Source: Marinicella sp.
GTDB taxonomy: Bacteria; Pseudomonadota; Gammaproteobacteria; Xanthomonadales; Marinicellaceae
NCBI GenBank assembly: GCA_965230295.1
Contig: OZ246001.1
Location: 3,072,001 to 3,136,000 of the forward strand
Direction of reading: 5' to 3'
Length of the DNA stretch: 64,000 nt
Made by a program: the position numbers and the translations under genes. The notes under the pieces were generated by a model. The model saw only the letters and a program-made list of their open reading frames with translations. It did no database searches and was not told the DNA's origin. Shown here in pieces: positions 1-64,000 of the stretch. Every line of letters starts with the position of its first letter. The stretch's first letter is position 1.

Positions 1-1175
1 TCGGCTTTGATGTCTTCGGCGTCGTACTGGGCCGCTTTGACCAAGGCAGAAAAGTTTTTGTTGAGTTTCCTGGCCACCGAAAAGTCCAGTTCGCTGCCAA
101 AATCACCGGTGCCACTTTCGGCATCAAACTGGTGGTATTTGACCATCCACTTGAAGCCTTCAATGTTGCCTTTGGCGCCGACGAATGTGTCTTCTAAACC
201 TTGGTTGGGTGTGGCCAGGAACTGATCTGCCCAACCGTTGAAGGCGTGCAAGGTAGCCAATGGTGTGCGGAATGCAGCACCAGCCAAAGCATCATCACCT
301 TCCAGCACTTCATAACCACCAAAGAAAGTCATTTGTTCAAAGGCCAAGCCTAAATCCAGCCGCATATAATTGGCGTCATAATTGACCGGGTTGTTGTGGG
401 CATCTGACTGAGCAGCCAATTCAGCACCAAAAGTCATTTTATTTTCACCGATGGGCCAATGGGTTTTGAATGAGGCACCGAAAGTGGCGGTTGAAAAAGC
501 GGCCGCATCTTGATTGTCGATGTTGTAGTAATAAACGGTTAATTTGTGCCGATCTTGCCATTTGTTCGACCAATTCGCTAAAAAGCTTTGGTTGTCATGG
601 CCACCAGCTGCCACATCATCACCAAATATGCGGTTGATGTTTTCAATGTATGACAAAAACAATTTGCTGCCAGCAATTTGGGTATCAAATGACACCGCAT
701 CATAAGTTTGTTCATTTTGGCGCCAGCCCACACCGCCAACAAATCTTTGATTGTCCAACAAAATGCGTTGACGACCGAACTTCAGATGACTGTTGTCATT
801 GAAGGCATAGTTAAACCACGCCTGGTTGATTTCGGTGCCTGTGGGGTCAGCCACTACGGGGTATTGGCCATTGTTGGGTGTGTTACCCGCACCGGCATTG
901 TAGTTATCTCCGAACACTTCCATCACGTTATCGGCTTCGATGAAGAGCTTCCAGCCTTTATAAGCCTCAGTGGTGTAGTTCAAACGGGTACGCAAAGTCG
1001 AGGCATTGGCATCACGATTAAAATTATCCTGATCAACCATTTCAAATCGATAACGGAAAGACAAATTGGCATCGCCATTGCTGAAGGCATCAGATAATGT
1101 ATCAGCTGATAAAACAGGAGTAGAGAGGACACTCATACCCAGTGCCGATAGTAAGATGAGGTTGTGTTTTTTCAT
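1..1175 (-). CDS. Alginate-export-family outer-membrane beta-barrel protein (3' end outside window)
   Basis: Hand translation from ATG 1175: MKKHNLILLSALGMSVLSTPVLSA signal peptide, then SFRYRFEMVDQD...ASTLRTRLNY...YPVVADPTGTEINQAW. GGAG RBS upstream. Missing from the ORF track because it runs off the window edge. Confidence 0.8.
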   Translation of the reverse strand, partial: MKKHNLILLSALGMSVLSTPVLSADTLSDAFSNGDANLSFRYRFEMVDQDNFNRDANASTLRTRLNYTTEAYKGWKLFIEADNVMEVFGDNYNAGAGNTPNNGQYPVVADPTGTEINQAWFNYAFNDNSHLKFGRQRILLDNQRFVGGVGWRQNEQTYDAVSFDTQIAGSKLFLSYIENINRIFGDDVAAGGHDNQSFLANWSNKWQDRHKLTVYYYNIDNQDAAAFSTATFGASFKTHWPIGENKMTFGAELAAQSDAHNNPVNYDANYMRLDLGLAFEQMTFFGGYEVLEGDDALAGAAFRTPLATLHAFNGWADQFLATPNQGLEDTFVGAKGNIEGFKWMVKYHQFDAESGTGDFGSELDFSVARKLNKNFSALVKAAQYDAEDIKA

Positions 1176-1232
1176 ATTATTCTCCAGGTAACACTTTTAC
1201 GGGAAAGTTTAATGATTGGTAAAAATTCATCA

Positions 1233-1246
1233 TTGACTTAAATCAA
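1233..1246. promoter_or_regulatory. FNR/DNR-type box upstream of the porin gene
   Basis: TTGACttaaATCAA, one mismatch to TTGAT-N4-ATCAA. A minus-strand TAAACT -10 lies near 1206-1211, fitting class II spacing. Confidence 0.55.
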
Positions 1247-1381
1247 TTCCTAGCAAAAATTAACACATGAAAAACTCATCCGAATCAATCAGCACATTAA
1301 CCAGCCCGGACCCCCAAAGTTCCACATGACAAAGTGTGGATTAATCGTTATGATTACGCTTTTTTCAGGGAAAATTTAAAC

Positions 1382-1714
1382 ATGAGAAAGACTATATTTT
1401 TGTTGGGTATGTTGTTAGTTACACCTTTGTGGTCGGCTGAGTTTGCAGCTGAACTCAAAGCCGAATCATTGGAAGGTGCCTGGTTGATCGTCAGCATGGC
1501 CGGTATGGCCGATGATGAAGGTGACATGTGGGAATTTGAGAACGGCTTGTTCTACCAAAATTTGGGTGGTCGTCGCATTGCTCCGGATAAATACACTGTT
1601 CAAGGGGATGTGGTGGATCTCGATGGTTATCATTTCAAAGTTTTGGCCTTCGATGGCAAGACCATGAAAGCGGACATGGCTGGATTTGTCTATGAGTTGA
1701 AGAAAAATAATTAA
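1382..1714 (+). CDS. Secreted small beta-barrel (lipocalin-like) hypothetical protein
   Basis: Signal peptide MRKTIFLLGMLLVTPLWSA and a LEGAWLIV motif. ATG 1382 preferred over the 1334 start. Confidence 0.65.
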   Translation: MRKTIFLLGMLLVTPLWSAEFAAELKAESLEGAWLIVSMAGMADDEGDMWEFENGLFYQNLGGRRIAPDKYTVQGDVVDLDGYHFKVLAFDGKTMKADMAGFVYELKKNN

Positions 1715-1861
1715 GAATGTTCTTGGGGCTTCATTCACTTTTGTTTCAGACAAAAGTGAAAGCGACCACGGCGAACATGGCATTGTGCCTCATGCACGTA
1801 GCCTCTGATTCGCAAGGCTCACCAACCGGCTCCGGCGGTTTAAGCTGCAGAGCAGCTTTCT
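1714..1861 (-). repeat. Modular hairpin repeat element, copy 1 (short form)
   Basis: GAATGTTCTTGGGGCTTCATTCACTTTT...AAGCTGCAGAGCAGCTTTC. Colinear with 30496-30641 and homologous to 5289-5491 and 19196-19549. Confidence 0.85.
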
Positions 1862-1871
1862 TAGAAATCGA

Positions 1872-1885
1872 TACATTTAGTTACA
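1872..1885 (+). promoter_or_regulatory. RstA-box-like direct repeat upstream of the MipA operon
   Basis: TACATTTAGTTACA is an exact fit to TACATNTNGTTACA. Confidence 0.65.
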
Positions 1886-1945
1886 TATTGGCATCTTGGG
1901 ATCAGTCCCGATATACTTCAGGTTCAGAAATAACTTTCAATTAAC

Positions 1946-2818
1946 ATGAATAACTACCTTAAAGCTTGGCTGTTGATATCTGCTTTGTGGCTGACATCCG
2001 GCTATAGTGAAGAAACGGAACAGGTCGATCGCTTCTGGGATTTTGGCATTGGCATAGGTTTTGGTAAACAATCCAACCCTTTTCTTGGTTCTGACAGTGT
2101 TCCCGGCTATATCACCTTGGATCTGGCCTTGTATGGAGACAGGTTCTTTTTTGATAACGGAGAGTTTGGCTTCACTGTCATTGATAAACCCAACTTTGGC
2201 TTCAATCTATTGGCCAATTACAGCAGTGAGCGGATCTATTATTCATATTTCAATGATTTGGAATTGTTCAGTTCAACCAATGCAATAGGTGGTGCTGGTA
2301 GCAGTGTATCTGTGGTTCCACTGGATCGTTTTAATGGTACGCCCTCACCCAACCCAGGTACCGAAGTGACACAATTAAACTTGTCTGATCGCGATTTTTC
2401 GATCAATGTGGGTTTGGAAGTGCTCTGGGGTACCCCCAAAGGGCAATTGCAATGGCAGATCTTTCAGGATGTTTCAAATACACATGACGGCTTACAAATG
2501 GAATTAGATTTCAGTCATACCTGGGCCAAAGGCCGGTGGGCGTTCAAGCCAAATGTGGGCTTGAGTTGGAAGTCCGCAGATTTGGTGGATTATTATTATG
2601 GAATAGACCGCTCATCTTCGACAACCGGGATCAGCTATGAAGGCAAACAGACCACCCATGTCAATGTAGGCGGATTGATCAGTTATCGAATCAATAATAA
2701 CCTCAGTTATGTCAATCAATTCAAATACACTTTTTTAGGTGATGCGGTGCGAAACAGTCCATTGATTGATGAAGACCGTACCCTGTCATATTTTTCTGGT
2801 GTTTTTTACAGTTTCTAG
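1946..2818 (+). CDS. MipA/OmpV family outer-membrane protein
   Basis: Signal peptide, DYYYGI and SPLIDE motifs, C-terminal YSF. Confidence 0.85.
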   Translation: MNNYLKAWLLISALWLTSGYSEETEQVDRFWDFGIGIGFGKQSNPFLGSDSVPGYITLDLALYGDRFFFDNGEFGFTVIDKPNFGFNLLANYSSERIYYSYFNDLELFSSTNAIGGAGSSVSVVPLDRFNGTPSPNPGTEVTQLNLSDRDFSINVGLEVLWGTPKGQLQWQIFQDVSNTHDGLQMELDFSHTWAKGRWAFKPNVGLSWKSADLVDYYYGIDRSSSTTGISYEGKQTTHVNVGGLISYRINNNLSYVNQFKYTFLGDAVRNSPLIDEDRTLSYFSGVFYSF

Positions 2819-2825
2819 GTGAACG

Positions 2826-3260
2826 ATGCATAAAGTCATGATCTACACAGGGATGTTGGTATTGATACTTTTGATTCCTGACCCTTCATTTGCTGTGCAA
2901 CCTGAATCAAATGAAAGCATTGAAGACGTTAAATTAATCATAAGACCTCACATTTGCATTGCCCCCAGAGGACAAACCAGTTGTATCAGTCGCATTGAAG
3001 TGCTTTGGGAAAGTCCTTCGTTGTTGGATGTTTGCTTATACAGCAGCTTGGCCCAGGAACAACTACAGTGTTGGGAACAGGCTCAATCCGGGAACTATGA
3101 GCACAAAGTAACGATCATCAGTGACCTGGAGTATTGGCTCACCCCATTTGATCAACAACTTAAGCTCGCACATTCATTGGTGAAATTTGTTGCGCTTAAA
3201 CCGCATCGTAAGTACAACCGCCGCAGAAATCACTTGCCATGGAGTATTCAGTCATTATGA
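2826..3260 (+). CDS. DUF3019-like exported protein
   Basis: P-x-x-C-I...C...W...C-L...C-W pattern, basic C-terminus RRRNHLPWS, located between MipA and the response regulator. Confidence 0.7.
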   Translation: MHKVMIYTGMLVLILLIPDPSFAVQPESNESIEDVKLIIRPHICIAPRGQTSCISRIEVLWESPSLLDVCLYSSLAQEQLQCWEQAQSGNYEHKVTIISDLEYWLTPFDQQLKLAHSLVKFVALKPHRKYNRRRNHLPWSIQSL

Positions 3261-3961
3261 ACAAAGAACCTAAATTATTGATTGTTGAGGATGATGAGCG
3301 GCTGGCTTCCTTGGTAGAAACTTATTTTTCACGAGCCGGGTTCATCACTCAAGTGGTTGGTTGTGGTGAAAATGCCATCACGGCTTGTCAGGATAACTTA
3401 CCAGATTTGGTGATTTTGGACTTGATGTTACCTGATATGGATGGCATCACTGTGTTGCGGCAAATACGTAAGTTCTATGCAGGAAAAGTTTTGATGTTGA
3501 CTGCTTCAGGCAGTGACATTGATCAAGTGATGGGTTTTGAAACCGGTGCAGATGACTATGTGATTAAACCAGTAGAGCCCAGGGTGCTGTTGGCGCGTGT
3601 CAATTCACTGTTGAAACGTCGCGCCATCGACAAACAACACAACGAGCACCAAATGGTGTTTGGCACAATGACCATTGACAACCAATCCAAGACGGTCCAG
3701 TTGAACAACCAGGACGTCAATCTGACCACCCACGAATTCGACTTGTTGTTTCTTTTGGCCAGTCATGCCGGAACCGTACTGACACGGGATGATATATATT
3801 CTAAGTTGCGTGGCTTAGATTATGATGGAACAGATCGAGCCGTTGATATCAAGATATCACGCTTGCGTAAGAAACTCGGCGATGATGCCAATGAACCACA
3901 AAGGATTAAGACCATCTGGGGCAAAGGATATTTGTTTGTGCCCACAGCATGGACTTCTTGA
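3257..3961 (+). CDS. OmpR-family response regulator (RstA-like)
   Basis: Receiver domain VEDD/LDLMLP/KP and winged helix DRAVDIKISRLRKKL..IKTIWGKGY. ATGA overlap with the upstream stop. Confidence 0.9.
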   Translation: MNKEPKLLIVEDDERLASLVETYFSRAGFITQVVGCGENAITACQDNLPDLVILDLMLPDMDGITVLRQIRKFYAGKVLMLTASGSDIDQVMGFETGADDYVIKPVEPRVLLARVNSLLKRRAIDKQHNEHQMVFGTMTIDNQSKTVQLNNQDVNLTTHEFDLLFLLASHAGTVLTRDDIYSKLRGLDYDGTDRAVDIKISRLRKKLGDDANEPQRIKTIWGKGYLFVPTAWTS

Positions 3962-5268
3962 TGAATCAACCAGAAAAAGCCGCCCAATTTTCCAACCGAA
4001 TTTTCACCCGTTTTTATGTGGTGATCGTGATCACCCTCATTGTTTTGGGGTCATCGTTGGAGTATATCCTCAATCAAATGGATCAGTCCGATGCACTCGA
4101 AGACATCAAGCGAACCAATCAGCCCACATTTGACCTCATCAGTTATGCGCTGCAAAAGGGTGATGAAAGTCAATGGGATGAACTTTTGGTGGAATTACAA
4201 AACCAGGTGGAAGTGCCATTGATGTTGATGCAATTGGCTGATTTTGCTGCCGATGAATGGACATCTGAAAAGCTCAGCAGTGGCGATATGTTGGCTTTGT
4301 TTGATGTCAATGACAATTTAACTTTGTACCAGCGAATGGGAGACACCGATGCCGTTTTGGCCATCGAAGCCCAATTGTTGGAGGTTAAAGATCAAAAGGC
4401 TTGGGTCCTCCCGGTTTTTTATTTGTTGTTGGCGGTGGTGCTTTACAGTTTGATCAGACCCTTTGCCAATCAATTGTTTCAATTGAAAAAAGCGGCCGTT
4501 GATTTGGGCTCAGGAGATTTTTCTGCCCGTGTTGAAGTGCCTGCCAGTACCACGCTGGCCCCAATTGCTGATGCTTTCAACACCATGACTCATAAAATCA
4601 AACACCTGATGCTGACGCAAAGGGATTTGGTTAATTCAGTGTCTCATGAATTACGCACACCCTTGGCCAGGCTCAAATTCAGCTTTGAAGAATTGGCTTC
4701 TATTGAAGACGAGCAGACCCTCAATCAAACCATCACTGGCATGAAAGCTGATGTCAGTGAATTGGAATTATTGATTGATGAAATGCTACGGTATGCAGAA
4801 GTGAACCAAATAAAGTCTTTTGTAAAGAAATCTGTGAACATAAATTTGATGTTTAAGGAATTGGTCAACATTTATGAAAACCCCAACATCAGCCTGACCA
4901 CAGAAATCAGTTCCGACATCACACCAGATGCCCAGTTGCCATGTCACGAACTATCGATGAATCGTGCTTTTTCTAATGTCATCAGGAATGCCATCAGCTT
5001 TGCCAAAGCTCAGTGCATCATCCGGGTACAACAAGAAGCTGATAACTTATTGGTTGATATTTGTGATGATGGTGTGGGGCTTGGAGGTGTCAATTTAGAC
5101 AGGATATTTGAACCTTTTTTCAAAGTGGCCAACAAACATCGCAAGGCAGGGTATGGGTTGGGGCTGTCAATTGCCCACACCATTGCCAAGAAACACCAAG
5201 GTACCTTAGAAGTCATTGATGGTCCTTTGTCTGGAGCCTGCTTTCGATTTGTGATTCCGCTTCAGTAA
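3961..5268 (+). CDS. Sensor histidine kinase (RstB-like)
   Basis: Two TM segments, HAMP, SHELRTPLARL H-box, and N, G1, F, G2 boxes. Confidence 0.9.
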   Translation: MNQPEKAAQFSNRIFTRFYVVIVITLIVLGSSLEYILNQMDQSDALEDIKRTNQPTFDLISYALQKGDESQWDELLVELQNQVEVPLMLMQLADFAADEWTSEKLSSGDMLALFDVNDNLTLYQRMGDTDAVLAIEAQLLEVKDQKAWVLPVFYLLLAVVLYSLIRPFANQLFQLKKAAVDLGSGDFSARVEVPASTTLAPIADAFNTMTHKIKHLMLTQRDLVNSVSHELRTPLARLKFSFEELASIEDEQTLNQTITGMKADVSELELLIDEMLRYAEVNQIKSFVKKSVNINLMFKELVNIYENPNISLTTEISSDITPDAQLPCHELSMNRAFSNVIRNAISFAKAQCIIRVQQEADNLLVDICDDGVGLGGVNLDRIFEPFFKVANKHRKAGYGLGLSIAHTIAKKHQGTLEVIDGPLSGACFRFVIPLQ

Positions 5269-5288
5269 TCAAAACCAACCAGAAACAA

Positions 5289-5491
5289 GGAATGCTATAT
5301 TACAGCTTGACCTGTCGAGCCGGTTAGGCAGCGCAGGTGATGAAAGGTTGGCGGTTTCATCGAAGATGAAGAAGCCTACCTAGAATGCCGTAGCGCGTGC
5401 ATGCAATCATGGCGGTTTGAAGAAGTCAATAAGCCTTGATGAAATGAGTGATTAGCCGTGAGCTTTTGTTATAGCGCCCCAAGAACATTCC
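5289..5491 (+). repeat. Modular hairpin repeat element, copy 2
   Basis: GGAATG...CAGCTTGACCTGTCGAGCCGGTT at the left end and GCCCCAAGAACATTCC at the right end, with extra internal hairpins. Confidence 0.8.
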
Positions 5492-5496
5492 ATTGT

Positions 5497-5510
5497 TACA
5501 TTCGGTTACA
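5497..5510 (+). promoter_or_regulatory. RstA-box-like direct repeat upstream of the SIMPL gene
   Basis: TACATTCGGTTACA, one mismatch to consensus; GTTACATT repeats with 10-bp period. Confidence 0.55.
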
Positions 5511-5597
5511 TTTTCAAACATTTGTGCTACATCATTTTTGATTCGCTTCCCCTATACTTTGTTTTGTACTCATTAGAGCACGGAGTTTTAAGGAGAA

Positions 5598-6296
5598 ATG
5601 GTTATGAACACATCACCCCGAAAATTAATCGCTTTATTCGCCTTGATTGCATGTGGTTCCCTACATGCCCAGCAAACGGAAAACATCATTGTTGTGCAAG
5701 GGGTCGGAGCTGTGACCATAACCAATGCTGAAGGAAGGATAAATGCTTCAGTGAGTACCCTAAATCAAGATGCTGAAGTGGCCTTGAGTAACAACAATGC
5801 CATCGTCAGTAATATCGTAAGCGAATTGAATGGTGTGGGCATATCACCGGATGATATCAGCACCAATCGATTTGATTTTTACCCCGAATACCGCTGGTCA
5901 GAAGGTCAGCAAGTATTTGAAGGCTATGCTGTGACCAATGGGATTTCTATCCTGGTCAAAGAAGTGGCCGCCATGGGGGCGATCTTGAATTTACTGGTTG
6001 ATGCCGGAGCCAGCCGTATCAATTCGGTTGGGTTTGGTTCGTCAAACTTAGCAGAGGTCAGGAAGCAGGCCTTAGAAAAAGCCACGGAAGATGCATTGAC
6101 CAAAGCCACTATTTTGGCCAATGCCAACGGTGTGAATTTAGGGAAAGTGATTCAGGTAAAACTGTCATCACAGAATTCAGTGCTCAATCAAACATCCAGC
6201 AACGGTGGTGTTTCAGCGGCCAGTCCTGTACCTATTTCGCCGGGTCAGAACACCATAACTGAAAAATTAACTGTGACTTATGAATTGATTGATTAG
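5598..6296 (+). CDS. SIMPL/DUF541 (BP26-like) periplasmic protein
   Basis: Signal peptide, VQGVGAV, GYAVTNGISI, A..KA.ILA...GV.LGKV, PISPG.....VTYEL. Confidence 0.85.
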   Translation: MVMNTSPRKLIALFALIACGSLHAQQTENIIVVQGVGAVTITNAEGRINASVSTLNQDAEVALSNNNAIVSNIVSELNGVGISPDDISTNRFDFYPEYRWSEGQQVFEGYAVTNGISILVKEVAAMGAILNLLVDAGASRINSVGFGSSNLAEVRKQALEKATEDALTKATILANANGVNLGKVIQVKLSSQNSVLNQTSSNGGVSAASPVPISPGQNTITEKLTVTYELID

Positions 6297-6350
6297 GAGA
6301 TAAATATATCAGTGGAGAAAACGTCAACCCTTTCTTTCTCTTTTTGTTTC

Positions 6351-6378
6351 AGGGCAATTTAAAATTGCCCTTTTTTTT
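6351..6378 (+). terminator. Rho-independent terminator
   Basis: AGGGCAATTT-A-AAATTGCCCT followed by a T-run. Confidence 0.8.
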
Positions 6379-6420
6379 GGTCAGCTAGTATGTGCATTTG
6401 TTTGGAAAACCTCTCCTGTT

Positions 6421-6666
6421 GTCATTTTTTGGCTTCTTTAAAGTACTTATTTTTGGTGACCAAAGAATCCAAGCAGTTGAGTTTTTCAATCTAAGATTTA
6501 TTCGTTTTAAGAAATTATGGATGACAACTGATTTTAAATGACAATACTGGTAAACCCAATTTAACGTTTGTTCGTATCAGATGAATAAGAAATTTTAGGC
6601 ATACATCATGGCCTAAGAATTTGAGACATCACGTACCTGGATCCTGCGGTCAAGCAGCAGGATGAC
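6421..6666 (+). mobile_element. Internally deleted non-autonomous copy of the REP-GIY-YIG-REP element
   Basis: Aligns with 9958-10130 (left REP, leader, first GIY-YIG codons) and then with about 10418-10460 (right REP). Confidence 0.8.
6581..6616 (+). pseudogene. 5' remnant of the GIY-YIG nuclease gene
   Basis: ATG AAT AAG AAA TTT TAG GCA TAC ATC ATG GCC TAA = MNKKF*AYIMA*, versus MKKEFYVYIMAS at 10096. Confidence 0.75.
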
Positions 6667-6704
6667 GAGTATGAGAATTCTTTATAAAATTTGAAATAGC
6701 TTCA

Positions 6705-8084
6705 TCAACATTCAATGATGTTAACTGCCAGTCCGCCACGTGACGTTTCTTTATAGTGTTCCTTCATGTCATCACCGGTTTCTTTCATGGTTTTGATGAC
6801 TTTATCTAATGATACAGTATGGCTACCGTCATTGCGGTCTGCCATTCGTACCGCATTGATGGATTTGATGGAACCCATGGCGTTGCGCTCAATACAAGGA
6901 ATCTGCACCAAGCCACCGATGGGGTCACAAGTCAGTCCCAGGTTATGTTCCATGGCAATCTCGGCAGCATTTTCCACTTCGTCAGGGCTTAAATTCAAAG
7001 CGGCGGCCAAGCCAGCTGCAGCCATTGAAGAGGCCACGCCGACTTCACCCTGACAGCCCACTTCAGCTCCGGAAATAGATGCTTTGGTTTTATACAGAAT
7101 ACCGACGGCTGCTGCTGTGAGTAGAAAGTTTCTGATGCCCTGCAGGTCGCTGTCGGGGACAAACTCTTTGTAATAGTGTAAGACGGCCGGAATGATGCCT
7201 GCTGCGCCGTTAGTTGGGGCGGTTACCACGCGACCACCGGCGGCGTTTTCCTCACTGACAGCCAGTGCGTACATATTGACCCAGTCCAGAACAGTCAGTG
7301 GATCGGCCAGGTCTTTCTCAGATCGCTTGTCTAAATCACGAAATATTTTTGGTGCCCGACGTGCCACTTTCAAGCCACCTGGTAATACGCCATCTGCTTT
7401 GATGCCGCGTTTAACACAGGCCTCCATGGCTTCCCAGATGGTGTCTAGTTCTTGGTTGACTTGTTCAAGTGGTCGCCAGCTTTGTTCATTGGCATACATG
7501 ATTTCAGCAATGGTCATTTTGTGTTCATGACACAATTCAATCAACTCATCACCTGAGGTGAAGTGGTAGGGCAGTTTCGAATCATCCTCCATGATGTGCT
7601 GTTTGGCCAAATGGGTGTGTGACAGGATAAAGCCACCACCCACTGAGTAATAAGCTTTGCGCAACAGTTCATTGCCTTCATGGTCTTTTGCAGTGAATTG
7701 CATGCCGTTGGAGTGGAGTGGTAGCTTCTTGCGCTTGTGCCACACCAAATGTTTTTTTATCTTGAATTGTAAAGTCAATTCGTCATTGGCTTGGATCTGT
7801 TGGGTTTCTTCAACATCGTCCAACATTTTTTCAATCTTGTCCGGGTCAACCTGATCAGGTTCTTCCCCTAATAAACCCAAAATGATGGCTTTATCGGTGC
7901 CATGACCTCGACCTGTGTGACTCAGTGAACCATACAGTTCGGTGGTGATGCTGTGGGTGCGTTCTTGTAGTTGGTGAGACATGATTTGAGCAATGAACAT
8001 GTTGGCCGCTCTCATGGGGCCGACGGTGTGTGAACTGGAAGGACCGATACCAATTTTAAAGAGGTCAAATACACTGACTGCCAT
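6705..8084 (-). CDS. sdaA: L-serine ammonia-lyase (Fe-S dependent)
   Basis: [52 protein letters not shown]. Confidence 0.95.
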
Positions 8085-8098
8085 GATAAACTACGCGC

Positions 8099-8332
8099 AT
8101 GAAAAAACTGAAATTATACAGCAGAATTGAGTGCCCGTTGTGTGAGTATGCAGAAGAGTTATTGCTTGAGGGTGGTATAACTTACGAAACCGTAGACATC
8201 GATGATTCTGAACAATTAACCCGTCAATACCACGTCAAAATTCCTGTTTTGGCCAATGAGTCTGATGAGTTGAATTGGCCCTTTACCCTTGAACAAGCTC
8301 AAGTTTTGTTACAGGAGCTTGATAATGGCTAA
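8099..8332 (+). CDS. Glutaredoxin-like protein (DUF836)
   Basis: CPLC motif, IPVL, C-terminal WPF. Confidence 0.85.
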   Translation: MKKLKLYSRIECPLCEYAEELLLEGGITYETVDIDDSEQLTRQYHVKIPVLANESDELNWPFTLEQAQVLLQELDNG

Positions 8333-9689
8333 AGCCAAAACCCAATTTGTATGTAATTTGTGCGGCCATAGTACCTCGAAATGGTCGGGTCAATGTGTGG
8401 CTTGTAAAGAATGGAATTGTATCGATGAGATTAAAATCCAGCCCACCACCTCTGGCGCCAAGGTCAATCGATATGCCAATTACTCAGGTGACTCATCTAT
8501 TCAGAAGCTGGGAAAGATCAGTACCAAGCAACAGCAGCGCACCTCATCACACATCAAGGAATTGGATCGTGTTCTGGGCGGCGGTATTGTCCCTGGTTCG
8601 GTGATTTTACTGGGTGGTGATCCAGGCATTGGTAAATCAACTTTGATGCTGCAAGTGTCAGCACAAATTGCTGAAGTCATTACACCTTTGTATGTGACCG
8701 GTGAGGAATCATTGTCCCAAATTGCCATGCGGGCGTCACGCCTGGGCCTGCGAGCCGATGATTTAGACTGTATGGCAGAAACATCGGTGGAAGCCATCAT
8801 TGCCACTACTTTACAAAAAAAACCTGATTTGGTGGTGATTGATTCCATTCAGACATTATTCAGTGAACAACTCACTGCCATACCTGGCTCAGTCTCTCAG
8901 GTCAAAGAGGCCGCAGCCCAATTGGTCCGCATGGCCAAACAAAGCAAAATAACCGTCATTTTGGTGGGTCATGTCACCAAAGACGGTGCCATCGCTGGCC
9001 CCAGGATGTTGGAGCACATGGTGGATACCGTGTTGTATTTTGAGTCAGATGGCAACAGCCGATATCGGGTATTGCGTGCCTTGAAAAATCGTTTTGGTGC
9101 GGTGAATGAAATTGGGGTTTTTGCGATGACCGAAACCGGTGTAAAAGAAGTGGAGAACCCATCGGCGATTTTCTTGAGTGAGCGCCAAGCCGATAAAGCC
9201 GGTTCAGTGGTGATGTGTACCCGCGAAGGTACCAGGCCCTTGTTGGTAGAGATTCAGGCTTTAGTGGATCAAAGCCCTTTGGGTAACCCGCGTCGCTTAT
9301 CGGTGGGCCTGGAGCACAACCGCTTAGCCATGTTGTTGGCCGTGTTACACCGCATGTGTCACTTGGCCATCCATGACCATGATGTGTTTTTGAATGCAGT
9401 TGGCGGCATGAAAATCACCGAAACAGCGGCTGATTTGGCCATCATCATTGCCATCATTTCCAGTTTTAAAAACAGGTACTTGCCAGCAGGGACCATTGTT
9501 TTTGGTGAGGTGGGGCTGACTGGAGAGGTCAGACCTGTACACAATGGTGAAGACCGCCTCAAAGAAGCAGCCAACCACGGCTTCAAAACCGCCATCATCC
9601 CCAAAGGCAACGCGGGTAAATGGGTCAAAGATCTGAACATCAAAATCATCACCGTTGATCAGGTGAGTGAGGTGGTGGATTTGGTCTAG
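8325..9689 (+). CDS. radA: DNA repair protein RadA/Sms
   Basis: C4 zinc finger, GGDPGIGKST Walker A, KNRFG motif, Lon-like C-terminus. Start MAKAKT at 8325. Confidence 0.95.
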   Translation: MAKAKTQFVCNLCGHSTSKWSGQCVACKEWNCIDEIKIQPTTSGAKVNRYANYSGDSSIQKLGKISTKQQQRTSSHIKELDRVLGGGIVPGSVILLGGDPGIGKSTLMLQVSAQIAEVITPLYVTGEESLSQIAMRASRLGLRADDLDCMAETSVEAIIATTLQKKPDLVVIDSIQTLFSEQLTAIPGSVSQVKEAAAQLVRMAKQSKITVILVGHVTKDGAIAGPRMLEHMVDTVLYFESDGNSRYRVLRALKNRFGAVNEIGVFAMTETGVKEVENPSAIFLSERQADKAGSVVMCTREGTRPLLVEIQALVDQSPLGNPRRLSVGLEHNRLAMLLAVLHRMCHLAIHDHDVFLNAVGGMKITETAADLAIIIAIISSFKNRYLPAGTIVFGEVGLTGEVRPVHNGEDRLKEAANHGFKTAIIPKGNAGKWVKDLNIKIITVDQVSEVVDLV

Positions 9690-9692
9690 CCT

Positions 9693-9878
9693 GTCATCAT
9701 GAGCGCTGCACAGCGAAGTCGAATGATCTCCTGTATCCGAAATTGAGTTTAAAAACCATTACGTGAAATTCAGGAGATTGCCACGGTTTCTTCGAAACCT
9801 CGCAATGACAGTTTAAGAACGGTCATTGCGAGGGAGGAAAGACCGATGTTGTCATCATGAGCGCAGTCGAATGATCTC
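9693..9878. repeat. Cluster of GTCAT-initiated REP-like palindromes
   Basis: GTCATCATGAGCGC..GTCGAATGATCTC at 9693 and 9851; GAGATTGCCACG..CCTCGCAATGAC at 9774-9809; GTCATTGCGAGG at 9822. Confidence 0.8.
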
Positions 9879-9957
9879 TTGAAGCTGGGGTATATTTTCA
9901 ATTAAGCAATACGTGAAAATAAAATGATCTTACAAAACACACATTTTCTATCTAACC

Positions 9958-10460
9958 GTCATTCTTTGGCTTGACCAAAGAATCCAGGCAGTATGATTTA
10001 TCAGTCTAAAATTTATTTCTTTTAAGAAAATATGGGTGGCTCCAAATTACAAACGATATTACTTTTAAAGCCAATTTAAAGTTTGTTTGTATTAAATGAA
10101 GAAGGAGTTTTACGTGTACATCATGGCCTCAAAAAAGAACGGTACTTTATATATTGGAGTGACTTCTGATTTAATAAAAAGAGTTTGGCAACATAAAAGT
10201 AATGTTGTTGATGGCTTTACCAAGACACATGGCGTACACAAACTGGTTTACTTCGAGCAATTTGACGATGCTTTGAGTGCCGTTGCCAGGGAAAAACGCC
10301 TTAAAGTATGGAAGCGACATTGGAAGTTAGAATTGATTGAATCTAGCAATCCATTTTGGGAAGATTTGTATGCATCAATTGTATGAGGCTTCTTTAGTTA
10401 AGAGTTAATATAGGATCAGATATCACGCACCTGGATCCTGCGGTCAAGCCGAAGGATGAC
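9958..10460 (+). mobile_element. REP-flanked GIY-YIG nuclease unit
   Basis: Left GTCATTCTTTGGCTTGACCAAAGAATCCAGG (9958-9988) and inverted right CCTGGATCCTGCGGTCAAGCCGAAGGATGAC (10430-10460) bracket a single ORF. Confidence 0.75.
10096..10386 (+). CDS. Stand-alone GIY-YIG nuclease
   Basis: FYVYIMAS..NGTLYIGVTSDL.KRV.QH...A..REK.LK.W.R.WK..LIE..NP.W.DL. Confidence 0.95.
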   Translation: MKKEFYVYIMASKKNGTLYIGVTSDLIKRVWQHKSNVVDGFTKTHGVHKLVYFEQFDDALSAVAREKRLKVWKRHWKLELIESSNPFWEDLYASIV

Positions 10461-10477
10461 ATGTTATGTAATTTAAT

Positions 10478-10511
10478 GATTCTTTGGCTTGTCGTACTCG
10501 ATCAGAATGAC
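10478..10511 (-). repeat. Additional degenerate GTCAT REP
   Basis: Reverse strand reads GTCATTCTGATCGAGTACGACAAGCCAAAGAATC, sharing CCAAAGAATC with the left REP. Confidence 0.55.
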
Positions 10512-10518
10512 AGGGTTC

Positions 10519-12726
10519 TCACCTTTTCCAAGCATAGCTGAATTTCATGAACACGCTTTTGTCGGTTGTAACAAAGGATTCGATGTCATCAAATTCGGTG
10601 CCGGCGTCGGAATAACCGACAAACAGCAGCGTCCTGGGGTTGACCTTGTATGAGTAAATCAATTGGGTAGCGACGTTTTCGCTGTTTTTATCGAAATCAT
10701 CCGGTTCGTTATACAAACTCAGGTCTCGATTGACATCGGTCTGGATGATGGCCAGTCGTAAGCGCTGTCTGATGTTGAATTGATATGACAGCCGGATGTC
10801 CGTTTGATTGGCGGTAAAAATATTGCCTTCAGTTAAAGACAAATTGCGGTATCGGTGGTTGATGCGGGCATTGAAATGTTTTCCAATGTTGGCATTGACA
10901 TACATGCTGCCTCTTAAAGAGTCTGCCAAACGGTTGTTACTGAAATCAACGTCATGGCCTTGGTTGATAAAAATTCCCAGTGACAGACCGGAAATGGGTT
11001 TGATGTCAAAATCGAAAAACCGGAAATTCTCACGAAATAGATTGTCTTCCCAAAAGCGATCTCGCACGCCCAAGCCCACTCGGTAAAAGGACTGCAAGGG
11101 ACCATTAACGCCGAAACTGCCTTCAAACTCTTTTTCTAATACGGTGCCTTCCTGGTCGTGGGTGATGTCCCAGTCAGAATAAACGTCCATGCGGTTCCAC
11201 CAGTTGTCTTGATCACCAATCCAGGCATAACCACCGCCAATGACGGACTTTCTGGTACCGACTTGACTGATGAAGCCACTGTCTGCCCGAAAGCCATCGT
11301 CTTTGTTTTGGTGGAAGGCATTGAAGCGCCAATTACGACCATTGTGCTGATATCTGGCCAGGTAAGTGTTACCCGAAAATTTACCTTGTCGTTGGTCAAA
11401 TTCATCGACCACCTCATCCGGATATTCAGTCTCTGAATTGGCTATTTGAAAACGAATCAGGTCTTTAGGTGTGAGGCGAAAGTTGACATCACCTGAGACC
11501 ACGGTGTTGCTGTAGCCGCCGCCGTCCCGGCTGGTGATTGTGCCACCGAATGTGGAGGCATATTTACCGAAATCGCGTCGATACCGGCCTACTATATTAT
11601 TCGATTCATTTTCTATGGTGGTGAAATCAGAACTCAATGTACCTGGAATCAGTACATTGGTGATGGTGTCTTTGGCGTAGTAAAAGCCATAGGCATTGGC
11701 ATCATTTTTACCCACCAGTCGCACACCATAGTCCGGATCAGCAATGTTCCTGGTATAGACCAATCTCATGTTGGAATCAAAATAATCTGAGTTTTCTAAA
11801 AAGAAGGAGCGCCGTTCAGGAAAGAACAGGGCAAAGTTCTGATTCACATTCAGTTGAGCTGAATCCGCTTCTACTTGTGAAAAATCCGGGTTGATGGTGG
11901 CATTCAGAGTCAGGTTTGAATTGATGCCCCAGTTGACATCGACACCCGCTTCAAAATCGGTGTCGCTGGGACCGTAATCAGCGTCTTCGGGCTCTCTGCT
12001 TTTTGAAGCGAGGCCTGTGATGGTTGGGGTGATTTCCAAATCCATGCCTCGGTCGGCATTGGCAAACCCAACGACCTTTTCTGTTTGGCACAGAAAGCAG
12101 TCATTGTCTCTCAAGATTTTAACGTTGCGGTATTGGCGTCGGTCATCTCTCGGGTGGGTCCTTTGAACGAACAGCCCCCAGGTTTTTTCTCCAACTGAGT
12201 CGGGCATTTGTAATTCGTTGTAAGGAATCTCCATTTCTACCACATAACCAAATTCTGTGATGTTTCCAGCTGACTCCCAGATGGCATCCCATGAGTCGTC
12301 TTCATTGTTGCCACTTTGAATCAGGTCCATTTGAACCCCCAGTGGATTGGTGAAAAACTCTAATGCACGTCGTTCATCATTGTATGTGTCAAGTACAACA
12401 CCGACAAAATCATCACTGTAGGATGAATCTCTATCGCGCAGGAAAGCCCTGATTTTTTCGGGTTCCGGGTCTTCAGCCCTGAACCCTATCACCAAGGTGT
12501 TACCCGTATCAATTAAGAAGGCTTCGGTTTTAACTTGTGCGGGTATGTTTTCAGCCGGGCTGGTTTCCCACACCAGAGGGATGAGCAGTGCTTGTTCCCA
12601 AGCAGGTTCATCCATGTAACCGTCAATTTTGATGTTGGTGTTTTCCAGTAATGGAACGCGTTTGTTGTCGATTTCTTGTGCGTTGATTAAAAAACTGCAC
12701 AACAATAACCAAATGCTCTTTTTCAT
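10519..12726 (-). CDS. CBM9-like/DUF5916 outer-membrane protein
   Basis: KIDGYMDEPAW, WDAIWES, NPDFSQVEAD, LFFPERRSFF, aromatic C-terminus. Confidence 0.85.
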   Translation of the reverse strand: MKKSIWLLLCSFLINAQEIDNKRVPLLENTNIKIDGYMDEPAWEQALLIPLVWETSPAENIPAQVKTEAFLIDTGNTLVIGFRAEDPEPEKIRAFLRDRDSSYSDDFVGVVLDTYNDERRALEFFTNPLGVQMDLIQSGNNEDDSWDAIWESAGNITEFGYVVEMEIPYNELQMPDSVGEKTWGLFVQRTHPRDDRRQYRNVKILRDNDCFLCQTEKVVGFANADRGMDLEITPTITGLASKSREPEDADYGPSDTDFEAGVDVNWGINSNLTLNATINPDFSQVEADSAQLNVNQNFALFFPERRSFFLENSDYFDSNMRLVYTRNIADPDYGVRLVGKNDANAYGFYYAKDTITNVLIPGTLSSDFTTIENESNNIVGRYRRDFGKYASTFGGTITSRDGGGYSNTVVSGDVNFRLTPKDLIRFQIANSETEYPDEVVDEFDQRQGKFSGNTYLARYQHNGRNWRFNAFHQNKDDGFRADSGFISQVGTRKSVIGGGYAWIGDQDNWWNRMDVYSDWDITHDQEGTVLEKEFEGSFGVNGPLQSFYRVGLGVRDRFWEDNLFRENFRFFDFDIKPISGLSLGIFINQGHDVDFSNNRLADSLRGSMYVNANIGKHFNARINHRYRNLSLTEGNIFTANQTDIRLSYQFNIRQRLRLAIIQTDVNRDLSLYNEPDDFDKNSENVATQLIYSYKVNPRTLLFVGYSDAGTEFDDIESFVTTDKSVFMKFSYAWKR

Positions 12727-12839
12727 GGGTCCCCTACGAAGCTTGCTTTAAATGCCAATAAGAAATTCTAATTTATGGTCATTAACGCGCTCAACCCCCC
12801 AAAGGTAACGAATTAATTTATAATTCTTGAGTTTTTTAA

Positions 12840-13163
12840 TCAGGCGTCTTGAGGGCAGGCTTCTTCGCAAAACAATTCATGCAACAAATGAATGATGCTC
12901 ACAGCTTTGCTGTCAGTCAGAGAATAAAATATGGTTTGGGCATCTCGTCGGATTTTGACCAGATCAGCTTTTCTGAGTTGAGCCAAGTGTTGGGAGAGGG
13001 CTGATTGACTGAGTTGGGACAAAGTGTTGTTGAGTTCAGAGACTGACATTTCCTGTTCATGTAATAAGCACAAAATCAATAACCTTTGTTGGTTTGATAT
13101 GAGCTTTAACAACGCTGAGGCGGAGCCAGAATGCGTCATCATGTCTTCCATTGATTGTCTCAT
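12840..13163 (-). CDS. ArsR/SmtB regulator, BigR/SqrR-like (two Cys sites)
   Basis: RLLILCLL, SQSALSQHLAQLR, QTIFYSL, LHELFC. Start likely MRQS at 13163. Confidence 0.85.
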   Translation of the reverse strand: MRQSMEDMMTHSGSASALLKLISNQQRLLILCLLHEQEMSVSELNNTLSQLSQSALSQHLAQLRKADLVKIRRDAQTIFYSLTDSKAVSIIHLLHELFCEEACPQDA

Positions 13164-13227
13164 AAAATGCTTTAACCCTCTAAAAACAGAGGCTATTTTG
13201 CATGATTCTGAACTGATTAACAACTGT

Positions 13228-13256
13228 TTGAATATTAGAAAAAACTAATATATAAT
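13228..13256 (+). promoter_or_regulatory. Sigma70 promoter overlapped by a palindromic operator
   Basis: TTGAAT-17-TATAAT; palindrome ATATTAG-aaaaaa-CTAATAT at 13232-13251. Confidence 0.7.
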
Positions 13257-13293
13257 GCAAGCAAAAATAATGAACAATGGCTGGTAGGTAAAA

Positions 13294-15807
13294 ATGCAAG
13301 ATAAAATCACTGATTATGTATTGAAACAACCGAAAATGATATTCCTTGTGGTGCTTATGGTTTCAATGCTGACTGCTGCCTTGATCCCACTCATTCAGAT
13401 TGATACGGATCCGGAAAACATGCTGCCTGATGATCAGGTTGAGCGGTTGTTTCATAACCGGATTAAATCACAATTCAATTTACATGACATGATTGTGGTG
13501 GGTGCCATCAATCAGTCCGAGCAGGGCATTTACAACCCTAAATCATTACAAGATTTGTTGAACATTGCAGGTCAAGTGTCGAAGATTGACGGCGTCATCG
13601 AACATGATTTGATGGCTTTATCACATGTGGACAACATCACCCAGAAAGGACCTGGTGAGATCCAGTTTGAGTGGTTGATGAAACAGGCACCAAACGATCG
13701 TGCAGGTGCCCTGACCATTGCTGAGCAGGTTGAACGCCTACCACTGCTGAAAAATACCCTGGTCTCTGCAGATCAAAAAGCTGCCAGCATCTATGTGCCC
13801 ATAGCTGATAAGAATGAGAGTCATCGAATAGCGACTGAGATTGAAGCCATTGTAGACAATGCTCAAGGTGATGATGAATACCACATCACAGGGTTACCCG
13901 TGGCTGAAGATACGTTTGGATATCAAATGTTCATACAAATGGGCATTTCAGCACCCTTGGCAGGACTGATGATTTTTATATTGATGTGGTATTTTTTCCG
14001 AAATTTTAAATTCATTGCAGCCCCCATGATAGTTGCTATGGCCACTGTTATCATGGTGATGGGTACCATGATTGGCATGGGTTATACGGTGCACATCATG
14101 AGTTCAATGATCGCCATTTTTCTGATGCCCATAGCGGTGGTGGACTCCATTCACATCATGTCAGAGTTTGTGGAGAAGTATGCAGAAAACAGCAGCCGTG
14201 AACAGGTGATCAGAACTGTGATCGCTGATTTATTCAAACCCATGCTGTTCACCAGTTTGACATCGGCGGTGGGTTTTTTCTCTTTGATGTTAACCCCCAT
14301 TCCACCGGTGCAAATTTTTGGTGCCTTTGTTGGGGTCGGTATATTATTGGCTTTTGTCTTAACCATTCTATTCATACCGGCGTATTTGGTGGTTCTCAAA
14401 CCAGCCGCATTGCGCTCTTTGAAATCCATTCACCATTCAAAGTCAAAGTTATCTAACACCATCAAGGTCATCGGCCAGACGAGCCTCAAGAACAACAAAA
14501 CAGTGGTTTTGTTGTTCTTGGTGGTTCTTTTGATCAGTGTCTTGGGCATCGTAAAAATTCAAATCAATGACAACCCGGTCAGGTGGTTTAAATCTGACCA
14601 TCCTATCAGAATAGCAGATCAGGAATTAAATCAACATTTTGCTGGAACCTATGATGCCTATTTGGTGCTTGAGTCTGATGTGTCAGCGACAGAAAATACA
14701 TTCACACAGCAACTCGAACAAGATCTAGTTTGGTATGAACAGTTTGAAGTGTTTAAAACGACTGAACCCGGATTTCAAGCTCAATTGAATGCCATGTTGT
14801 TTTGGGCTGAAGACCAAATGTTTGACGCCGATGCTGAAACAACCGAAAAACTCGATGCCTTATTGGTCATGATAGATGCAGCCAGCGCACAATTGGCATT
14901 TTTTAAGTCACCAGATCATTTAGCTTATGTTGCACAATTGCAAAATGCTTTGCAAAGCAGCGGCTTGGTGGGTAAATCCAATTCATTGGCAGATGTGGTT
15001 AAAACGGTTAATCGAGAACTTCAGGGAGGCAATGAGTCTGAGTTTAAATTACCAACCAGTCAGGCCGGTGTTGCACAAACATTGTTGCAATACCAGTCTT
15101 CACATCGGCCTCATGATCTGTGGCATTTTGTGACCCAGGATTACACCAGCACGGTCATCTGGGTACAGTTGACCAGTGGTGATAATCAGGACATGACCCA
15201 AGTGGTTAACTTCATGAAGAATTACATTGAGGATCACCCACCAGCCACAGGTGTCCAAATTAATTGGGCCGGTAAAACATATTTAAACAAAGTCTGGCAG
15301 GAAGAAATGGTGGCAGGCATGGGGATGAGCCTGGTCAGTGCATTCGTGGTGGTGTTTGTGATGATGGTTTTGTTGTTCAGAAGTTTGGTATTTGGCATGT
15401 TGGCGATGTTGCCTTTGACCATTACCATTGCTTTTATTTATGGGTTGATTGGTTGGCTGGGTAAAGACTATGACATGCCGATTGCAGTTTTATCAGCCTT
15501 AACTTTGGGTTTGTCAGTTGATTTTGCCATACATTTCTTGCAACGAGCCAGAGACATCTACAGCGAGAATCATGATTTTAAATTGACCATGCAGATGATG
15601 TTCGAAGAACCCGCTGCGGCCATCAGCAAAAACGCAGTGGTGATTGCGATCGGGTTTACGCCATTGCTGTTTGCACCATTGGTACCATACATAACAGTCG
15701 GCTTTTTCCTGGCCACCATCATGGCCGTTTCTGCACTGGTCACATTGATGATGTTACCGGCCATGCTTAAGTTGTTGTATCACTGGACTTTGGAGATTAA
15801 ATCATGA
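13294..15807 (+). CDS. MMPL/RND-family transporter
   Basis: Two TM bundles with AVVDSIH and SVDFAIH motifs and two periplasmic domains. Confidence 0.9.
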   Translation: MQDKITDYVLKQPKMIFLVVLMVSMLTAALIPLIQIDTDPENMLPDDQVERLFHNRIKSQFNLHDMIVVGAINQSEQGIYNPKSLQDLLNIAGQVSKIDGVIEHDLMALSHVDNITQKGPGEIQFEWLMKQAPNDRAGALTIAEQVERLPLLKNTLVSADQKAASIYVPIADKNESHRIATEIEAIVDNAQGDDEYHITGLPVAEDTFGYQMFIQMGISAPLAGLMIFILMWYFFRNFKFIAAPMIVAMATVIMVMGTMIGMGYTVHIMSSMIAIFLMPIAVVDSIHIMSEFVEKYAENSSREQVIRTVIADLFKPMLFTSLTSAVGFFSLMLTPIPPVQIFGAFVGVGILLAFVLTILFIPAYLVVLKPAALRSLKSIHHSKSKLSNTIKVIGQTSLKNNKTVVLLFLVVLLISVLGIVKIQINDNPVRWFKSDHPIRIADQELNQHFAGTYDAYLVLESDVSATENTFTQQLEQDLVWYEQFEVFKTTEPGFQAQLNAMLFWAEDQMFDADAETTEKLDALLVMIDAASAQLAFFKSPDHLAYVAQLQNALQSSGLVGKSNSLADVVKTVNRELQGGNESEFKLPTSQAGVAQTLLQYQSSHRPHDLWHFVTQDYTSTVIWVQLTSGDNQDMTQVVNFMKNYIEDHPPATGVQINWAGKTYLNKVWQEEMVAGMGMSLVSAFVVVFVMMVLLFRSLVFGMLAMLPLTITIAFIYGLIGWLGKDYDMPIAVLSALTLGLSVDFAIHFLQRARDIYSENHDFKLTMQMMFEEPAAAISKNAVVIAIGFTPLLFAPLVPYITVGFFLATIMAVSALVTLMMLPAMLKLLYHWTLEIKS

Positions 15808-16586
15808 AACAAGCCATGTTGTTGCTCTTTTTTGTAGTGACCGCCAATGCGGGTTCAACATCCTCGGTTGAGCAAATCATCGAACAAGCCAATCTGGCGT
15901 CTTTTTATGCAGGAACCGATGGTCGCGGCGAAGCCCGGATGATCATCGTTGACGGCAAAGGTAACAAGCAAATGCGACAATTTGTGATCTTACGAAAGAA
16001 CCTACAAGCCGGTGATGAGCAGAATTTCCTGGTGGTGTTTTCCAGGCCATCAGATGTGAAAGATACGGTTTTTTTGGTGCACAAAAAGATCGAACAAGAT
16101 GATGATCGTTGGTTGTATTTGCCGGCTTTGGATCTGGAAAAACGCATCTCGGCCAGTGACAATCGCACCAGTTTTGTGGGGTCCGATTTCTTTTATGAAG
16201 ACGTTTCTGGACGCGATCCAGATGTTGATGTGCATCAGTTATTGAACCAAGATGGCCAGTACTATTATTTGAAAAGTACCCCTAAAGATCCATCAAGCGT
16301 TGAATTCAATCATTACACCATGAAGATTGACCAACAAACCATGTTGCCGATGGTGATCGAATACCATGATGAGTCAGGACAAGTTTATCGGCGCGTTGAA
16401 GTGGTTGCTGTGGAGTCGATTCAAGGCCATCCAACGGTGATGAAATCCAAAGTATCCAATTTAAAAACCCAGGGGTATACTTTGCTCGAATTCAGGCGAC
16501 CCGGTTACGATTTGGGCCTGGAGGACTCGGTGTTTACCATCCGGTCTTTGCGCAACCCTCCTAAACAATGGCTGCGAATGAAGTGA
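15804..16586 (+). CDS. LolA-like outer-membrane lipoprotein-sorting protein
   Basis: F..PSDVK.T.FL, DDRWLYLPAL..KRI, SFVGSDF.YED. Confidence 0.85.
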   Translation: MKQAMLLLFFVVTANAGSTSSVEQIIEQANLASFYAGTDGRGEARMIIVDGKGNKQMRQFVILRKNLQAGDEQNFLVVFSRPSDVKDTVFLVHKKIEQDDDRWLYLPALDLEKRISASDNRTSFVGSDFFYEDVSGRDPDVDVHQLLNQDGQYYYLKSTPKDPSSVEFNHYTMKIDQQTMLPMVIEYHDESGQVYRRVEVVAVESIQGHPTVMKSKVSNLKTQGYTLLEFRRPGYDLGLEDSVFTIRSLRNPPKQWLRMK

Positions 16587-17860
16587 GTCGTGTTTGGTTG
16601 ATTCTGCTGGCGTTCAGCCTCAATGCGCAACAGTCAAAAGATGATTGGGGTGATGGTTGGTCAGAAGGTTGGGATGATTTGGCATCACCCTGGACCCATT
16701 CTGGGTTTGTAGAATGGGCCCACGGTGAACGCATCCAAATGGACGACTTATTTTCAGACCAAACCACATTGAGTGAATCGCGTTGGCATCAGCAGTTTGA
16801 TTATGCCAATGACCAAATGAGTTTCCATTGGGGACATGATGTTTGGTTTGATGATGTCCCCAGCAGCGATGAATCTGGTTTGAGTTTTGACCTTCGCGAA
16901 TTCAATTTTCAATTTTCTCTTAAAAACACAGATTTAATCCTGGGTCGGCAGATTACGACATGGGGCACCGGTGATCTGTTGTTCATCAATGACATGTTCC
17001 CAAAGGATTGGGTGTCTTTTTTCAGTGGCCGTGATGACAGTTACTTAAAAGCACCCGCTGATGCGATCAGAATTACCAGCTATTTCAATGCCGTCAATGT
17101 AGACTGGCTCATCACACCGCATGCTGAACCCGATCGTTTCATCAATGGTGAGCGGTTTTCTTTGTATTCACCGATGGTGCAAATGAACATGGGTGGATCT
17201 GAATTGATTAATCCCAGAAACCCGGACACAGCAGAGTATGCCTTGCGTTTGTTTAAAAACATCAATGGGCATCAACTGGCATTGTACGCATACCACGGCA
17301 TCGAAAAATCTCCCGTGGGTGTCGATGATGATTTGCAGGCTTATTTCCCCGCGAAAGGAGTCTGGGGTGCCAGTTATCAAGGTTCATTGGGCAAAGGGCT
17401 GATCAATCTGGAAGCAGGCTATCATCAGGCACTGGATGATCGCCAAGGCACCAACCCGCGGGTGCCCAATTCACAATGGCGGTTCATGGCTGGTTACCAA
17501 AGAGAGCTGCGCAAAAAACTCAACTGGGGTTTACAGTATTATCTGGAACACACATTGGACCATAAGCAGTTGATCATGCAATCTCCATTTCCTGACGCTG
17601 AACCTGAACAAAACCGACACGTGATCACCAACCGCTTCACTTATCAGGCCTTGCAAGATAAATTAACCTGGTCCTTGTTTGTGTTCTATTCACCCACGGA
17701 TGAAGACAGTTATTGGCGGCCATCTGTGAATTACCGACACAATGACCAATGGCAGTTCACTGTGGGAGGGCACATTTTCACTGGCCAAAAAGAACATACG
17801 TTTTTTGGTCAGTTTGAAGATTCAAGCAGTGTTTTCAGTCGCATCCGCCACCAGTTCTGA
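16583..17860 (+). CDS. Outer-membrane beta-barrel (DUF1302-like)
   Basis: GRQITTWGTGD motif, C-terminal F. GTG start overlaps the upstream TGA. Confidence 0.75.
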   Translation: MSRVWLILLAFSLNAQQSKDDWGDGWSEGWDDLASPWTHSGFVEWAHGERIQMDDLFSDQTTLSESRWHQQFDYANDQMSFHWGHDVWFDDVPSSDESGLSFDLREFNFQFSLKNTDLILGRQITTWGTGDLLFINDMFPKDWVSFFSGRDDSYLKAPADAIRITSYFNAVNVDWLITPHAEPDRFINGERFSLYSPMVQMNMGGSELINPRNPDTAEYALRLFKNINGHQLALYAYHGIEKSPVGVDDDLQAYFPAKGVWGASYQGSLGKGLINLEAGYHQALDDRQGTNPRVPNSQWRFMAGYQRELRKKLNWGLQYYLEHTLDHKQLIMQSPFPDAEPEQNRHVITNRFTYQALQDKLTWSLFVFYSPTDEDSYWRPSVNYRHNDQWQFTVGGHIFTGQKEHTFFGQFEDSSSVFSRIRHQF

Positions 17861-17943
17861 ATAAAACTGATGACTCAAAAATAATTCATGACTGCTGGCA
17901 CGCCAAAAATTGATTGTGATGGGTTAAATTAACTCTTTCATTT

Positions 17944-18324
17944 ATGGATAAAAATTTTACAGACATGAATTCTAAACAAATACTCGTTTGGGCTCTGGCA
18001 GGGTTTCTGATCGTCTATCACACGGTGAAGATATATTCAGGGATGATTGAAACACCGAATATTGGCCAGGTTTTTTCAGAGAATTATTACCAAAACACGA
18101 TTCGATTGTTGATTGTTTGTAGTTTGTTTCTGGTGTTGATGTTCAGTCGAATTGGTTTGGGGTTGATGTGGGTTTTTATTGTGTCATTGATTGTGACGCA
18201 GTACCTGATGTTGCCGACTGATAAAAACCTGGCGGCCTTGTTGGGGCCGCTGAAAGGGTTGATATTTCCAACAGTCATCTCTTTGATTTTCTGGCATCAA
18301 CGAAAACCACAGCAACATGAATAA
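17944..18324 (+). CDS. Hypothetical membrane protein (about 4 TM)
   Basis: Hydrophobic ORF filling the intergenic space. Confidence 0.55.
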   Translation: MDKNFTDMNSKQILVWALAGFLIVYHTVKIYSGMIETPNIGQVFSENYYQNTIRLLIVCSLFLVLMFSRIGLGLMWVFIVSLIVTQYLMLPTDKNLAALLGPLKGLIFPTVISLIFWHQRKPQQHE

Positions 18325-18392
18325 TCGATTTTTACAATTCTCATTTAAATTCTGTTGTAGAATAGGTTTCGTAGATTGCAAATTTTACCACC

Positions 18393-19193
18393 ATGACTAA
18401 ACTCTGTGCGACACAATCATATAAATTGCCTCAATTGAAGCCGTTTATTGATTCGGTCAGCTTTTATCACAATCAACACCAGAGCGACAGCAAGTCATTG
18501 TTGTTTGAAGGTTGTCCTGAAGGTTTATTCGAGTTGATATTTCAAAGTGATAAAACGGTTTGGCAAAAAGACCAAAAAGATGGTGTTTGGCGTCAACGCG
18601 ATGAAGCTTTTCTCGGTGGCTTGCATCAACAAGGGTATCAGTTGAAATTACCGCCGGACACTGAAATCATGTCAGTGCGTTTCAACCACGGTGCATTTAA
18701 ATATGTGTTTTCTGGTCAATTGAACGATTTTATCAATCAAAAAGTACCCATTACTGATTTGTGGTCACACACTGGCAAACAACTGATTCACAAGCTGAAA
18801 AAATCCGATAATCACAAAGGTAAGCTACAGGTGATTGCAGCTTTTCTTGAGTCAAAAATCAACGCAGACAAACATTCAGTCATTGATCAAACCGTACAAG
18901 CCATACTGGACTGTCATGGCATGATCGACATGCAGGTGTTGGAACAGCAATCTGCTTTGAGTTCAGCGCAATTCCGCAAGCGCTTCAGGGAAGAGGTGGG
19001 TTTGCCACCAAAAAGTTTTGCCAAGGTCATTAAAATGAATGCCATCATGAATCAATTAGAGCGCCAAAAAGGGAAACAATTGCTCACGGATGTGGTTTAC
19101 GATTTTGGTTATTTTGACCAATCCCATTTCATCAAGGATTTTAAATCGGTTATCGGTAAAACGCCCTCACAATTCAATTTAGCTATTTCTTAA
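18393..19193 (+). CDS. AraC-family transcriptional regulator
   Basis: F..EVGLPPK.F and GYFDQSHFIKDFK..G.TP. Confidence 0.9.
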   Translation: MTKLCATQSYKLPQLKPFIDSVSFYHNQHQSDSKSLLFEGCPEGLFELIFQSDKTVWQKDQKDGVWRQRDEAFLGGLHQQGYQLKLPPDTEIMSVRFNHGAFKYVFSGQLNDFINQKVPITDLWSHTGKQLIHKLKKSDNHKGKLQVIAAFLESKINADKHSVIDQTVQAILDCHGMIDMQVLEQQSALSSAQFRKRFREEVGLPPKSFAKVIKMNAIMNQLERQKGKQLLTDVVYDFGYFDQSHFIKDFKSVIGKTPSQFNLAIS

Positions 19194-19195
19194 AT

Positions 19196-19549
19196 GGAAA
19201 GCTGCTGAGCAGCTTGACCCGCCGAGCCGGTTAGGCAGTGAGTGGAATAAAGGTGGTTTTGTGAAGCAAAGAAACCTTTATGCAATGAGCGATAAGCCGT
19301 GAGCTATTGATGTTGCGGCCGCTATCGCTCCTTGCTATCGCGGCAGACCTACATCCATGTAGGCCAATCAGAGGCGAAGAGCGCGAGATAGCAAGTTATG
19401 TTTGCCGTGGTCGTTTTCACTTTTGTCTGGAACAGACATGCAGTGCGAAGCAACTGCTCAGACAATAGTCTGTAAAGGTCGGTTTATTTGCGCAGCAAAT
19501 ATGAAGACCTGTCAGACCATGAACCAGAATGGAGCCCCAAGAACATTCC
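19196..19549 (+). repeat. Modular hairpin repeat element, copy 3 (longest)
   Basis: GGAAAGCTGCTGAGCAGCTTGACCCGCCGAGCCGGTT...AATCAGAGGCGAAGAGCGC...GCCCCAAGAACATTCC with inserted blocks. Confidence 0.85.
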
Positions 19550-19782
19550 TTTATCCCTGTCTGTTGAATTTATTAGAGCCAAGTGCAGCTCAGTTATCAT
19601 GTGATTCTATCCAGCCTATCTAATCGATTATATTTGGTTGGCATAATCGAAATTTACTATACCGGAAAAAGTCACTGTTATTTAATGGCCACAAGCGGCT
19701 GAATAAGTTAAGAGTTGGTTAAAAAATGGTTTATTGCTCTTAACAATCAGTCATTTAATATTTATTAATTGTGGAGATATCA

Positions 19783-22485
19783 ATGAAACAAAAGTTTCTG
19801 ACTGAAGCCATACGAAAATCGTTACTGCTGGGTGTGGTTACGACCGGTTTTTATGGTCCTCAAGCGTTTGCTCAAGACGGTGACGACGATTCGGTTGAAG
19901 AGCAAGGTAAAATTACTGTTACGGGTTCGCGTATTAAGCGTTCAGACATTGAGGGTGCGGTACCGGTAACAATCATTACTCGTGAACAACTAGAGCTCAG
20001 CGGTGAAAGTAATGCTGCTGACTTCTTAAGGAACACCACTTTTAACACTTCCGGTTCTTTCAGACCTCAGTCTGGTAGTTCGATCCAAAGTGTATCAACA
20101 CTTAGCTTACGTGGTATTGGTTCAGCCAGAACATTGATTCTGATTGATGGCCGTCGTATTCCTAAAGCACCTACTTCCGGTTCAGCACAAGATTTGAACG
20201 CCATCCCATTGGGTGCGATTGAAAGAATCGAGATTTTGACTGACGGTGCATCGGCTATTTATGGTTCTGACGCCATCGGTGGTGTTGTTAACGTGATCAC
20301 ACGTACCGATTATACCGGCGCCGAAATCACGTTAGGCGCTCAAGAAGTCAGTATTCCGGCTAATGGTGGTGAAAGAGAAGAAGGTTCTGTACTGTTTGGT
20401 GCAGCCAATGACCGCTCTAGCGTTATTGCTGGTATTTCCTGGAATGATCGTGAGATTATTTTTGAAAGGGATTTGCCTTGGTATGTGCCAGGTGGTTCTA
20501 CTTTCAGTAACAACTTCCGCGCAGTTGCGGCTGCTGGTAACGAAACAGGTCCATTCATTTCAGCCACAGCTTGTGATTTCCCTAACACCGGTTTTTATAC
20601 CTTGAATCCTGGTGCTGGCGTTGCTGGCGGTGAGCGTTGTGCATATGATTTTAATTTAGAAGCAGCCAATGAAGCCTCGATTGAAAACCAATCTTTCTAT
20701 GTGAAAGCACGTCATGAAATCAATGACAATTGGGAATTGTGGGTTAATGCCGGTGTTTATGAAACCAAATCATTTGGTCGTTATGCACCAGTACCAGATG
20801 GCAGTGCGTTCTCAGGAACAGGCTTACCATTAAGTGCTTCAAGCCCTAACAACCCAAGTAACCCAGCCAGCCCATTGTATGACCCAGCAAACTGGGCCAC
20901 ACCTCAAGTGGTTCACTGGAGACACCGTTTTGATGCGTTAGGTAATCGTGATAACAACATCACCACCACCAACACCAGTTTTGAAATTGGTACCACTGGT
21001 CAAGTAGGCAGAGCTGAAGTAGAGTTTGGTGTAACCAGAGCCAACTCTAACAGTGTGAACATTGGTAGAAACTACTTGTTAAGATCTGCTGCAGCTGCTG
21101 CTGTTGAAAGTGGTGCTTACAACTTGGCCAACCCATATGGTTCATCATCTACCTTGTTAAATGCATTAAGGGTGACGACCAACCGTGACTCTAAATATGA
21201 TCAGGACTCCATGTTTGGTTCTGTTGCATTTGATTTGTTTGACATGGCTAACGGCCCTGTATCAGTTTACATTGGTGCAGAGTACCGCGATGTGAAATAT
21301 CAAGACAGATATGACTCATTGTCAGAAGCGGGTCAAGTTGGTGGTTCATCAGGTTCGAGTGCCGGTGGCGGACGTGACGTAACTTCTGTATTCTTCGAGG
21401 GCTTGGTGCCATTGTTGGATAACTTGGAAATGTCAATTGCTGGTCGTTACGATGACTACTCTGACTATGGTAATGACTTTTCACCTAAAGTATCTTTCAG
21501 ATATCAACCTCTGGATAACCTGACTTTACGTGCATCGTACGGAGAAGGTTTCAGAGCGCCAACTTTGCCAATTTTAACAGCACAACCAGCCAGTTCAGCT
21601 GATACCATCAACGACCCACGTACTTGTATCGCTTCGGGATTGCCAAGCAATTGTTTGATACAAACACAGAATACAGTGATTGCTAATCCAAACTTGAGTT
21701 CTGAACAGTCAGAACAATTCTCATTGGGTGCTGCCTATGAGCCATTTGACTGGTTGAACTTCACTGTTGATTACTGGAACATTGAAATCACTGATCAGAT
21801 CAGAAACATCACTGCACAAACATTGGTCAATGAAGATAATCTGATGAACTTCAGCAGGCAACCCCTCGGATGTACCCGTGATGTGGCAACGGGTGCCATC
21901 ATTACCTGTGTTCGTGGTGCTGTTAACGAAGGATTGATCAACGCTTCTGGTGTTGATATCAACGCTCGATTCACTTACGAAGCTTTGGCGGGTAATTTCT
22001 CTCATCAGTTCCAATGGTCTCGTGCTTTGTCTCAAAAGCTTGATAAGAACCGTGAGTTGGTTGATGACCCGGGTCTTCCAGCCAATCGCATCATCATTAA
22101 CAACAGCTACACCTATGGTGATTGGCAGTTTGCTTATAACATGAACATTGTTGGTGATCAGTTCAATAACGTCAGCTCGTTCAATACATCTGCCGCTGCA
22201 GATGCTTACATAGCTGGTTTGGCTCCGGGTACTGATGTTGACAGAGAAGTAGGAAGGGATGGTTTGACATACGTTAAAGATGGTCACAATCCAAATTGGA
22301 TCACCCATGACTTCCAGTTGAATTACTTTGCGCCTTGGGACGGTAAATTCACAGTCGGTGTGCAAAACGCTGGTGAGAAATTCCCGCCAATTGGGTTAGG
22401 TAACACCACCAACCGTGCTTATGATTTCAACTTATACCATGGTTATGGTCGGATCACTTACTTCAGATACACACAAACATTTTGA
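19783..22485 (+). CDS. TonB-dependent receptor
   Basis: ITVTGSRIKR, plug RTLILIDGRR and ERIEILTDGASAIYGSDAIGGVVN, C-terminal F. GGAG RBS. Confidence 0.95.
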   Translation: MKQKFLTEAIRKSLLLGVVTTGFYGPQAFAQDGDDDSVEEQGKITVTGSRIKRSDIEGAVPVTIITREQLELSGESNAADFLRNTTFNTSGSFRPQSGSSIQSVSTLSLRGIGSARTLILIDGRRIPKAPTSGSAQDLNAIPLGAIERIEILTDGASAIYGSDAIGGVVNVITRTDYTGAEITLGAQEVSIPANGGEREEGSVLFGAANDRSSVIAGISWNDREIIFERDLPWYVPGGSTFSNNFRAVAAAGNETGPFISATACDFPNTGFYTLNPGAGVAGGERCAYDFNLEAANEASIENQSFYVKARHEINDNWELWVNAGVYETKSFGRYAPVPDGSAFSGTGLPLSASSPNNPSNPASPLYDPANWATPQVVHWRHRFDALGNRDNNITTTNTSFEIGTTGQVGRAEVEFGVTRANSNSVNIGRNYLLRSAAAAAVESGAYNLANPYGSSSTLLNALRVTTNRDSKYDQDSMFGSVAFDLFDMANGPVSVYIGAEYRDVKYQDRYDSLSEAGQVGGSSGSSAGGGRDVTSVFFEGLVPLLDNLEMSIAGRYDDYSDYGNDFSPKVSFRYQPLDNLTLRASYGEGFRAPTLPILTAQPASSADTINDPRTCIASGLPSNCLIQTQNTVIANPNLSSEQSEQFSLGAAYEPFDWLNFTVDYWNIEITDQIRNITAQTLVNEDNLMNFSRQPLGCTRDVATGAIITCVRGAVNEGLINASGVDINARFTYEALAGNFSHQFQWSRALSQKLDKNRELVDDPGLPANRIIINNSYTYGDWQFAYNMNIVGDQFNNVSSFNTSAAADAYIAGLAPGTDVDREVGRDGLTYVKDGHNPNWITHDFQLNYFAPWDGKFTVGVQNAGEKFPPIGLGNTTNRAYDFNLYHGYGRITYFRYTQTF

Positions 22486-22689
22486 TATGACTGAAGTCTA
22501 ACTGAGTCTATGGGCTGCTAATGATTTGAATCGTTAAAAGCCCATAGACTTACAACCGGTTTGTATCACCACTCCAAAAACACTGAATCAGTGAATTAAG
22601 TGTTGATTTATGTTCTCTTTCAAAGAATTGCATCTATATAGTGAACATCAGGGTGGTGATACAATTTATTAATAGGAATGCCCTTGGGT

Positions 22690-22977
22690 CTTCTCTGAAA
22701 TTGTTCCAAACAATGCTCTGCATCCACCCCGTCCTGGGGATCGGTTCGGAAGCAACCAGTGACACTTCACGGATTATTGATCATTTCATCAAGGCTTCTT
22801 GACTGTGTCAAAAAGCCATTCTTATATGGTCTGCCTAACCGGGTGCACACGCTGCGGTATTCAAGCAAGGTTTATGACCTTTCAAGGTAAGCCACCATAC
22901 TTTCACATTACCTGTGCCGGTCAAACTGATCACCAGTTTTCCATCGAGAACCACAGGGGGGTGACACAGTGAACCAC
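22690..22977 (+). ncRNA. Candidate structured small RNA (sX9-like, from memory)
   Basis: GC-richer non-coding block CCACCCC..GGATCGG..CACGGATTATTGA..TTCATCAAGGCTT..TCTGCCTA, followed by a terminator. Boundaries uncertain. Confidence 0.4.
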
Positions 22978-23010
22978 AAAAAAGCCCAATCAAGAATGAA
23001 TGGGCTTTCT
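22978..23010. terminator. Bidirectional terminator-like hairpin
   Basis: AAAAAAGCCCA...TGGGCTTT at the 3' end of the minus-strand gene. Confidence 0.65.
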
Positions 23011-23030
23011 GAACTGCGGTATTTCGGTAA

Positions 23031-24272
23031 TTATTTATAAATCTTGAACTCAGCATAACAATTGTTGGTGACAAACAATTCTCCTCGCTGATTAACGCCC
23101 CAATTGCCTTCACAAGGGTATTTTCCTTTACTGATTTCACGTTTGAATTCAACGTCCCTGAATGGACCATCGGTGTCGCAAATTTTCAAGTTATTGCGTC
23201 GTGATTTACATTTGATGGTAAAGGGTGGACGTACCGGTGTCTGGCTGACCGATCTGCCAGGATAAGTCACGAAACGAGCCCGACAACCGTCTTTAACCCA
23301 AATGCCATTGGCGTCATAGCCCCAGCGCTGATCACAGTTGGCAGATCCTAAGTTCTGGACAAACTCCACCCCACCTGAAGTGTCGGCCTGACAAGTTCTG
23401 ACTTGGCCATAATTGGATTCACAGACGATTTCCTGGCGGGCATTTCCTGGATAATTGGGAGATCCCTGATGGTTGTTGAGCTGATATTCCACCACTCTGA
23501 ATTTTGCATGGCAGCCGTTCCTGACCCAAAGCCCGTGGGCCGATATGCCCCAGTTTCCGCGACAAGATTGATCGTAGCCTCGGCCCATTTCTTCAATTAA
23601 TTCAACGCTTTGGAGTTCTGGAACTTGACAGTTTTGGACTGTTCGCCCGATGGCTCTACATTCAACAATGCCATCGCCATATACTGAACCAGGATTATTG
23701 TAGCCAGATCCGGAAACCCAAAAGTCTGCTTTACAACCATTGGCCACCCAAATTTCATTTTGGTTGTAACCCCAGTTACCACGGCAACTTCTGTTACTGA
23801 GTTGATGAATCAGTTGTACTTCAGCACCATTCAAGTTCCGTGCACAGGTTTGTCTGCGGTAACTGTAAGATTCACACCTGATGATGTCGTCTGTACGACC
23901 ATAGTGATCCTGATACCGGTCGATTTGGAATTCCCCACGACAACCGTTGGTGACCCAGACGCCATAATAATCATAGCCCCAATTGCCTTGACAAGAGTTG
24001 TAGCCTATTTGTCTGACCAGCCTCACACCACCACTGGTGTCAGCTCGACAGTGTTGTCGGCCTCCGCGGTATGATTCGCAGACAAAGCGATCACCTGAAC
24101 CGTAGTTATTTTGGCCGTAAGATTTCTCGCTTTTGCTTTTGTTGAACTGTTCTTCCGTTGAGTTGTTTTCAGTTGACAGCTGTTTAAGTTCTTTGACTGC
24201 TGTGGCCTTGTCTTGTGCAGCCATTGCCGAACTTGCCAACAGAATCATGCCCCATATGATGTACTTTTTCAT
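23031..24272 (-). CDS. Secreted DUF3011-like Cys-repeat protein
   Basis: Signal peptide and five repeats of C.S......C...V.L...C.G.WG....WV..GC...F. Confidence 0.8.
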   Translation of the reverse strand: MKKYIIWGMILLASSAMAAQDKATAVKELKQLSTENNSTEEQFNKSKSEKSYGQNNYGSGDRFVCESYRGGRQHCRADTSGGVRLVRQIGYNSCQGNWGYDYYGVWVTNGCRGEFQIDRYQDHYGRTDDIIRCESYSYRRQTCARNLNGAEVQLIHQLSNRSCRGNWGYNQNEIWVANGCKADFWVSGSGYNNPGSVYGDGIVECRAIGRTVQNCQVPELQSVELIEEMGRGYDQSCRGNWGISAHGLWVRNGCHAKFRVVEYQLNNHQGSPNYPGNARQEIVCESNYGQVRTCQADTSGGVEFVQNLGSANCDQRWGYDANGIWVKDGCRARFVTYPGRSVSQTPVRPPFTIKCKSRRNNLKICDTDGPFRDVEFKREISKGKYPCEGNWGVNQRGELFVTNNCYAEFKIYK

Positions 24273-24372
24273 TGTTATTCTCCGTATTCATGCTGCCAAT
24301 TATTTTAGCAACTAAGGCACGAATTTGGAGAACAAATTGTAAACAAGTGAAAAGTAGTTCAGATAGCTATGT

Positions 24373-24777
24373 CTAAGAATTATTTAGTTGCAACAATTCA
24401 TACATTTTCTGTTGCACCAAAGTCAAGGCTTTGAGCGGTCTGAGCATCACTTTGAAGTCGATGATTAGACCTTGGTCGTTGAACTCAATCATGTCTACCC
24501 CGTTGATGATCAGGCCATCAATCTCAGCTTGAAACTCCAACACAGCCTGATTTCCATCAAAAACTTCTCTTAAGTATTTAAAGTCATTGGGTAACAGCAC
24601 GTGAAAAGCAGCGGTTAAGTACATTTTTACCAGTGGCTTACCCACTTGCGGCGTGTGTAACACCGGAGAGTGGAACACCACTTCATCCGCCAAAATTTCA
24701 TTGAGTTGATCGGGATTTCCATCCTGAATGATTTGGTGCCATTGTTCAATGGTAGTTTGACTGGTCTGTGAACTCAT
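24373..24777 (-). CDS. SnoaL/NTF2-like protein
   Basis: LADEVVFHSP, INGVDMI, FKVMLRPLK. Confidence 0.85.
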   Translation of the reverse strand: MSSQTSQTTIEQWHQIIQDGNPDQLNEILADEVVFHSPVLHTPQVGKPLVKMYLTAAFHVLLPNDFKYLREVFDGNQAVLEFQAEIDGLIINGVDMIEFNDQGLIIDFKVMLRPLKALTLVQQKMYELLQLNNS

Positions 24778-25526
24778 ACCAAATACCCACCATCGACCGG
24801 CAAACTGACACCCGTGATGTATTTGGCCGCATCAGATGCCAAAAATAAATAGGCCGGGGCGATTTCTTCAGGTTGTGCCATGCGGCCCAGTGGTATCTGC
24901 GGTAGGATCATTTTCAACATGGCTTCATTTTGAGTCAGGGCTGAGGCAAATTTGGTATCAGTCAGGCCCGGTAATACGGCATTGACACGAATGCCAAACG
25001 GTGCGCACTCTTTAGCGAAACTTTCAGTCATGGAAATGATGGCGGCTTTGGAGGCGGAATAGAGTGATTGGTTGTAGCCTGTGATGCGGCCATTGACAGA
25101 TGAGGTGTTGATGATAACACCTGCTTTTTGTTCACGCATTTGCTGTCCGGCCAATTGGCTCATATGAAAATAGCCTTCAATGTTGACTTCGATGGTTTTT
25201 TGAATGGCCGCAAAGCCCATATCCAAAACATTACCGAAATAGGGGTTGGCCGCTGCGTTGTTGATCATCACATCAATGCGACCCAGCTCAGCCACAGTTT
25301 GTTTTATCAGTTGTTCACGTGATTCTCGATCGCCATTGTGGCAAGTGATGGCTGATGCCAGACCTCCCTTGGCTTTGATGGCGTTTGCTACGGCATCAAT
25401 ACCTTCTTGAGAACGTGAACTGACCACCACATGGGCTCCTTGGTCAGCAAATTGGCGGGCGATGGCTTCACCAATGCCACGGCTGGCGCCAGTAATAAGG
25501 ACAACTTTATTTTTGAATTCGGTCAT
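24774..25526 (-). CDS. SDR oxidoreductase (DHRS4-like)
   Basis: TGASRGIG, NNAAANP, YSASK. Confidence 0.9.
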   Translation of the reverse strand: MTEFKNKVVLITGASRGIGEAIARQFADQGAHVVVSSRSQEGIDAVANAIKAKGGLASAITCHNGDRESREQLIKQTVAELGRIDVMINNAAANPYFGNVLDMGFAAIQKTIEVNIEGYFHMSQLAGQQMREQKAGVIINTSSVNGRITGYNQSLYSASKAAIISMTESFAKECAPFGIRVNAVLPGLTDTKFASALTQNEAMLKMILPQIPLGRMAQPEEIAPAYLFLASDAAKYITGVSLPVDGGYLV

Positions 25527-25558
25527 GTGTTTTCTCTTCTTATGATGTGGTTAATGGT

Positions 25559-26560
25559 TTATTTGATTTGTCTGATCGCTTGTTGCAACATCAAGTCACG
25601 GACCATGCTCAGCGGTTTGAAGGCCGGGTTGTCGGTTTGCCCTTTTTCATAGCGGTAAAAAATTTGTTGCACAATCACCGCCAGTCGGAACAAACCATAG
25701 ATGTAATAAAAGCTGTAGTCATCAATGGTCATCCCGCTCAAGCTGGCGTATTGGTGGACCACCTCATCGCGGGTCAACATGCCATCCAAGTGGGTGGGCA
25801 TCATGCCCATTTGTTTCAGCACCTCGTGATCGCCATCCTCAATCCAGTAGGCCAATGAACAACCCAAATCCATCAACGGATCACCGATGGTGGTCATTTC
25901 CCAATCCAGCACGCCAATGATGGACTGTTGATTGTTTGGATCAAACACCACATTGTCGAACTTATAGTCATTGTGAATCAGGGTGTAATCACGCTGGTCT
26001 TCTGGTTGGTTGTTGACCAACCATTTGATCACTGGTTCAGCGATGTCTTGTTCAGGCGCAACACGGGTGTAACGATGAACCCAACCAGCGATTTGTCGGT
26101 CAATGTAGCCCCGACCCTTGTTGAAATGTTGCAGACCATCAGTGGGTGCTTGGTGCAATTGGTTATGGACTTTGATCAGTTCATGGCATAACAGCGACAA
26201 ATCAGCGCCTTGATAAATGTCAGGTAATGTCTTGCGAATGATGATCCCGTTGATGGGTTTCATGACATAAAACTCACGATCAAATACATCACTGTCGCCG
26301 CAAAACAGCACCACCTCAGGGCACAGTGGAAAGGCTGGATGCAACTTTTCAAGCAACTTATACTCCCGGTGCATGTCATGAGCGCCTTTGGCCTTGGTGC
26401 CAGGTGGTGAGGTCCTTAAGATCCATTCATTGGCCTCATCTTTTAATGAATAGGTGAGGTTGGATGCACCACCTTTGAATGCTGTGAAATGAATGTGGCC
26501 AACCACGTCCAGGTGCTGGGTTAAGTAATTGGCGATGTTATTTTGTTGTTGTGGGTTCAT
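25559..26560 (-). CDS. APH-family phosphotransferase (ACAD10/11 kinase-domain-like)
   Basis: GGASNLTY, AHDM.RE, HNDYKFDN, LDWEMTTIGDPLMDL. Confidence 0.9.
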   Translation of the reverse strand: MNPQQQNNIANYLTQHLDVVGHIHFTAFKGGASNLTYSLKDEANEWILRTSPPGTKAKGAHDMHREYKLLEKLHPAFPLCPEVVLFCGDSDVFDREFYVMKPINGIIIRKTLPDIYQGADLSLLCHELIKVHNQLHQAPTDGLQHFNKGRGYIDRQIAGWVHRYTRVAPEQDIAEPVIKWLVNNQPEDQRDYTLIHNDYKFDNVVFDPNNQQSIIGVLDWEMTTIGDPLMDLGCSLAYWIEDGDHEVLKQMGMMPTHLDGMLTRDEVVHQYASLSGMTIDDYSFYYIYGLFRLAVIVQQIFYRYEKGQTDNPAFKPLSMVRDLMLQQAIRQIK

Positions 26561-27250
26561 TTATTTGACTTGGATGAGTTGATAAACAGTCAGCAGCAAA
26601 TTGGCTACGTATTGGTCGGCATTGATGTTTTTTTGTTGGTATTTCCATGATTTCAAATACCATTCTTGCAGCATGACTTTCAACATGGCAGAGACAAAAT
26701 CAGGGTTGGTACACTGGCTCAATCCCTGGGCATTGGCATCCATGATGCGTTCCAAAATGGCTGTTTCCATGAACTGCTCAGATGCGATGATGGTTTCCAT
26801 CAATTCTTTATCCAGACTTTTGCACTCCATGAACACAAAGTAGAACCATTTTTTTAATCTTTCGCTGATGTAAATATGCCGCGCCAACAATTCATTGAGT
26901 TCAAAAACCGGATCCTGGTGACGGTATTTTTTGATCTTCAAACAGGTTTCTGCCATATGGATCATGGCTGCATGGATCATTTCGGCAATTTGATTTTTAT
27001 TGGCAAAGTATTTATATAAGCCACCCATACTGATGTCGGATTCCTGGCTGAGATCCCGCAAAGTCATGGCTTGAAAGCCTTTGGTCTGGGACAGCTTAAA
27101 CACACTCTCTATGATGGTTTTGAATTTTTTGGTGGCGATGTTGCGGTTTTTTAAGTTGAGTTTTTGGTGGTAGAGGTCAAACATACATGACCATTCATCT
27201 CCAATCAAGGCTTCATATTCTTGCAAAAAAGTTTCGTAACTGAGGTTCAT
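26561..27250 (-). CDS. TetR-family regulator
   Basis: GFQAMTLRDLS....ISMGGLYKYFANK. Confidence 0.85.
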   Translation of the reverse strand: MNLSYETFLQEYEALIGDEWSCMFDLYHQKLNLKNRNIATKKFKTIIESVFKLSQTKGFQAMTLRDLSQESDISMGGLYKYFANKNQIAEMIHAAMIHMAETCLKIKKYRHQDPVFELNELLARHIYISERLKKWFYFVFMECKSLDKELMETIIASEQFMETAILERIMDANAQGLSQCTNPDFVSAMLKVMLQEWYLKSWKYQQKNINADQYVANLLLTVYQLIQVK

Positions 27251-28431
27251 TGATGGTGGCTTTTTAACAGGCTCTTGGCCAATGATATTTTATGTACTTC
27301 ATCCGGGCCGTCATAAATTCTTGCCGCCCGTTCTTCACGATAGAAGAACGCGACCATGCTGTCATCGGTCATACCCAGTGCTCCCATAGACTGTAACGCT
27401 TTATCCACCACTGATTGTAACATGTTGGCACATTCGAATTTAATCATTGATATGTGGTGCTTGGCGGCATCAAAGCCTTGTTCGTCGATGATGCGAGCTG
27501 TTTCCATCACCAAACACCGGGATGCATTCATCGCTGCAAAAGATTCAGCAATCATGGTCTGAATAACGGCTTGATCTGCCAGCACACTGTTGGCTGTTAT
27601 CGGTCTTTGTTTGACATGACTACACATCAAATCAAAGCACCTTCTGGCTATACCGATCCAACGCATGCAGTGTTGGATGCGACCAGGTCCCAGGCGTTGT
27701 TGGGCCATTTTAAAGCCAGTACCTCGTTGGCCGATTAAATGATTGGCGGGTACTTTGCAATCAGTGAACTCAACTTCGCTGTGTGAGTAATACCCGGACC
27801 CACTGTGGCCCATAACTGGGATGTTTCTTATGTTTTTATATCCAGGGTTGTCCAGCGGCACAATGATCATGCTGGCTCGTTTGTGCTTGGGAGCGTCTGG
27901 ATCTGTCACGGCCATCACGATGGTGAATGTGGCACCATCTGCAGCCGTGGTAAACCACTTTCTACCATTGATCACCCAATGGTCATCAATCAATTCTGCT
28001 GAGGCCTCTAACATGGTTGGATTGGACCCGGCTGTGTGTGGTTCTGTCATGGCAAAACAGCTGCGTATCTTGCCCTGGGCTAACGGCAGTAGGAAGTTAT
28101 CTTTGATGAAGTCATTGGCGTATAAATGCAACAACTCCGCGTTGCCTGCATCGGGTGCCTGGCAACCGAAACAGTAATGTCCCAGAGGTGATTGACCAGT
28201 GACCTCCGAGATTTGACCCAACTGGCTGGTGGTTAATGACATGCCGCCCACAGAAGCGGGTAAATTGGGTGCCCACAACCCGGCTGCTTTGACCTGTTCG
28301 CGCACTTGGTCCAATTGCGAATAGAGCTCATCCCATTGTTGGGTAAGGAATAAAGGCTCCAGTGGGATGACTTGTTGCTTGATAATGGTCGCAATGGCTT
28401 GCAACATGTCTTGAAAGTTATTTTGGCTCAT
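27247..28431 (-). CDS. Acyl-CoA dehydrogenase (ACAD10/11-like)
   Basis: CQAPDAGNAE, RSCFAMTEP, QRLGPGRIQHCMR, RIYDGPDEVH. Start MSQNNF at 28431. Confidence 0.9.
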   Translation of the reverse strand: MSQNNFQDMLQAIATIIKQQVIPLEPLFLTQQWDELYSQLDQVREQVKAAGLWAPNLPASVGGMSLTTSQLGQISEVTGQSPLGHYCFGCQAPDAGNAELLHLYANDFIKDNFLLPLAQGKIRSCFAMTEPHTAGSNPTMLEASAELIDDHWVINGRKWFTTAADGATFTIVMAVTDPDAPKHKRASMIIVPLDNPGYKNIRNIPVMGHSGSGYYSHSEVEFTDCKVPANHLIGQRGTGFKMAQQRLGPGRIQHCMRWIGIARRCFDLMCSHVKQRPITANSVLADQAVIQTMIAESFAAMNASRCLVMETARIIDEQGFDAAKHHISMIKFECANMLQSVVDKALQSMGALGMTDDSMVAFFYREERAARIYDGPDEVHKISLAKSLLKSHHQ

Positions 28432-28590
28432 GTGTTGTTCTGATTGTGGGATGAAGTATCTGACCGGTTGGTTCGTGCACCAAAGTACATCAAAGGTTGG
28501 GCTGCAGGTACTGTATTTGTCTTCATGGAACTGCTTATGTTCGGGTGAGTAAGCAATGCCCAAAGACACCAATTTTCGATGATTATAACA

Positions 28591-28614
28591 AAAAGCGAGT
28601 GAATGTTCGCTTTT
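28591..28614. promoter_or_regulatory. Palindromic candidate TetR operator between divergent genes
   Basis: AAAAGCGA-gtgaatgt-TCGCTTTT. Confidence 0.4.
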
Positions 28615-28631
28615 TTTGTTAAGATGCCCCG

Positions 28632-29432
28632 ATGAAGAAAAAAGTCATGGTAATAACTGGTGCTGCCAGTGGTTTGGGACGGGCGATCGCGTTGGCAGCG
28701 GCCCAAGATGGGTACGACATTGCTGTTGTGGATGTGCAACAAGAAGCTGGTCTTGAGACGGTCGAAGAAATCAATCATTACGACGTTGAGGCGGCCTATT
28801 TTCATTGTGATGTAGGCCAGGCAGATGCCTTGTTAACTCTCAAAGATCAAGTCATGTCTCACTTTGGTCAAGTTGATGTCTTGATCAACAACGCCGGTGT
28901 GGGATCTCAGGGTACTGTGTGTGAATCTGATGAAGCCCAATGGCAACGCCAATGGCAAATAAACCTGATGGGTGTGGTCAGAGGCTGTCAAGCGTTTGTA
29001 CCTCAACTGAAGCGCAGCCCATCTCCAGCGATTGTTAATGTGGCATCTTTTGCAGCAATTGCTTTGGCGCCCGGGGTGGCCTCATATAACGTGGTCAAGG
29101 CAGGGGTTTTGGCTTTGAGTGAAACGCTCAGGGGAGAACTGGCGGTGGACAACATACATGTATCGGTGGTTTGCCCCGCCTTCTTCAAAACCAACTTGGT
29201 AGAATCGATGCATGATGCCAATGATAAAATCAAAAATCAAATCAACCGTTGGATGGACAACTCCAATTACACCGCCGATGATGTGGCCCGGATGATTCTG
29301 GCTGCTGTCAAAAACAAACAGTTTATGGTGTTGTGCGACAGCCAAACCAAATGGCAGTACCGCATTTCACGCTGGCTGCCCAACTACTTTTTCAAACAAA
29401 AACTTAAAATGGTCAAGAGGATGTTCAAATGA
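28632..29432 (+). CDS. SDR oxidoreductase
   Basis: TGAASGLG, NNAG, YNVVK. Confidence 0.9.
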   Translation: MKKKVMVITGAASGLGRAIALAAAQDGYDIAVVDVQQEAGLETVEEINHYDVEAAYFHCDVGQADALLTLKDQVMSHFGQVDVLINNAGVGSQGTVCESDEAQWQRQWQINLMGVVRGCQAFVPQLKRSPSPAIVNVASFAAIALAPGVASYNVVKAGVLALSETLRGELAVDNIHVSVVCPAFFKTNLVESMHDANDKIKNQINRWMDNSNYTADDVARMILAAVKNKQFMVLCDSQTKWQYRISRWLPNYFFKQKLKMVKRMFK

Positions 29433-30490
29433 ATGAAGCCGCAAGTAACTGGATGATTTATGGAGCCACCGGTTATTCTGGTGAGCTGATTACGGCACAT
29501 GCAGTGGCGTCTGGCTTAAAACCAGTCCTGGCAGGGCGGAATGAAAACAAAGTCAAAGCATTGGCCGAAAAATATGGTCTGGATTACCGTGTATTCAGTA
29601 TCGATATGTTGTCACAATCAGATGCTTTGATTGCTCAAATGGACTTGGTACTGAATTGTGCCGGTCCTTTTTCACAGACGGCAGATGTGGTGATGCAAGC
29701 TTGTTTGAAACAACAAGCGCATTACCTGGACATCACCGGTGAGATTGATGTTTTTGAATTGGCTGCCAGTTTAGACGCTGCTGCGAAAGAACGTGAAGTG
29801 GTATTGTGCCCTGGTGTCGGGTTCGATGTGATACCTACCGATTGCGTGGCAGGAAAATTGAAGACCATGATGCCTGATGCCACAGATTTGACCCTTGGGT
29901 TTGACTCTCGTTCTGGGTTCAGTCCAGGAACTGCAAAAACATCAGTTGAAGCCTTGCCGCATGGAGGCAAAGTGAGAAAGGCAGGAGAGATAGTGACTGT
30001 GCCTTTGGCAGCGAACACCCGAAAAATTGACTTTGGTGGTGGTGAAAAGTTAGCGATGACCATTCCTTGGGGAGATGTTTCTACCGCCTATCACAACACC
30101 AACATTCCAAATATTGAAGTGTATATTCCCGCATCACCAGGCATGATCAAACAAGTCAAAAGAATGAACTGGTTTAAACCTGTTTTGGGGTTGGGCTTTG
30201 TACAAAATTTCTTGAAGAGGCGCATTGAGAAAAAAGTCAAAGGTCCTGACCAGGCAACCCGGGCAAAATTAACCACATTTGTGTGGGGTGAGGTCAAAAA
30301 TGCGGCCGGTGAGGTCAACACGTACCGCATCGAAGTGGCCAATGGTTATGAGGTGACTGCGACTGGATCGGTCTATGTGGCACAAGCTTTGTTGGGAGGC
30401 CTTGCTGAGTCTAATGGTTATCAGACGCCATCAACATTGTTAGGTATTGATTTGATTGAGAAATTACCAGGCACAACAATCATTGGCTGA
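29429..30490 (+). CDS. Saccharopine-dehydrogenase-like oxidoreductase
   Basis: YGATGYSG, NCAGPF, YLDITGE, GFDVIPTD. Confidence 0.85.
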   Translation: MNEAASNWMIYGATGYSGELITAHAVASGLKPVLAGRNENKVKALAEKYGLDYRVFSIDMLSQSDALIAQMDLVLNCAGPFSQTADVVMQACLKQQAHYLDITGEIDVFELAASLDAAAKEREVVLCPGVGFDVIPTDCVAGKLKTMMPDATDLTLGFDSRSGFSPGTAKTSVEALPHGGKVRKAGEIVTVPLAANTRKIDFGGGEKLAMTIPWGDVSTAYHNTNIPNIEVYIPASPGMIKQVKRMNWFKPVLGLGFVQNFLKRRIEKKVKGPDQATRAKLTTFVWGEVKNAAGEVNTYRIEVANGYEVTATGSVYVAQALLGGLAESNGYQTPSTLLGIDLIEKLPGTTIIG

Positions 30491-30495
30491 TATGA

Positions 30496-30641
30496 GGAAT
30501 GTTCTTGGGGCTTCATTCACTTTTATCCCTGACAAAAGTGAAAACGACCGCGGCGAACATGACTTGCTACTTTGCGCTCTTCGCCTCTGATTCGCTATGC
30601 TCACCAACCGGCTCGGCGGGTCAAGCTGCTCAGCAGCTTTC
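30496..30641 (-). repeat. Modular hairpin repeat element, copy 4 (short form)
   Basis: Colinear with 1714-1861 across its full length. Confidence 0.85.
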
Positions 30642-30659
30642 AGTTGTGTAATACGAATT

Positions 30660-30673
30660 TGTAACTACATGTA
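30660..30673 (-). promoter_or_regulatory. RstA-box-like direct repeat
   Basis: TGTAACTACATGTA is the reverse complement of TACATGTAGTTACA, an exact fit to consensus. Confidence 0.55.
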
Positions 30674-30769
30674 TTTGACTGTTGGTAAAATGTTGCATTG
30701 ACCTATAAACATACCTTTTGCTATTGATTTATTGGTATCATGTATCTGTTGATAATAACGGATGTACCA

Positions 30770-32371
30770 ATGAAATATACTTTTTTGGCGTTTTTTCTGA
30801 TTCTTAGTGGTTGGGCTCAGTCTGCATTGAAGCCTGCAGATGGGCTGTGGCGAAGCACTGATGATCCGGACATTGGATCTGGTTTGATGATGGTGACACA
30901 AGGCGACATTACACTGATCAGTATTTATTCTTACACCCTTGAAGGTAAACCTAAGTGGTATCTGGCAGTCGGCCAAGTAGATGAAAATGGATTATTAACT
31001 GCGGATTTGATAGAAACATTCAGTGGAACTTCCATTTTGGCTGATCATCCTGATTCAGCTTCTGTTGTGAGTGAAGTAAGGCAGTTAACCATCCAATTTG
31101 ACGGGGTACAAACTGCCAGATTTGCCATTGATGACAGTGACTATAAATCAATCCAACCGCTTACATTTGGACACTCGTCTTTCATAACTGAACACCTCAA
31201 CCTCAGTGATGGAACATTTTATGCGGTACCTGACCCAACGGGATCTTGGGCTCTTGCAGATCCAAGTGGTGGAGATGCTTATGTTTTAACACTTGCGGAA
31301 GTCGACGGTGATTCAACTGAACCATTTCTACAAAAGTATTATTCCAGCAGCCACAGCAGTACAGAAAACTGGTTGCTCAAATGTCCTCATCAATTCTTTC
31401 CAAACACATTGCCATTTTCTCAGCCATTTTGTGTTTTAGATAGAAATAACGAAAATCTGGAGCCATTGCGATTACCCTTCAATGAATTGAGTTATGGTCA
31501 CATGGCTTTGAAATCTCAGAACGATGTTACTTTCGTTGGCCATCGAACTCGCTTTGATCATGGTTTGAAACCCAATGATGGGTATTGGCGCCCTGAAGAT
31601 GATCCTGACATCGGCAGTGGTGTGGTGATGACCACCCAAGGTGATGTGACAGTGGTTTTGATTTACAGCTATGATGATCTGGGCCTGCCTGTTTGGCAAA
31701 TTGCCAGCGGGGTGTTTGATGCTCAAGGTCTACTTCAGACGCCTTTGATTTCGACCACAGGCGGTTCACCGATAGAGGTCAATGGTAAGACCACAGCAAT
31801 TGTGACTGGGTTAACCCAAAGCTTAGAAATTCAATTGATTGGCACAGAGCTGGCCACTTTCAGTATCGACGGTTCAACCCCTAAACACATCCAAGTTAAT
31901 AATTTTGGAGCTGAACTGTATTCAACAGAGCAAGTTCAAGTGAATGAGAAATCCTATCAATTTCCTGATCAAGCCGGACAGTGGCTGGTGGTTGATAATC
32001 AATTGGCGATGTTTGAAGTAGTCAACTTGAATTATTATGACCCCAATGCAACCATCAGTCCTGCCATTCCATATTTGATCGGAGCCAGGGCTTACAGTGA
32101 CTTTGGAAGCAATCAACAGGTTGACATTGACTTTACTTGTTCAGTGACAACCACGGGGTATACTAATGTGCCAGAAGTGCTCCAGCCATATTGTTTAGGC
32201 ACATTTTATATGCCACAAAGTAACCTTTATAATCGACTGACTAAGTTGTATTTTCAGGACATTGGTGTGAATAATTTTAGGTCTTACCTGGGGCCTGATA
32301 ACGGAACCATCCAAGAGATTGAAAATCTTGACCGCAGCGAAAACTACATTCAGTATTACCGATTGGACTGA
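30770..32371 (+). CDS. Secreted protein with internal duplication, function unknown
   Basis: Signal peptide from MKYTFL. LKPADGLWRSTDDPDIGSG is repeated as LKPNDGYWRPEDDPDIGSG. Confidence 0.8.
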   Translation: MKYTFLAFFLILSGWAQSALKPADGLWRSTDDPDIGSGLMMVTQGDITLISIYSYTLEGKPKWYLAVGQVDENGLLTADLIETFSGTSILADHPDSASVVSEVRQLTIQFDGVQTARFAIDDSDYKSIQPLTFGHSSFITEHLNLSDGTFYAVPDPTGSWALADPSGGDAYVLTLAEVDGDSTEPFLQKYYSSSHSSTENWLLKCPHQFFPNTLPFSQPFCVLDRNNENLEPLRLPFNELSYGHMALKSQNDVTFVGHRTRFDHGLKPNDGYWRPEDDPDIGSGVVMTTQGDVTVVLIYSYDDLGLPVWQIASGVFDAQGLLQTPLISTTGGSPIEVNGKTTAIVTGLTQSLEIQLIGTELATFSIDGSTPKHIQVNNFGAELYSTEQVQVNEKSYQFPDQAGQWLVVDNQLAMFEVVNLNYYDPNATISPAIPYLIGARAYSDFGSNQQVDIDFTCSVTTTGYTNVPEVLQPYCLGTFYMPQSNLYNRLTKLYFQDIGVNNFRSYLGPDNGTIQEIENLDRSENYIQYYRLD

Positions 32372-32379
32372 CTCAGGTC

Positions 32380-33006
32380 TTAGGACAAGAACTGTTTAGA
32401 TAATTCATCCAGGAATGCCCTTTGTTTGTCATCCAGAAAGGGTGCAATCATTTGCAGAATGTGGAATATGCCATGTGACAATTTCTTTTGTTCATCGAAG
32501 TTGTCATCGAAAATAGCCACTGAATAATTCAACCAAAAGGTAGAGGTCAGGGCAATTTGGTCTGCCAGGTTGGCAGTGGTTCTTTGGTCGGCTGATATCA
32601 CCCCATCTTTTCTCAGCAGTTCCAATATATTTAAGGCGGTTTGAGATTTAAGGGCCAGGATGTGTCGAAAGTGTCTTTTCAAAAAATCAATGCGGTTCAT
32701 CAACTGAATCAAATTTCGGTATAAGAACCTGTACTCAACAATCACTTCAAACACCATGTTTAAGTACAGCCACATGTCTTTCATCGACGCATGGTCTAAA
32801 TCAGGTGAATCTAAGACGGCTTTGATCTTTTTTTCATACTGTAAAAAGATTTGCCAGATGATGTCGTCTTTGCTTTTGTAATGGTAATAAAGGTTGCCAG
32901 GGCTGATGTCCATTTCATCGGCAATGTGGTTGGTGGTGACGTTGGGTTCACCTTCTTCGTTGAACAGCATCAACGCTGTGGCCAAAATGCGGTCCTTGGT
33001 TTTCAA
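32380..33006 (-). CDS. TetR-family regulator
   Basis: KTKDRIL..LFNEEGEPNVTTNHIADEMDISPGNLYYH. TTG start. Confidence 0.9.
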   Translation of the reverse strand: MKTKDRILATALMLFNEEGEPNVTTNHIADEMDISPGNLYYHYKSKDDIIWQIFLQYEKKIKAVLDSPDLDHASMKDMWLYLNMVFEVIVEYRFLYRNLIQLMNRIDFLKRHFRHILALKSQTALNILELLRKDGVISADQRTTANLADQIALTSTFWLNYSVAIFDDNFDEQKKLSHGIFHILQMIAPFLDDKQRAFLDELSKQFLS

Positions 33007-33264
33007 TTATTCAGCCAATTTGTTGACCAGATCAACATACTGTTGTTTGGCATCATCACTGCTGATACCTTTTAACTTTTCCCATGCTTCATACTTGGCA
33101 GCACCCACAAAATCGAAAAAGCCAGGTTTTTCTCCTTGAACATCGCCTGTTGATCCTTGTTTATATAAAGCGTACAGTTTAAGTAAGGTACCGTCATCTG
33201 GTCGTTTGGTTAAATTTTTTATGTCTTTCTGTGCATTCTCAAATGCATCATTTAATTCAGTCAT
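33007..33264 (-). CDS. Acyl-CoA-binding protein
   Basis: LLKLYALYKQGSTGD..KPGFFDFVG.AKYEAW. Confidence 0.9.
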   Translation of the reverse strand: MTELNDAFENAQKDIKNLTKRPDDGTLLKLYALYKQGSTGDVQGEKPGFFDFVGAAKYEAWEKLKGISSDDAKQQYVDLVNKLAE

Positions 33265-33344
33265 GTTATGATAATCGAAAATTGAATAAGCTTCATTTGA
33301 CACGATTTTAAATCAACGGTCAATCAAATAACGGGAGAAAATTA

Positions 33345-35330
33345 ATGTCATATTTCATTACAGGTGCCACAGGCTTTGTCGGAAGACACTTGTTAGAAAA
33401 ATTGTTTGCAAGATCAGGTCATATTTACCTGTTGGTCCGTTCCGGGTCGAAAACTAAATTAAAAAAGATGCTGGAAGAAATGGATGCGCCCATGCGTCGT
33501 ATTGACATGATCACAGGTGATTTGACCAAAAACAGTTTGGGCGTCAGTAAAAAGAACAGAGACATGATGAAGGGCAAAGTGAAGCATTTTTATCATTTGG
33601 CTGCCATTTATGACATGAGTGCCGGTCTGGATGAACAAATGGCGGCCAATGTGGATGGCACTTCTCATGCGGTTCATTTGGCAGAAGCCATCAAAGCCAA
33701 GTGTTTCCATCATGTTTCCTCGATTGCTGCTGCCGGTATGTATCCAGGCGTGTTCCGTGAAGACATGTTTGAAGAAGCAGAAGAGCTGGATCACCCATAC
33801 TTTAAAACCAAACACGATTCAGAAGCGGTGGTCAGACACACCTGCCAGATTCCATACCGCATTTATCGACCAGCGATGGTCCTGGGACATTCAAAAACCG
33901 GTGAAATTGACAAAATTGACGGGCCTTATTATTTCTTTAAACTGATTCAAAAACTGCGCAATACGTTCCCGAAATGGATGCCTATGATGGGCATTGAAGG
34001 TGGTCGACTGAACATGGTTCCAGTGGATTATGTGGTGGATGTTTTGGACCACATTTCACATCAGAAAGGTCTGGATGGCGGTTGTTTTCACATCACTGAC
34101 CCTAAGCCCCGAAGGATTGGTAATGTGCTGAATATTTTTGCCGATGCTGCCAATGCGCCGCAGATGAACATGCGGGTTGATGCACGCATTTTTAATTTTA
34201 TTCCAGGGGCCGTGAAGCAGGGTTTGATGATGTTGTCGCCAGTGAAGCGCATTCGATCGCAGGTGTTCAATGATTTGGGTATTCCCCCCGGAATTTTGAA
34301 GTTCATTAATTATCCAACGAGATTTGATGACCGTGAAACACAAAAAGCAATCAAAGGTTCCGGCATCAAATTACCTAAGCTGAAAAAATATGCATGGCGT
34401 CTATGGGATTATTGGGAACGGAATCTGGATCCTGATCTGTTCATTGATAAATCCTTATCAGGCCGGGTTAAAGACAAACGTGTCATGGTAACTGGGGCCA
34501 CTTCTGGTATTGGTTTGGCGGTGGCAGAAATGTTGGCAGATGCCGGCGCTCATTTGATCATTGTGGCCCGCGGTAAGGAAAAATTGGATGAGACAACCAA
34601 AGAATTGAAAAAGAAAGGCATCAAAGTTTCACCTTATACCGCTGATTTGTCTGATGAGAAATCAGCAAAGAAACTGGTCAAAGATGTGATCAAGGATTTA
34701 GGTGGTGTGGACATCTTGGTGAACAATGCAGGTCGCTCAATTCGCCGATCAATTGCCTTGTCATATGACCGATTCCATGATTTTGAAAGGACCATGGATT
34801 TGAATTATTTTGGTTCATTGCGTTTGATTATGGGCTTTTTACCCGGTATGTCAGAACGTCGTGCGGGTCATGTGATCAATATTTCATCCATTGGGGTATT
34901 GACCAACGCACCAAGATTCTCAGCCTACGTGGCATCAAAAGCTGCATTGGATGCTTTTTCCCGGTGTGCGGCTGCCGAATACAACGATTTGAATGTGGCC
35001 TTTACCACCATTAATATGCCACTGGTGAGAACACCCATGATTGCACCCACCAAAATGTATAACAACGTGCCCACCATTTCACCTGAAGAGTCGGCTTTGT
35101 TCATCAAAGACGCCATCATCAGACGCCCTCAACGGGTGGCCACTCGATTGGGTATTTTTGCGCAGGTGATGCATGCAGTCATGCCAAAATCCATGGAAGT
35201 GATGATGAATACTGCATTCAACATGTTCCCGGATTCGGCAGCTGCTCGGGGTGATACCAGCAGTGCTCCGAAAGAGGTTTCACCAGAACAAATGGCATTT
35301 GCCAGTTTGATGCGTGGCGTACATTGGTGA
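33345..35330 (+). CDS. Two-domain fatty acyl-CoA reductase (Marinobacter Maqu_2507 type)
   Basis: 661 aa. N-terminal TGATGFVG extended SDR plus C-terminal SDR with NNAGRSIRR, YVASK, INMPLVRTPMIAPT. Confidence 0.85.
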   Translation: MSYFITGATGFVGRHLLEKLFARSGHIYLLVRSGSKTKLKKMLEEMDAPMRRIDMITGDLTKNSLGVSKKNRDMMKGKVKHFYHLAAIYDMSAGLDEQMAANVDGTSHAVHLAEAIKAKCFHHVSSIAAAGMYPGVFREDMFEEAEELDHPYFKTKHDSEAVVRHTCQIPYRIYRPAMVLGHSKTGEIDKIDGPYYFFKLIQKLRNTFPKWMPMMGIEGGRLNMVPVDYVVDVLDHISHQKGLDGGCFHITDPKPRRIGNVLNIFADAANAPQMNMRVDARIFNFIPGAVKQGLMMLSPVKRIRSQVFNDLGIPPGILKFINYPTRFDDRETQKAIKGSGIKLPKLKKYAWRLWDYWERNLDPDLFIDKSLSGRVKDKRVMVTGATSGIGLAVAEMLADAGAHLIIVARGKEKLDETTKELKKKGIKVSPYTADLSDEKSAKKLVKDVIKDLGGVDILVNNAGRSIRRSIALSYDRFHDFERTMDLNYFGSLRLIMGFLPGMSERRAGHVINISSIGVLTNAPRFSAYVASKAALDAFSRCAAAEYNDLNVAFTTINMPLVRTPMIAPTKMYNNVPTISPEESALFIKDAIIRRPQRVATRLGIFAQVMHAVMPKSMEVMMNTAFNMFPDSAAARGDTSSAPKEVSPEQMAFASLMRGVHW

Positions 35331-35438
35331 TGGTTGGCTAAATTCAGAAGAAGAAAAATTCTTTACAGAAATTTTCTTCTTCAATCGTTACAATACGTGA
35401 CAATTTTATAAGTAAGCATGATCCATAGGAGTGTTTGA

Positions 35439-36047
35439 GTGTTTGAAATAGTCAGCAGCGGCGGCGTAGTGATGATTTTCTTATTGATTTTGATGGCCTT
35501 GGCCATGATGATCGTGGGCGAACGATTTTGGAGCCTGAGAGACAAAGAAATCATTCCTCAGGAATTGCCTGATCAGGTCATAGAATGGTCGAAAAAGAAA
35601 AACTTAGATCAAAAACACATCGACCAACTGGCAGAAACATCTCCACTTGGTTATTTAATGGCAGTGGCCTTGCGAAAGCGCAATGACCCAAGGGATGAAA
35701 TCATTGAATCCGTTGAAGATGCCGGCAGACACTTGTCACATCAATTAGAAAAGCCTTTAAACTGGTTGAATGCCATCGGAGAAGTGTCCCCATTGTTGGG
35801 TTTGTTGGGTACCGTTATTGGTATGATGAAAGTCTTTGCCAACATCATGGAGTTTGGAGTGGGTAATGCCAACCAACTGGCAGGTGGTATTTCGCAGGCC
35901 TTAACTACCACAGCAGCCGGCCTGATTGTTGCCATACCTGCGGTTCTGTTTTACCGCCACTTTAAAAATAAGATTGCAGATCAAACCATTGTCATGGAAC
36001 AACAGGTCATGCAACTCATTGACTCAATCAGCAACAGCAAACCATGA
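35439..36047 (+). CDS. exbB: MotA/TolQ/ExbB family protein
   Basis: PLLGLLGTVIGM, GISQALTTTAAGL. Confidence 0.85.
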   Translation: MFEIVSSGGVVMIFLLILMALAMMIVGERFWSLRDKEIIPQELPDQVIEWSKKKNLDQKHIDQLAETSPLGYLMAVALRKRNDPRDEIIESVEDAGRHLSHQLEKPLNWLNAIGEVSPLLGLLGTVIGMMKVFANIMEFGVGNANQLAGGISQALTTTAAGLIVAIPAVLFYRHFKNKIADQTIVMEQQVMQLIDSISNSKP

Positions 36048-36466
36048 AAATCACCAGTCAGCAACCTGAAAGCAGGAAACTGAATTTAACGCCATTGATA
36101 GATGTGGTGTTTTTGTTGTTGATCTTTTTCATGGTCAGTACCACGTTCGAGAAACAAGCCAAATTAAAAATTGAGTTACCAGAAGCCAGCGTTGAACCTG
36201 CCGTTTCCCAACAACAAGATCTGGTTATCTCCATCAGCCAAAAGGGCGTGTTTTTTGTGAATAACAATGAATTGGTGAATGCCCAGCGGCAGTCGTTACA
36301 AAATGCATTGCAAAAAACAGTTGAGGATGCCAGAGACATGCCTGTGATCATCCGGGCGGATGCCAATGTGGCGCACAAACATGTGGTCATGGCCATGGAT
36401 GTGTTGGGTGGTATGGGCTTTGAAAAAGTATCAATGGCCACCACCCAAGCCAGTGACAGTCAGTGA
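36044..36466 (+). CDS. exbD: ExbD/TolR family protein
   Basis: NLTPLIDVVFLLLIFFMV. Confidence 0.85.
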   Translation: MKITSQQPESRKLNLTPLIDVVFLLLIFFMVSTTFEKQAKLKIELPEASVEPAVSQQQDLVISISQKGVFFVNNNELVNAQRQSLQNALQKTVEDARDMPVIIRADANVAHKHVVMAMDVLGGMGFEKVSMATTQASDSQ

Positions 36467-38214
36467 ATACTGAAAAACATCAGTCAACCTACTTGGGGTT
36501 GTTGCGTTATGTGAAACCTTACAGAATGGTCTTCTTTGTTGCTATTTTGGGTGCGATTGTGGATGCAGCCATGAAGGCTTTCTTTATCTGGTCACTGTCT
36601 TACATACTTGAAAAAGCATTTGAACTCAAAGACCCATTGTGGATCAAGTCAATCCCAGTGTTTGTGATCACTGTATTTTTGATTCGCAGTATGGGAAATT
36701 TTGCTGCAGCCTATGGTTTTACCTGGGTGGGGCGCAAAGTGGTCAATGATCTTCGATTGGCTGTTTTTGGACAGTATTTAAGGTTGCCACAGCAGTTCTA
36801 TGACAAAAACTCTTCGGGAGGATTGATCTCAAGAATCACCTATGACATCGAACAAATGGCCAATGGGGTATCGAAAAACTTTGTTTTGATCATTCGAGAA
36901 GCCTTATCAATTGTGTTTTATTTGGCGGTGATGTTTTATTGGTCTTGGCAATTGGCCTTGGCTGCTTTTGTGGCATTTCCATTGATTGGCTTGATTATTC
37001 GTTTGGTTAATAAACGTTTCAGACGCATTGGACATGGCATTCAAAGATCTATTGCTGACATCACCCAAACAGTTGAAGAGGTGGTCAAAGGCCATAAAAT
37101 TGTAAAAATTTTCAAAGGCCAAAATCAAGAAAAAGACAAGTTTGCCAAAAACATCAAGACCAACCGGCAGCTCCAAGTCAAAATTGTGGCTACCCAAGAA
37201 GTGATGTCATCGATCAACTTGATGCTGGTGGCTGTGGCCTTATCCTTTATCATGTATGTGGCTGCCACTTCAGACATGAGTGCTGCCAATTTCATGTCCT
37301 TCATGATGGCGATGTTGGCTTTGATGCCCACCATAAAAAACCTCTCGGCTGTTTTTTCAACCATACAAACCACTTTGGCAGCAGCTGATAGTGTGATGCA
37401 TGTATTGCAGGAATCACCAGAAAAAGACACTGGGGCTGATGCCTTTAGTGCTGAGCAAGTGGGTTTTGAATTCAAACAAGTTTCATTCACCTATGACAGT
37501 GAGACCACGGCACTTAATGACATCAGTTTGAACATTACAGCCGGTGAGAGTGTCGCTTTTGTGGGCGCTTCCGGTGGCGGTAAAACGACATTGGTTAACT
37601 TGGTGCCACGATTTTATGATGTAACACAAGGTGAGATCCTCATCAATGGACACAACATCCAGGCATACACTTTATCCAGCCTGCGAGATCACATATCTGT
37701 GGTCAGCCAGGAAGTGGTCTTGTTCAATGACACTGTGAAAAATAACATTGCCTATGGTTCACAAGCAGACAGTTCGGATGAAGACATCATCAAAGCAGCG
37801 CAACAAGCCAATGCCTTGTCTTTCATTGAGGAACTGCCGGATGGTTTTGAAACCGAATTGGGAGACAATGGGACCCGCCTGTCTGGTGGACAGCGCCAAC
37901 GCATTGCCATTGCACGGGCGATATTAAAAAATGCCCCGGTTTTGATCCTGGATGAAGCCACTTCTGCACTGGACACCGAATCGGAAAAGCACATTCAACA
38001 AGCGTTAGAAAAATTGATGGTCGGTCGCACCACGTTGGTGATAGCACACCGCTTATCTACCATTGAAAATGTTGATAAAGTTGTGGTGCTGAATCAAGGT
38101 CAGGTGGCTCAAACAGGTACCCATTCACAATTGATGGCTGAACCTGGTATCTATGCTCAATTACAACACAGTCAACAGTTAACCAACACACAGGCAGACA
38201 CAACCCATGAATGA
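36463..38214 (+). CDS. msbA: Lipid A flippase MsbA
   Basis: ABC TMD plus NBD (GASGGGKT, LSGGQRQR), directly upstream of lpxK. Confidence 0.9.
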   Translation: MNTEKHQSTYLGLLRYVKPYRMVFFVAILGAIVDAAMKAFFIWSLSYILEKAFELKDPLWIKSIPVFVITVFLIRSMGNFAAAYGFTWVGRKVVNDLRLAVFGQYLRLPQQFYDKNSSGGLISRITYDIEQMANGVSKNFVLIIREALSIVFYLAVMFYWSWQLALAAFVAFPLIGLIIRLVNKRFRRIGHGIQRSIADITQTVEEVVKGHKIVKIFKGQNQEKDKFAKNIKTNRQLQVKIVATQEVMSSINLMLVAVALSFIMYVAATSDMSAANFMSFMMAMLALMPTIKNLSAVFSTIQTTLAAADSVMHVLQESPEKDTGADAFSAEQVGFEFKQVSFTYDSETTALNDISLNITAGESVAFVGASGGGKTTLVNLVPRFYDVTQGEILINGHNIQAYTLSSLRDHISVVSQEVVLFNDTVKNNIAYGSQADSSDEDIIKAAQQANALSFIEELPDGFETELGDNGTRLSGGQRQRIAIARAILKNAPVLILDEATSALDTESEKHIQQALEKLMVGRTTLVIAHRLSTIENVDKVVVLNQGQVAQTGTHSQLMAEPGIYAQLQHSQQLTNTQADTTHE

Positions 38215-39190
38215 AGAGAAAATTCGCCAACGGTGGTATGGCGGTGGTAAAGTCAGTGGTATTGCTCGCTTGGGTGCAAAATTCTTTTCAGTCCTTGTGG
38301 GCTTCAGAAAGTGGCTTTATTCAATCGGACTGAAAAAAACACACCGGTTGAATGTGCCAGTTATTGTGGTTGGCAACATCACAGCAGGTGGTGGTGGTAA
38401 AACCCCGATGGTCATCTGGCTGGCGCAACATTTACAAGCACAAGGCTATAAGCCTGGAATCATTTCCAGAGGGTATGGTGGGAAACGCAAAGTTGAACCC
38501 ATGTTTGTCACAGCCAATGCCAACCCGGCTGCTTCTGGCGATGAACCCTTACTGATGTCAAAGAAAACAAAATTGCCCGTGATGGTTGGTAAAGATCGGG
38601 TCAAAGCCGGTAAAATGTTGATCAAAAATTATTCAGTCAATGTCATTGTGGCTGATGATGGTTTACAACATTTGGGACTGGGTCGTGATGCTGAAATTGT
38701 GATGCTGGACGCCAAATGGCGAACGGGAAACCACCTCATGTTACCAGCGGGACCCTTGCGGGAGCCTTTGGAACGTTTGAATGCTGTCGACCTGGTGGTG
38801 TTCAAAGGGTACATGGACAACCAACATCATTATGATTTTGAGATAGAAACCATCCATCAGCTCAATCATCCCAGTGTGGTCAAAGAATTTGCTGATTTTC
38901 GCAATAAAAAAGTGGTGGCCATGGCCGGTATCGCCAACCCCGATAGTTTTTTCTCCTTGTTAGCCGCTGCGGGTATGGCCATTGTTAAACAACCATTGCC
39001 TGATCATCATGACCTCACAGCTGCTGATTTTGAGCCACATGAAGACACATTTGTTCTGATCACTGAAAAAGATGCGGTTAAATGTGAGCATATGAATTTA
39101 TCGCATGTCTGGGTGGTCAAGATGAAAATCAACCTGCCTGAAGAAACCATCGCGGCATTGGATGATGTGATTCAAAAGGTGATGTCATGA
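38207..39190 (+). CDS. lpxK: Tetraacyldisaccharide 4'-kinase
   Basis: VGNITAGGGGKTP, SRGYG, DDGLQH, PAGPLRE, TEKDAVK. Confidence 0.95.
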   Translation: MNEEKIRQRWYGGGKVSGIARLGAKFFSVLVGFRKWLYSIGLKKTHRLNVPVIVVGNITAGGGGKTPMVIWLAQHLQAQGYKPGIISRGYGGKRKVEPMFVTANANPAASGDEPLLMSKKTKLPVMVGKDRVKAGKMLIKNYSVNVIVADDGLQHLGLGRDAEIVMLDAKWRTGNHLMLPAGPLREPLERLNAVDLVVFKGYMDNQHHYDFEIETIHQLNHPSVVKEFADFRNKKVVAMAGIANPDSFFSLLAAAGMAIVKQPLPDHHDLTAADFEPHEDTFVLITEKDAVKCEHMNLSHVWVVKMKINLPEETIAALDDVIQKVMS

Positions 39191-39954
39191 GTGCTTTTGA
39201 GTTTGTGGTGTGTATCCCGGCCCGATTTGCATCAACCCGGTTGCCAGGAAAACCCTTGATTAAACTGAAGGGTAAAGAACTGGTTCTTTGGGCCGTTGAG
39301 GCTGCCAATCGCTTAGGCGCCACTCAAGTGGTGGTGGCCACTGATGATCACAGGATTGAATCTCTGGTTCAAAACCATGGACATCAAGCCGTGATGACCC
39401 GGTCTGATCATCCCACCGGGACCGATCGCATCGCTGAATGTGCTGAATTGATGGGGTGGGGGGACAATACGTGGGTGCTGAACTACCAGGGAGATGAACC
39501 TAACATTCCAATAACCAATGTTCAACAAGTGGTCGAGGTGGTCAAAAAACATACCGATGCCAGCATCGGAACTTTGTATCAAAAAATTCACAGTCTGAAA
39601 GATTTGTTTAACCCCAATTTGGTTAAGTTGGTGACGGATGAACATCAGCGTGCACTTTATTTCAGCCGCGCATCGATCCCTTGGTCACAAAAGGAGTTCT
39701 CAAAAGATCAAAGTGCAGATGACCCATTGCCTAATGGCGTAGACTACAAACACCACATTGGTTTGTACATGTATAAAGTGGCATTCCTTAAACGATTCAG
39801 CCAAACGGCACCCAGTGATCTTGAGTTAACCGAGTCTCTAGAACAGTTAAGGGCATTGTCTATGGGGGAAAAAATAGTGGCTGCTGCAGCAGTTGAACCA
39901 ATGCCTCATGGCATTGATACCCAGGCCGATGTTGAAAGGTTTGAAAATTCATAA
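39187..39954 (+). CDS. kdsB: CMP-Kdo synthetase
   Basis: IPARFASTRLPGKPL, GTDRIAE, QGDEP, LEQLR. Confidence 0.95.
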   Translation: MSAFEFVVCIPARFASTRLPGKPLIKLKGKELVLWAVEAANRLGATQVVVATDDHRIESLVQNHGHQAVMTRSDHPTGTDRIAECAELMGWGDNTWVLNYQGDEPNIPITNVQQVVEVVKKHTDASIGTLYQKIHSLKDLFNPNLVKLVTDEHQRALYFSRASIPWSQKEFSKDQSADDPLPNGVDYKHHIGLYMYKVAFLKRFSQTAPSDLELTESLEQLRALSMGEKIVAAAAVEPMPHGIDTQADVERFENS

Positions 39955-40069
39955 AATCAATATGTCATCCCACATAATCAACAAGAACGGGCTTTACTGT
40001 ATGAATAAAGGTTGTATATTGTATGATGAATCAATAAAATTTCCCGCTTAATTTGAAAATCTAGTCAAC

Positions 40070-42691
40070 ATGTTATCTACCAAACAAATCAGAGCAAAAT
40101 TCATTGATTTTTTTGCGCAAAATCAACACCAATCGGTCAAAAGCAGTTCTTTGATCCCAGGCAATGATCCTACATTATTGTTCGTTAATGCAGGTATGGT
40201 GCAGTTCAAGGATGTTTTTCTGGGGGCTGAAAAAAGAACATATACACGTGCGGCCTCTTCTCAAAGGTGTGTTCGAGCGGGTGGTAAACACAATGACCTG
40301 GATCAGGTGGGTTATACCGCCAGGCACCATACGTTTTTTGAAATGTTGGGTAATTTCAGCTTTGGTGACTACTTCAAACGAGAAGCCATTCAGTTCGCCT
40401 GGGACTTTTTGACCAAAGAACTTGGGCTGCCTGTTGAAAAATTGTGGGTGACAGTGTTTGAAGAAGATGATGAAGCTGAAAAAATCTGGCGAGATGAAAT
40501 TGGTTTTCCGGCAGATAAAATCAGCCGCATTGGAGCCAAGGATAACTTTTGGCAAATGGGTGATACAGGACCATGTGGACCATGCAGTGAAATCTTTTAT
40601 GATCATGGTGAGCATGTCGCTGGTGGCCCGCCAGGTACACCTGAAGAAGATGGTGATCGGTTCGTTGAAATTTGGAACCTGGTTTTTATGCAATTTGATA
40701 AGCAACCAGATGGTACTTTGGAAGACTTGCCCAAACCTTGTGTGGATACGGGGATGGGCTTGGAACGCATCGCCTCCATCCTTCAAGGTAAGCACAACAA
40801 TTATGACATCGACTTGTTCCAGCACTTGATCAAGCATGCGGCCAAATTAACTGGTGCCAAAGACTTGAATGATCCTTCGTTGAAAGTGATTGCAGACCAC
40901 ATCAGAACCTGTGCCTTTTTGATTGCAGATGGCGTTCTGCCATCAAACGAAGGTCGCGGTTATGTGCTGCGTAGAATCATCAGGCGTGCAGCGCGTCATG
41001 GACATAAGCTGGGTGCTGGTGGGTTGTTTTTTAATCAAATGGTTCAACCACTCAGGGAAGTGATGGGTGATGACTATCCGGAATTGATTGAGCAACAACA
41101 ACAAATTGAAGCTGCATTGAAAAAAGAAGAAATGAAGTTTTCAGAAACTTTAGATATTGGTATGCAAGAATACAAAAAGGCCACTGAATCATTGACAGCA
41201 GGTGAGCTTGTTTCCGGTGCTGTGGCCTTTAAACTTTATGACACCTTTGGTTTTCCATTGGATTTGACCCAGGATGTGGCTCGGGAAGATGGGCGTGTGG
41301 TTGATGTTGATGCATTTGATGTTTGCATGCAAGCACAGAAAGACCGATCAAGATCCAGTAAGCAGTTTTCACAAAACAACCAAATTTCTGCAGATGTCAT
41401 ACAGGCATTGACCCCAACCCAGTTCACTGGATACGGGAACTATTCAGGTGAAGCCAAAGTCATCATGGTGCTGAAAGACAACAAACCAGTTGATCATTTA
41501 TCTGTTGGTGATAAAGGCATTGTGGTGTTAGATCAAACACCATTTTATGCTGAATCAGGTGGCCAAGTGGGTGATGTTGGGTTGTTGAAAAACAGCAACT
41601 TCAGTGCCGAAGTGACAGACACTCAAAAAGCTGCCGGTCAATTTCACATGCATCACATTGAAGTCCATTCAGGTGCGATCAATGTCAACACACCTGTGAT
41701 TGCTGAAGTTGATCAAGCTTATCGCAAAAAGGTCATTCTGAATCATTCGGCCACACATTTGTTACATAAGGTGTTGCGCTCAGTTTTAGGTGAGCATGTG
41801 CAGCAGAAAGGTTCTTTAGTCAATGCAGATAAGTTGCGTTTTGATTTTTCACATGACCAACCAATACCATTTGCAGTATTACAAAATATAGAAAGCGAAG
41901 TTAATCTGGCAATCAGACAAAATTTTCACGCCAAAGATGTTGAAATGACATATGATCAAGCAATAGATTATGGTGCCATGGCATTGTTTGGTGAGAAATA
42001 TGGCGATCAAGTCAGGGTCATGGACTTTGGTGGATTTTCAGTGGAATTATGTGGTGGAACCCATGTAAGAAATACTGGTGAAATCGGTCTGTTCAAAATA
42101 ACAGAAGAAAATGCGGTGGCCTCAGGCATCAGAAGAATAGAAGCCATCACAGGTGAAGCGGCCATGTTGTGGGTGCAAAACCAAACAAAACAACTGAAAA
42201 ACTTAAGTCAACTGTTCAATGTGAAAACGGAACAAGTGACCGAATCAGTCCAAACACTGATGCAGCAGCACAAGCTGTTAGAAAAAGAAATGAATGAATT
42301 GGTCAAAGCTCAAGCCAGCGATTCAGTCAGTGATTTAAATGACTTGGTTGAAGAAAAGCAGGGTATCCATTACTTAAGTCATGTGCTGGAAAATTCTGAT
42401 TTAGATATAATGCGAGATGCCATTGATGGATTTAAAAGTCAATATGCCAAAGGTTTGGTGGTATTGGCCAACGTCGTTGATGATAAAGTCCAGGTATTGG
42501 TTGGGGTGACTAAGGCCCTGACTCAAGAATTGAGAGCAGGCGATGTGATCAAGCAAATACTAGAACAAATAGGAGGCCGCGGAGGCGGTAGACCTGATTT
42601 TGCGCAAGGTGGTGGAGAAGCCACCGGGAGTGAAATCAGCAGTGCAATAGAAAATGTTCTGGGGACCATGGCAGATAAATTGTCAAATTAA
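40070..42691 (+). CDS. alaS: Alanine--tRNA ligase
   Basis: DPTLLFVNAGMVQFK, RHHTFFEMLGNFSFGDYFK, HSATHLLH, ELCGGTH, GGRGGG. Confidence 0.98.
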   Translation: MLSTKQIRAKFIDFFAQNQHQSVKSSSLIPGNDPTLLFVNAGMVQFKDVFLGAEKRTYTRAASSQRCVRAGGKHNDLDQVGYTARHHTFFEMLGNFSFGDYFKREAIQFAWDFLTKELGLPVEKLWVTVFEEDDEAEKIWRDEIGFPADKISRIGAKDNFWQMGDTGPCGPCSEIFYDHGEHVAGGPPGTPEEDGDRFVEIWNLVFMQFDKQPDGTLEDLPKPCVDTGMGLERIASILQGKHNNYDIDLFQHLIKHAAKLTGAKDLNDPSLKVIADHIRTCAFLIADGVLPSNEGRGYVLRRIIRRAARHGHKLGAGGLFFNQMVQPLREVMGDDYPELIEQQQQIEAALKKEEMKFSETLDIGMQEYKKATESLTAGELVSGAVAFKLYDTFGFPLDLTQDVAREDGRVVDVDAFDVCMQAQKDRSRSSKQFSQNNQISADVIQALTPTQFTGYGNYSGEAKVIMVLKDNKPVDHLSVGDKGIVVLDQTPFYAESGGQVGDVGLLKNSNFSAEVTDTQKAAGQFHMHHIEVHSGAINVNTPVIAEVDQAYRKKVILNHSATHLLHKVLRSVLGEHVQQKGSLVNADKLRFDFSHDQPIPFAVLQNIESEVNLAIRQNFHAKDVEMTYDQAIDYGAMALFGEKYGDQVRVMDFGGFSVELCGGTHVRNTGEIGLFKITEENAVASGIRRIEAITGEAAMLWVQNQTKQLKNLSQLFNVKTEQVTESVQTLMQQHKLLEKEMNELVKAQASDSVSDLNDLVEEKQGIHYLSHVLENSDLDIMRDAIDGFKSQYAKGLVVLANVVDDKVQVLVGVTKALTQELRAGDVIKQILEQIGGRGGGRPDFAQGGGEATGSEISSAIENVLGTMADKLSN

Positions 42692-42816
42692 GACTTCAAT
42701 TTCATGTTGAAATATAGTCTAATTTGCAAGATGAAATAAGTGTGTAAAAAAATACAAAAGCCACTTATTTCGACAGTTCTACCCGAAGGGCTGAAAATAA
42801 CAAAAGGAGAATTTAA

Positions 42817-43047
42817 ATGTTAATTTTAACAAGAAGAGTTGGTGAAACGCTGATGATTGGTGATGATGTCACAGTCACAGTATTAGGCATCAAAGGAAAT
42901 CAGGTACGTATAGGTATCAATGCACCGAAAGAAATTGCTGTTCATCGAGAAGAAATCTATGAACGCATTAAGAACGAACAAGGTACTGATGCGCCAGCAG
43001 ACAGTCCCAGTGTTGAAATTGATGAAGACAATCTAGGCAACCAATAA
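42817..43047 (+). CDS. csrA: Carbon storage regulator
   Basis: [18 protein letters not shown]...[10 protein letters not shown], in alaS-csrA-tRNA-Ser synteny. Confidence 0.98.
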
Positions 43048-43064
43048 ATCCAATTAAAATAGTG

Positions 43065-43092
43065 TTGCATTCTGAGTATATTGTCTTAAAAT
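43065..43092 (+). promoter_or_regulatory. Stable-RNA-type sigma70 promoter
   Basis: TTGCAT-16-TAAAAT followed by a GC-rich discriminator. Confidence 0.6.
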
Positions 43093-43187
43093 ACTCGCCC
43101 TCTGAATCTGATGATTCAAGAATTTTAATTAGAAGTTAACCAATGCTATTCAGGAGTTCTGAAAAGCATTGACTTGTTGCTGAAGCA

Positions 43188-43329
43188 CAAGTATAAAAAA
43201 CACTCAGAACATGAATTTGGAGAGTTGGCCGAGCGGCTGACTAAAATGTCAGGAACATTTTAGCCCCGCGCAGCGGACCCTTCAGGGCGAAGGGCAGGAA
43301 GCCCGGAGTAAGGCGTCTCCCATTGGGAG
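43188..43329 (+). pseudogene. Duplicated tRNA-Ser leader and 5' half, interrupted by a 70-nt hairpin insert
   Basis: CAGAACATGAATTTGGAGAGTTGGCCGAGCGGCTGA is identical to the real gene 162 bp downstream. Insert at 43241-43310, then AGGCGTCTCCC. Confidence 0.8.
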
Positions 43330-43380
43330 CGTATACTTGAAACTGAAGATCAAGTAAAAAAACATTCAGAACATGAATTT

Positions 43381-43471
43381 GGAGAGTTGGCCGAGCGGCT
43401 GAAGGCGCTCCCCTGCTAAGGGAGTATGGGTTAAAAGCTCATCGAGGGTTCGAATCCCTCACTCTCCGCCA
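43381..43471 (+). tRNA. tRNA-Ser(GCT)
   Basis: Anticodon arm CTCCC-CT-GCT-AA-GGGAG, long variable arm, GGTTCGAATCC, CCA end. Confidence 0.95.
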
Positions 43472-43945
43472 TATTTATTGAGTTCGCGGAGCGAACAGAA
43501 ATAAATATATAGGAAAGTGAAGGTTGAGAAGCCGAGGTTTGAAAAAAACGCCTGGAGCGTTTTTTATCGCCGCAGGCGCCGCGTAGCGGTGGAAACAGGA
43601 TGTTTCCAATAATCCCTCACTCTCCGCCATATTTATTGAGTTCGCGGAGCGAACAGAAATAAATATATAGGAAAGTGAAGGTTGAGAAGCCGAGGTTCGA
43701 AAAAAACGCCTGGAGCGTTTTTTATCGCCGCAGGCGCCGCGTAGCGGTGGAAACAGGATGTTTCCAATAATCCCTCACTCTCCGCCATATTTATTGAGTT
43801 CGCGGAGCGAACAGAAATAAATATATAGGAAAGTGAAGGTTGAGAAGCCGAGGTTCGAAAAAAACGCCTGGAGCGTTTTTTATCGCCGCAGGCGCCGCGT
43901 AGCGGTGGAAACAGGATGTTTCCAATAATCCCTCATGCTCCGTCC
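43472..43945 (+). repeat. Three tandem 158-bp tRNA-linked (RtT-like) repeats
   Basis: AATCCCTCA recurs at 43453, 43611, 43769, 43927. Units end in the tRNA-Ser 3' 19 nt; the third end is degenerate. Confidence 0.95.
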
Positions 43946-44035
43946 TATTTTTTTGGTGAAACACTGAACTGAATAAATAGCATAGAATTGTTGTTGACTT
44001 AAGTTTAAAAAAGCAAGATAATTCGCAACCCTTGA

Positions 44036-44113
44036 GCGCCCGTAGCTCAGTTGGATCAGAGTACCTGGCTACGAACCAGGTGGTCGGAGGTTCGAATCCT
44101 TCCGGGCGCGCCA
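44036..44113 (+). tRNA. tRNA-Arg(ACG)
   Basis: Anticodon arm CCTGG-CT-ACG-AA-CCAGG. Promoter TTGACT-17-GATAAT at 43994-44022. Confidence 0.95.
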
Positions 44114-44248
44114 TTTTTAGATTGGCTTTTAAATACAATTTTATATCCAATCGTTCGTTGAAATATGAACAATAAACCTCATTTTATGATTGAACTTGGT
44201 GGTTTTAGGTATTAAAATTCGCCAGCTTGATGAAATGAGTGAATATGT

Positions 44249-44325
44249 CGGGGTATAGCGCAGCCTGGTAGCGCAACTGCTTTGGGAGCAGTGGGTCGGG
44301 AGTTCGAATCTCTCTACCCCGACCA
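44249..44325 (+). tRNA. tRNA-Pro(TGG)
   Basis: CGGGGTA acceptor, ACTGC-TT-TGG-GA-GCAGT, CCA end. Confidence 0.95.
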
Positions 44326-44343
44326 ATTTATGAAAACCGCAAT

Positions 44344-44420
44344 GCGCCCGTAGCTCAACCGGATAGAGCATCGGCCTTCTAAGCCGAGGGTTGCAGGTTC
44401 GAGTCCTGCCGGGCGCGCCA
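44344..44420 (+). tRNA. tRNA-Arg(TCT)
   Basis: TCGGC-CT-TCT-AA-GCCGA, CCA end. Confidence 0.95.
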
Positions 44421-44436
44421 GGCGGGACAAAAATAT

Positions 44437-44513
44437 GGTGGCCGTAGTTCAGTTGGTAGAGCGCCAGATTGTGATTCTGGTTGTCGTGGGTTCGAGCCCC
44501 ATCGGCCACCCCA
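44437..44513 (+). tRNA. tRNA-His(GTG)
   Basis: G-1, CCAGA-TT-GTG-AT-TCTGG, CCA end. Confidence 0.95.
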
Positions 44514-44571
44514 TATTCATTCCTCATCTCGGGCTTTTTATAGAATTAACATGCCCAAAATTTACAAACAA

Positions 44572-44657
<86 letters not shown>

Positions 44658-44683
44658 AACATTGATTTACACGTGGAGTTAAG

Positions 44684-45988
44684 ATGCAAATCTCAATTGA
44701 TCAGTCTGAAGGTTTAGAACGTTTAGTAAACATCGCTTTAGAGCCTAATGATATTCAGTCAAAAGTTGACGCAAAATTGGTAGAACTTGGTAAAGAAGTC
44801 AGATTAAAAGGCTTCAGACAAGGCCGGGTACCAAAGAACATACTGAAACAAAGATTTGGTCAGCACGCCAGACAAGAAGTTTTGGGCCAATTGATGCAAG
44901 ATTCAATTGAGCAAGCCATCAAAGACAATGAGTTGGAAATCATCGCAGCACCAGAAGTTGTTAAAGCTGATGACACCGATAATGGTGGATTTGAGTTCCA
45001 GGCTAAAGTTGAATTGATGCCTCAAGTTCCTGGAATAGAATTTGACAAAATTAAAATCGAAAAGCAAGTTGCCGAAGTCACTGAAAAAGACATTGATGGC
45101 ATGATCAAGAACTTGCAAAAACAAAAGCAAGATTGGAAAGAAAGCAAAGGAAAGATTGCCAATAAAGATTTGGTAACCATTGAGTACAGCGCCAAAGGAA
45201 AAGGGTTCACCTATCCTGAAAAGGGCACTGAGAAAATGGGCGTATTGTTGGGTGAAAGCAAAATTCCAGATGAGTTGAAGAATGCTTTGGTTGGCTTGAA
45301 GCAAAAAGAAAATGCGGAACTTGAGTTGACATTCCCTGAAGACTTTAATGTGGCTGATTTGGCCGGTAAGAAAGCAAAATTAAATTTTGAAGTTACCGAT
45401 GTCAGGAAAGCCAAACTACCTAAAATTGATGAAGAATTCGTGAAGTCATTCGGCGTCGAAAGTGGCAAAGAAGAAGATTTCAGGAATGACATCAAAAAGA
45501 ATTTAGACCGTGAATTGTCTCAAGCAGTTAACAACACATTCAAAACCAATGCATTATCCAAGTTACGCGAAGCAGCCAAAGAAACCCTGTTGCCCGAGTC
45601 AATGATCACCAAAGAAAGTCAGCACATGGCACTACAAGAACAGCAAAGAGCCAAACAAATGGGCCAAGCTGAAGCGCCATTGCGTGAAGCCAGTGAATTT
45701 GTCGATGCAGCAAAAGAACGTATATTAAACACCCTGATTATCCAGGATGTGGCCAGAAAGCAAGAAATCAAAACCGATTTTGCTCAAGTGCGTGAACAAA
45801 TCAATGAAATTGCACAAACATTTGAGCAGCCTCAAGAAGTGATACAAATGTATTATCAAAACCAAGACTTGATGGCCAGCATTGAACAAAATGTGATTGA
45901 ATCACAAGTTATGGAATGGATTGAATCACAAGTGGCTATCAAAGAAAAGAAAATGTCATTTGATGACATCATGAAACCAACTGCGTAA
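44684..45988 (+). CDS. tig: Trigger factor
   Basis: KGFRQGRVP ribosome-binding motif, FKBP domain, tRNA-Leu-tig-clpP synteny. Confidence 0.95.
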
Positions 45989-45993
45989 AACTT

Positions 45994-46596
45994 ATGAAGC
46001 ATATTGAAGAAGCAATGAATTTAGTTCCCATGGTTATTGAGAGAACGGCCCGAGGAGAGCGTTCTTTCGATATTTATTCACGCTTACTCAAGGAGCGCAT
46101 CATTTTTATGGTGGGCCAGGTGGAAGACCACATGGCCAATTTGGTGGTGGCACAATTGTTGTTTTTGGAAGCAGACAATCCTGATAAAGACATCAGTTTA
46201 TACATCAACAGCCCAGGCGGTGTTATTACTGCCGGGATGTCGGTTTATGACACCATGCAATTCATCAAGCCAGATGTCAGTACCATGTGTATTGGCCAAG
46301 CAGCCAGTATGGGGGCCTTCTTGTTGAATGCCGGTGCTGAAGGTAAGCGTTATGCTTTGCCTAATTCAAGGGTGATGATTCACCAACCTTCAGGTGGTTT
46401 TCAAGGTCAAGCTTCTGATATTGATATCCAGGCTCAAGAAATTTTGAAAATTAAGAAAAAGATGAATGAATTGATGGCGAAGCATTCTGGGCAGTCAGTT
46501 GAGCGCATCCAGAAAGACACCAATCGAGATCATTTTTTGAGTGCAGATGAAGCAAAAGAATATGGTTTGATTGATCAAGTCATTGAGACTCGATAA
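45994..46596 (+). CDS. clpP: ATP-dependent Clp protease proteolytic subunit
   Basis: [25 protein letters not shown]. Confidence 0.98.
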
Positions 46597-46615
46597 GTCC
46601 ACACTGTTGATTTTC

Positions 46616-46651
46616 AAAACCACATTTTAAGTCTTTGAAGTGTGGTTTTTT
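46616..46651 (+). terminator. Terminator-like hairpin after clpP
   Basis: AAAACCACATTT...AAGTGTGGTTTTTT. Confidence 0.6.
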
Positions 46652-46740
46652 ATTTTCCGGTGGGAAAAATTTACATGTTTGGAGAATAGTTTGCGCTGAT
46701 TTTAGCAATCTACCTATTTGTGTCAACTGAACATCAATTG

Positions 46741-46770
46741 CCCTTGAATAACAGACCAAAAGCCGCATAT
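46741..46770 (+). promoter_or_regulatory. Candidate sigma32 (RpoH) promoter for clpX-lon
   Basis: CCCTTGAA-14-CCGCATAT versus consensus CTTGAA-N13-15-CCCCAT. Confidence 0.5.
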
Positions 46771-46866
46771 TACCCCCAATTAATACAGTATTTGATCGCA
46801 TCACTGTATCCAGCAGCGATCAATTTTTGTATCATATCTATATTACAATTAAATTAAATCAGATCA

Positions 46867-48126
46867 ATGAGTGAAAACAAAGGTTTAGAAGAAGTCAAAC
46901 ATTGCAGTTTTTGTGGCAAAAGCCAACAAGAGGTCACAAAATTAATCGCTGGACCCAGTGTGTTCATTTGTGACGAGTGCGTAGACTTGTGTAATGAAAT
47001 CATCCGTGACGAAATGGAAGACACGTTGGCTGAAAGCCTGGAAGATTTACCAACACCCAAAAGGATTCATGAGCTGTTAAATGAATACGTCATTGGTCAA
47101 GAGACAGCCAAGAAAGTTTTGGCTGTAGCCGTTTACAATCACTATAAAAGAATCAGGTCTAATCACGCTGATGCCGATGAGGTTGAATTGTCAAAATCAA
47201 ACATCTTATTGGTAGGGCCAACCGGTTCAGGTAAAACTTTGTTGGCTGAAACATTAGCACGAATTTTAAATGTACCTTTTACCATTGCTGATGCCACCAC
47301 CTTAACCGAAGCTGGGTATGTGGGTGAAGATGTTGAAAACATCATCCAAAAGTTGTTGCAAAATTGTGATTATGATGTTGATAAAGCTGAATCAGGTATT
47401 ATTTACATTGATGAAATTGATAAAGTATCCAGAAAATCAGAAAATCCTTCAATCACCCGAGATGTTTCCGGGGAAGGTGTGCAGCAAGCCTTGTTGAAGC
47501 TGATTGAAGGAACTGTAGCCTCCATACCACCACAAGGTGGCAGGAAGCACCCACAACAAGAATTTTTACAAGTGAACACCAAAAATATATTGTTCATTTG
47601 TGGTGGTGCATTTTCCGGATTGGAAAAAATCATTCAAGAACGTTCTGTTAAAACCGGCATTGGTTTTTCAGCAGAAGTGTCTTCCCAATTAGAAAATGAA
47701 GCTGAATTGGCCATTTTTAAAGGATTAGAATCTGATGATCTGGTCAAATATGGTTTGATTCCAGAGTTTGTTGGACGATTACCCGTATCAGCAACACTTG
47801 AACGGTTGGATGAAAGTGCTTTGATCAGAATATTGAAAGAGCCCAAAAATGCCATCTCAAAACAGTTCATGCGATTGTTCGATATGGAAAATGTTGAGTT
47901 AGAAATTCGAGAAGATGCCTATGATGCCATTGCGAAATTGGCCTTGGCACGAAAAACCGGTGCCCGTGGTTTGAGAACCATCATGGAATCGGCATTATTG
48001 GACATCATGTATGAATTACCTGATCAGGAAAACATTGAAAAAGTTGTCATTGATCGTGCTGTCATCGAAGACGGTAACAAACCTTATTTGGTATACGGGA
48101 AAATCCCGAACCAGAAAACTGAATAA
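46867..48126 (+). CDS. clpX: ClpX ATPase
   Basis: CSFC zinc domain, [19 protein letters not shown] loop. Confidence 0.98.
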
Positions 48127-48140
48127 TAGAAAACACTGAT

Positions 48141-50555
48141 ATGCAAAACCCACAAAATAAAGCATCTGTATTACCACTGAGAGATGTGGTGATTTTCCCT
48201 GGCATGGTGGTTCCTCTGTTTGTAGGCAGAGAGAAATCTGTTTTGGCATTAGAAAATGCCATGAAAAACAATTCCCCTGTGGTCTTGGTCGCACAAAAAC
48301 AATCAGAGATTGATGATCCTCAAGCCGATGATGTTTACTCAATTGGTACCTTGTCATCAATTTTACAAATGGTTAAGTTGCAAGATGGTACTCATAAAGT
48401 CTTGATTGAAGGTAAAGTCAGGGTCCGTATCAGCGATTTAGAAGACAGTGGGTATTTCCAAGCCAATTACACTGAATTAAAAACCAATGCCAGCATCGCC
48501 GACAATGAAGCGATGGCACTGAAAAGGGCGTTGCGTGATCGCTTTAAAGATTACGTCAAAAAGCACAAAAAGATCCCAAAGGAAATCACCAACAACATCA
48601 CCAATATTGAGGATTTGTCAAAATTAACCGACACTGTATCAGCTCATTTGGTCATCAAACATCAGGAAAAACAAAAGCTGCTTGAGATGCTCGATGAGAC
48701 CGAGCGGTTAGAACACATACTGGCCATGATCGAAGCCGAATTGGAGTTGATTGTCATGGAGAAGAAAATTCGCGGTCGAGTTAAAGGTCAAATTGAAAAG
48801 AATCAGCGTGAATATTACCTCAATGAACAAATCAAAGCGATCAAAAAAGAGTTGACCGATATTGATGAATCTCATTCTGAGTTTGCTGATTTAGAAAAGA
48901 AAATCAATGAAACTCAGTTGTCAGAATCAGCGCAAGAAAAAGTAGACGCAGAGTTCAAGAAGTTACAGATGATGTCACCCATGTCAGCTGAGGCCACCGT
49001 TGTTAGGAACTATTTAGACACCATATTGGCTTTACCATGGCAACAGCGCAGTCAATTGAAGCTGGATTTATCTTATGCCAAAAAGGTGTTAGATGAAGAT
49101 CATTATGGGTTGGAAGAAATCAAGGAAAGGATCCTTGAGTATTTAGCGGTTCAACAAAGAACCCCCAAAATGAAAGGTGCCATCATGTGTTTGGTGGGCC
49201 CGCCAGGTGTGGGTAAAACTTCATTGGGTAAATCAATTGCCAAAGCAACCAACAGAAAGTTCAGTCGTTTCTCACTGGGTGGGGTGTCTGATGAATCTGA
49301 GATTCGAGGCCATCGAAGAACTTATATTGGTTCAATGCCTGGACGTGTTATCCAGAACATCACCAAAGCCAAAAAATGTAATCCAGTGATGATTCTGGAT
49401 GAGTTGGATAAGATGTCTCGTGATTTCAGGGGTGACCCTGCGGCTGCTTTGTTAGAAGTCTTAGACCCGGAACAAAACAGCGCATTTACCGATCATTACT
49501 TGGAAGTTGATTTTGATTTATCAGAAGTGATGTTCATAGCAACGGCCAATTCTTTAAACATTCCTGCTCCTTTGCGAGATCGCATGGAAATCATCAGAAT
49601 TCCAGGCTATACGGAAGAAGAAAAAATTGAAATTGCGGTGCGTTATTTATTGCCAAAGCAATTGAAGGCACATGGCTTGAAAAAATCAGAAGTTAAATTG
49701 TCCAAAGCGGCCATTAAAGACATAGTCCGTTACTATACCCGAGAGTCTGGTGTGCGAAATTTGGAGCGAGAAATTGCTAAAATTTCACGAAAAGCAGTGA
49801 AACAATTGTTGACTGATAAGAAACTAAAAACCATCAGTGTATCGGTTAAAAATTTGACTGAATACTTGGGAGTCAGAAAGGTCAGTTTCGGCGTGGCTGA
49901 AAAAGCCAATGAAGTGGGCATTGTTACTGGATTGGCCTGGACTGAGGTCGGCGGTGATTTATTGCAGATTGAAGCTGCTGTGTACCCAGGTTCTGGCAAA
50001 CTTAACTTAACGGGTCATTTGGGCAATGTGATGAAAGAATCCATACAAACGGCCTTGTCAGTGGTTAAGTCCAGAGCGGCACTGTTTGGCGTTCCTGCTG
50101 AAATATTCAACAAGAACGACATCCATGTGCATGTGCCAGAAGGAGCCACTCCCAAAGATGGTCCCAGCGCGGGAATTGGCATGTGTACTGCTTTGGTTTC
50201 AGCATTGAGCAATAACCCGGTTAAGTCAGCAGTTGCCATGACCGGTGAAATCACCTTGCGTGGTCGTGTTTTGGCGATTGGTGGCTTGAAAGAAAAATTA
50301 CTGGCTGCTCTTCGTGGTGGTGTTAAAACAGTCATCATCCCTAAAGAAAATGAAAAGAATTTAGCTGAATTGCCTCCTCAAATCACAAAAAACCTGGAAA
50401 TCATACCTGTGAAGTGGATCGATGAGGTGCTTACTTTGGCTTTATCTCAGAAAATTAAACTCATTACACCCATTGAAGAAGATTCTGAAAAGAAAAAAAG
50501 TGATGTGAGTCTGATTAAAAAGGACGAAAACATCAGTAATGAAAAAAGTCATTAA
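48141..50555 (+). CDS. lon: Lon protease
   Basis: GPPGVGKT, PKDGPSAG, IGGLKEK. Confidence 0.98.
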   Translation: MQNPQNKASVLPLRDVVIFPGMVVPLFVGREKSVLALENAMKNNSPVVLVAQKQSEIDDPQADDVYSIGTLSSILQMVKLQDGTHKVLIEGKVRVRISDLEDSGYFQANYTELKTNASIADNEAMALKRALRDRFKDYVKKHKKIPKEITNNITNIEDLSKLTDTVSAHLVIKHQEKQKLLEMLDETERLEHILAMIEAELELIVMEKKIRGRVKGQIEKNQREYYLNEQIKAIKKELTDIDESHSEFADLEKKINETQLSESAQEKVDAEFKKLQMMSPMSAEATVVRNYLDTILALPWQQRSQLKLDLSYAKKVLDEDHYGLEEIKERILEYLAVQQRTPKMKGAIMCLVGPPGVGKTSLGKSIAKATNRKFSRFSLGGVSDESEIRGHRRTYIGSMPGRVIQNITKAKKCNPVMILDELDKMSRDFRGDPAAALLEVLDPEQNSAFTDHYLEVDFDLSEVMFIATANSLNIPAPLRDRMEIIRIPGYTEEEKIEIAVRYLLPKQLKAHGLKKSEVKLSKAAIKDIVRYYTRESGVRNLEREIAKISRKAVKQLLTDKKLKTISVSVKNLTEYLGVRKVSFGVAEKANEVGIVTGLAWTEVGGDLLQIEAAVYPGSGKLNLTGHLGNVMKESIQTALSVVKSRAALFGVPAEIFNKNDIHVHVPEGATPKDGPSAGIGMCTALVSALSNNPVKSAVAMTGEITLRGRVLAIGGLKEKLLAALRGGVKTVIIPKENEKNLAELPPQITKNLEIIPVKWIDEVLTLALSQKIKLITPIEEDSEKKKSDVSLIKKDENISNEKSH

Positions 50556-50797
50556 CAATGAATGATTAAAGCGTATTTGTTAATGTGATTTTTTGTGTTA
50601 TTTTTTGATCTATATCCCACTATTTTACAAATTATAACTTGCTTATGAAATCAAGCTATGCTTGGGATTGCGATGGTTTTTGGGCTTAAAAAAAATAATA
50701 AAAATATATTAGCAAAACCGCCTCAAACTGTTATAAAATGCGCCTTTCTTGACGTTGATGTCAATTATTAAAAATAACAAGACGAAGGAGTTACACA

Positions 50798-51070
50798 ATG
50801 AAAAAACAAGATTTTATCAAAGCTGTTGCTGACAGTGCGAATGTATCACAATCTACTGCTGCTGACTGTTTTGATGCTGTGGTTGATACCATCACTTCAT
50901 CATTGAAAAAAGGTGAAAAATTAACTTTTGTTGGTTTTGGAACTTTTGCTGTAAAAGAGCGTGCTGCTAGACAAGGACGTAACCCAAGAACTGGTGCCAC
51001 CATCCAAATTGCTGCTGCAAAAATTCCATCATTTAAAGCTGGTAAAGCATTAAAAGACGCAGTAAACTAA
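50798..51070 (+). CDS. hupB: HU DNA-binding protein
   Basis: GFGTF, RQGRNPRTG, follows lon. Confidence 0.9.
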   Translation: MKKQDFIKAVADSANVSQSTAADCFDAVVDTITSSLKKGEKLTFVGFGTFAVKERAARQGRNPRTGATIQIAAAKIPSFKAGKALKDAVN

Positions 51071-51082
51071 CGCCCCTGAATC

Positions 51083-51158
51083 GGGTGCTTAGCTCAGCTG
51101 GGAGAGCATCGCCCTTACAAGGCGAGGGTCGGGGGTTCGATCCCCTCAGCACCCACCA
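51083..51158 (+). tRNA. tRNA-Val(TAC)
   Basis: TCGCC-CT-TAC-AA-GGCGA, CCA end. Confidence 0.95.
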
Positions 51159-51163
51159 GATTC

Positions 51164-51240
51164 GGAGCGGTAGTTCAGTTGGTTAGAATACCGGCCTGTC
51201 ACGCCGGGGGTCGCGGGTTCGAGTCCCGTCCGCTCCGCCA
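51164..51240 (+). tRNA. tRNA-Asp(GTC)
   Basis: CCGGC-CT-GTC-AC-GCCGG, CCA end. Confidence 0.95.
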
Positions 51241-51248
51241 TACAAAAG

Positions 51249-51278
51249 AAGGGTGTCATTGTGACACCCTTTTTTTTT
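51249..51278 (+). terminator. Rho-independent terminator
   Basis: AAGGGTGTCA-ttg-TGACACCCTT followed by a T-run. Confidence 0.85.
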
Positions 51279-51303
51279 AAGAAACTTTTATGTGATTTAA
51301 ACT

Positions 51304-53208
51304 ATGTTAACTTGGATAAGAAAAAAATCTACAGGACTTTTCATGACACTGGTCATGATTTTATTGATTGCGGCATTTGCTTTGTGGGGAGTGGGTGACT
51401 ATTTTACACAGTCAGGTAATGACACCATTGCTACAGTCAATGGAGAAGTCATTACATACACCGATTTCAACAGTCAATTCAGCACCCAACGACAACAAAT
51501 GATGGCTCAATATGGTGAGGGTTTGGATCCCAGTGTATTCGACTCACCCATGATGCGCAGAAATTTTCTTGAGTCAATGATCAACAGTGAATTGGTGAGA
51601 CAAGTGGCTCATGACAACGGATATACCGTAACTGCTGATGAAATTCGCCAAACCATTGAATCGGCCCCTGCCTTTAAAGATGAAAATGGACAGTTTGATA
51701 AATCACTTTATGCAGCCTTCTTAAGTCAAACCAACCAGTCTGCACAATTACTACAAATGAAGATTGCTGAAGAGCAAGCTGGTCAGGCATTGAATGGGAT
51801 GTTTTCTACATCGGCATTCATTACACCATTTGAAGAAAAGAAAATGGCTCAGCTTAATAAGCAAACCAGAGACATTGAGTATGTGACCATTTCACCGAGT
51901 GACTTTTTAGAACAATCAACCATCAGTGATGAAGAGATACAAAGTTATTTTGATGAAAACTCAAGTCAATACATGACCGATGAAATGGTGGCTGTTAATT
52001 ACATAGAGTTAAACGCTCAAGATGTTGCACAGGGTATTGAAATTTCTGAAGCCGATGCATTGGAATATTTCGAGGCCAACAGAAGTGCTTATGTTCAACC
52101 CGAACAAAGACTGGCATCACACATTTTATTGAACAACGATGACTCATCTGATGAAGTACTGGCTGAAGTCCAGGCTAAACTGGCTGCTGGTGAAGAATTT
52201 GCAGAGCTGGCTAAAACATATTCACAAGACCCGGGTTCTGGTGCTGCCGGCGGCGATTTAGGCTGGGTGGTTCCTGGCGACATGGTTGAAGAGTTCGAAA
52301 CGGCTTTGTTTGCCATGGATCTTAACACTGTCAGTGAACCGGTTGAAACCCAGTTTGGTATTCATTTGATCCAATTGAATGACATCAAAGAAGAAACGGG
52401 TGAAGTTTACGAGGCCGTAAAAGAAGACATCATTGCCGCCCTACAGGCGCAAGATTCAGAGTCTTTATTCCTGGACCAGGCCAGTCAATTGGCTGAGGCG
52501 GTACTTGATGCGCAAAGTGGTTTAGAAGATGTGGCTGAGTCAATGGGTTATGAAATGAAAACCACAGAACTGTTTCCACGCACTGGTGGTGAAGGTGTCA
52601 GCAGCAATGTCGAATTCATCAAAGCTGCTTTCTCTTCAACGGTGAAAGATGAATTGATGAATTCAGATTTGATCAACCTTTCTGATACCCATGTTGCTTT
52701 TGTTCATATCAATGAAATCAAAGATGCGGAAGTCAAGCCACTTGAAGAAGTGAAAGAAGCCATTGAGGTCACTTTGAAAAATGAAAAAGCCAATGAAGCG
52801 GCAAGTGAGTTAGCTCAAACCTTGGTAGACCTGTATCAGGATAATGAACAAACGTTGGCTGAAGTTGCGGCGTCCTATGAAACAGAAGCACAAACAGCTG
52901 AAGCTGTGACCCGTGTGGGATCATCTTTGCCATTTAATCTGGTCAAAGAAGTTTTTGAGTTAAGTCGTCCAGTTGAAGGCAACAAAAAAGCACATGTCTT
53001 GACTGGCAATGGCAATGATGTTGTTGTGGTTAATCTATTGTCTGTCAATGATGTAGACCTTGAAACTTTAGAAAACATTCAAGCAGAAGGTGTTCAACTC
53101 AGCAGAAACATCAGGAATAACGAACAACAGTTGTTAATCCAGGCTTTGCGAGAATCTGCCAGTGTGACCATCAATGAAGATTTGTTGAATCAGATTAATA
53201 ACTTGTAA
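51304..53208 (+). CDS. ppiD: Periplasmic chaperone PpiD
   Basis: N-terminal TM, SurA-N domain, parvulin motifs SHIL/GGDLGW/FGIHLI, hupB-linked. Confidence 0.9.
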   Translation: MLTWIRKKSTGLFMTLVMILLIAAFALWGVGDYFTQSGNDTIATVNGEVITYTDFNSQFSTQRQQMMAQYGEGLDPSVFDSPMMRRNFLESMINSELVRQVAHDNGYTVTADEIRQTIESAPAFKDENGQFDKSLYAAFLSQTNQSAQLLQMKIAEEQAGQALNGMFSTSAFITPFEEKKMAQLNKQTRDIEYVTISPSDFLEQSTISDEEIQSYFDENSSQYMTDEMVAVNYIELNAQDVAQGIEISEADALEYFEANRSAYVQPEQRLASHILLNNDDSSDEVLAEVQAKLAAGEEFAELAKTYSQDPGSGAAGGDLGWVVPGDMVEEFETALFAMDLNTVSEPVETQFGIHLIQLNDIKEETGEVYEAVKEDIIAALQAQDSESLFLDQASQLAEAVLDAQSGLEDVAESMGYEMKTTELFPRTGGEGVSSNVEFIKAAFSSTVKDELMNSDLINLSDTHVAFVHINEIKDAEVKPLEEVKEAIEVTLKNEKANEAASELAQTLVDLYQDNEQTLAEVAASYETEAQTAEAVTRVGSSLPFNLVKEVFELSRPVEGNKKAHVLTGNGNDVVVVNLLSVNDVDLETLENIQAEGVQLSRNIRNNEQQLLIQALRESASVTINEDLLNQINNL

Positions 53209-53228
53209 CTGAATTTATCTTCTTCAAT

Positions 53229-53256
53229 AAAAAAGGAGCCAATGGCTCCTTTTTTT
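53229..53256. terminator. Bidirectional terminator
   Basis: AAAAAAGGAGCCA-a-TGGCTCCTTTTTTT between convergent genes. Confidence 0.85.
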
Positions 53257-53283
53257 ATGCTTCTCTTTAGTCGGTTGTTAGGG

Positions 53284-54555
53284 TCAGTCCTCATACTTGG
53301 TTTTAAACCGTTCATAAAGCGCTTGCTGACGGGTGTGTAACTCAATCTCCCTGCCATCGATATAAGCTTCTGTGATTTGATTGCCGCGCATATCCAGAGC
53401 ATCTCCTTCACTGATGAAAAAAGTGGCACTTTTACCAATCTCTAAGGATCCATAGTTTTCTTCAACTCCCAATATCTTGGCTGCATTTAATGTGATCATG
53501 CTCAAGGCGTCATTGATGTCATTGCCATAGGCCACTGTGGTGCCAGCTGTAAAAGCTAAGTTCCTGGAACTCATCGATCCTGGGTAGCTCAGGGCCGTTA
53601 AGATTCCGGCCTTCTGCAGTTTTGCTGGCAAGGCATAAGCGGCATCTACCGAACTGTCACTGAGGTGGGGCAGGGAGTGAACTGATCTCAATATCACACT
53701 CACACCGGAATCCTTGATGAAATCAATGACCTTTTCTGCAGCCTGGTCGGTAACAACGACTACATTTGATGGAGTCTCTAGTGATTGAAAATATTGTACG
53801 CCTTCAATGATGGACTTGGGGTTGTTGGTGTGGAGAAAGATGGTCTTTTCACCCGTAAAGACCGGTTTGACTGCATTGAGTTTTACATTGGTATTGCTGG
53901 TATCTGCTTTGGCATCAGTAAAGATCTGTTTGATTTTATGCACCTTATGTGCATATTTTTTGTCTTCTTTGAGTTGCATGGTGAACGTGCTGAAATCAAA
54001 CTTTTTTGACCACTGAGCGGGCCAATTGATGTGAATGCCATTATCGGCTTTCACCACCGCATCTTCCCAATTCCAGGCATCCAAGTGAACCACAGAGGAT
54101 GTGCCGCTGATTAGACCTCCAGAAGGCGTTATTTGGGCCAGGAGAATGCCGTTAAACCGCATAGTAGGGATGCGTTCTGAATCGGTGTTGAAAGATGTCA
54201 GGCTGCGTATATTGGGATTCAGTTGTCCTGTCTCGCTGGTGTCAACAGTGGCCCTCACTGCATCAATTTCAGTCAGGCCTAAATTGGTGTTAGCGAGAAT
54301 GAACCCTGGATAAATGTGCTGCCCTTTGAGGTCGATTTCTTTTCCAGTAGCAGCCATCCTGTAATAGCCAGCTCGAGTGATTTTCCCATCTGCTATAGCA
54401 AATTGAGCATTCTCTAATACCTGTCCATTGCCCACATGTATGTTGGCATTGATGAAGATTTTTTCTACAGGTTTTCCGTCATTGGGTACAGGAGTGATGG
54501 CTTGCGCAGTCAAAGCCGAGATTAAAAATAAGGAGGTGGTCATAAATTTTTTCAT
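53284..54555 (-). CDS. Secreted amidohydrolase-family protein (degenerate metal site)
   Basis: YPGFILANTNLG in place of the D-x-H-x-H motif, plus GSLEIGKSATF. Confidence 0.8.
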   Translation of the reverse strand: MKKFMTTSLFLISALTAQAITPVPNDGKPVEKIFINANIHVGNGQVLENAQFAIADGKITRAGYYRMAATGKEIDLKGQHIYPGFILANTNLGLTEIDAVRATVDTSETGQLNPNIRSLTSFNTDSERIPTMRFNGILLAQITPSGGLISGTSSVVHLDAWNWEDAVVKADNGIHINWPAQWSKKFDFSTFTMQLKEDKKYAHKVHKIKQIFTDAKADTSNTNVKLNAVKPVFTGEKTIFLHTNNPKSIIEGVQYFQSLETPSNVVVVTDQAAEKVIDFIKDSGVSVILRSVHSLPHLSDSSVDAAYALPAKLQKAGILTALSYPGSMSSRNLAFTAGTTVAYGNDINDALSMITLNAAKILGVEENYGSLEIGKSATFFISEGDALDMRGNQITEAYIDGREIELHTRQQALYERFKTKYED

Positions 54556-57500
54556 TGTGCTGCTCCATGAAAAAGTAAGTGGTCAATGTGTTCATAGCCG
54601 GTGATGCTCTCACATTCAAAAGTTTTGGCAGGTTTTGATTTGCGTTTTGATTTTTTACCTTTGGTGTTTCTGCTGGCTGTGATTAACCTGTTTTTCTCTT
54701 CAGCAATCATGGCTTCAAGCTTGGGTTGTTGTGAGCGATCGAAATAGATGGTGCCATCAACCATGGTTTTCTCAGCTTTGGCATAAATAGAAAGTGGATT
54801 GTGAGACCACAAAACCAGATCAGCATCTTTACCTGCTTTGATACTGCCCATGCGATCATCTAGGTGCAACAATTTAGCAGGGTTCAAAGTCACCAACTTC
54901 CAGGCATCTTCTTCTGACAAGCCACCATATTTAATTGACTTAGCGGCTTCTTGGTTTAACCGTCGTGACATCTCCCCTGAATCGGAGTTGATGGCGGTAA
55001 CCACCCCGGCATTGTTCATCAAGGCCGCATTGTAAGGAATGGCATAATTGACTTCCCATTTGTAGGCCCACCAATCAGAAAAAGTTGATGCGCCCACGCC
55101 ATGTTGTTGCATTTTATCTGCCAATTTATAGCCTTCTAGAATGTGGGTGAAAGTGTTGATGTAGAAACCAAAATCATCGGCCACATGCATCAGCATATTG
55201 ATCTCGGACTGTACGTATGAATGACAGGACACAAAACGATCCTGATTAAGCACTTCTAATGTGGCCTCCATGACCAAATCCCTTCGAGGTGCTGTTGCAT
55301 TCTTTTTGGCACTTCTGCTGAGTTTGTTGTAGTCATCCCAAGCCTTTTCATAGGCTTTGGCTTGGGTGAAGGCATCACGGAAAACCTGCTCAACCCCCAT
55401 TCTTGTTAATGGATATCGGATAGATTTGTTGTTTCTGGAACGTTTGACATTTTCACCCAATGCAAATTTGATGAAGCCATCAGCCCCTTCAATTAACATG
55501 TCCTCAGGTCGATCAACGCCCCAGCGCATCTTGATCAAAGCCGATTGACCTCCTATGGGGTTGGCTGAACCATGTAGCAGTTGTGCCGCAGTAACACCAC
55601 CTGATAAGTTGCGATAAATATTCACGTCATGTGGGTTGATGGCATCTTGCATCCTGACCATGGATGAATTGACCGCAATGTCATTGACGGAGAGCAGGGC
55701 GATGTGGGCATGCTCATCGATGATGCCACTGGTTAAGTGCATGTCAGTGCCATCGATTTCCAGGCCGTTGTTTCCGATCGATAAGTCTTTGCCTATTTTT
55801 TGGATGGTGCCACCCTCGACCATCACATCTGTGTTCAATAAGATGCCTTCTGATTCGTTGGTCCATACAGTGGCATTTTTGATGAGCACTTGATTGTGTT
55901 CTATAGGATCTGCCATTCCATAAGCAGTGAATGGGCTTGGTATGGTTGGCATTTCAACAACATCAGATTTGTTTGGGTCTACATCAGCTGATTCAGTTTC
56001 CAAGTCAGTTGATCTGGCAACAGACCAATTGGCCGGTTCTATGGGGGTCAATTGACGACCACTGATCAAAGCGAGGTACTCATGTGATTCAGTTTCACTT
56101 GTCATTGTCAGGGTAAGAAAACTGCCTGCAGCTTTGATTTTGTATTTGTGTTCATCTTCATCATCAGCCGCAATTTTTAATTTGCCCATATCATCTGATA
56201 ATTTGAAGGTAAATGTTTGGTCTGCATCGGTCAGTACATATTGACCTGGATGTAATTTGGGTAAACCTTTGGCCACATGAGGTATGCCGGCGACCCAGGT
56301 TTCTGCGATGTAGGTTTGCTTGTCCAAAATCGGGCCATTTGTGACGATAAAATTTGCCAGCTTTCCGGTCTCGAGGCTACCAATGTCCTGATTATCTAGA
56401 ATTCGAGCAGGAATGGTGGTTAATGCCCTGAGGGCGGTTTGTTTATTGAGCCCTTTTTCATGTGCGGCTCTGAGGTCTTTTAGGAAGCTGTCAATGCCTT
56501 TGGCTGAACCATCAGGCACCAAAGCGAATTCAACACCGTGTTGATCCAGTAGTGCCGGGTTAAATGGCGCCACTTCCCAGGCTTTTAAATCTTTATAATT
56601 GACATTCCAGGCATCAAGCTCGTTATTTACAGTGGGTGCTCCAGGCGTGCTGAGGGGCACGATTAATGTCTGTTTGCTGTCTTTAATGGCTTGCAGGTTC
56701 TGGAAAGAGTCAGCGGCCGTTTTTACCACAAACCGGGTGTTGAACTCTTTGGCGATTTTTTCAGCCAACAGGCTTTCTTGCCATTTATCAACACTGATGA
56801 TCTTTGGCAGGTCCTTGTTGTCATTGATGGCTGCCAAATCAAAATCAATCATTTCGTTCTGTTGCTGGTACCAACTGGCATCTAACCAAGTTTGTCTTAT
56901 CAAAGCAACATATCCCATCAATGAGATGGGGTAGTCTTGTTTTGAAGAGCCTTTATCAAATGAAAAATGCTGAGCAGCTCTGGCATCAATGATATTCAGT
57001 TCATCAGCCTGGTTGGCCAAGTGTGTCAAAACTGAAGTGCCTCGCATCACACCATCTTTTCTGTGACTGAGCGCAGTGGTGAAACCTGCAGCCCTGTATT
57101 TGGCATTGCTTTTTTCATCATTGCTGTAGTTTTCTGCTGCATTCCAGGATGCTTTGATGGCTTCATTGCTGTTGTATGCGCCAGAAATGGTGCTGTTGAT
57201 GGTTTCAGCCTTGCTCCAGACAAAAGGTGCTTTTGGTTCAGCTTCTGGTAACCCAATGTTGCTGTCCAGGTGGATAAAACCTGGGTAAATGTGCAGGCCC
57301 GAGTAGTCAACGGTTGCCGCATGGTCAGGAACTTTGTTGTCTTTTTCAATACCAACAATGCGGTCATTTTGAAACAACAATGTGGCGTTTTTAATGGTTG
57401 TAACAGAATCAATATGGATGGTTGCATGGGTCAAGGCCGTCATGGTGTTGCGGTTATCAACATTGCCGTTGACGACATCAGTGGGCACTTGTGCAGCTTG

Positions 57501-57557
57501 GGTCATTTGGCTGCACGCAAGTACAGCCCAAGCTGAAAATTTGAGTTTTAGTTTCAT
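54552..57557 (-). CDS. Secreted tandem amidohydrolase
   Basis: Two amidohydrolase domains; the second has GIIDEHAH, KFALGEN, INSDS, GSIKAGKDADLV. Confidence 0.85.
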   Translation of the reverse strand: MKLKLKFSAWAVLACSQMTQAAQVPTDVVNGNVDNRNTMTALTHATIHIDSVTTIKNATLLFQNDRIVGIEKDNKVPDHAATVDYSGLHIYPGFIHLDSNIGLPEAEPKAPFVWSKAETINSTISGAYNSNEAIKASWNAAENYSNDEKSNAKYRAAGFTTALSHRKDGVMRGTSVLTHLANQADELNIIDARAAQHFSFDKGSSKQDYPISLMGYVALIRQTWLDASWYQQQNEMIDFDLAAINDNKDLPKIISVDKWQESLLAEKIAKEFNTRFVVKTAADSFQNLQAIKDSKQTLIVPLSTPGAPTVNNELDAWNVNYKDLKAWEVAPFNPALLDQHGVEFALVPDGSAKGIDSFLKDLRAAHEKGLNKQTALRALTTIPARILDNQDIGSLETGKLANFIVTNGPILDKQTYIAETWVAGIPHVAKGLPKLHPGQYVLTDADQTFTFKLSDDMGKLKIAADDEDEHKYKIKAAGSFLTLTMTSETESHEYLALISGRQLTPIEPANWSVARSTDLETESADVDPNKSDVVEMPTIPSPFTAYGMADPIEHNQVLIKNATVWTNESEGILLNTDVMVEGGTIQKIGKDLSIGNNGLEIDGTDMHLTSGIIDEHAHIALLSVNDIAVNSSMVRMQDAINPHDVNIYRNLSGGVTAAQLLHGSANPIGGQSALIKMRWGVDRPEDMLIEGADGFIKFALGENVKRSRNNKSIRYPLTRMGVEQVFRDAFTQAKAYEKAWDDYNKLSRSAKKNATAPRRDLVMEATLEVLNQDRFVSCHSYVQSEINMLMHVADDFGFYINTFTHILEGYKLADKMQQHGVGASTFSDWWAYKWEVNYAIPYNAALMNNAGVVTAINSDSGEMSRRLNQEAAKSIKYGGLSEEDAWKLVTLNPAKLLHLDDRMGSIKAGKDADLVLWSHNPLSIYAKAEKTMVDGTIYFDRSQQPKLEAMIAEEKNRLITASRNTKGKKSKRKSKPAKTFECESITGYEHIDHLLFHGAAQ

Positions 57558-58075
57558 TATTTTCCTAGCTTAAGAAGTCGAGTTAAAAGTTTAGAGGTGG
57601 TTACCGGATCTCTGAATAACCAGGCATGATGTAGTGCGCGGTTAACTTCAGAACCAATGATGGTGTGTACCTTGTTACCATCAATGTAAACTTGAGTTCC
57701 TGAGTCCGGAGAGAAATAGAACTGCCAGCGGTCGAATCGATTGGTTTCAGGCAGTTTTTTGATCAAGCGATTGATGATGACTTGATTGAATTTGATGGCT
57801 TCGGGGTCTTTGATTTGGTTTTCCAGCAGTTCCCTGAAGTGGAGATCAACTTGTTCTTTGCTGGTTGTTGGAGCCAACCATTCAAGATCAAATTGAATGA
57901 CTTGCACGCCGTTTCGAATGTCATTGATGTCATGCACACCTTTGGGTGCCATGAGGTTGATGCGGTAAGGGGTTTTGTAGCCCCAAGTGATTTCTGCTTC
58001 ACCTACTTTAACCCACTGTTCAGGGTCGGTGTTTACACCGCTCAGTAACAATGCCAGCATGATAAAAAATTTCAT
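57557..58075 (-). CDS. Chalcone-isomerase-like exported protein
   Basis: Signal peptide, VGEAEITW, and a F.P..GT......AWL pattern. Confidence 0.5.
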   Translation of the reverse strand: MKFFIMLALLLSGVNTDPEQWVKVGEAEITWGYKTPYRINLMAPKGVHDINDIRNGVQVIQFDLEWLAPTTSKEQVDLHFRELLENQIKDPEAIKFNQVIINRLIKKLPETNRFDRWQFYFSPDSGTQVYIDGNKVHTIIGSEVNRALHHAWLFRDPVTTSKLLTRLLKLGK

Positions 58076-58202
58076 ACTTTTATTGTACTTGAATATTTTG
58101 GGGTCTACACTGAAATTTTGTTAAACAATTCTCAGAAATCAATACCACAGGGCAGAATTAATCAGGACTTTACAATTGTCGAAAAAGATAAGCAAGGAAG
58201 GT

Positions 58203-58279
58203 TGGTGGCTATACCGGGACTTGAACCTGGGACCCCAGCATTATGAATGCTGTGCTCTAACCAACTGAGCTATATAGCC
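58203..58279 (-). tRNA. tRNA-Met(CAT), elongator
   Basis: Reverse strand GGCTATATAGCTCAG...CAGCA-TT-CAT-AA-TGCTG...TAGCCACCA. Confidence 0.9.
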
Positions 58280-58365
58280 ACGAGAGCGCGAATTTTCTAT
58301 GTAAATGACCCATTTGTCAAGTGCTTCAAATAAAAAATAATTCAAAAGTCCCTCAGGCTGACGTT

Positions 58366-58674
58366 TTAGTGCTTGGAGCCTGCATCAGGTGTTGGCTGAG
58401 TTTTGTATAAGATTAAATAAATCATGGGTGCAATTGACCCTGTGGCACAGGTGGCGATGATCCAGGGCCAGGGGTTTCGTCCTGTCTTTTTGGCATCTTG
58501 CCACAGCCACACCAAAAACAAAGCCAGTGCGATGACTAAGTCAGTCAGCACCTGAATGCCTGCAAAACTGCTCAATTGAAATGTGAACAGTCCCACATAA
58601 CCGTGGTGCCACAAGGCAATTCCAGTCAAAGCTAAAAATAACAACAACGTGATGCTCAAGCCAATTTTTTTCAT
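58366..58674 (-). CDS. DUF2834-like membrane protein
   Basis: QVLTDLVIAL..W.WQDAK...GSIAP.IYL. Confidence 0.7.
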   Translation of the reverse strand: MKKIGLSITLLLFLALTGIALWHHGYVGLFTFQLSSFAGIQVLTDLVIALALFLVWLWQDAKKTGRNPWPWIIATCATGSIAPMIYLILYKTQPTPDAGSKH

Positions 58675-58756
58675 GTGTTTACTCCGTATAAATATTCAGT
58701 GGAGGTATGATGCCTGTTGTGGTGTAATGTGGCCATTACCTCAGAGGTCATGTGAC

Positions 58757-59554
58757 ATGAAATTTAACACCTTGGCACCCAAGACCACCCAAGTTGGTGA
58801 CATATTGCGGTTTTGGCGGCATCAAAAAAGAATCAGTCAAATGGATCTGGCCATGGACATCGGCATCTCAACACGTCACCTGAGTTTTTTAGAGAATGGT
58901 AAATCGCTGCCGAGCAAAGAAATGGTGCTGTACCTGGGGCAAGCCTTGCAATTGCCATACCGTCAGCAAAACAGTCTGTTGTTGGCGGCCGGCTTCGCAC
59001 CGCAGTTCAAAGAACAAAACCTGGATAGCGATGAATTGCAAGTGGTGCATCAAGCCTTACAACAGCTCCTGAAAAACCACGACCCGTTGCCCGCATTGGT
59101 GATTAACAGCCGTTACGATATCCTAATGCACAACACCGGCTATGAATCGTTTATTGCGGCTTTGTTAGGAGAGCATATACTGTCAGAATATTCCAATGCA
59201 TTGGAGCTGTTCTTTGCTGAAGATGGTTTAAAGCCCCACATCAAAAACTGGCAAGTGGCGGCTCCAATGTTGTACACCAGAGTTTGTGAAGAAGCTTTCA
59301 GTACACAAGATCCTTGGCTGCTGGATTGGGTGAACTCAGTGGACTTTGACATGCCTGCTGAAGGACTTGGTCAGGTCATGAATTATGGTTTGCCCATGTT
59401 CACATTAGAGTTATCAATCAATGGACAAATAGGTCGATTTTTCACCACCATAGCAACGATCGGTACGCCTTTGGATTTAACCACTCAAGAAATCAGGTTG
59501 GAAATGTTGTATCCAGCTGATACAGCCACCCAAAGTTTGTTCAAATCAACTTGA
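58757..59554 (+). CDS. XRE HTH regulator with MmyB-like ligand-binding domain
   Basis: WR..KRISQMDLA..ISTRHLSFLENGKS, LLAAGFAP, TIGTPLDLT.QE.RLE..YPAD. Confidence 0.85.
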   Translation: MKFNTLAPKTTQVGDILRFWRHQKRISQMDLAMDIGISTRHLSFLENGKSLPSKEMVLYLGQALQLPYRQQNSLLLAAGFAPQFKEQNLDSDELQVVHQALQQLLKNHDPLPALVINSRYDILMHNTGYESFIAALLGEHILSEYSNALELFFAEDGLKPHIKNWQVAAPMLYTRVCEEAFSTQDPWLLDWVNSVDFDMPAEGLGQVMNYGLPMFTLELSINGQIGRFFTTIATIGTPLDLTTQEIRLEMLYPADTATQSLFKST

Positions 59555-61153
59555 TCAGACTTTCAAAGTTTCTGTGGTGTTGTGGAATCTGATGTCTGGA
59601 TGACGTTCCTGTGCCAACTGTAAATTAACCATAGAGGGGGCCAAATAGACCAGGTGCCCATGGGCATCATTGGCCAGGTAAGTTTCATTTTTGTTTCTGA
59701 ATTGTTGCATTTTCTTCTCGTCATCTGAATCAACCCAGTAAGCCGTTCTGGTTTCTACATTTTCAAAAATGGCTTCCACGTTGTACTCACGTTTCAAACG
59801 GTATGCAACGACTTCAAATTGCAACACACCCACTGCACCCAAAATCAATTCATTACTGACCAATGGTTTGAAAAACTGAGTGGCACCTTCTTCTGACAAC
59901 TGAGCCAAGCCTTTTTGTAAGGCTTTGAGTTTCAATGGGTCTTTCAAGCGTGCTCTGCGAAACAACTCTGGTGCGAAACTGGGAATGCCAGTGAATTGCA
60001 TGATCTCACCTTCACTGAAAGAATCGCCAATACTGATGGTGCCGTGGTTGTGAATGCCAATGATGTCCCCTGGGTAAGCGTGTTCAACATGTTCTCTTTG
60101 TTCGGCCAGAAAGGTCAGGGCATTGGGAATTTTCACGTCTTTTTCGGTGCGTGAATTTTTCAGTTTCATACCTTGGCTGAATACCCCGGAACAGATGCGC
60201 ATAAAGGCCACACGATCGCGGTGATTGGGATCCATGTTGGCTTGAATTTTGAATACAAAGCCTGAGCATTTGTTTTCACTGGGTTCTACAATTCGATCCA
60301 AGGTGGCACGCGGTTGTGGTGCCGGGGCGTGTTCTGCAAACGAATCCAGCAGTGGTTGCACACCGAAGTTGTTAATCGCTGAGCCAAAAAACACCGGTGA
60401 CAAATCACCTTTTAAATAAGCATCCAGATCAAACTTATTGGAAGCACCTTCAACCAATTCAATCTCTTCCCTGAAATCATCGGCCGCTGTACCCAGTGCT
60501 TCATCCAATTCTTTGGAATCCAAGCCTTTGATGATGATGGCTTCCTGGGTCTCGTAGTTTTTGCCTGCCTCATACAGCATCACTTCGTCATTAATGAAAT
60601 GATATACCCCTTTGAGCCTCTTACCCATGCCAATGGGCCATGTAATGGGCGCACATTTTATTTTTAAGACATCTTCTACCTCATCCAACAAGTCGATGGG
60701 GTCTTTTCCTTCACGATCGAGCTTGTTGATAAAGGTGTAAATTGGGGTGGTGCGTAAGCGACATACCTCCATCAACTTGATGGTTCGTTCCTCTACACCT
60801 TTGGCACAGTCAATCACCATCAAAGCAGAATCAACAGCGGTCAAAGTGCGATAGGTGTCTTCAGAGAAGTCGGCATGACCTGGTGTATCCAGCAGGTTCA
60901 TGGTGCGGCCCTTATAGGGGAATTGCATGATGGAAGAGGTGATTGAAATACCCCGTTCCTGTTCCATCGCCATCCAATCAGAAGTGGCGTGGCGATCGGC
61001 TTTTCTTGATTTAACAGAACCAGCAACCTGAATGGCTCCACCAAACAACAGAATTTTTTCGGTGATGGTGGTTTTACCCGCATCAGGATGCGAAATGATG
61101 GCAAATGTCCTGCGGTTTAAGTATTCAGGTTTGCCTGTGTTTTGATCAGCCAT
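59555..61153 (-). CDS. prfC: Peptide chain release factor 3
   Basis: [43 protein letters not shown]. Confidence 0.98.
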
Positions 61154-61207
61154 GGTGTGGAGCGCCCCATTAAATTAAGGGGCGCATTTTACACCATTGG
61201 TTCGCGA

Positions 61208-63511
61208 TTAAAAAGTCAATCTAAAGCCAGCAGAGATGCTGCGACCAGGGCGAGGTGCAAGATCTTTGATGAATGAGGCGTGATCGCGGATTTCTTCATC
61301 CAATAAGTTTGAAGCTTTGATGAATACCAAGGTTTCAAATTGGTCAGTGTAGTGTGTCCAATTGACGCTCAAGTCCAATAAGTCATAGCCTTCAGTAGGC
61401 AACTCAAATGGCGCCAAAGTGGATTGTCTGCCCACATGGGTGTGATCCAGAGAAGCAGACCAGGCACCTCGCATCCAATCAATGTTCACACCGAAACGCT
61501 CGGCAGGAATGCGTGGTACATTTTCGCCGGTATTCAATTCGGCTTCTGTCATATCAGCAAACACACGGAATGCCCAATGGTTGTTGTATGAATCTGAAAA
61601 TTCATAACCCAAGTCTGTTTCGAACCCCATGAAAGTACTGTTTTGTTGTGTATATTCAAAGATGGGTGTTTCTTCTTCCTCTAAACCAGTGTCTCGCAAA
61701 AAGATTAAATCATCAATTTGGTTGTAGAAGAAAGACAGGTTGAAAGTCAAACCATCTTTACGGTAACGCAAACCCAAATCCAAGTTGTTGGCGGTTTCAT
61801 GGGTTAAATTTGGATTACCAATTTCAATGGTTGAAGTGGCCAAATGGGGCACCAACTCTCCGCCACCTGATTGGTTAGAGAATAATTCTTCTGCAGTGGC
61901 CAAGCGTTGAGCAGATGATAGGTTTACAGGTATAGTCCAATGTTCATTCAAATCAAAAGTGGCTCCTAATGAAACGCTCAAGGCAGAGTCATCAATATCA
62001 TTAAACAATGCTGTGTTGACAGATTGGTCATCATACCGCAAACCAAATTCAGCATGCCAACTGTCAAAATCCCTTTCTTCAATTAGGAACAGGCTCCAAA
62101 TTTGAGTGTCAGAAGGCAGGATGTATGCTTCTTCACCAACAGCTGAAAAATCACGGTTTGAAAATTGAACACCCCAAACGCCTTCAAACCCATTGAGGTG
62201 GTTGTGGCTTAACTCGAGCCTGAATTCATCGGCTTCGTTGTCAAATACAGTTCCAATTTCATCACCTTCTAATTCGATGTGTTGATAGTCTGTGTTTGAA
62301 TAGTGTGTTCTTAATTGGCTGATAAAACCATTGTCATCAAAACGGTGTAATCCGCGGATGTTGAAAACCGATTTATCTAAGTCAATGCGAACAATTTCTT
62401 CTTCCTCTTCCTCTTCATCGGCGCCATGATCGTCATCATGATGGTCATCTTCGTGGCCATGTTCATGGCCTGGGATTCCATAATTGCGATCAAAATCAGA
62501 ATATGAAACGCCCCAATACCCATTGTCGTTGAAGAATGAAAAACCGACATTGAAACCGTTAGAATCAATTGAAGAATTTTCTAGCAAACCAGTGGCTTCT
62601 TCCTCTTCTTCCTCGTCATCATCATGACCTTCAGAGTCATGCAAGATTTCTGATTCAGCAGATCCTGGAATTTCATAGTCATCAGTTTGGCTGTCAAAGT
62701 AACTGAAATGGCCTGCAAATTGCTCATTGAAACCAAAATTCAAGGACAATACACCCGCACGCTCGCCTATGGCACTGTCAGAGAAGCGGCCTTCAATACC
62801 ACCGGTCAATCCATCAATGGGTTGGGTCGGTATGATTTCATCAACCACATTCACCAAGCCACCAACAGCACCTCCACCATACAACAAGGTGGCTGGCCCT
62901 TTTAAAACTTCGACTTGTTTGGCCAACAAAGGCTCAGAAGTGATCCAGTGATCAGGTGATACGGCTGCTGCATCTTGTACCGTGATGTTGTTGTTCAGTA
63001 CCAGGACGCGAGGGCCTTGTTGGCCACGGATTACAATTTGACCAGCCCCCAGTCCAAAACTGCCTGAATTCACACCACTGATTTGGGTCAGGGTTTGGTC
63101 GAGAGACAATCCTCGGTCGACCACCAAATCCTCTTCAGTCAGAATAGTCACTGGAGTGGTCATTTCTAACTGGCTTTTGTCTAACGGATTAGCAGTGACT
63201 ACCAATTCTTCGAGATTGGTTTCATCGATGTTGAGTGTCAGGGCTTCTCCATCATGATTGATCATGGTGTGGAAGTGGATGTTATTGGATGCCTCAACAT
63301 CCAATTCGTATTCACCGAAAGGTAAATCAGCGAATGAAAACTCACCTTGTTGGTTGGTGGTTACTGGGGGACGATCTGCGCCCTTGAGTTTAATCAATGC
63401 ACCAGCGATATTTTGGTCCTGGGTATTGATCAGGCGTCCATTAAGGTCGCCGTTATTTTGTGCAAATGCAACGCTGGAAAAAATTGTTACCAGCAGTAAT
63501 AAATATTTCAT
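61208..63511 (-). CDS. TonB-dependent metal receptor, ZnuD-like, with N-terminal carboxypeptidase-regulatory-like domain
   Basis: SPDH, EVLKGPATLLYGGGAVGG, His/acidic loop GHEHGHEDDHHDDDH, HASFIKDLAP, C-terminal F. Confidence 0.9.
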   Translation of the reverse strand: MKYLLLLVTIFSSVAFAQNNGDLNGRLINTQDQNIAGALIKLKGADRPPVTTNQQGEFSFADLPFGEYELDVEASNNIHFHTMINHDGEALTLNIDETNLEELVVTANPLDKSQLEMTTPVTILTEEDLVVDRGLSLDQTLTQISGVNSGSFGLGAGQIVIRGQQGPRVLVLNNNITVQDAAAVSPDHWITSEPLLAKQVEVLKGPATLLYGGGAVGGLVNVVDEIIPTQPIDGLTGGIEGRFSDSAIGERAGVLSLNFGFNEQFAGHFSYFDSQTDDYEIPGSAESEILHDSEGHDDDEEEEEEATGLLENSSIDSNGFNVGFSFFNDNGYWGVSYSDFDRNYGIPGHEHGHEDDHHDDDHGADEEEEEEEIVRIDLDKSVFNIRGLHRFDDNGFISQLRTHYSNTDYQHIELEGDEIGTVFDNEADEFRLELSHNHLNGFEGVWGVQFSNRDFSAVGEEAYILPSDTQIWSLFLIEERDFDSWHAEFGLRYDDQSVNTALFNDIDDSALSVSLGATFDLNEHWTIPVNLSSAQRLATAEELFSNQSGGGELVPHLATSTIEIGNPNLTHETANNLDLGLRYRKDGLTFNLSFFYNQIDDLIFLRDTGLEEEETPIFEYTQQNSTFMGFETDLGYEFSDSYNNHWAFRVFADMTEAELNTGENVPRIPAERFGVNIDWMRGAWSASLDHTHVGRQSTLAPFELPTEGYDLLDLSVNWTHYTDQFETLVFIKASNLLDEEIRDHASFIKDLAPRPGRSISAGFRLTF

Positions 63512-63622
63512 GTTCAACTCTCATCATTTTAGACTGTAATCAGCCCATATCAAATAAACCTGCTACTGCCATAACAATACGGAAAGTCTATAAGCAGAAC
63601 CAGGGGGTTCGTTCTTTGTGGT

Positions 63623-63898
63623 TTAAATGAATGAGAATTGAGGAGGTCCCCGAATGGGGTCATTATCTTGGTTTGTGACATCAACAAATGATTTGATCCA
63701 CAGTTCATTGATTTGATTGGCGTTAAGGACTCGCAGTTGTGGCTTGTCATCTATTGAAATCAAGCCATCGTCCATAGCCTTGCCATACAAACAAACTTCA
63801 CAAACAGCATCGTCGTGTACAGTCACTTCATGTGCCAAATGGGCACTGAGCGACAACACAAAAATAAAAGTAAAAATATGTAGCCATTTGTGGGTCAT
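63623..63898 (-). CDS. DUF2946/CruR-like small protein with CxxC and RGPP motif
   Basis: Hydrophobic N-terminus, HLAH..H, CEVC, C-terminal IRGPP, directly upstream of the receptor. Confidence 0.75.
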   Translation of the reverse strand: MTHKWLHIFTFIFVLSLSAHLAHEVTVHDDAVCEVCLYGKAMDDGLISIDDKPQLRVLNANQINELWIKSFVDVTNQDNDPIRGPPQFSFI

Positions 63899-64000
63899 CG
63901 CCACATTATAGGCTGGCACAGACAGATATCAATAGGTAAGAAGTATAATTTTAAGTGGTTTTTAACACTTCAAACCACCCACAACGACTCAGTAATGGGT

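What the first reader, a model, noticed from the sequence alone, without database searches (positions are those of the whole stretch)
6421..10460. REP-GIY-YIG-REP unit with a non-autonomous deletion derivative
Seen: 9958-10460 is a lone GIY-YIG gene between inverted GTCAT...ATCCAGG palindromes. 6421-6666 is a diverged copy in the same orientation. It keeps the left REP (with a 22-nt loop insertion), the same 123-bp GACCAAAG-to-ATG spacing, 11 codons (MNKKF*AYIMA) and the right end (ATCACG.ACCTGGATCCTGCGGTCAAGC.G.AGGATGAC). Homology stops at the outer GTCAT/ATGAC ends, no target duplication is visible, and both copies lie between convergent genes. Established: HUH RAYT enzymes are linked to REP mobility. 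Inference: here a GIY-YIG nuclease defines a REP-bounded mobile unit, with both autonomous and non-autonomous forms.
Basis: partly seen in the sequence, partly recalled or inferred. Interest (0 to 1): 0.78.

Follow-up and report, generated by a model that had tools for sequence, protein, structure and literature searches.

The report
Ssn nuclease cassette with hairpin ends
A tiny DNA-cutting enzyme gene sits between two mirror-image DNA hairpins, with a broken copy nearby and gene-less hairpin pairs elsewhere in the genome; this enzyme-hairpin pairing was described in 2025, and the copies here suggest, without proving, that the unit moves.

Summary
Window 9958-10460 is a 96-aa GIY-YIG gene between two outward-facing 31-nt hairpins. 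Window 6421-6666 is an internally deleted, degenerate copy.

It is not a new kind of system. It belongs to the Ssn nuclease / SRM hairpin pairing of Chenal et al. 2025 (PMC11893778), who showed that four such nucleases nick single-stranded DNA a few bases 5' of a CGTCAT-hairpin-ATCYRG repeat. They noted that repeat-gene-repeat looks like an insertion sequence, but did not test mobility. Earlier agents of this scan reported Ssn-type units on other DNA, and their notes led me to the paper.

What this genome adds:
- I counted 74 hairpins of this frame, 40 of them in 20 outward-facing pairs. Sixteen pairs are gene-less and 89-141 bp long. Only one pair faces inward.
- The stems covary.
- No pair has a target duplication.
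- Sister species have short spacers where this genome holds the deleted copy or two of the gene-less pairs.
- Sister species carry ssn cassettes where this genome has none.
- The closest proteins (57-69% identity) occur across many phyla, several with the same hairpin type.

So discrete gain and loss of the unit is supported. Nuclease-driven transposition is not shown. Verdict: new member of a known kind, moderate interest.

The parts
9957..9988 (+). Left SRM hairpin of the full unit: C-GTCAT, then a 9-bp stem (AT+TCTTTGG / CCAAAGA+AT) with loop CTTGA, ending ATCCAGG. GTCAT faces outward.
   Evidence: Sequence. Inverted repeat I1. DNA fold -7.5 kcal/mol, z -3.27. Covariation of this hairpin class.
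9989..10095 (+). 107-nt leader between the hairpin and the start codon, conserved in the short copy. It presumably holds the promoter and RBS (inferred).
   Evidence: Alignment. No sigma-70 consensus match.
10096..10386 (+). ssn gene: a 96-aa single-domain GIY-YIG nuclease of the Ssn type.
   Evidence: Y8, Y19, R29, H33, E66 and N85 are kept in at least 95% of 106 aligned homologs. 51% identity (E 2e-24) to the NTS-flanked frame of N. gonorrhoeae.
10430..10461 (-). Right SRM hairpin of the full unit, in inverted orientation with ATGAC outward. It has one stem mismatch.
   Evidence: DNA fold -6.3 kcal/mol, z -1.54.
6421..6472 (+). Left hairpin of the deleted copy, carrying the 22-nt loop module.
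   Evidence: The module recurs 12 times in the genome. The fold is no better than shuffles (z 0.07).
6473..6613 (+). Leader homolog plus an 11-codon ssn remnant (ATG at 6581, in-frame TAG at codon 6). The rest of the gene is deleted.
6636..6667 (-). Right SRM hairpin of the deleted copy. It is the only hairpin in the window that matches the published SRM search pattern literally.
   Evidence: DNA fold z -1.46.
9692..9881 (.). Other GTCAT-type palindromes between radA and the unit: 9692-9733, 9798-9833 and 9850-9881. They belong to other hairpin families and make this spacer a mixed hairpin cluster.
   Evidence: D5, D12, I5.

Best explanation
Window 9958-10460 is an Ssn-family cassette. It holds a 96-aa single-domain GIY-YIG nuclease gene bracketed by two copies of its cognate hairpin repeat (SRM: CGTCAT, 9-bp stem, CTTGA loop, ATCCAGG) in inverted orientation, with CGTCAT outward. 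Window 6421-6666 is an internally deleted, decaying copy of the same cassette family.

Mechanism. In single-stranded DNA each hairpin folds. The nuclease binds it and nicks a few nt 5' of CGTCAT. This was shown for four homologs by Chenal et al. and is inferred here. Because the ends are inverted, the predicted nick sites lie just outside the unit, one on each strand: near 9953-9956 on the top strand and 10462-10465 on the bottom strand (inferred).

The same hairpin frame forms 16 gene-less outward-facing pairs of 89-141 bp and about 34 other hairpins elsewhere in the genome. Cassettes and pairs are gained and lost as discrete modules between species and travel between phyla together with their hairpin type.

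I therefore read the cassette as a selfish, IS-like module and the gene-less pairs as its MITE-like derivatives. The copying step is unknown. It is probably carried out by host replication or repair acting on nicked ssDNA.
For: Family identity:
- Pfam GIY-YIG as a single domain of 96 aa.
- The catalytic Y-Y-E spacing (Y8, Y19, E66) equals that of Y6, Y17, E64, the residues mutated in N. meningitidis SsnA.
- tblastn E 2e-24 at 51% identity to the one matching frame in N. gonorrhoeae. That frame sits among 5 exact matches to the published NTS consensus within 1.47 kb.
- The hairpin frame CGTCAT...ATCCAG equals the NTS frame CGTCAT...ATCYRG.
- The published SRM pattern hits 64 times in the genome, against 5-10 hits in each of 5 first-order Markov simulations.

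Hairpin under structural constraint: in 28 hairpins (24 distinct), 95.4% of cells are paired, 5 of 9 pairs change on both sides, and 0 of 500 shuffles reach the covariation score.

Unit-like behaviour:
- 20 outward pairs against 1 inward and 4 same-orientation neighbours (P about 1e-8).
- Without the 7 hairpins I added by eye, the counts are 14 against 1 and 4 (P about 1e-5).
- Pair lengths cluster at 113-115 bp.
- Homology between the two window copies stops at the hairpin ends.

Gain and loss:
- The SIMPL-sdaA spacer after the terminator is 1, 12 and 20 nt in G031, G012 and G003, against 326 nt in this genome.
- G006 has an intact ssn gene at 75% identity at that site.
- The pair at 97271 is missing in 5 of 5 relatives.
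- The pair at 2381368 is missing in G003 and G007 and replaced by another hairpin type in G031. G004 and G012 were uninformative because of contig breaks.
- Five ssn cassettes of relatives lie where this genome has 41-274 nt. One sits between two abutting transporter genes.

Horizontal spread:
- 303 of 351 candidate stretches encode relatives. The best 80 are 57-69% identical and come from Oleiphilaceae, Kangiella, Omnitrophota, Bradyrhizobium, Saccharibacteria, Chloroflexota and others.
- The top hits carry the same 7-bp-stem, CTTGA-loop hairpin.
- 43 of 80 have outward hairpins on both sides, against 5 of 77 control positions.
Against: - No transposition event is shown. No comparator is closer than about 85% nucleotide identity, so no empty site is base-precise, and unalignable spacer surrounds each insertion.
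- GIY-YIG enzymes hydrolyse DNA and form no covalent intermediate, so the nuclease alone cannot paste DNA.
- In Neisseria the system has a host-level role in limiting transformation, which needs no mobility.
- The two hairpins of the full unit do not match the published SRM pattern literally.
- In the 80 foreign loci, inward-oriented hairpins are also common by my lenient detector (22 of 80 on both sides). Orientation preference there is only about two-fold.
- Gene-less pairs share only about 10-15 nt beyond the hairpin with the cassette, so their descent from a cassette by deletion is not shown.
- Single hairpins show no significant bias for the lagging-strand template (21 vs 13).
Confidence: 0.75

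Rival explanations
1. Domesticated host system without mobility. The nuclease and its hairpins serve the cell, for example by cutting incoming or exposed ssDNA at marked sites to modulate recombination, as in Neisseria. On this view the hairpins beside the gene are regulatory or incidental, and the short copy is just a pseudogene.
For: Chenal et al. showed that loss of ssnA raises transformation about 5-fold for NTS-bearing DNA. Hairpins lie between genes, often after convergent genes. The ssn gene is intact with all catalytic residues.
Against: This reading does not explain several findings:
- the outward-facing pair geometry (20 vs 1);
- independent occupation of the same spacer by different hairpin types in sister species;
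- ssn cassettes inserted between abutting operon genes;
- 57-69% identical proteins with the same hairpin type in unrelated phyla.
It is compatible with an element that was once mobile and was later domesticated.
Confidence: 0.3
2. Ordinary local duplication. On this view the 246-bp copy arose by segmental duplication of the radA-side unit 3.5 kb away and then decayed.
For: The two copies are 3.5 kb apart and in the same orientation.
Against: Homology ends at the hairpin ends on both sides, and no flank is shared. G006 carries an intact cassette at the sdaA site. The two copies differ by 21-23% and have different left-hairpin variants.
Confidence: 0.05
3. The hairpins are REPs moved by a RAYT or other transposase, or are mere terminators, and the GIY-YIG gene is a bystander.
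For: The genome has one Y1 (RAYT-like) gene.
Against: That gene is flanked by a different palindrome (GTCGACTGAAGTCGAC type), and no SRM hairpin lies within 15 kb of it. All three ssn genes of the genome, 29 loci in the genus and 43 of 80 foreign loci have GTCAT-type hairpins beside the gene. Binding and cleavage of such hairpins by Ssn are published.
Confidence: 0.03

Closest known systems
Ssn nucleases with NTS/SRM hairpin repeats (Chenal et al., Nat Commun 2025, PMC11893778; Results, Discussion and two Methods sections read)
   Same: It is a single-domain GIY-YIG protein of about 95 aa. The hairpin repeat has the oriented frame CGTCAT...ATC(C/T)(A/G)G on both sides of the gene. Repeats are enriched genome-wide. 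Each nuclease clade has its own hairpin variant.
   Different: This genome has only about 70 repeats, where the paper reports hundreds. Most neighbouring repeats form outward-facing pairs of about 114 bp. An internally deleted cassette copy is present. Stems vary widely around a constant frame. The paper does not describe pairs, deletion derivatives or filled and empty sites ('MITE' occurs 0 times in its text).
REP/BIME elements with RAYT (Y1, HUH) transposases, and REPIN doublets (Nunvar 2010 and Ton-Hoang 2012 as cited; REPIN work recalled, not read here)
   Same: Both have short extragenic hairpins, inverted doublets, no target duplication, and a single-copy enzyme gene flanked by its own repeats.
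   Different: The enzyme here is a GIY-YIG hydrolase, not an HUH tyrosine transposase. The gene lies inside one doublet rather than beside arrays. The genome's RAYT-like gene has other repeats.
IS200/IS605 single-strand 'peel and paste' elements (cited)
   Same: Both involve subterminal ssDNA hairpins recognised by a small enzyme, no terminal duplication, and a cut offset from the hairpin.
   Different: IS200/IS605 ends are not inverted copies and are cut on one strand by a covalent Y1 enzyme. Here the ends are inverted, so the predicted nicks fall on opposite strands, and no strand-transfer chemistry is known.
Bacterial MITEs (for example Correia elements; recalled, not read here)
   Same: Both are short gene-less units bounded by inverted ends that match the ends of a gene-carrying unit, and both are present or absent between relatives.
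   Different: No target-site duplication was found. The ends here are self-folding hairpins. The partner enzyme is not a DDE transposase.
GIY-YIG homing endonucleases (I-TevI type; recalled)
   Same: They share the GIY-YIG catalytic core and a selfish-gene logic.
   Different: This protein has no DNA-binding extension. The match to the group I intron endonuclease model is far below its cut-off (18.4 vs 56 bits). Its target is the element's own hairpin, not an empty allele.

Membership tests
Ssn nuclease family (Chenal et al. 2025) | Single-domain GIY-YIG protein of about 94 aa | tested here: met
   96 aa. PF01541 covers residues 5-77, and no other family matches.
Ssn nuclease family (Chenal et al. 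2025) | Catalytic residues equivalent to Y6, Y17 and E64 of N. meningitidis SsnA | tested here: met
   Y8, Y19 and E66 have the same 11- and 47-residue spacing and are kept in at least 95% of 106 homologs. The equivalence rests on spacing, not on a direct alignment to the N. meningitidis protein.
Ssn nuclease family (Chenal et al. 2025) | Homology to Neisseria SsnA (the paper used tblastn E < 1e-10) | tested here: met
   tblastn gives 51.1% identity over residues 7-96 (E 2e-24) to one place in two N. gonorrhoeae records. That frame lies among 5 exact NTS matches. The N. meningitidis protein itself was not on hand.
Ssn nuclease family (Chenal et al. 2025) | SRM hairpin repeats on both sides of the gene | tested here: inconclusive
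   Both flanks carry CGTCAT/TGTCAT, a 9-bp stem and ATCCAGG, which is the NTS frame. The literal published pattern matches neither hairpin of the full unit, only the right hairpin of the short copy. The left stem is A+T-rich and the right stem has a mismatch.
Ssn nuclease family (Chenal et al. 2025) | Genome-wide enrichment of the cognate repeat | tested here: met
   64 pattern hits against 5, 6, 7, 9 and 10 in five simulated genomes. My own frame-based census finds 74 hairpins.
Ssn nuclease family (Chenal et al. 2025) | CDD assignment cd10448 | not testable with these tools
   No CDD library is on hand.
Ssn nuclease family (Chenal et al. 2025) | Site-specific cleavage of ssDNA only, a few nt 5' of the hairpin | not testable with these tools
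   This needs the purified protein.
REP-RAYT / REPIN systems | HUH Y1 transposase as the partner enzyme | tested here: not met
   The enclosed gene is GIY-YIG. The only Y1 gene has other palindromes.
MITE / IS with terminal inverted repeats | Target-site duplication flanking the inverted ends | tested here: not met
   In 0 of 20 pairs is a junction direct repeat longer than 3 nt.
GIY-YIG homing endonucleases | Match to the intron-endonuclease model, with an added DNA-binding domain | tested here: not met
   TIGR01453 scores 18.4 bits against a cut-off of 56.05, and the protein is only 96 aa.

The most novel reading that the evidence does not exclude
Hairpin-ssn-hairpin cassettes are autonomous transposable elements of a mechanistically new class. 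A hydrolytic GIY-YIG ssDNA nickase marks both 5' boundaries through self-folding inverted ends, and host replication or repair does the copying without a target duplication. The roughly 114-bp hairpin pairs are their MITEs. Hairpin families left without a cognate gene (about 47 of 74 hairpins here) are either fossils or are cross-mobilised by the resident nuclease.
Probability: 0.3. Interest if true: 0.8.

Novelty: new member of a known kind. Interest (0 to 1): 0.4.

Why it matters
The 2025 paper left open how Ssn repeats spread and whether repeat-gene-repeat is a mobile element.

This genome is a compact test case. It has few repeats, one intact cassette, one deleted copy, a clean set of about 114-bp gene-less pairs, hairpin families without a resident nuclease, and sister species with filled and empty sites.

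With this material the question can be tested directly by cleavage assays and by insertion or excision sequencing. If the nuclease drives spread, this would be a transposition route that uses no transposase chemistry. If it does not, the case documents how a host ssDNA-restriction system and its target sites turn over.

Tried and rejected
- Rfam, permissive search of 6200-10700: only a chance-level Histone3 match (E 0.19).
- Promoter scan of 9600-10600: 0 sites, against 3.0 expected.
- NCBIfam: only a sub-threshold intron-endonuclease match.
- PDB by sequence: spurious multi-repeat WD40 matches, plus the UPF0213 protein 1zg2 at E 1.5e-4. No structure was predicted.
- RAYT as the mover: rejected.
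- Phage records: no match to the protein. Plasmid records: 33 matches, 32 typed non-mobilizable, several of them chromosome-sized.
- Sequencing runs: no RNA holder is listed. The one full holder may be the source sample and is kept as contigs.
- Search for same-species DNA to get a base-precise empty site: the closest metagenome contigs are 98% identical in the RadA C-terminus but only about 80% in DNA. They carry no ssn gene downstream of radA.
- Strand bias of unpaired hairpins relative to replication: 21 vs 13, not significant.
- Flank logo: C at -1 in 58 of 74, a pyrimidine at -2 in 60 of 74, nothing further.
- Three of my hairpin scans were too permissive and were not used for counts. A strict filter of the hits gave the count used: 75 hairpins. 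I dropped 8 of these by eye as likely chance hits and added 7 partners that had one stem mismatch. Both ways of counting pairs are given.
- Loci L155-L157, comparators for the pair at 1607992, were fetched but not aligned. Only spacer lengths are available.
- Literature: 6 searches found no paper other than PMC11893778 linking GIY-YIG or Ssn genes to bacterial REP-like repeats or showing their mobility. Its supplementary data were not opened.


Full report
**1. The observation**

The full unit has these parts:
- ORF 10096-10386 (+) encodes 96 aa. It is a single GIY-YIG domain: PF01541, E 2.4e-14, 53.8 bits against a cut-off of 22.6.
- It lies between arms 9958-9988 and 10430-10460, which are 31 nt long and 84% complementary.

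Window 6421-6666 is a co-oriented copy:
- 163 nt match at 77% and 43 nt at 91%.
- Against the whole 4.0-Mb genome these are the only other matches to the unit's interior, at E 1.9e-31 and 9.6e-10.
- The 123-nt spacing from GACCAAAG to ATG, the 11-codon remnant with a stop at codon 6, and the loss of about 285 bp of coding sequence can all be read.
- Homology ends at the hairpins.

Both copies lie between convergent genes: SIMPL/sdaA and radA/DUF5916.

**2. What it is**

A note from earlier agents of this scan pointed to Chenal et al. 2025 (PMC11893778). I read its Results, Discussion and two Methods sections. The paper reports the following:
- It defines Ssn, a family of roughly 94-aa single-domain GIY-YIG proteins.
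- Their genes are flanked by oriented hairpin repeats. In Neisseria this is the NTS, CGTCATTCCCGCGMAVGCGGGAATCYRG. More generally it is the SRM.
- Four purified homologs bind the hairpin only as ssDNA and cut a few nt upstream.
[quoted passage not shown] Mobility was not tested.
- Paired repeats, deletion derivatives and MITE-like forms are not mentioned.

The window's hairpins have the same frame: CGTCAT, a stem, ATCCAG(G). The protein evidence agrees:
- Y8, Y19 and E66 have the same spacing as the mutated Y6, Y17 and E64 of SsnA. Together with R29, H33 and N85 they are kept in at least 95% of 106 aligned homologs.
- The protein is 51% identical (E 2e-24) to the single matching frame of N. 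gonorrhoeae. That frame is surrounded by five exact NTS matches in 1.47 kb.
- The published SRM pattern occurs 64 times in this genome, against 5-10 in five simulated genomes.

One caveat: the two hairpins of the full unit fit the frame but not the literal pattern.

**3. Genome-wide anatomy**

A frame-based census gave 74 hairpins. The strict filter found 75. I dropped 8 by eye as likely chance hits and added 7 partners that have one stem mismatch.

The hairpins share CGTCAT and ATCCAG or ATCCAT but fall into stem types:
- variable 7-bp stems with a CTTGA loop (the type of this finding);
- CCTCGGG/CCCGGGG;
- CCCGGA/TCCGGG;
- ACCGGC-GAAG-GCCGGT;
- TACCCGG/CCGGGTA.

Pairing of neighbours is strongly oriented:
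- Forty hairpins form 20 outward-facing pairs. Sixteen are gene-less and 89-141 bp long, most often 113-115 bp. The other four measure 246, 296, 484 and 503 bp.
- Only one pair faces inward, and four neighbours share an orientation.
- Against a 1:1:2 expectation, P is about 1e-8. Without my seven additions the counts are 14 against 1 and 4, and P is about 1e-5.

In 28 equal-length hairpins the 9-bp stem is paired in 95.4% of cells, five of nine pairs show changes on both sides, and no shuffle reaches the covariation score. No pair has a flanking direct repeat longer than 3 nt.

The 22-nt loop segment of the short copy recurs in 12 hairpins with different stems, always between CTT and GA of the loop.

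The genome has only three ssn genes, each with its own hairpin family. Roughly 47 of the 74 hairpins therefore belong to types with no resident cognate gene. ssn genes bracketed by two of those types occur in sister species.

The one RAYT-like gene has unrelated palindromes.

**4. Gain and loss**

The nearest genomes are other species of the genus, at most about 85% identical in radA.

Sites filled in this genome and empty in relatives:
- SIMPL-sdaA site. In G031, G012 and G003 the terminator is followed by the sdaA stop codon after 1, 12 and 20 nt. This genome has 326 nt there, of which 246 are the deleted copy. G006 carries an intact ssn gene (75% identity) with the same right hairpin at that site.
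- Gene-less pair at 97271. The spacer is 27-76 nt in 5 of 5 relatives, against 280 nt here.
- Gene-less pair at 2381368. G003 and G007 have abutting convergent genes, G031 has a different hairpin pair in the same spacer, and G004 and G012 were uninformative.

Sites filled in relatives and empty here:
- The flanks of five ssn cassettes in relatives map 41-274 nt apart in this genome.
- In one of them the cassette sits between two transporter genes that abut here.

Across the genus, 20 of 24 genomes have one to five ssn genes, at different loci. Many are compact units with extended inverted ends.

Beyond the genus:
- 303 of 351 candidate stretches encode relatives. The best 80 are 57-69% identical and span many phyla.
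- The top hits carry the same hairpin type.
- Outward hairpins on both sides occur at 43 of 80 genes, against 5 of 77 control positions. By the same lenient detector, inward ones occur at 22 of 80.

**5. How it most likely works**

Shown elsewhere and inferred here: the hairpin folds in ssDNA, and Ssn binds it and nicks a few nt 5' of CGTCAT.

Shown here: the inverted geometry puts both predicted nick sites just outside the unit, on opposite strands, and units and pairs turn over as discrete modules without target duplications.

Inferred: the cassette is an IS-like selfish module and the pairs are its non-autonomous derivatives. Copying would depend on host replication or repair of nicked ssDNA, or on recombination between hairpins.

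The 246-bp copy is best read as a decaying relic. It is a single copy with an in-frame stop, and its left hairpin folds no better than shuffles, whereas the left hairpin of the intact unit has z -3.27.

A host-level role, as in Neisseria, is not excluded and may coexist with mobility.

**6. Limits**

- There is no base-precise empty site and no same-species comparator.
- There are no expression data.
- No biochemistry was possible.
- Gene-less pairs share only about 10-15 nt beyond the hairpin with the cassette.
- REPIN, Correia and I-TevI comparisons are recalled, not read here.

**7. Verdict**

The system is a new member of the published Ssn/SRM kind. It offers useful in-silico material for the open question of whether these units are mobile.

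Noticed in passing
window 5400-5480: An ~80-nt repeat has at least 10 further copies in this genome at 86-96% identity, and ~64-nt matches in three sister genomes. It is unrelated to the hairpin family.
   Followed up: no
window 9692-9733, 9798-9833, 9850-9881: Other GTCAT-type palindromes (TGTCATCATGAGCGC...CGAATGATC twice, and CCTCGCAATGAC/GTCATTGCGAGG) fill the spacer between radA and the ssn unit. The spacer is therefore a mixed hairpin cluster. In relatives the radA-downstream region is also highly variable and often starts with such a hairpin.
   Followed up: partly
G000:C1:3332890-3333373 and 3550511-3550806 (outside the window): Two outward-facing pairs of CCTCGGG/CCCGGGG hairpins enclose 484 and 296 bp that hold no ssn homolog. 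They may be cargo or decayed units.
   Followed up: partly
12 places in G000, including window 6436-6461: A conserved 22-nt module (CCTTAARGGRCCTACTTTTGGT) sits in the loop of SRM-type hairpins with different stems. It is also seen in hairpins of sister genomes. Its role is unknown.
   Followed up: partly
G000 genome-wide: About 47 of the 74 hairpins belong to stem types with no cognate ssn gene in this genome. ssn genes bracketed by the ACCGGC...GCCGGT and CCTCGGG...CCCGGGG types exist in sister species.
   Followed up: partly
G000:C1:1669462-1669713: A RAYT-like Y1 transposase gene is flanked by its own GTCGACTGAAGTCGAC-type palindromes. This is a second, separate repeat-enzyme pair in the genome.
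   Followed up: partly
L011 / L029 (G018:C11, downstream of radA): A sister species carries a different ssn gene (58% identity) downstream of radA. It is flanked by tandem hairpin pairs of another type, in a BIME-like array.
   Followed up: no
G000:C1:840634-840858: A further small GIY-YIG ORF (117-aa frame) follows a membrane-protein gene and has no hairpin repeats in its flanks. It is probably a different GIY-YIG subfamily.
   Followed up: no
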